Made by a program: the position numbers and the translations under genes. Below the pieces are notes generated by a model. That model did no database searches. It was not told the origin of the DNA and saw nothing but the letters and a program-made list of their open reading frames with translations. From Mytilus californianus (lineage: Eukaryota), in the NCBI RefSeq assembly GCF_021869535.1, contig NW_026262679.1, positions 72,602,001 through 72,666,000 on the forward strand: a stretch of DNA of 64,000 nt, in the 5' to 3' direction. Each line of letters opens with the position of its first letter. Position 1 is the stretch's first letter. This document shows, one piece after another, positions 1 through 64,000 of the stretch.

Positions 1-226
1 TCAAAACATGGACACTCAGTCTTTCAAAAATTCATTAAATTAATCTAGAAATAATTAATGTGGCATTGAGTAATAGTCAACTAGTAGGAGACATTAATTA
101 ATGTTCCCTACAACTGATCATCAAGTGTAACTCTACCACGAGACGCATTGAGAGATTAAATGATGTAATATAAAACCATTTTTAAAGATTCTCAACAAAA
201 AAGATTAAACTGCATTTGTTTAATTA

Positions 227-510
227 ATTCTAAGAAACAATGAATTTGAGTTTAATGGAAAGTTATACAAACAAGATATAGGAGCGCCCCCTCCATAGGT
301 GGTATATTTTCACCATCATACACATATCTGCATCTGTCTGTCCTATTAATAAATATCTTAGATAAGTTCAAATAGAAAGAAAACATCAAATTACACTGTC
401 AATATAGAGATGACGGTTTTATGGTCTTCACATGCAAAATAGAGCAAGTAGAAGATTTCTTTAACATAGCGAACAAAATTTCCCCTATACTTAAGTTCAC
501 ATATGACGTA
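227..510 (+). mobile_element. Degenerate Penelope-like retroelement reverse transcriptase fragment
   Basis: Manual translation with frameshifts gives ILRNNEFEFNGKLYKQDIGAP...KLHCQYRDDGFMVFTCKIEQVEDFFNIANKISPILKFTYD: the F-x-F-NG-K-x-Y-x-Q-x-x-G motif and YxDD motif typical of PLE RTs. Confidence 0.7.
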
Positions 511-3500
511 GTAGTTGGGAGACTTTTGAAAAGGGACCCATGCTTAAAAAGTTAACTTTAAGCAAAAAATTCCAAAACACTGTTAAATTTCTGAATCATA
601 GGCAACAAACATAAGTTAGCAAAAAACAGTGTAAAGTTTTGAGATTTATCAAGTATGTTGATTTAAGGAACCGCATTTCATAATAATCGAATTATCCTGC
701 GACTGATATGATAATATAATATTTGGTAAACTATGCTAACCAATGAGAGAACTTGTCAATAAACATGGCGTCGAATGTTGAGTCTTAGCAAAGCGAGCTA
801 AATGACATCAAATTGACCAGTGTTTTACAAGATATAAATCAATGGCAATATTTTTATACAAAAAAAATAAACGAAAAACAGACACGATAATAAGCAAACA
901 AAAAAACAGGCTCCGGATTTGGACAGGTATATTAAGTATACATGTATAAGCAGCAAATTGAATGTATTAGCTGGATCCAAACCCATTTCTAAGGTGGAAC
1001 GGGATTTTACGGCACAAAATAAAATGGTAAGCAAGTAGATTTTGTCTTATTTGGAAGGAATAAAACTTTCACATTTTATGAAACAAAATATCGTACTTGC
1101 TCTGAAATATGTATTTTAAAAAGAAAAATATATAAAATTACTGAGGGATTCTAGTTGAAATATTACTTCTACCAATAAACACCCTAGAAGTGTCATCCAT
1201 TGGTAGTAGTTTGACCTTTCACACTGGTAAAAATGAAAGCTAACACCATCCAGAAATGAACTATTAAAACATTCCTTATCTCCCTACTTTATATTTAACA
1301 CCACTCTCAACATGCCATAATTGTCCTGATTTACAATAAAAAGAAAATATTATCCTCCACACACATGGTTATGAAAATACTGAGATATAATTTACAGTTC
1401 AGTTGAAATAATAATTAGCATAAAAAAAGTTCTAAGGTTCACGTATTGACTTTTGTTTAAAAAAAAAGCAACTTGTTTAATGCTTAAAAAGAGAACATAG
1501 TCATTTCGTTACTTCGTCAATAATTTGATGTTTTATACATTATCTATTGACAAAGATATCATTTATTAAAACAGTTCTTGTTTTGAACACCATCGCATTT
1601 CTACGGTAGGAGTGAACATTTCTTTTAGGTACCGGGTCGAAATGTCATGGCAAAAGGTTGTTGCCGTTATATTTTTAACAACAAATGCTATTCAGTTACA
1701 TAACCTAAATTTTGAAATTCACCGACGGGTCTTATCAAGGGAAAGTGTTGATATCGTTTTTTTTCCATGGCAGGGAGGACAAAATACCATGGTCGTGAAA
1801 AATAAATCTTACTGAACATATGTTATACAATTAAGTTGTTATGTAGAACATTATCCCTAAATTAATATTTCAAATAATATGAATATTTCATATTCTTAAA
1901 CCTATGTACTAGGTTAACGGATGACATTCCATAGGTAATAGGGGCCTAACAATTGAGTGGTACCTAGCTGTAGCAGCAAACATGATTACTTTAGTAACAA
2001 AGTATATTAAAACCCTTTGAGAATAGTTTTTTTTTGGAAAATTTCCCAATCTTTGCAGCTTCGGTATTTTGATCTACGAACCATTAACAAATTATCCATC
2101 TGTTGTATTCTCTCAGAATTGCATATATATTATGATAAAGTATTCCAAATGTATTGTATAGTAGTACATGATGTATAATTTTGTATTGTATTGAGTTGTA
2201 TTATTGGGAAAGCTTTCGCAATATTTTGCTTTATCATAGTATTCCTCCTGTAATAAGGACAGTCCTCTGTATATGTCAGAATTTGAATATAACGATTTGG
2301 ATCAAAACGATTTATGTTATGGTTCTATTTAGTCAGAAGCTAATATGAGAAAAAAAACAACACTTGTTCTATGGTAAGGTATCCGATCCCCTACAATGGA
2401 AAACTCCATCTCAGATGCCAGAATTTCATAACGGTATCATAATAAAAGTATACATGTTCGATATGTGTTCGATTTTCATAGAGGGGAGAGTTGTTCAATG
2501 CGCCAAAACATACCAGATCACTTGTGATCCCCCAACCGCCTGGTAACTAAGTCGAAATGGAGCAGGGATATACTGCTAGACGTTATATCAGCATAACTAT
2601 TAATTTACTAGGAATTTCAAATAATCATACCATACAATATCTGATTGCTTTGAAGGCAACACAATTTGTCTAACAGGATTAACATCATATTTTTAATTGA
2701 TTAATACAAAGATAAAATAAAAAGTATTAATTCTTACCGTTCTATGTATGCCTACCTCAGATTTGATAGGATTTTGGTGTGCATACGTCCTTTCATCAAC
2801 TTCATAGACCCTATAACTAAAGATTCAGTTTCAGATACGAAAATGAAAGTTAGGGAGAAAATGACAGGGGCGTAGGAGTGGACTGAAAAGTGGGGGACTC
2901 GCATATGGAAGTGAAAAGCAAAAAAGGAGCTTTATGTGTAGGAGTAAGTCAGTGTCCCCTTTCATTTACAACATTCCATTAGCATAAGTTTAATTGACAA
3001 TACCGGGTCTTAGTCTACAAATCAAACTGAGCATGACTTATAATGTTGAGTTCGTTATCAAGTATTTTCCGTCGAGTTTTGATTAAAATATTTGGCAATT
3101 GCCTTCCTCCATGACCCAATGAAAACGCATGTTGTAACGGTTTAAAAGGGAAAGTAAGAACTATCTAAATGTACGAGATATGTAATAGAACCAGCTACAG
3201 TTTGTTATCAGAGCTAAAATTGTTTATTTAAACAATACCTACATAGCTTTGGTTGGTGCAGCATACTATTTTCTTGATTATGGTAAATGAAACCCTCGAT
3301 GATAAAAATATGGCTGAATATCAGTTATTAATAGACATTTACACAATAAGCGTTTGCACATTATTATTTACATGACGTAGTAATTGTATAAAAAAAATCA
3401 ATGGTGTTGGATGGATAAAAATAGCAAAAAGGCCACGAATATTTATAACATTATAGTGTGTAATAAGGTTTCGTGAGGGAATTCGATGTTTGCTATACCA

Positions 3501-3854
3501 CGGTGCATGTAAAAGCTCTTTATTTCAATATCACTAAACTAATCAGAATAAGAATTTTTACAGTATTTTCAAAATGATGTCGCTATGTATTTGTGTATTC
3601 ATTGTTCAAAACAATATAACGGTCATTAAGGAGAATTATTTGTATAAAGTCAATAATTTTTGTTGTTTTTTGCACCCCAACTTTCTATTGCCGTGAACAT
3701 GTTAAATGTGAAATTAGAAAATCATATGAATACAGACAGATCGGTTTTTGTGATTCTTGCAAACAGTTTGGATTATTATTTTTTGGTTTTTATTGCAGTA
3801 AATTATTTTTTTTAAATCTGTCATTTTCTCCCTGTCAAAAGAAAAGTCATTACA

Positions 3855-4025
3855 GATAACAGGTTTTTGTACGCAAGTCGCGCCTTTCGTTTACAAAAAC
3901 CTCTTTAGCGAAACTCGAATCAAAAAAGATAAAAAGCCAAAATAAAGTATGAATTTGAAGAGCATTGAGGGCAAAAGCTTCCAAAAGGGTTTGCCAAACA
4001 CAGGTACAGATCTATTTCCTTAATA
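3855..4025 (-). repeat. Decayed hammerhead-ribozyme (retrozyme-type) repeat copy
   Basis: Similar to 63835-64000 and 19910-20150; the minus strand reads CTAAAGA-ggt-ttttgta-aac-GAAA-ggcgc-gac, a mutated hammerhead core. Confidence 0.55.
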
Positions 4026-5034
4026 GACGAGTGACATTAACCATAAAATTCTATTTTTAATGCACCCACCTAACATACGGCTCACTCATATATTATTCGA
4101 AAGCACAACATCTGTACTTTCTTTTTTGCCCGGTCGTCAAAAATTCGTATGGTGCCGTTTCCGTTAAATCACAATGAAAGGTCAAGGACAGACAACTTCT
4201 AATTTAACAAGATGTCAGCATTTTTGCATATTCTGTCTTCTGAATGATAATATTTTTTATGGACATATGGAAATCTGTTAGAACAGATGTTAATAGTAAC
4301 TTATCAAAAGCACTTTGAAATATTAATGTCGGATTTTTAATAAATTGCGCCGTTTTCCAGAAATTTCATTGAAAATGACAAAACTGCATGAAAACCAAAA
4401 CTTGTGTATGTGATTCAACTGTAATTCACCATAAAACCATATAACATACTTTATTTAGTGCTAAGGATGTTTTTGACATAATTAGATTACTGCAATTACG
4501 CCTCTTGTTAATTATACAGCCACTTATAACAACCATGTAGTTGCCCAAAATACCGCCATCTACAAAAAGATGTTCTTTGTTAAATCAATTTGTATGTAGT
4601 CAATATTAGGTTGAAAAACACAAATCTTAAAAGTGCAAAATTGTTACAGGCAGAATACACAGGTCATTCATGCTTTTAGGGGAAAGTTTTGGAGCGAAAC
4701 TTTGATATTTCAATATTTTAATATTTATATGTTTTCTTGGTTGCTTATACTGCATCTTGCATTGACTGAGGATCTTAGTGAAAATTATTATAAGCTAGCG
4801 ACTGAAATGTTCTTTATGCCTGGTCAAGGTATTTAATCCTATCAAACTACGTAATTCTTGTAAATAAATTGAGACCTTCGCAATTATATTTACTTACATT
4901 AATTTTTTAGATGGAAATTCTAGCAATTCGCAATAACAATACATACACTTCCTGAATAGTTTACATATACATACGTTGTAATATAAAGATGATTGATGAA
5001 TTGTTGCTGTTTGACGCAATAATCGGTTCAGCAC

Positions 5035-5140
5035 TATTGGCTACTAAAGTATTTAGCGGCGATCAGTTTTTATTGGTTTAGGCCTACGGAGTGCCCAAGG
5101 AACCACCGACCTTCGACAGGAAACTGGCAATCCCCATCAA
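5035..5140 (-). mobile_element. Fragment of tRNA-derived SINE (same family as 57833-58100)
   Basis: Reverse complement (gccagtttcctgtcgaaggtcggtggttccttgggcactcc...ccaataaaaactgatcgcc) aligns with the body of the SINE at 57833. Confidence 0.6.
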
Positions 5141-5619
5141 CAGTACATAAGTTATAGCTATTAGTATCAAGGACGAAATTACTGTCAGTGTAGGTGTCAC
5201 AACAAAAATCTACCAATCAGCATTAATTACCTTTTGTAAAAGTAGGCAACCTCTTACAAAACAAAGCAGTTTTGATATTGATGTTTACTTCAGCTAAATG
5301 TTACAAGTAAAGTTGCTTAATAGAAACAGCTGAAAATGTAAATGCATTTGAACCACTTTTATTTCAAATTTAATTGGCCATGATTTGCATTAAAATTTCA
5401 ATATAATGCAAATTCACATAATATTATAAGACATTTAGAAAAAAGAGAAAAAAATAGTAGATCATCTGTTAAGCATTGGTTGGACATTGGCATATTAACC
5501 TAAAGATAGTACATGTGCATTAAGAATAAATAAAATACCTATACAATTGTGAGAAATGAAAATTGTGGTTGAATTTATCCAGTGGCAGTTGTTATCTAAT
5601 AGTTAGTTTCTATGTATGT

Positions 5620-5782
5620 TGCATTGTCGTTTGGATTTTTTTGTTGCACTTCAGTGTTTCTGTTGTTTCGTTGTTTTCCTCTTTAAGTTGATGTGTTTCC
5701 CTCAGTTTTAGTTTGTAACCCGGATTTGTTTTCTCTCAATCGATTTATGACTATTGAACAGCGGTATACTACTGTTGCCTTA
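5620..5782. repeat. Interspersed repeat (bivalve-type non-coding repeat)
   Basis: Recognised from memory as an abundant mussel repeat (ttgcacttcagtgtttctgttg...cagcggtatactactgttgcctt); single copy in this window. Confidence 0.4.
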
Positions 5783-6794
5783 CTTTATCATGTTTTAATT
5801 GGTTTTATGTCATCTAATCTTAAATTATGTTTATGGATATTTATTGTCCACTGAACCCTCTGTTGTTGATCTGACAGCGACTTTGGTGATTTTCTCACTT
5901 TATTTTCATATTTTTTCCGTTCGGGTTTTTAATGATGCGAAGATCTCACAACAATGATAAATGATATATAAGTTCATGAAATAAAAAACGTACAAAATGG
6001 TATGTATAAATGTAAAAACATGGGTTTAAACAATCTGACTAAAATTCATATCTATCATGACTCGCCTGCTCATTCATCGTATGAGAATAACGAAATCAGA
6101 GATCTACATTTTAATTAGATTGGGGTTAACTTTATGAGATAGCTTGAAAGCAGGTATGTTCTGGTCAATTTTAAGAGATTACTATTTTTAACTCTATTTG
6201 AATATGTCTATTATGAAACAAATCCCTTCACGTATAACCTCCATATGTGCACTTTGAACTTCCTTAATTCTACCAAGTAATGTCGGAAAACAGATGACAG
6301 CATGACCAAGGCGAAAAAGTAGGACAGACAAACAAAACTTCTTAAAACACTATACCGAAATGTGCGAACACTACGTTAACCAGTATGCTCAGGAAAGGTA
6401 TTCAATCTTAATTAATCTGAATTATTAATTTTCAGTCATATTTAATAAAACAACTAATAAAGTATATAATGACGGTCTAACATCAAAATGAATTCGCCGG
6501 ATTTGATATTGAAAAGCGCATGGTACAAACAGTTTTCATTCAAACATTGAACGAGAATAAACTTCGTAACATGTCTTTCCACATCGGAAAACTAATTTTT
6601 GCCAAGTATACCTTTTTTGTTCCTTAAAGTTCTTCCACAACCCTTTTTTTTAGATATGGTTGATCATTATCTGCCGATATTGGCAATATTATCTAGCCAC
6701 TAAAGCAAAATGATCCCCATTTGCAGATGGTGTTTTTTTAGGGCAACTGCAATAGCTTCATTAGAAGGTTGCATCTTGTCCTATATCATATTAG

Positions 6795-6955
6795 TTGCAG
6801 TTGGTGGGGTTCGTGTTGCTTAGTCTTTAGTTTTCTATGTTGTGTCATCTGTACTATTATTTGTCTGTTTGTCTTTTTATTTTTGTCCATGGCATTGTCA
6901 GTTTGTTTTCGATCTATGAGTTTGACTGTCCCTCTGGTATCTTTCGTCCCTCTTT
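6795..6955. repeat. Interspersed repeat, copy 1 (second copy 41100-41235)
   Basis: Shared tcagtctttagttttctat...ccatggc(a/g)ttgtcagtttgttttcga...ggtatcttt block between the two loci. Confidence 0.7.
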
Positions 6956-9900
6956 TAAAATGATGAAAAAATTCCCTCGGCTTATAAACGATAAATCTAT
7001 TCTATTTTTGACATACAAATATTCAAACTTAAGAAAATATTTAGATTTTATTGCAATTTTATCATTTTTGAAAGTTTTTTTTAAGAAATGCAATTTTCTG
7101 TAAATATAGAGCAATCAACAATTAAGTTTGCATTTGATTTTGGACCGATGGTAATTTGTTATATAAGGTTTAGATCATTTTTAGAAAAAACATTCCATAC
7201 AAGTACCAGAAAATGGCATTTTGTTTAATTCTGGCAAAATTTAGGAATGTTCAATTTTAACCTTTTCCCTTGATTTAACGCAAATTGCACCGTACGAATT
7301 ATTGACGACCGGGCAAAACAGAAAGTACAGGTAATAAGCTTTCGAATGATATATAATATAGCCGTATGTTAGGTGGGTGCATTAAAGTCGTTAACTAGGC
7401 GTCTTTTTGAAAAATGTCACTCGCCTATAAGTAGAAAATCCTTAGTATTTCGAACAATTCAAAGTTATGATTTTCCAGCTAACACTTATTATTTTTTTGA
7501 TAGACTGTTCATTGTTATTGGATTCTACGTTTATCGATTAGTAATTATTATTGTTCACCCTCACCTGTTAACCCGTTAAAACTTTTTTCTCTCCGTATTA
7601 AGTCAGAACATCAAATGTTATTATGAAACAATACTTATTTATAGAGGCAGGTATTGCAACTGTCAAGTATTATTTAAGAAATATTAAAATTACTTGTTTT
7701 TGCCGATTAACAATTGAAACTATGATTTGCTTTTTTTCCCTGGACTTAATGTACAAGTCAAGATAAAGTAATGCATATTGATTTACTCTATAACTATATG
7801 ATAAAACAACGTTCTTATATCAAATATGTCATGAATTAAATTTGTTGATAGTTTTGCCTTTAAAATATAATTATATCCTGTACATCATAAACTTCATCGG
7901 TCATCACACGGGACACTGGACGTGTTGATGTTATCTATTTAATCAATGAAACAAAAGGATATGACTGGTACAATTTGCCAGTTCTTAATATTTTACAAAA
8001 TTTTCGTAAGACAGGAATTTTTCAATGTTAACATAGCGCATTAATCAGAAATTTGAGAAACTTAACATGCATTTCCATCCTTTCAAAAAAAAAATTTTTT
8101 TTAGTTGAACATTGAGGTATGTTTTATGCACGTCTACGCTTTTGTGTCTTAACAGAAAACAGCATTTTTCAGTGTTACTACCAGTATGCTGCTAGAATTC
8201 CAATTTAACGAACACAAAAGCAGTGGGTAAATATTAAATATAAAACTTTGCAACAGCTTTTATCCTGAGGGAACGACAAAAACGAAGAATGGCATCTAGC
8301 CCATACCTTCGAGAAGTTAAGATTTACCCATGTTTCTCTGCCTACACTTAGTATGTATAGCATTACACTTGCGGATGTCTTCAGCAATAAATAAACAGCA
8401 AGGATGTACATTATTATGAATCTGAATATTTGTTAAACGTAAAATTCGATAACGCAAAAAAGTACAAATTATGTAATTTCACCAATTTTATTTTACCAGG
8501 TACACATTTCGATAATTAATGTTTCTTCTGTGATTTTAGCTCAAGGCCAAACTATTTGATAGTCCAAAACCTAATACAAACGTTGAAGACCAGACACAAC
8601 CATAAAGGACAAAAAGTAGAGCCAAACCTAAAAGAGACTGGTACTTGTTTTGTATTCATATGATGCCATAATTCGTCAATTTCACAAAAACAGCAGAACT
8701 AATAAGATAGGTTTTGAATGGTTGAATTTACAAGTAATGTATGTTGCTAACTGAAGTTGTAAAGAAAAGAGCGACACGTCTTAAGATAAAGTTAATTTTG
8801 TCAAAAGTTCGCACCAAAGTATAAATTGTTATTTTCACTTTTTACCCTTCCAGTTTCACATATTATAAAAAAAGTTACTTATAATGATCCTGATAATAGA
8901 GTTGAAATCTTTTTAATTCTAAATAACTTATCAAAAGATAAGAACTAACAAGTGTTTTACAGCCCGTCAAAGACACCAATCCTCCCTCCCGCGGTTCAAA
9001 TGAAAAATCAAACGTTTGAACAGTATAGCTTTTAATAGAAAAATGATATGAAAATAATTGCTTATTAACCATTATTGAAAATTTTAGTTGCTTCTTGTAA
9101 CGCTACTGTTTGCATAGGTGAAACACGTTAAGATCAAGAGATATGTTTTTCTTGTTTTCTCAAAACACAGATAGTGGTTAGCAACAAAAGTAAGGTGGTT
9201 TTCCGAACAAAATCATGATGTTGAAAAATCTATGAGGTTATTGTCGTTACTGGTGCTTAGACTGGAGTTACTTCGTGTATTCTATCAACATCAGCATTAG
9301 TGGCAGAACGAAGTCAAACGTTTACAAGTAATAACTCAAGCAGTAAAGAATTAAAAAAAATAACTGACTTTTCATCATCTATAATTGACATCCTTCATTA
9401 CTTTAGCTAAAAGAAACATTGCATTCAGAGTTAACTGGAAAAAGAAAATCTCAGAAGAAGACGATAATTTTACCTTTTTTGTAAAGTGTACATCATCGTT
9501 TGACGAAATATTAAAATGACATATTTAGAAAGAAAAAAACGTACGAAAAATATCTTTACCCTTGAGCTTAGAATGAGTTTATACTTTGTTTGTTGTGAGC
9601 AAGAAATCAGAGAAAACATTTTAAAATAATGCAACCGATATCTGTTTTCAGTCTTTTGGCGGCATGATGAGTGTACCGATTGTTCTTACCAAGCTCAACC
9701 GCAACAGTGTTCGATATATTAACAAAGATAATGTATGATAAAATTTATCAAGTTACACAAGATTTCTGTGAATTCGCTAAACTTGTCTGCACAGATACAG
9801 AAACAATTTCGCACAGTTTGTTGGCAAATCTTCGTAATTTGTGGTTCTTTCTGAACAAGTTAAGAGGGTAAGGTTACAATTTTGTTCAACAATGTCAGAG

Positions 9901-10127
9901 GAAGTTTCAGTAGCTGAAACTCATATTACAGAAGAATTGTCCAATACAAAATAATTTTTGCATTGTAGATTGCATATTTTTTATTAAGTGATTTTCAAAA
10001 CTGTCCCGATTATTCGAAATTGCATGACCGTTCTTTGGACAACTACCCGGTTTATCAATAGTTCCAGTAAAAGAATGAAATTTAATGAAATCAAAGTTGA
10101 ACCTGCAAGTTGAAAATCAATAAGTAG

Positions 10128-10432
10128 AAATAAGATGATGTGGTTTGAGTGCCAATTAGACAACTCTCCATCCAAGTCACAATGTGTAAAATGTAAACAA
10201 TTATAGGTCAAAGTACGACCTTCAACACGGAGCCTTGGCTCACACCGAACAACAAGCTATAAAGGACCCCAAAATGACTAGTGTAAAACAATTCAAACAG
10301 GAAAACCAACGGTCTAATCTATATAAAAAAAACGAGAGACGAAAAACACTTATGAACCACATCAACAAACGACAACCACTGAACAACAGGTTCCTGACTT
10401 AGGACAGGTACAAACAAATGCAGGGGGTTTAA
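10128..10432 (-). mobile_element. 5'-truncated copy of the PLE 3' trailer (family A)
   Basis: High similarity to 45246-45540 and 43068-43225; at 45246 the same sequence is contiguous with the PLE RT fragment. Confidence 0.7.
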
Positions 10433-12204
10433 ACTTTGAACTTGATATGCATCAGGACAAAATAATAGAACAGAGAATAGAAACGATGAAAGTGTCAAAG
10501 AGACAACAACCTGACCAAAAATTAGCTCAAGGCCACCAATGGTTTTTCAACGCAGCTAGAAAATCCCGTATCCTGAGGTGGGCATCCTCTGACCCCTAAA
10601 CAATAATGTATACAGTTCAGCGAAATGGACGCCACATTAAACGCCGAAACATACAAATGAACCAAAATGAAAAAAAAATTCAAATAATCCAAAATGAAAT
10701 AAAAAACATACAAGACTAACAAAGCCTGCCGACACGATGTGAAACGAGAACAGATGGACCTCTTAATTTCGGAATTAAACAGGTCTTGATATATCGCAAG
10801 AAATTGAGAGAAAAAACCAAGCGGACATTCTGATGTCAGCTATAAAAAAATCAACGCTTCAGAGTTTTGAAATTTTGGTTTTTGCTGTGGTTACTCAATT
10901 TAAACTCGAATACATACGGCCTTTGGCGATTGCACTCCAAGCTGGTGCATGTTACTTGGTGGAAGTTCATATTCATGCTAGACTTTTTGTGGATACAATA
11001 AATGATATACGTAGAAACGGGTGCAAGTCAAATCGGCACCTAAAGAAAGAGTCCAATCGGCATCTAATCAAATTGGCATCCATTTAAAATCATTTCAACA
11101 TTTGGTTAGTCGATTCGGGACCTAATATTTTATTTACTTTTATTTTTTTTTAATTACTTTTTATTGTGTGTGTATTTTGAAGGGAATCAAGTTTATTCAG
11201 TTCACCGTTGGCTTCGGTGATTGACTGGCAACGTAGTTCATCTACTGTATCACTATCCTAGCAACACTGAGGTTGAAGCTCAGACCCTGCACGTGACATT
11301 TAAAAAAAATTCTACTCCATGTTCTAACACATGTTATAGTAATCTCAGATTTCAATTATTTGCATTTGCATTATTTTTCATTACGAGAAAACTTTAAAAA
11401 TTTGCACGAAATTACAATTGATGAATTATATTTCTCTTATTTTTATCCGATTTATCCTTTTCCTGACCAGTTGATTATTTTTATTTAATCAACGTGTGGT
11501 TCGTTTGATATCAGTTCTTCATTGGTCAAAATTCGATTATGACGTGAAATTTTCTTGCTCGTCTGAAATTCCCATTGTGGCATTATGAAAAAAGCGACCA
11601 TGACCTTTAACGTCACATAGCAAGAACTCATCTTTTTGCAGATCATTCGAAAGAAAAATGAAATTTGTCTGCATATCGTTTAAAAATCATAAGAGAAACA
11701 GATTCCACCACAATATCTCGTGCAATACGATATTTATGAATTCTCGACAGTTGAATTTTAAATATTTGAAAAATTAACAATCTCGAGTGGATGGATATCG
11801 AATCACACTTGATGCACTGGTAGAATCTATGTATATACATGTAAAATATAAGGTTTAAAGGAGATGTGTTATGAGATGTATGTCATGTAAACACATAAGG
11901 TAAAGGATTATACAACTATTGTAGGTCATCGTAATGTATTCAATAATGAGGGGAAAACATGTTACTTATGTTTGGAATGGAAGGAGTACAAAGATTTTGT
12001 ATTTTGAATATAAATATATACTGTACTAATTTGACTTATCCAGTGTAATAAAAGATAATTTTATTCGAGGAAGACCACTTATCCAAATAGGATAATTCAT
12101 ATTGATAGAACTAGATTCATCCTCAAATATCCCAGTGAGAACCCAGGTAAAATGTCAAAGTAAAATAAATAACTTTCAAAAATGCAGTTATAACAAATTA
12201 AAGT

Positions 12205-12366
12205 AAAAAGTAAAAAAACAAAAAATACCGAACTCCAAGGAAAATTCAAAACGGAAAGTCCCTTATCAAATGGCAAAAGCAAAAGCTCAAACACATCAAA
12301 CGAATCGAAAACAACTCTTATATTCCTGTGACGGTACAGGCATTCTCTTATGTAGAAAATGGTTGA
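12205..12366. repeat. Interspersed repeat; inverted copy at 60232-60410
   Basis: ggaaaattcaaaacggaaagtccct..atcaaatggcaaaa..caaaagctcaaacaca...tacaggcatt..cttatgtagaaaatggt matches the reverse complement of 60232-60410. Confidence 0.75.
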
Positions 12367-12515
12367 TTACTTTAAATAGTAAGTAAGTTGCCTTTGAAAT
12401 GTCATAGAAAATTGTACAACGGTTAATCTCCCCCTAACCCTTTTTGTAGTGAAAGTTGACACCAATGCTAACTGTGTAGAACAAAGACAAGTGAACATGA
12501 AACATTTATGTAAAA

Positions 12516-12885
12516 GAACCTGTGGTGGATCCCAAACCTTTTGTAGATCACAAACCTGTGGTAGAACCCAAACTTGTGGTAGAACCCAGAATGGTGAACG
12601 TTTAAACATATATGTATAACTATAACAACCTGTGGTAGATCCAAGACTGGTGGTTTAAATGAGATTTGCTGCGGTAGATCATAAAAACCTGACAGATAAG
12701 CATTAAAAAAAATATATATATATTATAAAAACCTGTGGTAGATCAAAGACTGGTGGTTTAAATGGGAATTGCTTCGGTAGATCCTAAAAACCTGACAGAT
12801 GAGCATTAATATATATATATATATTATATAAACCTGTGGTAGATCCCAGACATGTGGTTTAAATGAGAATAACTGCGGTAGATGC
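12516..12885. repeat. Compound tandem repeat: ~18-bp acctgtggtagatccca units followed by ~104-bp higher-order units
   Basis: Four short units at about 12516-12590, then about 2.5 copies of a longer unit that begins with the same motif and ends in a (TA)n tract. Confidence 0.75.
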
Positions 12886-13419
12886 CAGGAGGTACAAAAA
12901 ACTAATTTAAACTAGCACCCTTAATTCAAACAAAGCCTTGATAATTCATAAGAGTATTAATGAATTGGGGTACAATAGTTTCCCTATGATTCAGTTAGAA
13001 ATACAAACAAATATATTCTATGAGTAACCGTTTAAATAAATTCAAATAATAATTAAAATTGTAGGTGCAGCTGGGGATGTAGATGAGTTAAATTAATTTC
13101 CACAAATAAAAATGTACTGCTTACAACAATATTCAACAAACAACTAGCCCCCTGAGGTTGGGTAAAATCCGTGTTCCCTGCTCCATTAACACGAATAACA
13201 CATTAATGTTCTCATACATTATAGAACTAGTTCTACTTTTATTAAAGTACTCAAACATTTAATAAACACTAAGCAAATTTTAAATTCAAAAACAATAGTT
13301 GAAAATGTTTGTACATCATACATGACATAACAATCATTGCATCATTTGGACATGAAAGCGTTCCACTTATTTTCAGTTGAGTCCTTGAGAAAGCATGGCA
13401 TCAATTGAATTAATATTAA

Positions 13420-13930
13420 TGACAAATTATTATTCATATTACATTTAATTTGTTTTTTTCATATATGTTTTACTGTAATTTTGAATGCGTGTAGTCATAT
13501 ATTGATTTTACATCATTTGGAAGCGCATCCAAATCTTTAATAGCATTAAAGGAAAAAGATGTAGAGTCCACTCTTTTAACTTTGGGAACAACACAATTTA
13601 ATTGGCTTTAATCTAGCGAACAATCCAGGTGTTTGTCGAATTTTCTTAAATTGCCTTTTAAATATGCGAGACACTTGTTGTAGATCTTAAATGGGTGCCA
13701 TTATCTTAACTGCTTCACTTAATTTTCAATATTTAAAGAGCCAACACTTGATAGTTCTGGTTGGCGAACATTAGACCTTTGACTATTTTTTTCAAAATAG
13801 ATCTTATAGTTTTATTCTGTTATAAGTTTGGTTTTTGAGCCTGTGATACTCCGGCATACCAGGAACAGGAATAGTCCAGGTGACATTAGATTAGAGTTGT
13901 TGTAAAGAGTTTCCGTGTTTCAGACATTTC
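13420..13930 (-). mobile_element. Degenerate LINE (CR1/L2-like) RT C-terminal fragment
   Basis: Minus-strand translation with stops and frameshifts: RKLFTTTLI*CHLDYSCSWYAG...QNKTIRSIL...VVPKVKRVDSTSFSFNAIKDLDALPNDVK. This matches the LDYC..W / Q..A.R.I / F...A..WN.LP 3' signature of CR1/L2 ORF2. Confidence 0.7.
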
Positions 13931-15625
13931 TGCTTTACGATGCATACGTTTTAATATTAAATTAAGTTAATTTTATTTTTTAATGAACAGTTTTGATCTA
14001 ATATCTATGTCTAATGCCGTGTTCAAGCATTGTCGATTATATCTCCCATTTAACACAGTGCTGCGACACAAAAAATATAAAAGATTACTAAATATATCTT
14101 CAAAGATATTGCATGTTGTATCATTGTCTGAACGCAGTCGTATACGCTTGTAACAGAGTCCTACGGATCGGAAATGGTCCGTAGAGGTAGGCCAAGTACT
14201 TCAGACAGTAAGTGACACTCGGGACCCTCAACCGATTTTGTCTAGTCGGATTACAATCGTTAATGATCGTGACTATGTCTTGACATATTATGCTATATCG
14301 TAACAATGTCCTGTGTTGTCTGGAAGCTGCCTGGACGATAGCCTGTGGAATGGGCATAATCTGGAGAAATTTGTCATTGCCGGTTTAGTCCAGATTGCTT
14401 CTAGAGCTAGCGGATGTGTACAATCTTTGTAGAATCCGTTCTGGAACAGTCCCGTATTTAATGGATAATTTGACAACTATACCTACGTCAGAGTCCGGAA
14501 GAACCGAACACGATACGACCTAGCCTAGACAAAGCTGTTTGCAATGCAGTACAGCAGTCTGCTGTAGAACTGAGTTCCGAAGTGTCTCGATCATACAAAA
14601 TATGACAACAGTACTAGGATTTCAGATGCGTATATTTCCGAATTCGGCTGAGCTGCTTACATCTGGAGTATAACATGTGCGTCTGTGTCCTTTTTGGACA
14701 GTACTTAGACCGGTTCACCTTGAAAGCTATTTAAAGGCTGTGACTTCTGCAGCAGGTTGTTCTCATGGAAATGGTAGAAGAAGAATTAGTTTACCAATTA
14801 TTACTTTAACAGAAAAGCACTGCGACCCGGGAGACATAGAAGATACTTGTTCTAACCCTGGATATCCTGAATAACTCTATTATTGGAAAGGGGGATTCAT
14901 TCCCAAACTCCTATTTGGGACTACTTTATAATTTGAAGCCACTCGTTTGCCAAAAAGTTAACTTGAAATTTGATAACATTTAATAAAATTTAAAAGTTAA
15001 AAATACATACAATAACAAGCAAATTAAATTTTCTGAGAACACAATGTATTTCTAACCATGAACAATGTTTATTATGATCAACAAGTTGTCAAGTTCAAAA
15101 ATGAAAAAGTAATACATGTATTTATACAGTGTATTTCAAATCTTACAGGTTTTCTGTAATAATTATACAGTTTGGAGACATAACTTATACATTTTGCAAG
15201 TTTGCTGCAATATGAAAACATCATTTCAGCCAGAAGTTTAAAATTATATTTCTTATTGAGATGCGACAAGTTGAAATTCAAAATTTTAATAAATCAATTT
15301 GAAAATTGAAAACATCTTTATGAGGTGTAGTACTATCACGTCAATCACCAGACACAGGTTGCACAAGGGTATGAATTTTGGCGGATCCAGAGTAGCCTCC
15401 GTGATATGCGACACCATAACCATCATACTGCTGCGACTGCATGCTATTTTAAAATTAGAAAAAAAAGTTAACACAGCATTAAGTAAAAATGACATTAATA
15501 AATAAATAAATAAAGTTAAAAAAATATTACATTTTATAATTCTGGAAATGATAATTTATAATTGAAAAAAAAATTAAATGTCATAATTTAAAAAATTACA
15601 TTTTATATACAGATAGCTTATTTAC

Positions 15626-16572
15626 CTTATTTCTGGCATGCTTCTAGCGCGCTGTTCCTGAAAATACTGCTGCGGGAACTGCAAGCGGTTTTCAGGGTTG
15701 AGAGTACTGTTATGACTCCTATCAAACTTGTAACTCGTCATGCTGCCATCGCTAACTTCCTGCGACATATGAGTACTGATCACAGGCTGGGGTGTGGCTT
15801 CCTGTCTAAATGATGATGCAGAGGTCTGTGAGTCAAACACAAGAATTGGGGTAATATTCTTCTTAAAGCTGAAAAGAGAGAATCGTTACACAGTATATGT
15901 TTTAATGGGATAGAAATAAACTTTATAAGTAAATTGTTATTTGGTCAATAATTTTGGCAATACATTTTATATATAAATTTATTGCAAAAATTTGGAAAAT
16001 TACTTGGCCTCAGAGTCGGTCTAGCTAGATATAGCCAAATTTAACTTCTTGTGGAATGATATAATGGGGATGACAGCAGCAGCCATGATCTCATCTCGAA
16101 ACTTGGCTGTTGCGTCGGCCCTCTCCTTCATGTGGCTAAAGTACTTGGCATCATATTGAAATCTATATTACTAACAATACGTCATGCATTTGGGAAAGCA
16201 AATTACTGTCCTGATAATTTGTTTAGTACAACAAATAGCTATACACTTGGTTTCATATTTTTTCGCCAATATCCTTTCGAAGACATCTTCTTTTGTTGGA
16301 GAATTTCAGGAAATATGGAGTCACACTATTATATTCTTGAAAGTCATCGGGAAAACATATAGCCTGCTTTATCTACGGAAGACGTAGCACAATTGTGTAG
16401 TATTAAACTTTTTTGTTTTGTTCGGTACTTGCTGACTTCAAAATGTTGGTACCCAATTTCCAATGATACACAATGGGAAAACAGAGAGTGATAAATTATG
16501 GATTTGAACATGTGCAAGACAGTAAAGCTTACCAATAATTATACGAAGGTCGGTTCCAAATATCTAGAAGCT
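15626..16572 (-). pseudogene. Chain of three phase-compatible exon-like segments (16572-16533, 16135-16004, 15868-15626) with an in-frame TAG; product unknown
   Basis: Each segment has AG/GT ends and compatible phases. The joined translation is LLDIWNRPSYNYCHMKERADATAKFRDEIMAAAVIPIISFHKKLNLAISS*TDSEANFKKNITPILVFDSQ...RSMPEIR, with the stop at 16023-16021. Confidence 0.4.
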
Positions 16573-17099
16573 CTTTAAGTAATTGACGAGAAAAGCAACA
16601 GAAAGGGTTAAGGACAAATGGAAGAATTGACTAACAGAGAAAAACTAGTATACAAACTACATGTACAACAATAATTCATCAACAATTACCATAATACAGT
16701 TTTATTGTAATTGGCTATGAACTAGCTTTCAGTAACTGCAAGTACTCTCAGATCGGTACCTGATGTCTTGTCTTTATGTTGGTTGTTTTTCTTCCTTTGT
16801 GCCATTCTGATCATTCTACCCATTTACAACTGATTTTTCAGTTTGTTGTTATGCAGTGTTATAACAACACTGTCCGAATAAGTGGGGGTCTCATATACAT
16901 GTTTTAACACTGCCATATTCACATTTTGTTATTTACGCCTCTTATAACTGTTTTTACAGTATTGATTTTGCTCATTGTTGAAAGCCTTAAGGGGGCATAT
17001 AGCTACTTATATCTATGTCATTTGATTTTTTGAGGATAGTTATCTCATTGGCAATAATACAACATAGCCTTACTTTTATAGGAATACAATATGTATTGT

Positions 17100-17175
17100 T
17101 CAATTGCCACACATTTGGTAGAATCTCACTGAGTAGTAATCCATTGTCCCTTTCACTGGATAACATATGTAAACT
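17100..17175 (-). CDS. Tentative terminal coding exon (KVYICYPVKGTMDYYSVRFYQMCGN*)
   Basis: ttatttcag acceptor 75 nt below the exon 3 donor; the phase-2 continuation ends at TGA 17102-17100. Confidence 0.4.
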
Positions 17176-20100
17176 CTGAAATAACATGCAATATAACTAA
17201 ATTTTACTGTAATACACATCTTTAATTAGAGTATGTATTCCGGTTCTTACTTGATGTCCTGCTCATTTGTTTCATCATTAAGTAACACAGTTCCTTTAAC
17301 ATGACTGGCTGCCAAAATGTCTGCATACTGACGAGCTTTCTCCTGATCACCATCATTAATGGCTGCATGCAGCAATTGAGTATAATGTTTCGACTGGTTT
17401 TGATCTTGTTTTGCTTTCATTGTAAGATTTTCTGCACAAACAGGTAAAAGGTTGTTATCATCTGCAATGTTTGAATTTGTCTTACCAGTGCACTCAAAAT
17501 CAGTATCTGATATATTGAAACCTTCACTAAAAACAATATTTTTAGCATCGTTATTCATGTCAACATTTTCACTATTTTCAGTATTTGTGTCTATGTCTGT
17601 AATTCTTAAAGTTTTCTCCAGGTTTTCATGCTGATCAGACAGAACTTTGACAATTTGTTTGTCAACATTTTCACTATTTTCAGTATTTGTATCTATTTCT
17701 GTAATTCTTAAAGTTTTCTCCAGGTTTTCATGCTGATCAGACAGAACTTTGAGAGTTTGTTTGTCCCCTATCATTGTTTCTCTGTCACCAATTTCTAATT
17801 CGATATCTACTATCCAAGCCGGATCATCAGCTGTTTGAAGAAAAAGCTCACATGACTGAGGTGAAGATAATGAACCATTTCTTTCTTTGTTGTATTTTTC
17901 CTCAGGGGTCTTTATATTTGATCTGAAATCTACTGTCCAAGCTGGATCATCGACTGTTTGAAGTAACTCACATGATTGAGGTGCTGATTTTGGACCATGT
18001 CTTTCTTTGTAGTATTTGCCTTCTCGAATCTTTACATCTGACTTTACTGATTGCGTACTCTTACTTTTTTCCAGTGCTTGATCTAAACCAGTAACTCTTG
18101 TTACATGAGGAGGAGGGTTATATGGCCTGTGCACGAGAGTATCTGAAGAACATGAATTATCACTGATTCCACTTTCTGATGAGCTTTTTCCTTTTATTGT
18201 CTGAATAAATTCATCCGGTTCTTTGTGTTTAAATCCTACTAAAATATATTCTGAAATAGAAAAAATAAAAATCAATGCATCATGTCAGCAAATGTATTTT
18301 TGATTTTAAAGCACTAAATCCATAAATGCAATTTGTTACTTTAGATCATTTAATTCAAATCAGTTGTTGGAAGCTCTTTTTAAGTATTGGAATGGATATA
18401 CATAAAAGTTCGTTATAGTTTCTCCTACTTAGTAGATCTTATTCAAGAAGAATTTTGTTATTTCAATAAAGCATAACTAACGTTCAATGATTTTAGATAA
18501 CTGAGATTGAAATGTAGCCCTTGTAGGTGCATGTCCCGAAATTATTTTGTGAGCCATCATTCATTCCGATTCCACTTTTTACACTATACAAACAGTAAGG
18601 CCATTCATAACAATCACTGTATACTCAGGCCAAGTGTCTTTGTAATCTCAAATATTTTGATTCGCTTATGCACTACAGTAGTCTTGGCGGCTTATTTCAT
18701 ACAGAACAAGATCACAATTGTACACTATTCAAAGGTTTACCGACTGCTTAAAATGTCAAAATCGCATTGAGAACCTTTTTTTTATTTATAATCTATACTT
18801 GAAAACTAATTTTATTGATAAAGTCGAAAAGAATGTTTAATGACGGCAAGTTTCTTAAATTTTTTTAAACCCATTCTTCATGATCTTTTCACTATCAATC
18901 AAAGTGGACAAAATGTCAAGCAAGAGGCTCCTAAGAGCATAATTCGCTCACCTGTCAATATATAGGAACACACAAACTAGTCAATAATCGTGTTATAAGG
19001 ACAATTACTCCTATTAGGAGTCATCCAACAGTTTCGGTCATATTGACATTCTTGTAAAGCTGATAATTTATGCTTTTACTGTTTCTACCTATCTTTTATA
19101 GTTTTCAAGATAATATAGGCAAAAACTAAATGATTAGTAAAAAATTATCATTTTATAACAAGTAAGAAAACACTCAAAAGTAGTAAAAAAAATCGTCATT
19201 TAAGGGCAATAACTGATAATTGTTTCGGTCATATAGGTATGTTTGTATATTTTAATATGTTGCGGTTTCACAGACACTTGTCCACATGCGCAAAATCAGT
19301 GTTATTATGGATCATTCGAGTTTCTAAATGAAAAGAGAGAGAGAGAGAGATCGTCTAACAATATAATTTTAACACTATATTTAGTATGTAAATATCAAAA
19401 ATATTTACAATGCGATAAAACAAATTGACAAATTAGCTTCATCAGTCTTGTATCTCAATGATTATCAGTATAAATGTGTATGTTGAGAAATACTACCTGA
19501 AACCAAAGATAATCAAAAAAAATATCACTAAACAAAATTTATTTGAAAACAAATTCAATAACCTGTTTCATGACGAGTAGGTGTTTATTGTATTAAAAGG
19601 ATAATTGATAGTATTGTTTCCTTCTCCGTTTATAGATTTGTGATATTTCTAATTGTTTCAACCTAAAAAGGAAGACAGCTTTCGTCATAATCAACACCAA
19701 CGTCCTTTCCATTCATGGGTATCTTAATATAGTTCTTAATAAGAATAGTATTCCGATCCAAGGATACGTGGAAGTGACACAAATCGTTTTTCCAGATAAC
19801 ACTTTATAAAGGTCATGCATCCGTACCCAAATACTGAATCAAAACATAGATTTAAAACATAAAATCCTATCAAGTCAAGGTTGCATGCAACCATCACCAT
19901 AAGATTAAAAATCAACTGTTTACAAAACTTGGATTTTTTCAAAATATTTGGAATTTTCTGCCCCTGGAATATATACTTTTCCTGTATTTGGCAAAGCCTT
20001 TAGGGACTTTTGGGTCCTTAAAAAATGCTCTTTGACTTCGTAATTAATCTAGCCTTTTCATCTTTTTTTATTCGAGCGTCAATGAAAAGACTATTGTAGA

Positions 20101-23100
20101 CGAAACGAGCGTAAGGCGTGCAAAATTTTAAGTCTTGTTCATTTAACAAATGTTTAGTGCATTTCAGTCTTAATTTTTTTTTCCTATTTATATATTTATA
20201 ACAAAATTCAATTAATACCGTGCGCATGATTTATCATTCGCAAAGACTACATTTCACTTTAAGTAATTAAAAAAGTTCATTAAAATAATGACACAAGCGT
20301 TTTTGTGTCCTTTATAAAATTAAAAAAATGGAAAGACGTGGTATGATTTCCAATGAGACAACTCTCCACCAGAGTCCAAATAACGTAGAAGTTAGCAACT
20401 ATATGTCAATGAACGTTCTTCCACAATGAGAAAAACACATACCGCATAGCATTTACCTACTTTACGGATGATGAATTAACACTCTCCTTGACGACACTGC
20501 TGTTGGTTTACAATAATAGTAAGGGGATATAAAGTCTATGCGGTACGTAGATCCGTTTACATTTGGGTTGAAAGACCCTTATAAAGTGTACCTCCTTTGC
20601 CAGTCGTTTGTATTTACGAAATTAAAGTCGTTGATTTTATAAATTGGAAATACTTTAAATTTTCATCAATATTTCACTTAACAGCAATGTTCATTTTGTT
20701 CAACCGCTAGTGTGATGCCAAAAATCGCCAACAAGTGTAAATCCGAGTAAAGACATATCTGATGACAACAAATAACTTCGATCAATGGCCGTCATCCGGA
20801 AATGTAGATAAATGAAAAACATATCATTCCATTGGACACTTAAGTATTACCTACGTCACATTTTTAGGTAAATTTGCAGAGGTATATTTTGACATTTTAC
20901 TTTCAAGATTTTAACCCTTGAACTATCAATATCGTAGTTAAATATTATAACGTTCTGATGCATCCAGCTATTGCATGATACTATGACTTTTTTTTGTATA
21001 CACACACTGTCCAAATTTTTGTCACAATTGCTGTTGGATGACCAATACTTTTCTTGGCATATTTTGAGTGCACATATCAACATTGACTTACTTGTGTCAA
21101 AATTTTAAGGATAAATCCATGCAAGATATCTTCTCTATTGTATAACTCTTAGATATAAATCCCTGTCAGGAAATAACTATAAGAGGTATCCACCAAAAAT
21201 ATGTCCATACCTGTCCATTATAAATATTCTTCTATCCATAGGGTTTTAATTCGATAGGTCATGGTTGCTGTATGAATGATTTTTTTTAAGTACTTACTTT
21301 TATTCATTTTTGCTTTGCTTTCTCTACAAACATTCAGAGTATTGATCACATTCTGAAGTTTCGGATAAAACTTATCAAACTCCGGTCCTTTCGGGAACTG
21401 TAATACAAATGATCTTTTTCTACCCTGGTCATTCAAATGGAACTCTTGCCAAACTTTAGACTTTTCTACAATGTGTTCCAATGATTTGTCAATGAGTCGA
21501 TTCAGATATATGGTCATCAATGGAGTCTGAAATATAATAAAAAAATGTGTCTATTTATTTTTTTTAATTCAGTTTCCTTTTCTAATATAGTTGTGTTTCT
21601 GTTTTTGCTACCACTAATCAAAATAGAAGAGTAAAATTACAGAAGGCGCCAAGATACGGGCGTCATGAAAATTTCAATATTTTGTAAAGAAATATATATA
21701 TAACGAAAAATTGCGAGTTCTTTATCTATTTTTTCCTTATTTTCAATGGACACAAACTTCTTTTTTTTAACTTCACTTCTGAAACAATTTTTTTTTCCAA
21801 AACAAAATTGCAATCAAGCAATTTCTTTTTTTTTAATCTCCCCACAAAAGATGAATGCTCGATGCCTTAAGATAGCTATAATGCTCAAATAATTATTCCT
21901 AATGAATAACAAACTGATAATTAACATGTTATGGGAAATGATTTTGCAACACTGTTTCTAAGATAACAAAGGCGCTTCGTGTTGTCTGTAAGGAAATCTA
22001 TCTTTCAGGCCTATGTCTTTTTGACTTGTTATCCAACAATGACTTCCTTTTATTTGCTAGAAAATATAGAAAGCTATTTAAGTTAGAATAACCATGAAAG
22101 CATAAACAGGGGTGTCAATTTTACATTGCGATAGCATCCATTTTTAAAATTCCAGTGCACAACTACACTTAATGATTATCATTATGGTAAATTCTTTTAA
22201 GATTTTCTAGATTATCTCCACAAAAAATGTGACCCGCAGACGGACAGACAGGCAGACCGACTGATATACAAAGTGAAAACTATAAGGCTCTCGTATCCTT
22301 AATGTGGGTCCCTATTAATAACCATTTATCAATAAAGTTTCAATGTTGTACTTTAAAACTATTCATTCCATTTCGTTAGTAATACAAATATATAAATTTA
22401 ACAAATTAAAGTAGTTAAATCAAAGAATGGATTCAACGCATTTACAGAAATTAAACACTGGTAACTAAGGGATTGTGGTTAAACGTCTATTTATAATTTG
22501 TAAATGAATATATTTTGCTATAGGGCTCAATATTCTTCAATCAGCCGAGTCGTGTCTTGCAGCATAAGAATGTCATTTATTGTCGTCCTCCAATACAGTT
22601 AGTAAAAAAATTCAATAAGATTTTAATCAAAATCAAACAGGAACAAGAAAAGGAAACAAATTTTTTGTTCACTTCCCTTCTGAAACAAATCACATATTTT
22701 TTTCAAGAAATTAAGAATCATACAATTTATTTTTTAAGCAAAATTTGTCAAGGATTCTGTTTCTTGCCTGTGATTGCTGCTGTCAGTGTAAATTTTAATT
22801 TGACTGCCAAAAACTAAGTCCATTTATAAGAAATATAGATGATATAATGACAAATGATAAAAACAAAATGTTCATAGGTTATTTCTTGGTCATGTAAATG
22901 CTTATGTTTATGTTTCGTAACATTCCATGAAGGGGTTCAACAAAGTTTTTTTATATCTAAAAAATCTAACCCTGGACTGTATGTACATCCGTAAAATGTT
23001 AACGGCAAAAAACTAAGGCCATATATCAGTTTACATAAAGCTGAAAACAATATATATTTTCAAAATTTTGCTTCATATGTTATCTCTCATAGAAAATTCA

Positions 23101-26100
23101 TATAAATTCTATCAAGGTTTGACAAACTTATTAATGTCTAAAAACTTTTAAAACGCCAGACAGTATCTTAATGTTGACTGTAAAAAAACTACGTCCATTT
23201 GTTACTAAAATACGGAGAAAAAAGAATAAGATATTTTCAGTTTTGCTCTGGATACTGTCTTTTGATCACGAAGAAGCATCTGTCTAAGTTTTGTAAAAAT
23301 CCATCAAGATGTAACAAAGTTATTGGTGTAATAAAAACTCTTAGACTTGTATCTATATATTAACTAAAAAAAAACTACAGAATGTAGGATCAGTATGTGT
23401 AGCTTTTATGACAGAAAAACATGCCCTCCCTCCGACCAACAAAATATGAATGGTCATTGCCTAAAACGTTCACATAGTTTCATTATACAGGTTGAAAGAA
23501 TATACAACCAGACTAAGTACGTTAAAACGTTAAACGTTATTATTCATAGAAATATAGACATCTTTTAGGGTAGGGCGTTCGAATTTCCATGGTGAGGGTC
23601 ATAATACCATGGCTAAAAAAAAATAATCATAATTTTTTTTTCCAAAAAATGTTTTATTTTCTATCATGATACTTACTGCAGCATTATAACTAAAGTATTA
23701 TGTTTTTGTAAATAAGAATTTTGAAGTATAAGAGGAGCGGTATCTTCTTGGATCGACTACATTTTATAAAATATGTTTTCCTCGAATTCCAACATAATTA
23801 ATTGAATAGATGTAGATCTTGCTTTCACAGGCACTTGTTTCTATCCATGGGAAGATCCACTATCAAATATACGTTGATAGTGGATCTTCCCATGGATAGA
23901 AACAAGTGCCTGTGGTTGTTTGAGTGAATGGTATTATACTATGACCAAGGATACGTGTTATAAATCTGTTTAAACATATTTCTTCATTCAAGTACTTAAT
24001 GAAACATTATAATAAGATCATGTAGCTTATATGCTTAGATAATTTGAAATTCTGACAGCTAAAGGGGGTTCAAAATACCACGATTAAGAATATTTATCTC
24101 AAATCTTTTCTGACAGATATTTTTTTCTTCAAGATACTGATAAAGACATAATTACTATAATTATAGAGGTTGAAACGATATTGTCAATTACAATGTTTAC
24201 TTAATAGGAGAGTGGTGTCATCTTTCCCTTAAACCAGTTAATGCAGAATTATATTAGTTAAAGTATTGTTAATGCGATTATAAATTAAAATTTTGACCTA
24301 TTAAGATAGGATGTTCAATTTTCCATGGTAGGGCGTTCAAAATACCATGGCTAAGAAAAGATGTTACAAAATTTTTTGCGAACATATAAGTTTTTTAATT
24401 TCTTTGAAGCATTATTACTAGTTTTAGTAGTTCAAACGCAAATCCTTAAATATCAAAGAGGGTCAATTTCATACTATTGACTCCTTAAAGATCTATGATT
24501 TGCAACTCATCATATTCATTCAATCTATTTGTATAGTTATCCTAAAAGTAGTTAAAATGAATAAAACATATTTGAAAATATGTTTTAACATTTTACCTAG
24601 CTATGGCAATAGTGCTCCAATAAGTGTTTGGTATCATTGAAAAAAAATTTCGAGAAGATGTTTGATTTCTTTAACTTAGCCATGGTATTTTGACCCCTAC
24701 CATTGAAAGTTGACAACATCCCACTTCATGACGTCAGATTTTCAGATCATCATAGCTTTTCAAACTACTTTAAATAGTAAATGATGAGTAATTTTGAAAG
24801 ATAATACATGGTTGAACAATTGTTTAAACACTTTTACTATGCCATGGTATTTTGACTCCACGAACCACCATGGAAACTAAACCCACTTCCCCTTCTTTGT
24901 GTAGTGATAATGCCCAATAAGTATTTGTAATATATATGTAACACTCAGAAACGTGTCCATCCCCCCAAACGTGTCCGATTCCCCCAAACGTGTCCATATG
25001 ACGTCGCTGAACTGCAAAACATGTCTAGTTGCTAAAGGGCGCAAAAACGTGTTCTGTTTATAAGCGCCCGATTGTGTCCATTTAATTTTTAAAAAAAAAG
25101 GCCAAACGTGTCCGGTTTATTTGAAACCGTAAAGTCTCCATTTTAAAAGCACAGAAACCTCTTTTGCATGAAGCAGGTCGTACAATACCCTCATACATTA
25201 TATAGCCATTTAGGTATCATCGAAGAATATTAGTACAATGGAATCCACTTAGTAAACAATTATTAAAACTGTACAAAACTAATAAATTGCAATGTTTATG
25301 TTTTTTTAAATACGCATGACATATTTGCCACTGGACATTAAGCAATCAACATTCAATAGTTCATTAGGTGTTGCAAATTTAGCTTGCATACTTAATAAAA
25401 AATAACCGGCGTTGAACAAATTAATGCTAATAAATTTCCACTTTATTAACAGTGAAGCACCGTGAAAATTTACAAGATAAAATATATTACATTTTTAATT
25501 GTGAAATACCTCTATCTGAACTTTATATAAAACATTATTAAAACCGCTGCAAGTAAAAGTAACTTTTTATTGTGGGATTCTTTTTTAACCTGGTGTCTAT
25601 TTTTTTGAAAGCAGAAGTCATTGTGCACAGTGTAGCATGTCTTGGACATTTGTCTATACGGCTTACTTAACTTTCCTCCAGATTTCTTTGGGTAGCTACT
25701 TTGATTTTTTAAGAATTAAACCGAACCCGACGTCTTTTATCGTATCCCACGCCATATAATTGCCGTAAACGTTTTTGACTTCACAGAGTTATATTGGCGC
25801 TAAGAGTTTTGAGACGTTGTGGCGTTTTTATCTGGACACGTTTTGGCGAATAACAATTATCGGACACGTTTGGGGATATGAAATCGGACACGTTTGGGCG
25901 ATTTATGATTTGAAGGACACGTTTGGTCGGAAAAGACACGTTTGGGGGTATCGGACACGTTTGGGGGGATGAACACGTTTGGGAGTGTTACATATAAAAC
26001 ATGTTGGAAAGAATGTTTTTTGACATTTTCACTTCGCCTTCGTATTTGACCCCCCCCCCCAAAAAAAAAAACATAGAAAATAACCCCCCCCCCCCTTCCC

Positions 26101-27640
26101 CCATCTAATGGATATTATATTTCATATTCAACTAACTATTCAAACTACTTTGAATAGTTATAATGCTATACTATGTTCTTGTTGTGAATTATTGTAATTA
26201 TTACTTAGTCACTGTATTTTGATCCACTATCAAGGACAACTGCACGTCCCCAAATATCTTAGATTTTCAAATCCCCACAGTTATTCAAACTGCTTTATAT
26301 TATCATAATGTTCCAATAATTATTTGGTATAAATTAAACATGTCAGAAATTATTTTTGACACATTCACATAGCTTTAGTATTTTGACCCCTTACCTTGAA
26401 AAATTTACCTCCGCCTAATAAGAACTTGATATTATTAAACTACAAATGTATGTTGGAAAAGATGTTTTCAGATTTTTTTTTACTGAAGGGATGATATTTG
26501 GACCCTTTCCTAGAAAAAAAACCATCAGATTTTCTAGCTGTCATTGCATTTCAAATTACTTGATGTGGTTTTATTATTCAAATTAATATTTGGTGTAAAT
26601 AATCATTATGGAAAAGATGTTTTTTTTTCAACATTTTCACTAAGCCATGGTGTTTGGACCCCCCTAAACTATGGACTAAGACTGAACTCCCCCTATATAG
26701 ACTGGCGCAGATGTTCAAATCAATTAAGCTAGTCTAGTCAATCTATTTTATATAATAATAATGCTTCAAGACCTATTTGGTATGAATAAAACAAGTTGGA
26801 AAAGTTGTTTTAACATTTTAACTTGGCCATTTTAGGTTTTTCGTTTATTTGCGGCATGTAATTACCTAATTTTCCTTCTTTTTGGATGCATTTTAGCTTT
26901 TTGTGAAAATAGACGTTCGGTTCTTGTCAAATCTAATTGTAGAAAAAAATATTTTGAATGTGGCGGGATTAAGCATGTTTGAGAGCGATCAACCCTCCTC
27001 CTTACCTTGGACAGTGGTTTAACAGCATATTAAGAACAAACTGTAACAAATCAATAGGAAATGGCATAGCGCAACAGATTGGTCCGAAGCACAAAAGACA
27101 TCAGAACAAACTTTAAAATCCAAGAGGAAATTGCTTAATTCAACGGATTGAAACAATGCACACAAAACAACAAACATAAAAACAAGACACGGAGTACTAG
27201 CAGTTACTGAAAGTTACTGAAAATAATTTCAAATCCAATCACAACTTATACATAAACTTGATATTTTTATCCAGGTGCAGATGTACATTATAAGATCAAC
27301 TGTATGTCCACCATAAATAAAGATCTGAAGAATGCAGGTTAATATGAGACAAATCAAATGTGCATTTTGCTTAAATATATACCTGGTTTTCATCTCCTGA
27401 GAAATTAACTACGTCCTCCTGTGCGTCGGATTCCAATAACAAAATAGTACAGGAACCAAAGGAATGCAATGATAGTTCTGACTTCTTCCTCCTAAAAAGA
27501 TGAACTTTTGATTTCTTTGGTACAGGAACAAGCACTGTACACTCATGACATGTTGCTATCTGCGGCAATTCAGAGAAAAAATACACTCGACTCGATCGAG
27601 GCCTTGGATTTTTCTCTGAGGAATTAGTCTCTTTGCTCAT
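17100..27640 (-). CDS. SHARPIN/RBCK1(HOIL-1)-like protein, join(27640-27383,21526-21298,18250-17251,17175-17100), ~520 aa
   Basis: Splice phases 0,1,2 are consistent. The N-terminal ~160 aa resemble the SHARPIN PH-like fold (...SFVLQFPKGPEFDKFYPKLQNV). LLHAAINDGDQEKARQYADILAASHVKGTVLL resembles the LTM helix pair of SHARPIN ([31 protein letters not shown]). The last exon is tentative. Confidence 0.7.
17251..18250 (-). CDS. SHARPIN/RBCK1-like coding exon 3 (repeat linker + LTM)
   Basis: Lies within a 342-aa ORF; tttcag acceptor (nearby in-frame tag acceptors are also possible), ATC AA|gtaaga donor. Confidence 0.85.
19910..20150 (+). repeat. Decayed hammerhead-ribozyme (retrozyme-type) repeat monomer
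   Basis: gagcgtca-ATGAAAA-gac-tattgta-gac-GAAA-cgagc-gta-aggcg at 20074-20118, preceded by the same body as the 63915-64000 copy; the CUGAUGA core is mutated. Confidence 0.6.
21298..21526 (-). CDS. SHARPIN/RBCK1-like coding exon 2 (PH-like domain)
   Basis: tttcag|ACT acceptor, AAA A|gtaagt donor, 229 nt. Confidence 0.8.
23826..23914. repeat. Perfect 41-bp inverted repeat with 7-nt loop
   Basis: cacaggcacttgtttctatccatgggaagatccactatcaa / atatacg / exact reverse complement. Confidence 0.9.
24937..25992. mobile_element. Non-autonomous TIR DNA transposon with subterminal AAACGTGTCC repeats
   Basis: Ends tgtaacactc.../...gagtgttaca, TA(TA) on both flanks, multiple inward-oriented aaacgtgtcc/ggacacgttt motifs at each end, no transposase ORF. 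Confidence 0.8.
27383..27640 (-). CDS. SHARPIN/RBCK1-like coding exon 1
   Basis: ATG at 27640, 86 codons, donor CAG|gtatat; an upstream acceptor at ~27692 implies a 5'UTR exon. Confidence 0.7.
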
Positions 27641-28328
27641 TTTATCAATCTCCCTTTCACAATTTATTATTCCTACTTGTGTTTTGGATCACTGTTAAAT
27701 AAACCAAAAAGAGAAGTTCAAAAATCAAACTTATATTTAACAAGCTAATTAACAAATGTCACTTTTTCCTGTCGTATTTACTTCCTGTTTTTTTTTTGTA
27801 TATGTCAATGTTCCGCAACGCTTCTTTCATTTATTATCAATTTTGTAATTAACAATACTATTTGTTTAGTAAATCGTCATCACATAATCTAAAAAAAACT
27901 CTAAACAGCAGTACAAGAAAATGTTGATAAATTATGTTGAAATAAGCCAAAAATAAATTCAATTTTGTTAAAACAAAAGTTCATCAACAAGTTACATCCA
28001 TTTTATATGTATTACTTCCTTATCTACAGTCAAACAGTCTGATCAAAATCACACTTCTCACTTGGTATCTTTTTATATGTCGCGCGTGGGCCCCACGCAA
28101 CATATCAGAAAACGAGAGCGCTTAGAGGTTTGATTTTAATCCAAATGACAGTCAACCAGTGTCTTCCTGGAATGCCTACCCTACATTTTATGAAATTAAT
28201 ATCTATTCATCGAATGCCGACAAAAAATAAATTGAATAAATGTTTGTTTTAGTGAATGGGGGTGTTTTAGAACAAAATTTAATTATTAGGAAAAAAGTAG
28301 ATTAAAGATAAAATGTTAAATAGCACTA

Positions 28329-28538
28329 TGGCGCGGAATCAAGGTCATAGTTAATGATTTTAGCATATGCTTAATCGTATTTCAGCATATGCTAAATTCA
28401 TTTTATCACATACTAAATTCGTTTTAGCATGTGCTGAATTATTCAGCATATACAGAAATATTCAATTCGGCTAAAATAAATTCAGCATATGCGAACGTGG
28501 ATTCAGCATTGAATAATTATGACCTTGATTCCGCGCCA
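28329..28538. mobile_element. MITE with 21-bp TIRs
   Basis: tggcgcggaatcaaggtcata ... tatgaccttgattccgcgcca; interior made of repeated ttcagcatatgc-like motifs. Confidence 0.8.
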
Positions 28539-29239
28539 AAAAGCACCTTATAAATTTCACCTTTTTCAATAAAAATGAAACTGAAATGGAATGGAATAAT
28601 AAAGAAAATGGTATACAATTCAAATTTTAAAAAACCCATAAAATTGAAACAACTTAATGAAATAAGTGCATATATAGATGTTTTCAAAATGTAATAATCG
28701 AAATGAAGGCTATTACTGTTATAAAAAAAAGTAAAAAAAAATTTTCTGAAATGTGATTCATGTACATTTTAAATATATGTGTGTTTTATTTATTTATGAT
28801 TGTGACACGTTCTTTGTTACACCACATATAGAGGCCCTACTGGTTATTGTATCTGATAAATAGACCAAACCACAAAAACTAAACATTGTCCACTGAACCA
28901 TGAAAATGAGGTCACGGTCAGATGAAACCTGCCAGTCAGAATTGTACACCTTACAAACATTCCATACACTAAATGTAGTTATTTCATATCGGTTAAGAAT
29001 TAGCTTCTCTTATTGGATAACAAGAGGCCACATGACATTCTTTATTCTTCAGTAATAATTTCTATCGGTCTTTAACAGACTTTTACATGTTAATGACCGA
29101 TGGGGCGTGGTTTCTCTGTTGATAGAGATGTCCCTATAATAAAACATTTTTCTGTTTTCAATTTTATATTGAAGTTGTTGAATTGTTTACCATATGTTTT
29201 CGTTAATTATAAAATTATAGAAAAATTTTGTTTTCATAT

Positions 29240-29660
29240 ACAAAAAAAAAAACTAACGGTATAATTTATAACAAAACAATTTACGAAAAACAAATATGAC
29301 AGAATGAATCAACAACAACCACTGTACTACAGGCTTCTGACTTGGAACAGGCATATAATGTAGCGGGGTTAAAAATGTTTGTGAGCGCTCAACCCTCCCC
29401 TAACCTGGGACAGTGGCGTAGCAGCACAACATAAGAACAAACTGTAAGTTCAATTGCAGTTGCAATTGGCTAAACTCAAAGATCGGAATGAGGGACAAAA
29501 CCCACTAACAATAAAACAATAGACGCAAGGCACCGAAATAAGAGTACTCGCAGTTACTGAAAGCTAGTTCAAAGCAGATTACTAGTACAACTAATAAATA
29601 ATCATGTTCTCCCAGGCTAAAGTATCAATCAGTACACATCCAACGGACCATTACCAGTCT
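29240..29660 (-). mobile_element. Copy of PLE 3'-trailer repeat (family B, gagtactcgcagttactgaaagctag)
   Basis: The same motif occurs at ~46082 next to the PLE RT, at ~27191, and inverted at ~16724 and ~44718. Confidence 0.55.
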
Positions 29661-30199
29661 GAGAAATGCATGGCTTTTGAATAAAGTATTATATATACAT
29701 CCGATTCTCTTTTTCTCAATCCACGTACCTACACAAGCAACTACTGTCATTTTCATTCTGGAGTCAAGGGCCTTTTAAATTCACCATTTTTTTGTTTTTT
29801 GATTGATAAATAAACCGCCAAGTTCCGTATTCGTGTTTGCTGCATTTGTAAATTTAAGATCTGGTAAATCACCGTCACAAATTGAACATATATGACAGCT
29901 ATGATACATGCACTAGTAATTAGATTTACATAACACTAAACTTAGTTAATAATAGACTCCTTTTAACAAACACCTGTGAAACAAGTGGTCTGCCAATAGA
30001 CCAATTATAAGATGACGCGAGTTGTGAATATGTGCTTAACTGCTTTTAAATTAGGTGCTCTGACAGAGCCCATCGCACTAATTTTATAGTATATACCTTT
30101 CCATTGACTAACCGTTACGTATATCAGACTTCTCCAATATATATTAAAATTACATTGTCCCTAGGAGTAAAGCTGTTTTTAATCTATTAGGTGTTCAAA

Positions 30200-30239
30200 C
30201 AAGGAATTGTATATTTAAATTTAAATATACAATTCCTTG
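30200..30239. mobile_element. 40-bp perfect palindrome CAAGGA...TCCTTG (minimal TIR element)
   Basis: caaggaattgtatatttaaa + exact reverse complement; flanks gttcaaa/gttaaaa. Confidence 0.6.
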
Positions 30240-30771
30240 GTTAAAACAAGTAAAAATGTGAGCTACTGCTCATTTATGATACCCCTCCCCCCCTTAAAAA
30301 ATGTACACAGGAAATTGATTGGTCATAAATCTAAAAAAGCATAACACAATAAAACATGCTCACATGAAACTTGACATCAACTTTAAGGAAGCTCTTATTT
30401 GTAGTTCCCTAGAAAAATGCAACGAAAAACTCATGCACATGACTATTATGTATTCGAATTTCAAAATATTCAGTAAACCGGAAATTGACGATCGATTAAT
30501 CTGAAACATGGTATATAGCATGATCATATGATAACTGATATCAAATTTCAAGAAGATCTTATTTGTAGTTCCCTACAAAAAAACGAGGAAAATTCATACA
30601 TGGCCATTATATATAAGAATATATTGAGACTACTATAAGTCGCAGGAATATATCAGTATTCGGAAAACAGGAAGTTGACGATTGATGAATCTAAAACCGC
30701 ATCATACTGTATAGAGTGATCATATCAGGACTGATAACAAATTACAGGAAGATCTGATTTTGAGTTCCCTA

Positions 30772-31128
30772 GAACTAGAGACTCTTAAGAGCCTGTGTCA
30801 CTCACCTAGGTCTATGTACATCTTCACTAATAGACACTCTCCCAAGATTGTAAACTAGATTATAATTGCTGACTAAAATCTCTTTTTTGTCGTTCTTGTA
30901 TTGCTGATAATTTTTTCGGTTCAGTTTCTCTCCATCTTCGACAATTTTTGCCTAAATCACAAAAAGGGGTACAAAAATCCTTAATTAAGGGCAATAACTC
31001 CTATAAGAAACAGCTGACAATTTCATCTATGCTGTCCTTTCTGAAGATCTTGTAAAGTTGATTTTTTTTAATAAATTTACGGGCCAGGTGAGCTTTCTAT
31101 TGGACCTATGGGGCAGGTGAGCTTAAAA
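30772..31128 (+). mobile_element. Internally deleted HINE/Helentron-type element (relative of 38328-39617)
   Basis: Start actagag..ctcttaagagcctgtgtcactcacct and end ggtgagcttaaaa, both matching the ends of the 38328 element. Confidence 0.55.
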
Positions 31129-32201
31129 TGTGACAAAAAAATTCGTACACGGCCATTATATGTAAGAAAATAAGTATTTGGTTAATAGGTTTACGATTGA
31201 TTAATCTGAAACTGCATCACACGGTATAGCATGTTCATAAGAAGATTGAACAAACATTTTAGGAAGATCTTATATGTAGATCCTGAGAAAATTGCAAATG
31301 TTCATTGGTCCAACAGACAGATGGACGACAAACAGAGGTAAATCTGTATAACCCCTTACCTCCTTTGGAACGGGGGTATAGATATCAAATGATCAAAGGA
31401 TTAAATATAGGTCACCAGTCTGTCTTGATTTCAATAAGCCAAAAAAATCATTGTTTCCTAATTCCATACCTACCCTCAATTTGTATGTCTATACTAACAC
31501 ATATTATGGACACAGTTGAAGTCAGACATTTTTATTAAGAGACCTTAAAGCCCAGAACATTTCCCTATGTACATGTAGTCTGGCTTGAAATATTTTGAAA
31601 AGGAAATCATCTTATCTACCAACATGTAGCTATCTATTTTTTTTTTCTGAAAGAAACCAGGAAACAAGTATATATATATATACATTGTTGGGCTGATGTT
31701 TAGACGAGTTGAATATACAGAATGTACACAGCCATGTATCACCATCACTGCTGGTGATCCGATGGATAAATCTGTTGTAGAGTTGTCACTGGTTCAGACG
31801 TACTTATATATATATATATATATATATATTTATAAACAAGTCTAAATTGAAAACGACGTTCAAACCTATATATTTATATATATATATATAAATTGCCTAA
31901 CAATGTAATTTTAACACACTATTTAGAATGTAAATATTAAATGATTAAAATATTTGCAATGCGATAAAAAGCAAAGGCAATATTTCGCTAGACAAACTAG
32001 CTTCATCGAGCGTGCATCTATCCAGGTGAAATCGGATGCAGATAAGAAACTTTTGCAGCTCATTGTAGTGATTTTTTGCTGCTTAAGAAGGGAGCATCTT
32101 TTTACTACAGAACACCCAAAAAATACCACAGAACTTAGAAATGTTAATATTTCAGACATTGTTATTCGTCAATAAATATTTGGATAACAGATAGCATTCA
32201 T

Positions 32202-32388
32202 GAGGGGCCTGATAGGGGGGTCTCATCACGATTCACGAGTTGATTTTTTTGTCAATCACGATTCACAGAAAATAAATTTCCATGATCACGGATCACGAAA
32301 ATATAAAAAAAAAAATCTGTAGAAAAACGGATCACGATAGCGAAAATGCGCCGATCACGAAGCACGAAAATAACCCATCAGGCCCCTC
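32202..32388. mobile_element. MITE with gaggggcctgat TIRs and 6-bp TSD ATTCAT
   Basis: TIRs at both ends, attcat directly repeated on both flanks, internal tcacga repeats. Confidence 0.75.
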
Positions 32389-32579
32389 ATTCATCATTCA
32401 GTATAATGTAAAATGAATCTTGTCAATTTATTCGACCACGGTGCAGGCGTTGTTGCCACAATGTCACAGAAGCAAGGGTTTGAAACCCGCTGAGGAAAGA
32501 ACAAAAATTTGCTAACGCAAATTTAAAGATCTAATATTGTGTTAAATTTGAGACGAGTTATATACAGTGTATATATATA

Positions 32580-33213
32580 CATCCATTGGATCACCAGTGA
32601 AGGTGATACACGGCTGAAAACACATATTATATTCATAATAACTATAAATATCAGCACAACATTGTTAAATCTGCAAATTTCCGGAAGCAAATTTTTGTTC
32701 TCACCTCACCGGGATTCGAACTCATGCTATTGGGATATCGAGACAACACCGCCTACACTGTGCCCAGCACTCTAGACCACTCGGCCACCTAGACTGAACT
32801 AAAAATTCAGCTTTCGATGGCCTAGTGTTACTTTTCCACGTCAGTAGAATCTAGAACTGTAACACAGTACATGATATATAAGGCATGAAGATGGAATATA
32901 TAATTATATATAAGTACATCTAAACAAGTGACAACAGATCCATCCATTGGATCACCAGTGAAGGTGAAACACGGCTGAAAACACATATTATATTCATAAT
33001 TACTCTAAATATCAGCTCAACAATGTTAAATCTGCAAATTTGCAGAACACTTGTTTAGAAGTGGAAAGGTAACACTAGGCCATTGAAAGCTGAATTTTTA
33101 GTTCAGTCTAGGTGGCCGAGTGGTCTAGAGTGCTGGGCACAGTGTAGGGGGTGTTGTCTCGATATCCCAATAGCATGAGTTCGAATCCCGGTGAGGTGAG
33201 AACAAAAATTTGC
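32580..33213. mobile_element. tRNA-headed SINE-like unit in tandem (361-bp period) plus inverted duplication
   Basis: Direct repeat 32580-32680/32941-33041; inverted repeat 32687-32839/33061-33213 containing A-box tggccgagtgg and B-box gagttcgaatcc. Confidence 0.75.
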
Positions 33214-35406
33214 CACCCCTAACCTAAAATCCTGGATCTGCCCCTGTGGACCAAACCAATTTTAACTGGTTTTTGTCCAATGTCTGGCGACTTTGGGAAT
33301 GACTGTCAAATCAAAATTGCAGTATAATATGGTCAACTACACATGATGGCAAACAATCCTATGAGGTATGAGCGCTTTCTGTCAAATGGTCTCGGAGGAG
33401 TAACATTCACAAGGTTACACTATTACAATTCACCAAAAAAAGTCAAAGTCCCACAACTCCTGTTTAAATGGTCAGATCAAAATATGATCAACTGCACATG
33501 ATGACAAACAATCCTACAAAGTGTGAGAGCTTTCTGTCAAAAGATCTGAGGAGTTGTGTTTACAAAATGACACTTTACAATTTAAAAAAAGTCCCATAAC
33601 TCCTGTATAAATAGTTTGATCAAAATGACAGTATATGGTCAACTACACATGACAGTAAGGTGTCACTCCTTCAACCCTTTATTCATGTAATTTGTCATAT
33701 TCTATTATAACAAAGGTATTTTTTTCTGAAGTTAATTTAATAATGGATAAGCTTATGACAAAGTATCAAAAGGCTTGCACATTTCATGGCATTCTGTTTG
33801 GAAATCTGTAAAATAGATATAAATATGGCGACCATACCCCTTCCAGCTTTCCTTCGTAAAAAAATCCCTAAAGCAAAGCTTTTGTCCACGCTAGATACAA
33901 ATCATAGGCAATAACTGAACTTGCCCAGGTTGTAAAATTCCTGAAAGACTTCAACTGAAGTACAAAGCTGGATTATGGCAACCCAGCCCATCCTCCCGTC
34001 TATTTCGTAAATAATTACCTACAGCAAAGTTTTTGTCCACATTCGATACAAATGAAAGGCAATGACCTAAGGCTGCCATGGCAAAAAGGCCCAAGTGGGC
34101 AATTCAAAGAGGGAGTATAAATGAGTTCAAAGTTGATGTATGGTTACACTTCCTGCTCCCAGCTTCAATTTGTAAAAAAAATCCCTAACCGGTTTGTGAA
34201 ATAAATACAGTTAAGTTGGCCATACATCTGGTCTTTTTATGAAAAAGGATCATCTTACAAATTTTTCAAGCTTTTCACCAAGTTTGTGATAGAAAAAATA
34301 TTTTCACAGATCTTTCAATCTTATCAAAATATATAACAAGTTCATCTTACAATTCACTTAGTTGATAAGTTTTGTCTGATTAACTGTGTTGAAGTTTCAA
34401 AATGGTAAATACAATAAATCAGCTTTATTTTCATAATTTATTACTAATTTACATACTATATACAATTTTTACAAGTGTATTAAAAATAAACACATGAAAC
34501 ACAAATAAATGATAGAAAGTGAAAATAAAACCATTTAAAAGTAATTTTTACAAATCCTTATTTCACCTGATACCAAAGAGATCATCTTTTAAATAAAAAA
34601 AGTTTTTTTCTAAAAAGAAAATTTTAAATTTTGGCCTGATTTACCACTCAACTAGCTATAGAAGTTTTGTAATTAAGTAGATTACATCTACTGGTTCAAG
34701 ATTATGCTAACAATAAAACAATTAAATTTATGTTGTCCTGTCTGTGATAACTCCAAACAAATCATGAGATGCCAACTTTCTGGTGGCAAGTCACTATGTG
34801 TCTGGAAAATCATAAACTGACTGCTCTAGATATGAAAGTTTCCTATTATCAAACAGTAATAGAGCAGAATTTGCATATAAATTGGGTTTACTAACTTACG
34901 ATCTTTATTTTATTTCATTTATCTATCAAAAAAGGGGAGGGGAGTTTTTTTTTAAATTATTCAAAACTGTAAATGCAAAATTTGTGCTCTCTACAAGTTA
35001 CAAGCTAGAGATAGCCATTTATCTACCAAAGCATAATCAGTTGATAAACTATAAAAAAATAAAAATAAATGAACAGTCTCAAAATGTCACAAAGGACAGA
35101 ATTTTGACAGCAGTAATACACACATCATAATTAAAGCTTTATAAAATAATCTTCTTTCATTCCTTTTCCCTAACAAAACTCACTTTCTCACTTAGACACA
35201 GCTATACACATTCATTAAATATTTACATTGCAGAAATGTTTGTAGAAATATAAAATTTCAATCTATCATAGCAACCTTATTACATCACGACTAACAGATA
35301 AGTTGAGTATTGCAAAACAAATGCCCAAGTTCAGATTTAATATTCTGTTGTTATATTTAAATCGTGGATCCCGTAGCAATTCATGAAAGAAAATGTATAT
35401 GCATGT

Positions 35407-35546
35407 TCACATTCCTTCCTTGAGTTGAAGAGGTCCAATGTTCGGCAGTAAGTCTATAGAATTGTCTAGAGATATTGAGGGGAGAGGTACATCTTCAAAA
35501 TCTTCTGGTTCTAATAAATCTTCAAATCTAATTTCATCTGAATAAT
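35407..35546 (-). CDS. Securin-like terminal coding exon 5 (DYSDEIRFEDLLEPEDFEDVPLPSI...KEGM*)
   Basis: tttcag acceptor, phase 1, TGA at 35409-35407. Confidence 0.75.
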
Positions 35547-38500
35547 CTGAAACAGAAGATTAAACAGAACATTTAAATTTTGCACATCTGCAATTCAACT
35601 GATGATTCTTAAATATTTTGTCTACAAGTTGTTTTTCTTTCCAATGTCACAGATGCAATGAATCAACCAACACCAACTATCCCCAACTTATCAAATTTAG
35701 TTCATCAAGTTAATTTTTCTTTAAAAAATAGGTTTTGAGGTAAATATTACACAGCTATCAATACCAGTCATCAATGTACTTACATATTCAATAAACAAAT
35801 TTAGTGATGTTGAAAATGAGATGACAACAAGAAAATAAACTGTTGACACACAGACTGTCTTGCCTGTATATAATTTTGATAGTAAAATACAAATGTTGAA
35901 ATTAAAAAAGCAATACTTTTACATGTAAATTATGCAAAATACTAAAAGTCAAAGAACAATGACTTGAAGGAACAGAGAATTAAATTCTGAGTTATAATAT
36001 ATGTCAATGCCAATACAACTACCGATATATACTAAATATCATTGACTCATCATTAGTGGTTCCCCATAATAGAATAGAGAATGGAAACTGGGAATATGTC
36101 AAGAGAGGCAACAACCCGACCAAAGAGCAGAAACAACATAAACTGACCTAATCAAAAACTATACAAAAGTTTTAAAGTCACTAGACCATAACTAAGGGGC
36201 AGGGGCCAAATAGTCTCCATGGAAATGAGATGTACCAAAGCTTATACAACTGCATATAAAATAGAAATGACTTTATCATAAGTGATTCCCCTTAAGGATG
36301 CATTCTTCTGACGTTTCAGTCTCGTTGAAATCTCGTTCTGGAATTATTTCCAAAACATGTGATACAAGTGGAAAATATCAATGAATTTAAAAAATATTAT
36401 AATCAAACTTAACTCTGTGAAAAAATTGTGTATTTACAATAAGTAGTTTTTGAGTAATAAAATTTTAAAATTTTATAACCAATCAAGTCAGTCTCATTAG
36501 CCAAAATGTTGAGAAAATGGGTGAGGGGTACAAGAAATGATTTTACCAGATACATGTACATCCCATATAATTTTTTTCTTTTCAAATTTCTTAGATATGT
36601 ATTTTTTCAATCATTTATAACAAAGAAGTTGAAATAATATGCTTTTTGTTCTAGAAAAAAAGAGAAAAATCCCAAATTTACAAAATTGACAATATGGTAA
36701 ATTTGACACGAAAAATCAACAAAATTTTATAAAACTTTCTTATATTAACACCTACCCATAGTTTTTTTAAGTTAAATTTATTCAGATTGGTCCACTTCAT
36801 CTTTAGTGAAAGTATGAAAAAAAGTTTAATTGTGAAACTGTGATTTTTGTCATGATAATAGCCCAAAAATGGATGAAAAATGTGAAAATCATCAAAATTG
36901 GGTCCTTTCAAATGGCTGTAACAAAAAAGGAAGTACACCACCATATGATTTTTTCTCCACTCATTATTTTTTTACAGTCATATTAACCCAAAAATCAGGT
37001 TAAGAAAAAAAGTTTAATTCTAGACATTTTTGGCTCCTCAGAGGTGTACATCCTTAAGCTGACCCAATAACAAACTTTAACATGTAAACTATACAAAAGT
37101 TTCAAAGTCAATAATAGACCATGACTGAGCCAAATAATATCCATGGAAATGAGATGTGACAATGCTTATAGTTATACAACTGCATACCAAATATCATTGA
37201 TTTACCCTTAGTGGTTCCTCTTAAACTGACCTAACTTTTTCAAATTGTTTATTGCTACCGATGGAAACAGCATACCTAAGTCACGCTTTTTGACCGTGTC
37301 AAGGTGAAACAAAAATTGATGGTAAAAATTCAGTTTTTTTATTCATGATCCCACACCATATAATAAGCCATATATAGCTCTAAAAGTTTAAGAAAAATGT
37401 CCGATACCTGATTTTTCTGTTGAATATTTAGCTAAAGATGCTACCATCATTCTATCTTCTTCCTCCCTCATCCTTTGCCTCTCTAACTTCTCTTCTTCCT
37501 CATCACTTGAGTCAGGCAGTTCCCCAAACAAACAAGGTGGTCTCCAACGTACTAACTTATTAATGTATGTACTAATTCTGTCAGCTTTTGGCCAAATGTC
37601 CTCAAAATCATCCTCTAAATACAAATGATATAACAATGTAATAATTCACTTTTCAATCTTTCAGATCACTGTCTTAAATATCAATTGGATGACAATGTAT
37701 TTCTTAATTTCTTCAGATTAAAATCAGAGACATAAAAAAAATGAAGCATTGTCATTGTTGTCATCCAGCCAAATTTTTAGCTACTAGTCACATTTATTCT
37801 GATCTCATTTGTAATGTTTTTTTCTTTATACAAACTCTGCAAGACATTTCATGACTACCATTAAAACTTTGTGTGATTTTGGCCCAACAAGAAATTAGGT
37901 GGTAGGATAAAGTGTCTATAAATAAAAAAGAGAGAAAAGATACAATGGCACAATCTAAAATCATGTCTAATAAAATAGACAACATAAGAATTGAAGTGTA
38001 GAATTTTTCATTATTATAACTAACCAAGAGTGCACATGCTGAAATGTCTCGCCTGCTTTACTTGAATTTTTTTTATAGTCTGTAAATGAAGATTTTACTT
38101 CAAGTATCACATACAGTAATCATTGTCAAGGATCCATGAAAATGAGGTCACGGTTAGATGAACTATTCCAGACAGACATGTACACCTTACAATAATACCA
38201 TACACCAAATATAGTTGACCTATTGCTTATAGGAGAAATTAAACAAACATACCGTATATACTTAACCAGGAAGGTCAGATGAAACCTGCCAGTCGGACAT
38301 GTACACCTTACAATCAGTTAACACACCAAAACTAGAGGCTCTAAAAGGCCTGTGTCGCTCACCTTGGTCTATGTGCATATTAAACAAAGGACACAGATGG
38401 ATTCATGAAAAATTGTGTTTTGGTGATGGTGATGTGTTTGTAGATCTTACTTTATTGAACATTCTTGCTGCTTACAATTATCTCTATCTATAATGAACTT

Positions 38501-41500
38501 GGCCCAGTAGTTACAGTGGAAAATCTTTTGTAAAAATTTACAAAATTTATGAAAATTGTAAAAAATTGACTATAAAGGGCAATAACTCCTAAAGGGGTCA
38601 ATTGACAATTTTGGTCATGTTGACTTATTTGTAGATCTTACTTTGCTGTACATTATTGCTGTTTACAGTTTATCTCTATCTATAATAATATTCAAGATAA
38701 TAACCAAAAGCTGCCAAATTTTCTTAAAATTACCAATTCAGGGGCAGCAACCCAACAATGTGTTGCCTGATTGGTCTGAAAATTTCAGGGCAGATAGATC
38801 TTGACCTAATGAACAATTTTATCCTGTCAGATTTGCTCTAAATGCTTTGGTTTCAGAGATATGAGCCAAAAACTGCATTTTACCCTATGTACTATTTTTT
38901 AGCCATGTAGGCCATCTTGGTTCGCGGGCGGGGTCATCGGACACATTTTGAAAACTAGATACCCTAATGATGATTGTGGACAATATTGGTAAAATTTGTC
39001 TTAGAAGTTTCAGAGGAGAAGATTTTTGTAAAAGATTACAAAAATTTACGAAAAATGGTTAAAAATTTATTATAAAGGGCAATCACTCCTTAAGGGGTCA
39101 ACTGACCATTTTACCCAGTTGACTTATTTGTAGATCTTACTTTGCTGAACATTATTGCTGTTTACAGTTTATCTCTATCTATAATAATATTCCCGATAAT
39201 AACCAAAAACGACAAAATTTCCTTAAAATTACAGATTCAGGGGCAGCAACCCAACAACGTGTTGCCTGATTGGTCTGAAAATTTCAGGGCAGATAGATCT
39301 TGACCTGATAAACAATTTTACCCCATGTCAGATTTGGTCTAAATGCTTTGGTTTCAGAGATATTAGCCAAAATCTACATTTTACCCCTATGTTCTATTTT
39401 TAGCCATGGCGGCCATCTTGGTTGGTTGGCCGGGTCACCGGACACATTTTTTAAACTAGATACCCCAATAATGATTGTGGCCAAGTTTGGTCAAATTTGG
39501 CCCAGTAGTTTCAGAGGAGAAGATTTTTGTAAAAGTTTACGGACAAGGGAAGCAGGACGACAGATGCCAAGTGATGAGAAAAGCTCACTTGGCCCTTTGG
39601 GACATGTGAGCTAAAAAGGTGACCATTGTATTGATCCCATATACCAAATACATTTATCCTATTACTTATTATAAGTGAGTATTTCATATGAGAAAAAAAC
39701 TCAATTTTTTTCAAGCAGTCACAGAACCATGAAAATGGACAAATGGACACATTGTTACAGAAGGCATCTGCATACAAGGTATGAAGCATCCAGTTCTCTA
39801 ACTTCTAAAATATAAATCTGTAAACCAATTGTTTACACCGTTTACACCTGATTTGTCGCAGGCAAGACAAAATACCAACCTTCTTCTTTAGGAATGTGCA
39901 TATGTTCTATATCCTCAACCAGTCTTTTGTGTACAGGCTCTGTCTTTACTGTAACTTTATTGGTACTTATCGACTTTTTCCTCAGGTTTTCATTCACTGA
40001 CGGTTTCTGAAATATATTTCAAGCATTAATATTTTTTCCTCAGGTTTTGATTCACTGACAGTTTCTGAAATATATTTCAAGCATTAATAATACCTGTATG
40101 TATACATATCATTTATGATAATCTACCTGCCAGATAAACTACAATATATTAATTATGCATGCATTAATGTTATTTAAAATAAACTACGAAAACAATCAGA
40201 TGTCAACGAAAGGTCTGTTGAAACAAACTGGAAATCTGCAAGTCATTTTGTTTTTTTTAACAATTTCCTTGCATAGACTTTTTAATCTTGTCTCATTTAC
40301 TATTTCAAAAATACTGAGCTTTATAGGGCTAAAAATCTTTGCTATTCAAGAGACCAATGATGTATTTTGCCATACATAAAAATTAGTTTACTGTAGTATA
40401 TTGTAGTAAATATCTTGGTAAACCTCATCACGGTTAAGAAATATTGATGAATTGATTATTTGCTTATTGTATAGTAGCAAATATACTTGAATTATTGAAT
40501 GGGGGTTGGGGGATTTGATGGGTGGTGGTTATTTTAGACATATAGCCTTAATAATTATATGAAATAATCACTTTAAATTTTATGCATGGCGGGGTTAAAT
40601 AAAAAATGCCTTCAAACACCCCACTACATTTATTTCTGGAATAGCCCTCTGCATATTCAGGACAAGCAAACATCCCCCTACATTTATTTCTGGAATAGCT
40701 CTCTGCATATTCAGGACAAGCAAACATCCCCTACATTTATTTCTGGAATAGCTCTCTGCATATTCAGGACAAGCAAACATCCCCCTACATTTATTTCTGG
40801 AATAGCCCTCTGCATATTCAGGACAAGCAAACATCCCCCTACATTTATTTCTGGAATAGCCCTCTGAATATTCAGGACAAGCAAACATCCCCCTACATTT
40901 ATTTCTGGAATAGCCCTCTGCATATTCAGGACAAGCAAACATCCCCCTACATTTATTTCTGGAATTTTACAGGAGTTCTTTTGATTGCAGAGATTTTTCA
41001 CAACATGGAGTATCATATCCAAACAGTTACAGTTCAAAAAACATGTCATAAAACTAGATAGTTCTGTGTAAAACCAGGGTTCTCATTAAGTATTTTTGTA
41101 TGTAGCTTCCTGTTGCTCAGTCTTTAGTTTTCTATATTGTGTTTGGTATACTGTTGTTTGTCTTTTGGCCGTTTTTCATATTTTGCCATGGCGTTGTCAG
41201 TTTGTTTTCGACTTATGAGATTGGATGTTCCTTTTGGTATCTTTCCCCTCTCTTTCATAGAAGTGAAAATATAAGGGTAAGGAAATAAAACAAAATTTAG
41301 ATTAATTCTTTTAATTTTGGCTTTGAGGAAATGATGATAACTGGACTCATACAACAATGTACAAACTTCAAGCATCTCTGACTCATCAAGTCAGAAAATA
41401 ATGAGTGCTGACAGATTTTCATGAGTCCAGGACTCATAGACTCCTCTTAGTGAGAACCCTATATAACTGTTGCGCCTGATCCTTATCTACGTATCTACCA

Positions 41501-42198
41501 TTACCTGCATTATATTACCAGATCGACCAGTCAGGGGCTGTATGTTAGTTGATTTCATTTGCAGCCCTTTGTTCTGTAGTGGAAGTACTGAAGGTTTCTG
41601 CATAGGTTTAAGACCAGGTCCATTATTTACTGCCTTCAGATCTCTGTTTACATCACCTAGGGCACGTCTAGGTGTGACAAGACTCTGCTCATTACCTTTA
41701 TTGAACACCTTCCCTAAAAAATGTTATGACAAGTCATCAGTTAATTTCATATATAAATTTTTCAGACTAAATTTCTTCAATTTATTCATAAAAATTAGGT
41801 TCAATAAAAAATATTTTGCAAATATTTGTGTATTCATGTTTATATGATTTGTGCAGTATATTTTTTGTTTAATACAAAAATCCTCTTAGAACTGAAACTG
41901 CACATAATGTTGAAGTACCATATCAAATACAATGTTCTCAAAAAGAAAATTGTCATACAGACAGACACTTTTCAAAACTCTGTAAAATTTTACCATTCCA
42001 TTTTTTGCCTTTTTTATTCATAAACCATGCAAATGATGTTAGGTACTTTTGTTTATCAATATTCGACTTAACCCATCACTTAATCTCTCTTTTATAATTC
42101 TTACCTAGTCCACCACCTATCTGTCCTTTATTGGGTCGGACTCCAAATGATCCTGCATTCTCTTTATCAACATATGGTTGGAAGGCAAGGGATGCCAT
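35407..42198 (-). CDS. Securin-like protein (PTTG1/Pds1/Cut2 family), join(42198-42105,41713-41505,40006-39880,37614-37408,35546-35407), 258 aa
   Basis: Five exons with canonical splice sites and consistent phases (94+209+127+207+140=777 nt). KEN box at aa 12-14, D-box TPRRALGDVNR, basic disordered N-half, EDIEHMHIP motif, acidic C-half. No cyclin box or other folded domain. Confidence 0.75.
36296..37053. mobile_element. Non-autonomous Kolobok-like DNA transposon
   Basis: TTAA on both flanks; imperfect 16-bp TIRs (ggatgcattcttctga / tcagaggtgtacatcc) with GG termini. Confidence 0.7.
37408..37614 (-). CDS. Securin-like coding exon 4 (DDFEDIWP...WRPPCLFGELPDSSDEEEE...)
   Basis: atttag acceptor, TCA G|gtatcg donor; within ORF 37388..37636. 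Confidence 0.8.
38328..39617 (+). mobile_element. HINE/Helentron-associated non-autonomous element with two ~480-bp internal tandem units
   Basis: 5' aaactagaggctct..gcctgtgtcgctcacct, duplicated internal block (about 38570-39050 and 39070-39540), 3' hairpin agctcac...gtgagct followed by aaaaa. This is the architecture of bivalve Pearl/DTC84-like elements. Confidence 0.7.
39880..40006 (-). CDS. Securin-like coding exon 3 (KPSVNENLRKK...VEDIEHMHIPKEE)
   Basis: tttcag acceptor, GAA G|gttggt donor, 127 nt open. Confidence 0.8.
39976..40088. repeat. 58-bp tandem duplication spanning the 3' splice site of securin-like exon 3
   Basis: tttttcctcaggttttcattcactgacggtttctgaaatatatttcaagcattaata is repeated with 2 substitutions. 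Confidence 0.9.
40614..40965. repeat. 54-bp minisatellite, ~6.5 copies, in securin-like intron
   Basis: Unit aaacatccccctacatttatttctggaatagccctctgcatattcaggacaagc; it produces the spurious 18-aa periodic ORFs. Confidence 0.95.
41505..41713 (-). CDS. Securin-like coding exon 2 (D-box RRALGDVN)
   Basis: ttttag acceptor, CAG|gtaatg donor; overlaps ORF 41487..41708. Confidence 0.85.
42105..42198 (-). CDS. Securin-like coding exon 1 (MASLAFQPYVDKENAG...; KEN box)
   Basis: tttcag acceptor at 42206-42205, ATG 6 nt inside the exon, CTA G|gtaag donor. Confidence 0.8.
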
Positions 42199-42245
42199 AA
42201 TAATCTGAAACACGTAAATTTATTACATTATCATATTTGCAAAAT

Positions 42246-43010
42246 TAACAATAAAAGAAGAATGTGTATGAGGACACGAATGCCCCCGCTCAAGCCTTGC
42301 AATTTTCCAAGTTAAAAAGGGGCATAAATCTAGAACAGTAAATAACAAGCTGCCCAAATTCCAACTCTGTCTGCATGTTGTGGTTCTTAGCATTGTGTAT
42401 GAGTTTCATAAAATTTGGATGAAACAAACTTGTTAGAGTGCGGAAACTGAAAAAATTGCAATTTTCCAATTCATAAAGGGGCATAAATCTAGAACGGTTA
42501 ATGACATACTGCCAATATTCAAACTCTGTCTGTGTGTTGTGATTCTTAGCATTATGTATGAGTTTAATAAAATTTTGTTGAAGAAAACTTAAATTAGAGT
42601 GTCGAAACGAAAACATTTGCAATTTTCCAAGTTATAATGGGACATAACTCTAAAACTAACAAAATATGAACTCTATCTGTGAGCATGGTGAGTTTTAGTT
42701 CTCAGCATTATGTATGAGTTTCATAAATATGGATGAGGAAAACTTGTTAGAGTGCAGAAACGAAAACATTTGCAATTTTCAAAGTTATAAAGGGGCATAA
42801 CTCTAGTACAGTTAAGTGACTCACTGCCCATATTTGAACTCTGTCTGCAAGTTTTAGAGCATTGTGTATGATTTCATAAAATTTGGATGAGTAAAACTTA
42901 TGTTAAGAGTACGGAATGAAAATGTGAGGGAATGAAGAATGGAAAGACAGATGGTCAAGGGTAACACTTAATGATCCTGTTGTCTATGGCGAGGGGCACA
43001 TTAAAAAAAA
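42246..43010 (+). mobile_element. HINE-type element with ~160-bp internal tandem array (~4 copies)
   Basis: Units begin near 42301, 42461, 42621 and 42774 (aattttccaagtt..aaggggcataaatctag); 5' aaca..gaatgtgt..ggacacgaatgcccc and 3' ...ggggcacattaaaa ends. Confidence 0.7.
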
Positions 43011-43067
43011 ATAAATGCACTTAGTGCCACAAACCATTTGATTATGACTGCTATATTATGTGTGTTT

Positions 43068-43225
43068 ATAGATATAAGAAGATGTGGTATGAGTGCCACA
43101 ATTTGTAAAAGAAAACCATTATAGGTCAAAGTATGGCCTTCAACATGGAGCCTTGGCTCACACCGAACAGCAAGCTATAAAGGGCCACAAAAATTACTAG
43201 TGTAAAACCATTCAAACAGGAAACC
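43068..43225 (-). mobile_element. Short copy of PLE 3' trailer (family A)
   Basis: Matches 45246-45410. Confidence 0.7.
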
Positions 43226-43745
43226 AATTATATTATATTATACATTATAACTGAATTCAAACATCTCTTTCCATTATATAATAAGTACAGGTGATAACTG
43301 TATGTTTGTACTCAGACACTGATAAACCCACTAGTGATGTCACGTGGTAACATAAAACTCTAAAATATACTTATTCCCCTTTTGCCCCTAAGCAATAACT
43401 TTTTTATACATAAAAACTTGTTAGTTATTCATTTTATAAATAATCAAGAATAAATGAGATTTACTTCCATTGCGATTGATATAAAAATAAACGGAAAAGG
43501 TGTCCATGTGACACAGATGATGCTCTCACTTGCATATATATATATATATATAACGTTACAAAGGGACATAACTGAAGAACTGTAAAAGTGATGCAACCCA
43601 AATTTGATCTGTGTTTTGTGGTAATAAACATTGTGTTTAAGTTTCATAACATTAGGTTGAGGCAAACTTAAGTTAGAGAACGGAAACTTATTTTGGGACG
43701 TACTGACAAAGGTAACACTAAATGCCCCCTGTGCAGCTGAGGGGG

Positions 43746-43976
43746 TAGTCCAAATAATTATGACGTCTTGAAAGGCTATTTTAATTTATTCTGTGACGCC
43801 TTCCTACGTCGTCCAAATAATTATGACGTCTTGAAAGGCTATTTTAATTTTTTCCATGATGCCTTCCTAAGGCTTTTTTAATTTTTTCTGTGAGCCACCT
43901 TCCTACTCTGGACAGTAGGAGGGCATCACAGAAAAAATTAAAATAGCCTTTCAAGACGTCATAATTATTCGGACTA
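43746..43976. mobile_element. MITE with ~65-bp TIRs nested in the 3' hairpin of a HINE-type element
   Basis: tagtccaaataattatgacgtcttgaaaggctattttaat... / ...attaaaatagcctttcaagacgtcataattattcggacta; left TIR duplicated in tandem; flanks ctgaggggg / tagaggggg. Confidence 0.7.
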
Positions 43977-44247
43977 TAGAGGGGGCATACAAACATTTCT
44001 GAGAAAAAGCACCAATTTGGAAGATCACATATCTTGAATATGTGAAACACTTTTGTCCTTAGACTAAAATACGTACAATAAATGGTATACAAGTTAAAAA
44101 AAAATATAAGTGTATGATGAAAAGCACCATTACTGGTCTTTACACTTAATAATCTATATTGTCCGAGTTGTAAACACAAATGTCATTTCCCAGTATTAAA
44201 AAATTAAGAAATATTCAGCATTTGCTGTTAAAATCAAATTAAAATAC

Positions 44248-44400
44248 TGTACAATCACTGATTTTTTCGATCTTCAATTTTTGTCCTACTGATCCGCTAA
44301 GCTTGTTGTTTTTGAAGATGGCGCTGCTAAAAATATCAACCAATGAAATCAACGGTTTTGAAACAGAAGGTAAAATAATTTATGTACTGCATAACTCGAA
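44248..44400. promoter_or_regulatory. Candidate promoter/5'UTR exon region between securin-like and NCAPH
   Basis: YY1-like AAGATGGCG (44315-44323), CCAAT (~44340), two TTTGAA CHR-like hexamers (44311, 44357), local CpG enrichment, possible donors on both strands. Motifs only. Confidence 0.3.
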
Positions 44401-44572
44401 GTCGGGCCCATATCGCGGAATAAAAAATTGTTATGTCGGATTGAAATTCATACCACAGGAGAAGTAGATCTGATAATACAGATTGCGTTTTACATGTTTT
44501 TTTAGAAGAAAATCACACAAAAAAGTGGACAAGTGTTTTGATACCTTATTGAAGAAAGCCATGTGGTTTCCT

Positions 44573-44615
44573 CAAGGATTTGTATAGTAAGAAGGTCTTA
44601 CTATACAAATCCTTG
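44573..44615. mobile_element. 43-bp perfect hairpin CAAGGA...TCCTTG (minimal TIR element)
   Basis: 20-bp arms, 3-nt loop; flanks gtttcct/ctttcct. Confidence 0.6.
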
Positions 44616-45245
44616 CTTTCCTAGACTGTTTATGACGTCTTTACACTTAATCCATTGAATAATGTATACCGATTGATATTTTGCTGTAGATACATGATTA
44701 TTTTATTAGTTGTTATTTACTTTCAAATAGCTTTCAGTAACTACGAGCATTATCCGATCGATACTTTGTGTCTTAGTAGTTTGTGTTCTGTATCGGCGAT
44801 CTAATGAGTCAGGCCCTTTTCAAATGAGTTTCATACTTTGTTCTTTGTTGCCCACGCCTCTGTTGTGCTATTTCCAATAATATACTCATTACTGAAACGA
44901 ATTTTATTGTTATCGGTGATTTTTTTATGTATCTTTTTAAATATTTGATTAAAAATTAAATAATTTGGATTGGATAACAGATACAGCGCATACATTATTA
45001 CTACCCATTGTCAGTATCCAATTATATTTTTATAACAGTGTCAACCATGACGGGAAAGGGTCGGTATTACTTATTTTTTTGCATGATTGAAATATGATTT
45101 GTTTAAGAACATTGCCGTGAACAGCATTAAATTGAATAATATTAATCTTTATTTAAAGAGGATAAACCAATTAATTTTCACTAATCTTAATTACTTGGGG
45201 ACCTCGTAAAGTAAGTACAAAATGCTATATACATTACACAAATAA

Positions 45246-46879
45246 TAGATATAAGAAGATGTGGTATGAGTGCCAATGAGACAACTCTCTATACAAGTCA
45301 AAATTTATAAAAGGTCAAAGTTCGGTCTTCAACACGGAGCCTTGGCTCACACGGAACAGCAAGTTATAAAGGGCCCCCAAAATTACTAGTGTAAAACCAT
45401 TCAAACGGGAAAACCAACGGTCTAATCTATATAAAAAACGAGAAACGAGAAACACTTATGAACCACATCAACGACAACTACTGAACATCAGATTCCTGAC
45501 TTAGGACAAGTGTAAACAATTGCAGCGGGTTTAAACGTTTTAATGGTACCAAACCTTCACCCTTATTTGAAACAATAGTGTACGTAACGTTAAACATAGA
45601 AAAACACACTATAAAATATCACTTGAAATGGCTTAACTCAATCAAAAGACATATATTAACACCAGTGAATATACACCGAACAAATAAATTTGATCTATGA
45701 TACAATGCAAATACAAAATAAATAAACTAATTAGGGAAGAATATTTAAAGTAACATGTTATACCGCTGTGAAATGTTAAACAATCTAAAAAAAAACAATA
45801 TACTTTAACAAAAATATCAGCCATTTGCAATTACTTTTTAAACACAGGTAAATAAAAATAATTTTGTTGTTAGGTATACGTGTACAGTTCAAATAGAGAA
45901 AGGAAATATTTTTACAAAATAAATAATTTTGATGCTCATAGTACGAAGAAGTGAAAAATGATAGTAATACCAAACACTTATCAAAGCTGGTATATAGACC
46001 AGATATAACCCTGAATAACATTAAATAACAAAAAAGCATTACAATTAGTATCAGCAGGTCATAAACAAGAAAGTACAATTTGAGAGTACTCGCAGTTACT
46101 GACAGCTAGTTAAAAGCCAAAAACAATTAATAATAAAAAAATCATGCATCAGAGAATCTTTGTATCTATGAAAGAATTTATTAAAAGTTTTACGTAATTT
46201 ATGGTTACGAAATCCCTGACTTCATAATTTACCAGTGATTATGTTCGTTAAAATCTATGACATCACTACACACACGGGCATAACGAACGAGTTGGGATTT
46301 ATAAACACCGTATGATGGAGCCAAAGGAACATCGCCGTCTAAAAAAGGAAAATTAACAATAGGGAATGAAAAGTCGTCTCTTTTGTCGTAAATTTTAGTA
46401 TGGAGTTTTCCTTTAGAGATTGAAATATCCAAATCTAGAAAAAGACAACTACTGCTGTTTATGTTAGATTTAGTTAAAGTAAGTTCTTTTGGGTAAATTT
46501 CTGTAGCATATTTAGAAGACTCTGGATTATTTAACGAAAAAATATCATCTAGATAACGGAAGGTATTGTTGAATGTATCAACCAAATGTAACAATGACGT
46601 GTCTTTACTGAGTTTGATCATAAACTGAGATTCATAGCAATACAGAAATAAATCTGCTATTAAAGGGGCGCAGTTAGTGCCCATAGGAATACCTACTACT
46701 TGTCGATACACTTTATCGCCGAAACGTACATATATGTTGTCCAGGAGAAAATTTAAAGCTTCAATCATATCTTCACATTTCCAGTAAGTGTATCGAGCAT
46801 ACTTTCCTTTTTCGTTACAGAAAAAAGCTTTAAACGAGTTAAAGCAAATAAATTTGTAATGATATTTTTCAAAATGCAT
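45246..46879 (-). mobile_element. Truncated Penelope-like retroelement: RT fragment (46879-46229) plus non-coding 3' trailer
   Basis: The 216-aa ORF has YRQVVGIPMGTNCAPLIADLFL, FRYLDDIF and FLDLDI..KLHTKIYDKRDDFSFPI motifs. It stops before the GIY-YIG endonuclease and is followed by the repeat found dispersed across the window. Confidence 0.85.
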
Positions 46880-49590
46880 GGATATTGAGAATCAATGATA
46901 AAAAAGTAACTACGTCTATATATTTATTCAAGATAAAAGGCATGAATTTGACAGGTACAATATATTACAATAGCGCTAGACATAGTTTATAGACACTAAC
47001 TGATTTACATGTTTACTAAAAAATTGAATTTAAAAAATAAAATTATGAAAATTGTCATGATATTTTGATAATACGTCACATTAAATTATATCACGTCAAC
47101 ACATAAAATTAGAAAACAGCAAAAAGCAGAACAGACTCCCGATTAGAATAAAGATGTCATCAGAAACTTATATTCTACACGAAACAAATAATGAGAACAG
47201 CTTACAATCAGAATAATTTATGTCCAACTTTTAAACCGTTGCGTCACCAGCCGACTAAAAAACTTTATCACACTCCATATTTTTTGTTGTTGATAAGCCT
47301 AAAAGAAAGTCAGAGCAACAATTTAAAGTAATACATGTATTATTAATAGATATAATGAGCTTTTTTTGCTATGTCGTATACTATATATATAACACACAGC
47401 TAGATATTATACAATTTATTATAAATTCATTACACTATGCTGCGTGCAAATGATGATTGAGAAATAGATAAAAAAAAAACACTTAAATAAATCCCTGAGT
47501 AGTCAACTCATTAATAACCGCAAGAGATTGATGCTTGCAAGAATGTTAGCTAAGATGGAGGAAGAGGATGAACAATCACGAAAGATCGCATTGGAAATGT
47601 GGTTATAGCCTAGACACATGCAACTTTTTATCTGTTTACAGAGACTTGTGTTACCTTTTACAGCAAAATTTGATCTGGAACTAGTGAATATATTTTTATA
47701 TAAAAATGTACATGATACGTGATGTGTAAATTTACTATTGTGGATTTTCTTTAGTAACCTTTACTCCGAATAAGGAGTTGTGCAATTACTTGCAAAATGT
47801 CATTGAATACTTATACAGATACAGATATTGTTATTGTCAGACGTTTCCTTTTGTTTGTTGGTCGAATTTGTATCGTTTTGAACCGTAAAAAATATAATTA
47901 TGTTTTTCATCTTTCAGAGGCTTATACGGAAATGTCGAGACTGTCTTAGTGTGTCCCGGTATCTCGCAATATCTCGTACACAAACGAGACCAATTCGGAT
48001 GGCGGAAACTTCAAAACAATAGATTAGTTCTAAACAACACAAAAGGTGACTTTTATAGTTTAACTGGCAAAATACCCAAACAAAATTACAAAAATCCCCA
48101 CTGGTTCTATGTTATACCACTCTGTGCACCCTTAATGATTGTGTTAAGCCAAATGAGAACGGGTTCATTTCATAATTTTCTGTCAAATTCTGATGAATAC
48201 CAAAATAGAACCGATTTATGGCGATTACTATAATCATACACATATTCTAGTTAAGACAAAAAATAGGAACACACAAAAATATGAAAACTAAGGTTTATAA
48301 AGCTACAGAAGCAGCTGGACACAAATCATGCATGTTAATTCCAAATGTTCAAAATCTTAGTCCCAGTTGTCTCCCTTTTGATGATTCTTCAGTGTTGATT
48401 ATTGTCTGCACATGTACTGATGCAAAACAGAACTTTTCTTGATCAAAGTCGCAAGTTATATTTTGAATAATGGTTACCTAATGCTTAATATGAGGAATAA
48501 CCACACATCAGTATTTACTAATTGTTGGGTTGTTCAGTAAGTACATGTGACACTAGTCCCTACATACATGAAACAGGAATACAAAATGTAACCATCAACT
48601 ATTCCCAAAGAAAAAAGTGCTTTTGTAGTACAGTAATTGTTAAAAATGATTCTGAAATACTGTGAGTTTAAGATTTGTCAGTTGTTTTTACAGTCAACAT
48701 AATGGGTATAGCCTAGGATTGCAACTTTACAAGTATATTCATATTGATTTCCTTGAATCATTCAGGCTTTTTTTTCATACTTTGAGATTTAAGTCCTGCC
48801 TGGGCTGCCACTACAAAATACCATGGCCTGTCACCATGACAAACAAGGAAAAGGATTTATTTGCCATGATACGAAAGTGGAAAGTCCTTTAGCCAATTTG
48901 TTACAAATGTATAACTCACATTGGATCATTATTAAATAGTAACTTCCTTGATGCCTTCTCTGGCTCCCCACAACTTCAAATCCAAGAAATTTTATTTCTA
49001 GGGACAGGATATGAAACATTTTGAAAATATTTTCTCAGTTGTACGTAGTCATGGTAGTAAACTAAACATGCTAGAAAATATCCACAAGGAATGCATTTTT
49101 TAAACATTGTACAATTATGTCTAATATTAAATGCATGTCACAATTTTTAATAATCACACCTTTTCAGTGCATTTTCCTTTGCCATGAATGTAATTTGAAC
49201 TTTTCAAAATTTGTTTATAAATAAATTAGTTCCTGAACTTGTTTAATATTTGAAATTTTCTACATCAGGGCATTGCCAATTTATCACCAAATGCGATTTT
49301 ATATTTTATCTGTCAACATTTCATTGGCAAATAATGCATATCAGCATTTGAAACATTTGAGACATGGACATGAAGAATCAAGATCTTATTCATGTGCATA
49401 GGTGATAATAAGCATTTAATTAAAAATTGTTTAATTTATTTATGGCTTCCATTTCTTAAAACAATTTTACACTGTCAGCTATAGCCATTAATGGCTGAAA
49501 TAAACTATTAGCTGATTACCCCAATCAGCACCTGTAGGTCATCAGGTCAAGTGTTTATATGACCTTCAGGAATAGAATTTGACTTTTCTT

Positions 49591-50812
49591 CACTGGTAAA
49601 AAGCTAGGTCGTTTTCACAGGGCGGTCTGCCCGCCCTTTCCCGAGTGCCACCCTGTGCCCTTTTTACAGTTTGCAGGGCGCCCTGCCTTTTTTGAAGATC
49701 GATTGGTATATTATTTTGTTCGTATTGATATGATCAGCCAATTACGAAAATTTACCTGGCGACAAGTATATGACTTTGTTTACGACCCCAAGCTAATCAA
49801 CGGTTACAACAGGTGTCATAATCTGTTGTTATAGGTAATCCGTTTATCGGATGGGTCATTTAATGATCATCAACATTAATTCATTCAAACAGAATCGGTC
49901 AGTCGGCATTTGTCTTTGAACTTGAAGAAATGTTCATACAACTTGGGCACAATTAGCAATGTTTACCGTAGTTTCATGGAGAAAACGTCATTGACAGAAA
50001 GTCGAAAACCATAATCAACTTGTTAAAAACATTGCTCTTATTGTTTTCCGTGAAATAAATAGCAAATTAAGACGTATTTTTCATTGACTGCCTTCATTTT
50101 TTATAAGAAAATAACAAAATCGGCCGCCATATTGTTGATCGTATTTACATCTTCTACGTACTGTTTATTATCCTCCAAAGAAGGAGCACACCCAAATAAA
50201 GAAAGATAACTCAATCTTATTTTTTCCTAGCATTGAGTAACCTACTAAGATATTATAAAATATGTCTTCATACTTCTGGCTTTAGAATTTATATGTTTAG
50301 GTGTTTTGAGTTATGGGAAAAGTTAAAGAGGGTCTTATTAGCAGGGTTTGTAGGGTGCCTTGGTCATTTTATGTATTTTTTATTTTCAATCCAAATTTTC
50401 ACTGTTCACTATATCCTAACATTGTGCATTTACAGCTGTTTTGTGCTGTATTGCCATTAAGCACAGAAAAGGCAGAAAGGTGAAACTTGTAAAGTGTGTC
50501 AGACCATAGAAACAGAATGAAGCAGGACATTTTTCAAAAAATACTGCATATAAAGCTTAACTGTGCCAAGCAATGATTTAAAACTTGTCTGACAAGCTGC
50601 TTGACAAGTTTTCAGCCTAAAAAGTAGAAAGATAGTTTTTCTCTGGGCTAATGATGTTGTTCTTGTATATATATAACCAGTGATTCAATGAACAAACAAT
50701 GTTTTATTATAATCTTTATTAAAACATGCCTTTTTCATATTATCATATCACACGTTAAATGCCCTTTTTCAGGATTGGCACCCTGCCCTTTTTAAATCCT
50801 AGTTGGAACACT
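49591..50812. mobile_element. Possible decayed hAT-like non-autonomous element
   Basis: Right end ...aaatcctagttggaacactg; GC-rich caccctgccctttt subterminal motifs at both ends; left TIR degenerate. Confidence 0.35.
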
Positions 50813-52814
50813 GGCTTGTATAATTTTTTTCCACTACATGTAACTGAAATAAATTGCTACTACATGTACGTATACTTGTACATGTAGCTAAAACTTTCAA
50901 AATCAATTTCTTATCCTATCATTCATAATTAGACATTGTAGGTAAGATTTCTTTAAAGCATATCATGTCAATTCATATACTGTAGTCTGTGGTTCAGTAA
51001 CTTCACTGTTGATGCCCATAGATTTTGCTGACAATCTCTCCTTCGGACTTTGTAAACTTTTTAACAATCATTTGAATGCTTTAATTTATAAAACAAAGTT
51101 TAAACATAAGGGGCCAAAACGTGTGATCAGGGTTTCCTTCTTTAAAAGTAAAGGGTCAGTAGTCGATAAATTTGTTTTAAAATTACTTTTGGTTGGAATA
51201 AGGAAAATAATGCATTATCAGTTGATCCGGTTCCGATATTATACATACCCCTTACCAGTAGTCTGTTGTTTAAAGTGTCAATGGTCATAGTCATGTGGCC
51301 ACATTTTTGATCATTTCTGTCTCGTATTTTGATGACATTCATTGTAAGTTAGCGGTTGCGCAACAATAACTAATTTGTTGATAAAAAGTCTTTGAATAAA
51401 TCATCATAAGAACATTGGGGACTCTCAGGAAACCCTGAACAACACATGAAATATATATTTTTTGGCCTCAGTTAGAAGCTACAAATGTATAATTTAACAA
51501 AGATTTTAATAAATAAAAGCTGAAAGTAGGATAAAATAAAAGATATTTTTGAATATAATTTTTTTGTTACATACTGTACATGTGGATTCATTTGATTCCT
51601 GGGATTTTTGATTTCCTTGAATAATTTGGGTCACCGCTAATAACAAATTTAAGAATTCAAAGAAGAATAACTACACACTAGTGTTGTAATTGTGTAAAGA
51701 ATGAATGAATTACGAATACAGAACAGCCCAGGGATTTTCCAACCCTCATTTTGGGTCCGAATTTGGGCCTCAATCCCAAAGAGAAATATGCACTTTTTTT
51801 CCCAATTTTCAGTCTTTAAACTCCCAATCACATATAGACATCCACGAGAGATTTTGTTGGTGTCGTATCATGTTTTTTGTTTGCAAATCTCTTGAATCTT
51901 GTTTGCAATTCATGCAGTTATTCCTTCTCAGAATGCAGGATTTTGCACCTAATTTTTCAAAATTTTCTTTGGGGGGCATGTCCCCAAACCCCCCTAGCCA
52001 GTTGCACACGGCCGTGTGCCCTCTGTATAAAGGGACTAATATATTTTCCCCAAAGCCAACAATCTTCCTGTTGTGAACTTCAATGCTTTCCCTCCAAGTC
52101 TGTTACCTGGAGAACATGGCTTTAATTATTCAAATCTGTGATTTACTATGTAGTTTTAATTATAAGCACATGAACTTTTACTTTTTTATGATCGGGAAAC
52201 AGTGAAAATGGACAATCAAATGATTTACATAATGACAATTTTTCAAGATTTTCAATTCTGTGATATTGAAAACTAACATTTTGTTTTTTTAAACAGAAAT
52301 ACTATATAAAAAAACCAGCTGTACATATTTAAGCATTTTTTTTATCTAAGTTATTTGAGCGGTGATCCACAAGTTGACAAATCCCAAGAAATCTTTGTGT
52401 CTCTATCATGAAATATAGGATACCCAGAAAAATAATAAAAAAAATTATAGCAATGGTTATCAGGGTGTGAAAATATATTTAAGTTTCATTTGTACTGTCA
52501 GCGGCTTTCTTTGGACCATAAAAATGACCATGATTCTGTGCGTTTGATGAATTGATACCCACTACTCATCACATTTTTTTTCATTCAGTAGGGCAGGGTG
52601 TTGGACTTAACATATTTTGAGCTAGCTATGACACTGAATTATGTATATACACAACTTTAATAACAGTTGTGTTTGTTTGATACATGGATCAGACATGCAG
52701 TAAATAGTTAGATTACAAAAATTAATTGCCAACAAAGTATTAAAGAAAAACCAGAGATTGAAACCTCTTTACATTTACATGTATTATCAATTGAAAAATT
52801 TCTGCTTTCTATAG

Positions 52815-53056
52815 ATGCCCAGCAGGTCAGATGTCCTCTCTCCTTTGACAACACCAGCCATACAGAAACGGTCTGGTATTAGCAATACAGTAGGTAGTTT
52901 TGTGTCTCCATCAACAAGCAGACATAAAGGAATGGATAGTCCGGTGACTATGTATATGGAAGAATATGATGCTGGTACTGAGAAGCGTGATCGACGTCGC
53001 TCCAGAGCATTAGAACTGAAACAAACTGTTGGGAGTCCTGCTTCACCTGCAGAAAG
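52815..53056 (+). CDS. NCAPH: NCAPH coding exon 1
   Basis: tttctatag|ATG; GAA AG|gtacat. Confidence 0.8.
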
Positions 53057-56000
53057 GTACATTGTTGTTTAATTTATATGTCGACATATACATGCCTAAT
53101 GTATTCCACCTTTGCTATGACAAACCTTGGAACCACTAGTGTAAACTGAAAAGACTCTTATTTAAGGAATAATTGTAAACATTGACTTATAAGAGATTGA
53201 GCATGTATAATATGTTGGTTTTTTTTTTTAAATGTGTGCACAAAACAATGATGTTAGGTTTAAATCTTTATTGGTGGACCATGAAATCAATATTACTTTG
53301 ATTTATTACATATTGATTGAGTAGCAATTATTATTAGTCTATCAACTCTTGAAGCAGATATCAAAATGATGATTGAAAAACCTGTTTGATCAGTTTCTGT
53401 TTATATCAAGAATTCATGGTTCATCTAACAGAAAAAGCAAACTAAAGTTTATGCAGTAACATAAAAATAAGGAGATGAGGTATGATTGCCAATTAGACAA
53501 CTATCAACAAGAGTTCATGTGATGTGGATTTAAGCAATTATTGGCTCCTAACTTGGGACAGGCACTTAAAGAATGTGGCGGAGTTAAACATGTTTGAGCG
53601 CTCAACTCTCCCCTAACCTGGAACAGTGGTGTTACAGCACAACAAACAAAAAAATGCTCAAATAGTTAAGCTGTAATTGAAAGAAAGTTCACAGTGGTTG
53701 AGCTTTGGTAATTTTCCCTAGTTTTACAAAAGAAATTTGGGCTTGAGTTATCTTTCTTTGCATACAATTTTCATATTTAAAGAAAAATTGCATTGTATGG
53801 TAACACAAGAGTGTTTAATTTCATTTATAGTTCAAATTTAAAGCAATGCAAAGGTTATAATCACTTGATAAATGACAGTTTCTAGCTTGAATTATGACTC
53901 AATCTTTGTACACAAGATGTAAATAAAAAATTTTAAAAATGCAGACTGACCAACCCTATTTTATCAAAACTGTTGATGTAAACACATAAATTTTTTGGCA
54001 TAAATAATTATCCATATAACTAGTTCTGTTGTTGTTGTGCAGTAATTGCTATACATAGGATGCATTTGCATTGTGTATTAAACAAATTTTTCTCCTTTAT
54101 ATTTTCAGGCCAAGTTCTGTTTCATCAAGCCATGGATTAACAGCTAATCAACTTTCCGAACATTATACCAACTGTATAAAGCTGTCAGCAGAAAATGTAT
54201 GGCAATTTTATTTTTTGAATTATTTTCAACCTGAACTCAATGAATAAGTTTTTTTCAAACTATCTGGTTTAAGAAGTTAGTTGTAATTGTATGAAATGGA
54301 CATATAGGTTTTATTTTTGCAGAAACTGCCTTTAAATTGATTGTGGCAACCCTTATATTGTATATGAATAAAATGATAATTTGGTAAAAATAAATATAAC
54401 AGCAATCCAACAACACAATCAAACAAAAAAACAATTAGTGGTTGTCAGACATATTTTGGTATTCATTTATATACATGATATACAATGTAATTTACATACC
54501 AACATGAAGTGATTATTTTTTTTATACATTTTATTAAGCATGTAAAGAATGCTTTTAGAGTTATTTAATGGGACAAATATAAATGCTGGGGTTTTGTTTT
54601 TTCATTGAAAAAAAGAATCATGAACAAATCAAATGTGTTATTTTTAGTATTTGTTTACTGAAGAATCCATTCTTTTGTTAATTAATTTCTTTTCAGTTCT
54701 ATGATGATTGTTATAGAACCTTTTTATATAATTGTTAGCCGTTCAAAATTGTCTTTTGGAAATAAAAATGTTCTTTGAGCTAAATATAATATCTACTTGA
54801 TTTTATCCTGTAAGAGCAGTTATTGTGAACAGATATCATAATCATCAAATATTCATGTCACAGACTAAATTAAGTTGGAACATTTCCATAAACAAAATTT
54901 AGTTCATATATGAAAAATTTATGCTTTATTTCCGAGGTCAACTTACATAGTATTATTTCAATACCTATATTACCTGCAACAATGCATTTTATAGTTTATT
55001 TCTCATGCCCATAAAATGCCCCAAAATGTGATTGCTTTGTCATGAAGTTTTTATGAATACTTTCTTTTCCAGAAAATAAATTCCAAGAATGCCTTTGGAT
55101 TACATTTAATAGATTATATGTCAGATTTGGTCAAGAAAAAAGAATTAGAAAACTTTCAGGTAACTCAGCTAATTTACAAATACAGAGCTGTTTCTCTAAT
55201 GGTACCATTATTGATGTAAAACACTACAGATATTGTGATTTGTTCAAAGGTGATCTGGTTATTAGGTAAAGTCTAGAACATATTTAAGGGTTTAGTAGTA
55301 AAAATCCATTAGATGGTGTGGCGTCTTTTAAAGTTCCTTCAAAGTCCACCATGTCCTTTTTTTAACAGTCCTTATTGTAGAATGGCTTCTGTTGAGCAAT
55401 ATGCTTGGAAATGAAATGCATTATTATGGTCTTAACAGCAAAAAAATAAATTAAAGGCTGTTTGAATATGAGTGTGAATTATCTTTTTCTTTTACTCTCA
55501 GAAATGTTTATGGCAAATCTTGCTCCTATTATACGTTTCTAATATATATCTTGTGTCAAAAGGCTATTTTATGTCAGATATTGTATGGCAATTATTATAC
55601 TTTTTATGTCACAGTAAATTTACAAATGATATATCTACATTATAATTAACCTTTTTAAACAATTATCAATAAAATTGGCATACATTTGAAAGGTTAAAAA
55701 TTTTTACTACCGTTGGAATTTCAGGGGCCAAATGGTTGTTATTATCACACTATGGCCTGTTTTTTATTTTGTATTTACTTATTTTTTAGGTTGCCAGTAC
55801 CACATTAGATGCTAGTGCTAAAATCTATGCAGGGAGAGTGGATGCTATACATGCTGAGACTTATAAAGTATTGTCTGGTTTAGGATCAAGTAAAGACAAA
55901 TCCAAACAGGATGATGGAGGTTTGTAATATTTATAAATGAAATTTTGAAAAATGAACTGGACTCAAAATTACACTTCATCACAGTTATTTGTAAATAATT

Positions 56001-59000
56001 TAACTTATTAGGAGACCAGCAAAACATGAATTCAGAATGTTTTTGTGACATTTTTAATACTAAAATGCAATAGGGTTAGTATCACATTATTAGTATGCAG
56101 CTTCTCCTGAAATTACATTAATCAATTGCACATTTTTTGCATCAATCAACAATTGTGAAAATAAATGCATACAATAATTTCTGAATTGACAGTATTCAAG
56201 ACAGTTATATTTTTAGTACAGGTACGGTATATCCGAAATGTGTGATACTGACATCAAATTGCATCTGTTGTCTGTCATTTACGTCTCTTATTTTTATATC
56301 TTGTCATGTTATCTGACCTGGGCTACCTAAACACATGTATTTCTCAAAACAAGAAAAATGACAATTGATGAAACACACGCTTTAACAAATGAAGTCATCT
56401 CTATCAGTTTGGCCAATACAAAACAATCATAACCTTAGAAGGTATAGGTCACTGTTATTTTGACATATAAATGATATAAAATTCAATGAGAGAGAGAAAT
56501 TGACACAACATATATATTTATAGTAGAGCACGTTTTTGATGTGAGTGATTTTTTTGTTGTCCAAGGGGAACCTTTTATCTTACATTCGCCAAATAAGATC
56601 TAATATCTTAATGCCACTATAATCATTAGTTTCAGATATAAATACATTTTTATTGATAGCAGATTTTGCTATAACTTAATTTCAATATGAATTTTATTTT
56701 AGCCCTATCATTCCTTGGTAATTAAATTTCTTTGTAATTCCACACTGACACTTTTTTTCTTTCAGAGGAAGGAGCTGATGAAGAAATGGCAGATAATGAA
56801 GATACACCAGAAAATGAACAGATTAAGAAAAAGAAAAAAGTAAGACACACTCCCAACAGATTTTTGGTGGAAACTATAGTATTTTATTTAGATTTTTTTT
56901 AAAAATGCTTTATTATCAGTTTAATAGGAAGCATCTTGCCATACATATGGAATATGACCATTGACAGACATAATTTTTGAACAAAGCACTTTTTTTTATA
57001 ATTTGCATTGTAAAGAACAAGCTTAAAATGCTTCTAAAATTACCGAAACAGAATGTAATCAGACCTAAGGTGATTGAAATTTGTAATCATTTTACAGACT
57101 ACTTAAGGTTGGAAATTAAAAAAAAGTTAAGATGAAAGAACAACACAAAGACAGATTTGAAGATCAGACACGGATTACAATTCCCAAGATTTTTATTCTT
57201 GAGAAGATAAAGAATGAGAAATGAGGATTATATTTCTTAAATCCCTCAACAACTTTTTAGGTTTGAAGTTGTCTTTTACACTGTACGACTTGTTTTATAT
57301 GTGTATAAACCTCACACTATTGTTTTTTTTGCTTCAAAAATGGTAATCAAGACAGCTGGCTTTGAACATGGTAAATTCAGAAATCATGTGCAATTGTTAA
57401 TCAACAGACAAAAATATACGAGATTAGTAATTGTGATTTCTTTAAATGCTGCATAAAGATAAGATTGTGAGAATTAAGAATGCAAATTCTTAATAATGTT
57501 ATGCTTATCCCTTCCATTTTTGATAATTTCTAAAACTAACGGTATGTAAAGTCAACAATATTGTTCATTTTACAGTTGACAGATCTACTTTGGTGTATCC
57601 TTCACTTTGTTTTAAAAAGGTGTTCCATTCTGCTGCTTGTTATTTTTGCTACATTTTTGGGTTCTGTCTTTATAATTAGCAGCATATCCTTTTACTAGCA
57701 TACAACGTGGTGCACATATTCACTCTTAACAATGGACAAGTTTTACTTTGTCCTTTATAAACCCCTAGTGGAACAAGATATATTTATTTTATCAGTTTGA
57801 TAACTTTCCATTGAACCATCAAAAATGAATTAGGGGCCTCGGTGGCTGAGTGGTCTAAGTAGTTACTACTATAATCACTAGCCAGTCAACACTGAGGTTG
57901 TGAGTTCGAACCCCGCTTGTGCGGGTGCACTCGACTCCAATTTTAATTGACTAGAATTGTCAGTTTTCCTATCGAAGGTCAGTGGTTTTCTCCGGGCACT
58001 CTATGGCTTCCTCCACCAATAAAAACTGGCCGCCACGAAATAGCCCAAAAGCGGTGCTTAAAAGTGGCTTTAAAACACCAAAAATCAAAAAATCAAATCA
58101 AAAATGAATTGAAAGCTTCAGATTTTTTTTACTCATGGAGCATTTGTTTCTTACTAGAAGTACCAAAATGATCACTTACATAAATGTTATTTTCAGAAAA
58201 AACATACAACAGTGGAAACAAATCTAAAGAACATTACAGCTGCTAAAGTAGACTTGGCATTTGAAGTAGATCCTATGTTTCAACTGATGTCAGAGGCCTT
58301 TGATGAAGGAGGAACCATGGGATTGCTACATAATACGTTAAGGTGTTTTAATGATGATCAGGAACTGGTCTTAGATTCAAGTACTGTTGTAAATGCTGAT
58401 GATGAAATTCAACCATCACAAAATAAACCTATAGATTTAAGTGATATAAAAGGTTTGTACAATTTAGTTATTGCTTTACTTTATAAGTCTCAATAGAAAT
58501 ACAAAAAGAGTACTGAAATAAAAAGATCCAAATCTGTCCATATAGTTATACTGGTTCACCCCGTCTATGTCCCATAATATTTTCATTGCATCTTTCTCAG
58601 ATCTACAAATCAGAGCTCCCTGAGAATGGGTAGCAATGTTAATGTGAGCAAGCTATACCCTGTGATAATTTTCACATTCATAGCTCATCAATTTCCTGTT
58701 CACAGAGTACTCTCATATTCTGACACATTATGGCCATGTATGAAATTTTCTTCATATTGTTCTCAGGAACAATGAATCGAAAATCCCCAAAATTTGGTTT
58801 CGAGCTTCATTTGAACATGCTATACTGTGTGAAGCCTTTTCACAATCATTGTTCATCCACTTTCTGTATACTGAAAATTCTTACACATGATAGTTATGTA
58901 TGAAATTATTGTTGCATTGTTCTTCGGAACTATAAATCATAACTCCCACACATAAGTAAGCATGCTTAAAATATTGTGATGTGTTTTTACATTCATTGCT

Positions 59001-62000
59001 TTTTAACTTACTGTTTACTAAACACTTATAAAAAAGGGTATCATGACTGCTCACAGTTCAATGGATTTATACAGAAAAAACCACACTTTGTTGATTTGAT
59101 CACAATATATAAAAAATTACAGAATACAGTCACATATATGTTTACATGATATATTCTTTTTGGGATGATCCTAATTCAACTTCTCATTTTATTTTATAGA
59201 AATGTTTAGAGGTATAAATTTAGAGTCAAAAGAAGTTTGTCCATCATTTTCAAGTTTTACTTTCATGGATTGGGATGAAAATGCTGAGGTAAAGTTGTTT
59301 ATTCATCTGTTATATTCTCAAGTCTATATATTTTTTATTCAAACTTAAACTATAAATTATGTTGCTGTGACTGTAAAGAAATACATGCTTAATCTTACTG
59401 AAATAATTTTTGCAGTAGGTCCACATTTTATATAATCTATTTTTCTATTAGCCAAACCATATGCCATTTAGTGTTGTTACAAACTTTTTTACTGCATGAA
59501 AACCATATAATACTTTAAGGCACATATCACCATGGATTATTCATTATTTATCATAATAATTCAAATTATATGATGGAAAAGAAAAGGATATGGTGTATCA
59601 GTTCATGAAACATAATCACTATACTCACATGTAAATCTAAAAGCAAAGGACTATAATTCATATTTACTGTGAATATTAGAATAAATTGCAAATTATCCTC
59701 AAACTATGAAATTATTATCAATGAAAAACGTTTTTTCAGGACACCACAGTGCACTCACAAGACAATGGAGACCATGCATTTGACATGAATGCTGAACATG
59801 AACCCATACCTGAGGCTGACAATGATAATGATGATATGCCTGATATGGCTGGAGATTTTCCTGATAATGATTATGCAGGTAGAATATACATTTACTTAAT
59901 ATTGACACACATACTATTTTAATGAACCAATAAGAACCATCACAGTGCTTGTAAACCTCTTTGTTTTTAACAATTTTACTAATATGTTAAAATCATAAGC
60001 CATATACGTTAGATTAAGAGTCATTGCACTTTTATAATATTTCAGAATCAGATACCAGTGTACATGATGAGAACCAAAATAATGGAATCACAATAGGTGA
60101 TGGTAAAGCTGCTGAAATGGCTGAAACCATTGAAAGTATCAAGTAAGTAGGTTGTATTCATGTCCATTATAGGAATGTACCATGGCATATTAAATTACCG
60201 TTAATGATTGAGTTTTGTGTAAACATCTAGCTATAAAACCAGGTTCAATCCACCATTTTCTACATAAGAAAATGCCTGTACCAAGTCAGGAATATGACAG
60301 TTGTTATCCATTCGTTTGGTGTGTTTGAGCTTTTGATTTTGCCATTTGATTAGGGACTTTCCTTTTTGAATTTTCCTCGGAGTTCAGTATTTTTGTGATT
60401 TTACTTTTTATCCATAATGATATATGAACAAGCAGTAATGTTATTTTTGAAGATTCACAAAATATGGTATAGCTTGTTTTTGAGAAAATTCAATCTGAAT
60501 ATGAAGATTGGTGATTTTTGTATATTTTGTTAAAATATGACATCTATTAAATTCTCTAAGGACTGTTCCAGATTAAACTCATGGGCTGGGGGATGGGAGG
60601 CACTTTTTATAGACCCGAACTACCCATAATATAGAGTTTTCATTTTACAAATAATTCTTAATACAAAATTCTAAAGAAAATTCAACCACCCACAATTTAA
60701 TAATTTGAGTGCCTCCCATCCCCTGCAACAGCCCTTAATGGTAAATATGGTGTGAAAGTAATAAAATTGATGTTAATTTAAATGCTCTGAAAAAGTAGCC
60801 TTTGTACAAGCAAGTGATAAAATTTCATTCTAAATGTTTTGATGTAGTCACTATTAACATATTTAAAAAAAAAATGGTTTCATAGTGCAGTTTGGATGAA
60901 TTTATTAAAAAATATTTACATACTTATTTTAAAGAAAAAATACATTTAAATTTTGTGAAAATTCTATTGATTTTTTATTTCAAATTTTTCACCCATAGCA
61001 GATTATTGTAGAGAAGTTAAAGTTTTTATGATACAACAGAGGAGGGGAGGTGACTCATCAGGTTCATATGAGATATAATAGGATGTACCCCTAGATTATA
61101 ATAAATTCACAGTATTACATTATATTTTTTTTTCAGACATGGAACAACAGGAACCCTGCTGTCAGTTTTAGCTTCGGAACCTTCTGATTACTCATATTTC
61201 AATAATACTCTGATGAGAGCTTGGGCAGGACCCTCACATTGGAAAATAAAACCATTATCAAAAGGTATTTATAATCATTATTGTAAGTTGCTTTTATTAT
61301 TTTAACATTAAAATTGATGTAAAATAACAATGTTCAAATATCAGTTGCACAAAATTCAGGAGTTGATGGTAATAAATGGTTCACTATGAAATAAGTACAA
61401 CCACCTAGTTCAAAAGGTAAACAGTCAGGGGACTTATTAAAATAAGTGATTTTTAAATCACTTATTTAAGTATCAAATTTGAAGTTTTGTCACAAATTGT
61501 GATTTTGTAGTTTAACCAAAATTTTAAACACATAGGTTTAGATAATATCTTTTCATTAGTAAAATTGAAAAAAATGAACTTTTTGCTTCTTTTAAGCAGC
61601 AAGGTTTATGCCTTTGATGCAATCATTTAGCTGTAAATTCTATTTTAGTTGAAAAAATGCTATAAAAATGGCTTTACATAATGAACTGATACTTTCTTAA
61701 CAGATTTTTCCCAGCAGTGGGAGTATTTTTCCTGTAAAATTCAAGGTTTCATCTTATAGATTATGTAATAAAATTCTACTGTTCGTGATAAAAATTTCAC
61801 TGTTCGGGGGTGTTGAAATTAGTGGGGGTTATTAAAATAATGAAACTTAAAGAAGTGATTTTTTGGAAGAAAATTGAGGTATGATACTTAAACAAGTGAT
61901 TTTTATGTCATTATCCTAGATTTAGTACAAGGTCATCACCTGACATGACCTGGTCATCCTATCAACACAGATGTTGGTTCTGATAATTTTAGCAACATAA

Positions 62001-63066
62001 TTAGTCCCTGGATCATTAGTATTCTATATTTAAAGCTACAATAAAATTAAATCACTTAGTCTAGTGATTAATTTGTACTACTTAAATAGGTGATTATTAA
62101 AGAAAGACAACCCTTACTTCCAACCTTTATGGACATAATGTTACTTGAATCAGTGATTTAGAAAATCACTCATTTAAGTAAGTCCCCTGACTGGTAAAAA
62201 AACACTAAAAAAATGATGATAAAAAACACAAATTAATAAAAGCTTGTGAACATTTTTTCCCTTGCAGGGTTTAAGCAAGGTTTATCGAACAAAGAATAAA
62301 ATATAACATGATGAGAGATAATGACTTGCTAAGAAGTGTTCATTAACTATTTTTGAGTAGCTCCATTTTCTTGTCATCATAGTTATACACTTGTAATATA
62401 TTACCTGATGATTGAAATGACCCCGATTTTTTTGTAAACTTCCTTACCATGAGTATATTGCAGACTGTATTTTTTTAATGATTTAGTACCAAAAGTGCCT
62501 TAAAAATCTGTGGGGTATGCATATTGAAGTAAATTAGGGAACCCTACACACAGGTAATTTTTATACACTAACTGTTGGAGTTGGGGCTGTATTGTATCCT
62601 TCCATCTGTAAGTCCAACAGATTTTTTTTTGTCACACTTCACCAAGGAACTATTAAACAGAATGACTTTATATTTAATCAACATTTTACAGTAATGAGTT
62701 GAAATGCGGTGAAGCTTGTCAGATATCTGCTTCCTGTTTGCAGATTTTAAAGAAAACAAATATTAACATTTATGTCCACATCTTTCATGCAGCTTGCAAT
62801 ACATATATGTTGTAGCAACACTATTCTTTTCAGATAAAAGATTGAACAACCAAACAGAACAAGGAAAGAAGAAATTAAAGAAAGAACCATTTAAAATGGA
62901 CTATGAACAACAGATAGACTTTGATAGTTACTTCAAATCGTCTAGAGCAACAATGTTAACAAAAGCAACAATGATAAAACATAGTAAAAAGAAGAACACA
63001 CTCCCAAAAGATTTACATTATGATGCTGATAAGTTGTTTAGATTATTTCAGAAAGCCAAAGTTATG
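52815..63066 (+). CDS. NCAPH: Condensin complex subunit 2 (CAP-H/Barren kleisin), 11 coding exons in window (521 aa), 3' end beyond window
   Basis: join(52815-53056,54109-54196,55073-55159,55790-55919,56766-56839,58197-58452,59200-59288,59740-59878,60046-60142,61137-61264,62834-63066), all GT-AG and in phase. Hallmarks: [50 protein letters not shown]...FDEGG, YSYF...[16 protein letters not shown]. Confidence 0.95.
54109..54196 (+). CDS. NCAPH: NCAPH coding exon 2
   Basis: [12 protein letters not shown]; ttttcag acceptor, gtatgg donor. Confidence 0.9.
55073..55159 (+). CDS. NCAPH: NCAPH coding exon 3
   Basis: [29 protein letters not shown]. Confidence 0.92.
55790..55919 (+). CDS. NCAPH: NCAPH coding exon 4
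   Basis: [32 protein letters not shown]. Confidence 0.92.
56766..56839 (+). CDS. NCAPH: NCAPH coding exon 5
   Basis: Acidic then basic linker; ttcag acceptor, gtaaga donor, phases fit. Confidence 0.85.
57833..58100 (+). mobile_element. Full-length tRNA-derived SINE with 14-bp TSD in an NCAPH intron
   Basis: A-box tggctgagtgg, B-box gagttcgaacc, central ggttttctccgggcactc..gcttcctcc (V/Meta-type conserved domain), (aaatc)n tail; atcaaaaatgaatt at 57818-57831 and 58097-58110. Confidence 0.85.
58197..58452 (+). CDS. NCAPH: NCAPH coding exon 6
   Basis: [27 protein letters not shown]...LVLDS. Confidence 0.92.
59200..59288 (+). CDS. NCAPH: NCAPH coding exon 7
   Basis: [15 protein letters not shown]. 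Confidence 0.9.
59740..59878 (+). CDS. NCAPH: NCAPH coding exon 8
   Basis: [11 protein letters not shown] acidic segment; phases fit. Confidence 0.88.
60046..60142 (+). CDS. NCAPH: NCAPH coding exon 9
   Basis: ttcag acceptor, gtaagt donor, phase 1 to 2. Confidence 0.85.
60560..60734. mobile_element. Tourist/Harbinger-like MITE
   Basis: taa|gggactgtt ... aacagccc|tta ends; internal inverted ggggatgggaggcact / agtgcctcccatcccc. Confidence 0.55.
61137..61264 (+). CDS. NCAPH: NCAPH coding exon 10
   Basis: [24 protein letters not shown]. Confidence 0.92.
61422..62193. mobile_element. Non-autonomous TIR DNA transposon with 5-bp TSD GTAAA
   Basis: cagtcaggggactta... / ...taagtcccctgactg TIRs; gtaaa on both flanks; internal aagtgatttt repeats. 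Confidence 0.8.
62834..63066 (+). CDS. NCAPH: NCAPH coding exon 11 (last in window)
   Basis: ...[22 protein letters not shown]; donor ATG|gtaaga. Confidence 0.9.
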
Positions 63067-63864
63067 GTAAGAATATTATGCCCCTACAATGAAAAGATCC
63101 GATATGGTGTAGATGCTTATGAAACAAAATTATATAAACTTACTAGAACTGGGAGACATTATCTTCCTGTGGCATAAGTATCTCTTAATGCAGTGATGTC
63201 ATCTCCTTCATTAAAAAAAAAAGTTTTTGAATGTCTCTATTTTTCTCACAAAGATATATTTAATCCCCTATAAAAGTTTAGTGATATGTAAGTAAAGACT
63301 TCCCCTTTCTTATCACTTCAGTAGGTTATATATTTGAAATTCATAAAGATCTTACAGGTTGCACTTCTGTAAATATAGACAATGCAATTTCCCATATGAA
63401 CTCCTTTTACAGCTAAAACTACCACTTTTACTATGAAGTTTCATAAAAAATTATATCCTAGAATGGAAAGCTCATATGCACTGCTATTTTTTTTAAAGGT
63501 CAAAATAAAGGGCTGTGCGGCATATTTTCAACATTTATATGCCCCGAACTTCTTAGAGTTTAAACTTCTACTAAAATTCTGTTCTACCCCTCACTTCACT
63601 TTGTGTCTTCCTCAGAATTCAATTTTGCCACTATTCATGTGTATTTATACTGGTAACCACCCCAAGTTATGTCTCTACGAGATGAAACATAGAGATCATA
63701 TCTGGGAACCAGTAGGTAAGCAAAACAAAATATCTATGAATATTATATATCTCCCCAAAAGAGGCTTGGTTTGTGAAACTGCTGTATTTACAAAGTACAA
63801 CCTACATAACTCTGTGTCTGCTCTTTGTAAAAAGAATCATCAAAGATATCAGGCTTATGATTTT

Positions 63865-63913
63865 GTATGTCAAACACGTTTTTCATCTTCAAAAGACTCA
63901 TCAGTGACCCTCG
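63865..63913 (-). ncRNA. Type I hammerhead ribozyme motif (partly degenerate) in retrozyme-type repeat 63835-64000
   Basis: Minus strand: GGGUCA-CUGAUGA-GUC-uuuugaa-GAU-GAAA-AACGU-GUU-UGACAU. Both core boxes are intact and stem I GUCA/UGAC pairs; stem III base pair A15.2-G16.2 is mismatched. Confidence 0.6.
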
Positions 63914-64000
63914 AATTAAAAGAGTTAAAAGGCCAAATAAAGTTTGAAGTTAAAGGGCATTGAGGACCTAAAATTCCAAAAAGTTTTGCCAAATTCATCA

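Follow-up and report, generated by a model that had tools for sequence, protein, structure and literature searches.

The preliminary description of the mussel gene analysed here compared a motif of its protein to DIEYMP, which it gave as the pseudo-substrate motif of the fission yeast securin Cut2. Drosophila Pimples, C. elegans IFY-1, yeast Pds1/Cut2 and plant PATRONUS are APC/C substrates that are disordered and carry an N-terminal degron together with a pseudo-substrate patch containing a conserved Glu, and they are retrieved from neither a mollusc nor a vertebrate profile (PMC6690013). In human securin (PTTG1) the motifs E113-IEKFF, D124-FE and L130-PE have been described (PMC6858450, PMC10317155). 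The link between molluscs and securin is not new, as a family of bivalve and gastropod proteins was reported as homologous to vertebrate securin in 2019 (PMC6690013): a PSI-BLAST search starting from the scallop protein XP_021355525.1 reaches human securin within four iterations (Cromer et al. 2019, PMC6690013). UniProt also already names two orthologues ‘Securin’, those of Mizuhopecten and of the limpet Patella according to UniRef, so that the knowledge added here is incremental, and what LOC127735035 of Mytilus californianus gains is the securin label alone. A full-text literature search for securin together with Mytilus, oyster or bivalve returned generic mentions only and no characterised mollusc securin, and the searchable literature holds no data on separase binding, degradation or phenotype for any mollusc member.

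Gene structure and transcription

We analysed a window of 64,000 nucleotides from M. californianus, which contains no N, and could reproduce base for base the five-exon model on the minus strand that the preliminary description had drawn from the sequence. All introns are GT..AG and the coding sequence of 777 nt gives 258 amino acids and a stop; the introns are rich in repeats. The model protein is identical in 258 of 258 residues to RefSeq XP_052101082.1, which is titled "uncharacterized protein LOC127735035" and has no functional name. The gene had been called largely hidden, and it is indeed poorly visible in the list of open reading frames because its exons are only 31–69 codons long, but RefSeq models it exactly, albeit as uncharacterized.

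Coding exon 1 (42105..42198, minus strand like all features given here, 94 nt) runs from Met1 to the first base of codon 32, includes the KEN box (residues 12–14, 42165–42157) and ends at the donor AG/GTAAGA. It is adjoined by a 5' UTR (42199..42280), and the Logan contig X5 record 18 is unbroken over 42104–42280. The 5' end of this contig coincides with the edge of a tandem repeat; position 42280 is the limit of the contig and not an established transcript start. An acceptor-like ‘tttcag’ just 5' of the ATG was rejected as a splice site, since the same contig reads through it. Exon 2 (41505..41713, 209 nt, residues 32–101) encodes a basic disordered region with the D-box RRALGDVNR (R47–R55, 41669–41643). 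Exon 3 (39880..40006, 127 nt) encodes residues 102–143 plus one base and carries the candidate pseudo-substrate D133-I-E-H-M-H-I-P140 (39913–39890). Exon 4 (37408..37614, 207 nt, residues 144–212) includes D146-F-E148 and the block from W151-P-K to W167-R-P-P-C-L-F-G174 (37594–37523), the most conserved part of the family, which is followed by an acidic/basic helix. Exon 5 (35407..35546, 140 nt including the TGA stop, residues 213–258) encodes an acidic tail ending in the conserved pattern ...LPS.SLD.S.D..P..G.L.L. A tblastn search for a second copy of the gene in the window found none, the matches being the five exons and a 58-bp duplicated fragment of exon 3.

Transcript data show that the gene is expressed and that its splicing follows the model. 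Contig X5 record 18 (1771 nt) aligns to 37408–37614, 39880–40006, 41505–41712 and 42104–42280 with no letters in between, and contig X2 record 11 (1568 nt) contains exon 4 and exon 2 separated by a gap of 126 nt in contig coordinates, 1 nt less than the 127-nt exon 3. Thus transcripts joining the exons, as looked for by the preliminary description, were found for exons 1–4, which are connected at the predicted bases by contigs from two studies. The evidence for the junction of exons 4 and 5 comes from the RefSeq models, from Logan contigs of mRNA size that encode full-length orthologues and from a further 1049 nt past exon 4 in contig X5 record 18; the sequence of exon 5 is identical in XP_052101082.1. 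In the stranded RNA run X21 the exon bins are covered on one strand only, and the repeat-free intron bins are at zero. Exon lengths and splice sites, including the acceptor of exon 5, are unchanged at the M. galloprovincialis locus, and the dN/dS of 0.09 against this species (dS ~0.25) indicates strong purifying selection.

A mollusc-wide family and its similarity to human securin

Using exon 4 alone as query we recovered 34 relatives, of which 10 reach E<=1e-10, and all named relatives are molluscan (bivalves, gastropods and a chiton). A profile (A1) built from the alignment of 24 mollusc members and searched against a set of 5.8 billion proteins at E<=10 found only molluscs and the unplaced marine metatranscriptome protein P0063, and did not reach the vertebrate securins at this database size. 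By sequence comparison, orthologues of the mussel gene are present across Mollusca. Wherever an NCBI name is displayed they are called ‘uncharacterized’ or ‘hypothetical’. The orthologue from Mizuhopecten yessoensis (XP_021355525.1, UniProt A0A210QL71, P0004 in our collection) is about 50% identical, aligns collinearly from end to end and shares the KEN, D-box, EIEHMHIP and WPKSERISTY...WRPPC motifs, although this scallop belongs to another bivalve order and the disordered linkers between the motifs are unrelated in sequence.

Several of these motifs hold throughout the family. KEN is found at about residue 12 in all full-length members, with P0043 reading QEN and P0007 being N-terminally truncated ahead of the box, and every member has a D-box at about residues 45–50 (16 in the truncated P0007), in which R47 and L50 are invariant among the 24 members. 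Equally invariant are P152, R156 and W167, and the conserved Pro/Trp block is present in every member. The pattern [D/E]IExM is conserved in bivalves, vetigastropods, a limpet, caenogastropods and a chiton, and where P1 would fall there is His, never Arg. Solemya P0011 and the metagenome protein P0043 read D-R-E-N-M and keep only the glutamate of the pattern. It is missing from six heterobranch gastropod members, though they retain the Pro/Trp block; these members keep an acidic D-[DE]-E-[EY]-D stretch, which could fill the same role.

The mussel protein shares with human securin (7NJ1_B) a length in the range of about 200–260 amino acids, intrinsic disorder and an acidic C-terminal half. KEN (12–14), TPRRALGDVNR (45–55) and VEDIEHMHIP (131–140) all lie where the preliminary description had placed them, and the basic N-terminal half (22 K+R vs 7 D+E in residues 1–129) and acidic C-terminal half (37 D+E vs 15 K+R in residues 130–258) are likewise as it had reported. 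An AF2 model of the M. galloprovincialis orthologue P0037, which is 94.5% identical to the M. californianus protein, was calculated with the family alignment and had a mean pLDDT of 56 and a pTM of 0.25, the N-terminal half staying below 50, which fits the intrinsic disorder expected of a securin; it contains only two short helices (157–166 and 182–206). Hence the 258-aa protein is predicted to be mostly disordered.

In a search of 177,635 PDB sequences with profile A1, human securin 7NJ1_B was the top hit (E=3.3e-4, 24.1 bits) and the only significant one, the next having E=1.4. The match spans residues 1–103, and thus it is the N-terminal third that is significantly similar in sequence to human securin. 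The mussel start Met-Ala-x-Leu...Tyr-Val-Asp-Lys-Glu-Asn aligns to the human one, with KEN within the first 14 residues of both proteins, and the D-box RRALGDVNR aligns to human RKALGTVNR, giving the shared form R-(R/K)-A-L-G-x-V-N-R. Mussel and human proteins share, in collinear arrangement, Met-Ala-x-Leu..(Y/H)VDKEN, the patch G-K-x-F and (T/P)-R-(R/K)-A-L-G-x-V-N. Language-model features from the Atlas placed the protein with a mollusc ‘Securin’ cluster (0.95) and with the chordate PF04856 securin cluster (0.93, 196 shared features); residues 120–256 alone again gave the same securin clusters first, at 0.78–0.80, which the tool itself rates as a lead only.

A search with the Securin profile had been proposed as a check, and here Pfam PF04856 failed to recognise the family: there was no match at E<=10 in XP_052101082.1, in the 24 members or in the five exon pieces, and the precomputed Pfam fields of the family members are empty. 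The PF04856 model is built largely on chordate sequences, and its miss therefore lowers formal Pfam membership and not homology. The C-terminal half is also not detectably similar to human securin by HMM, as a profile of this half (A2) found no securin in the PDB at E<=10. Its lone match there, TMEM87A (E=1.1), was dismissed as a chance hit to acidic low-complexity sequence. The statistical link to securin therefore rests on the degron-bearing N-terminus. KEN and D-box motifs also occur in other APC/C substrates. Neither A1 nor A2 matched any yeast or worm securin chain in the PDB. With phmmer the full protein alone found nothing in the PDB, and exons 1, 2 and 4 gave only chance matches (E>0.7), these pieces being too short.

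All tests that were run favour securin and none favours another family. The PDB match, the Atlas clusters and the published PSI-BLAST link (PMC6690013) support the reading of the preliminary description that this is a bivalve securin. In all likelihood the protein is the molluscan form of securin, which restrains chromosome separation, and we hold with good confidence that the gene encodes the securin of a Mytilus mussel, with KEN and D-box as predicted degrons and the C-terminal half as a predicted separase pseudo-substrate.

The label fills a gap in the cell-cycle parts list of bivalves, where both RefSeq and Pfam miss the identity of the protein. Bivalve oocytes stay in meiotic arrest until fertilisation, and commercial triploids result from blocked polar-body extrusion. 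With KEN, D-box and the candidate pseudo-substrate residues mapped, a securin known by name could offer a handle on oocyte arrest and the polar-body step. The relevance to meiotic arrest and triploid induction claimed by the preliminary description is speculation.

Predicted separase binding and alternative explanations

In the C-terminal half the resemblance to the human separase-binding motifs is one of motif-level collinearity. D133-I-E135-H-M-H138, D146-F-E148 and W151-P152-K match the separase pseudo-substrate/docking pattern as a pattern match, and their order and spacing correspond to those of the human motifs, giving in both proteins [D/E]-I-E-x-Phi-Phi with a non-Arg P1, then D-F-E, then Phi-P. 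The docking motif is W-P-K in mussel and L-P-E in human, and the invariant R-x-S-x-Y...W-R-P-P-C-L-F-G of the mussel protein stands where human securin has H-L-P-L-S-G-V-P-L-M-I-L. From this we propose that the C-terminal half would bind separase as an extended, antiparallel pseudo-substrate. D133-I-E-H-M-H138 would be placed in the (S/D/E)xExxR site and, because His stands at P1 instead of Arg, may not be cleavable by separase; D146-F-E148 would fill the NxLx-Phi-E site and W151-P152 the LPE exosite, and the invariant ...R-I-S-T-Y...W-R-P-P-C-L-F-G block with the next helix would stretch over the separase helical domains. At metaphase APC/C-Cdc20 would recognise KEN (12–14) and the D-box (47–55), and ubiquitination and degradation of the securin would free separase for cohesin cleavage.

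A chance chain of exons or a functionless pseudogene, for which short exons and repeat-rich introns but nothing else could be cited, is already refuted by spliced transcripts, the exact RefSeq model, the low dN/dS and the phylum-wide conservation, and we give it practically no weight. The protein might instead be another APC/C substrate and cell-cycle regulator, confined to this lineage, that acquired KEN, D-box and acidic tail convergently and does not regulate separase, as the degron region is the sole part with significant similarity to human securin and the Pfam Securin search is negative. We consider this quite improbable, since the whole N-terminal context is collinear with human securin beyond the minimal degrons, no further PDB chain appears at E<1, the published PSI-BLAST search converges on vertebrate securins (PMC6690013) and the order of the C-terminal motifs matches the human one.

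Somewhat less improbable, yet still unlikely, is a securin by descent with diverged separase binding, whose main anchor would be the mollusc-specific block while DIEHM would be dispensable or would not plug the active site. This would agree with the failure of the C-half profile to find a PDB securin, with the position of the invariant P152, R156 and W167 in the block and outside the DIE motif, and with the six heterobranch members having the block without [D/E]IExM. On the other hand, most members outside the heterobranchs have [D/E]-x-E-x-x-[non-Arg], P0011 and P0043 keeping only the glutamate, the pattern is spaced from the D-F-E and Phi-P motifs as in human securin, and the acidic stretch of the heterobranchs could serve in its place.

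We tentatively suggest, as a possibility that we ourselves regard as doubtful, that mollusc securins form a distinct subtype. Its main anchor on separase would be a block invariant in, and specific to, the phylum (Phi-P-x-x-E/D-R-x-S-x-Y-x-x-K-Phi-x-x-W-R-P-P-C-L-F-G), for which vertebrate securin shows no detectable equivalent, and the canonical [D/E]IExM plug of the active site would have been lost in the heterobranch gastropods. If true, its docking mode would have co-evolved with mollusc separase, opening a route to study how the securin–separase interface is rewired.

Gene structure and transcription

Reading the minus strand with scripted splicing, we reproduced exactly the five-exon, 258-aa model of the preliminary description, with coding exons at 42198–42105, 41713–41505, 40006–39880, 37614–37408 and 35546–35407. 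Each of the four introns follows the GT..AG rule and ends in a pyrimidine-rich acceptor; the spliced coding sequence has 777 nt, and the 64-kb window contains no N. The features claimed for the product were also found, namely KEN (residues 12–14), the D-box TPRRALGDVNR (45–55), VEDIEHMHIP (131–140), a basic N-terminal half and a strongly acidic C-terminal half. The orthologue of M. galloprovincialis shows 94.5% identity to the window protein, and the two genes agree in exon lengths and splice sites; a dN/dS of 0.09 (dS about 0.25) shows, at the level of coding sequence comparison, strong constraint.

Transcripts joining exons 1–4 do exist, as the model had been made to depend on. In the placement region 36500–42499, covering exons 1–4, record 18 of the Logan contig set X5 (1771 nt) lies on 37408–37614, 39880–40006, 41505–41712 and 42104–42280, and as its record coordinates are consecutive, the three junctions are base-exact with a one-base ambiguity at two of them. 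Record 11 of contig set X2, which comes from a different study and carries a different species label, connects exons 4 and 2 through a stretch of 126 nt, one less than the 127 nt of exon 3. Depth over exon bins in the stranded RNA run X21 is 3–8 in one orientation and 0 in the other, and over repeat-free intron bins it is 0. The 5' UTR is contiguous with exon 1 and reaches at least 42280. Record 18 of X5 continues for 1049 nt past exon 4, and this remainder together with the orthologous and RefSeq models supports the junction between exons 4 and 5.

A mollusc family of probable securins

Exon-sized pieces of the protein gave no matches in Pfam or the PDB. As family scans were undecided and a word search is blind to full-length relatives of an exon-sized query, exon 4 (68 aa) was used in an exhaustive protein search, which returned 34 relatives (10 at E≤1e-10). 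Full-length relatives have 214–313 aa with the exon 4 block at about residues 130–200. Including further searches and cluster look-ups, the named ones are exclusively molluscs: bivalves (Mytilus, Pecten, Mizuhopecten, Argopecten, Ylistrum, Saccostrea, Solemya), gastropods (Haliotis, Gigantopelta, Patella, Batillaria, Babylonia, Biomphalaria, Lymnaea, Physella, Aplysia, Arion, Bradybaena) and the chiton Liolophura. The NCBI names shown are all uncharacterized or hypothetical. The window protein does not differ at any residue from one of the cluster members, XP_052101082.1 (LOC127735035, Mytilus californianus, 258 aa), and RefSeq therefore already includes this gene model.

The profile of 24 family members matched human securin (7NJ1_B) best in the PDB with E=3.3e-4, the second match being at E=1.4, and the alignment spans residues 1–103 with the entire N-terminal context, a G-K-x-F patch and the D-box, thus more than the three-letter KEN. 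By ESM-Atlas features the protein lies near a mollusc cluster auto-named Securin (score 0.95) and a chordate cluster (0.93, 196 common features), half of whose members carry PF04856. UniRef gives the name Securin to the Mizuhopecten and Patella orthologues, and Cromer et al. (PMC6690013) describe PSI-BLAST reaching human securin within four iterations from scallop XP_021355525.1, a family member with about 50% identity to the window protein. The HMM check suggested earlier was negative, as the Pfam Securin profile PF04856 matched neither the window protein nor any family member at E≤10; the single protein found nothing in the PDB, a profile of the C-terminal halves found no securin there, and the C-half alone scored just 0.78–0.80 in the Atlas. 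For these reasons the N-terminal third is the statistical anchor of the homology.

The window gene is very probably a securin, correctly recognised and still unnamed. Its RefSeq model, the published link of the family to securin and the two orthologues named in UniProt are all prior knowledge, and no characterised mollusc securin was found in the searchable full-text literature. What is added here is limited to the motif mapping and a mollusc-specific conserved block.

Candidate separase-binding motifs and their variation

Human securin contacts separase at four sites: the pseudo-substrate E113-I-E-K-F-F118 with a hydrophobic residue instead of the P1 Arg, the NxLx-Phi-E motif N-P-L-D-F-E, the exosite motif L130-P-E and a hydrophobic site (PMC6858450; PMC10317155). 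The mussel protein has the same motif order with spacing differing by at most 2 residues: D133-I-E-H-M-H138 (P6 Asp, P4 Glu, P1 His) would correspond to the pseudo-substrate, D146-F-E148 to N-P-L-D-F-E and W151-P152-K to L130-P-E, and next comes the block that is best conserved in the family, which ends in W-R-P-P-C-L-F-G. P152, R156 and W167 are invariant across the family alignment. An AF2 model, run on the M. galloprovincialis orthologue, predicts disorder everywhere except for helices at 157–166 and 182–206, which would fit an extended binder of the securin type. The protein would bind separase through its candidate pseudo-substrate, D-F-E, Phi-P and conserved-block motifs in the manner of a securin, and KEN and the D-box would direct its degradation, as judged from the motifs.

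Six heterobranch gastropod members (P0022, P0024–P0027, P0031) lack the [D/E]IExM motif of other molluscs. They retain the W-R-P-P-C-L-F-G block together with KEN and the D-box, and immediately ahead of the Phi-P motif they have an acidic stretch, D-[DE]-E-[EY]-D. Caenogastropods have D-I-E-Y-M-P, and Saccostrea and Haliotis two D-boxes. A 233-aa sequence from marine metatranscriptomes (P0063; L001/L002) with KEN, the D-box-like R-S-A-L-Q-N-V and P-E-E-R-I-S-T-Y reached E=1.1 with the family profile; it may be a divergent relative or one from outside the molluscs.

Repeats and neighbouring genes

A 58-bp tandem duplication at 39975–40089 (2 copies, 96% match) duplicates the acceptor of exon 3 along with the 32 nt that open this exon; use of the distal copy would add 58 nt followed by a stop, and in the transcript contig splicing is at the proximal copy (40006). 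Intron 2 holds a 54-bp minisatellite (40613–40965, 6.6 copies, 97% match), the source of long spurious ORFs on both strands, and a 159-bp tandem repeat (42297–42899, 3.8 copies, 75% match) begins 17 bp upstream of the base at which transcript support for the 5' UTR ends. High-copy interspersed repeats lie at 38000–39800 (intron 3), 36900–37300 and 41100–41300, with contig word depths up to hundreds of thousands and strongly one-sided coverage in the stranded run (to about 880 versus 34). Because of such insertions the gene measures 6.8 kb, compared to 4.9 kb in M. galloprovincialis. Two near-identical ORF-bearing units of about 160 bp (38643–38804 and 39142–39303) are about 500 bp apart.

On the minus strand, a 216-aa ORF at 46229–46879 (...GIPMGTNCAPL...) resembles by eye a reverse-transcriptase fragment, a candidate with no Pfam match at E≤0.01, and a long exon at 17250–18275 weakly matches the LUBAC tethering motif (PF25393, E=1.7e-4, below gathering). 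Two plus-strand exons at 58212–58493 and 62794–63174 match condensin complex subunit 2 (Cnd2/NCAPH/Barren; PF05786, E=5e-14 and 5e-11, both above gathering), so that a second mitotic chromosome gene lies on the opposite strand about 16 kb past the securin 5' end.
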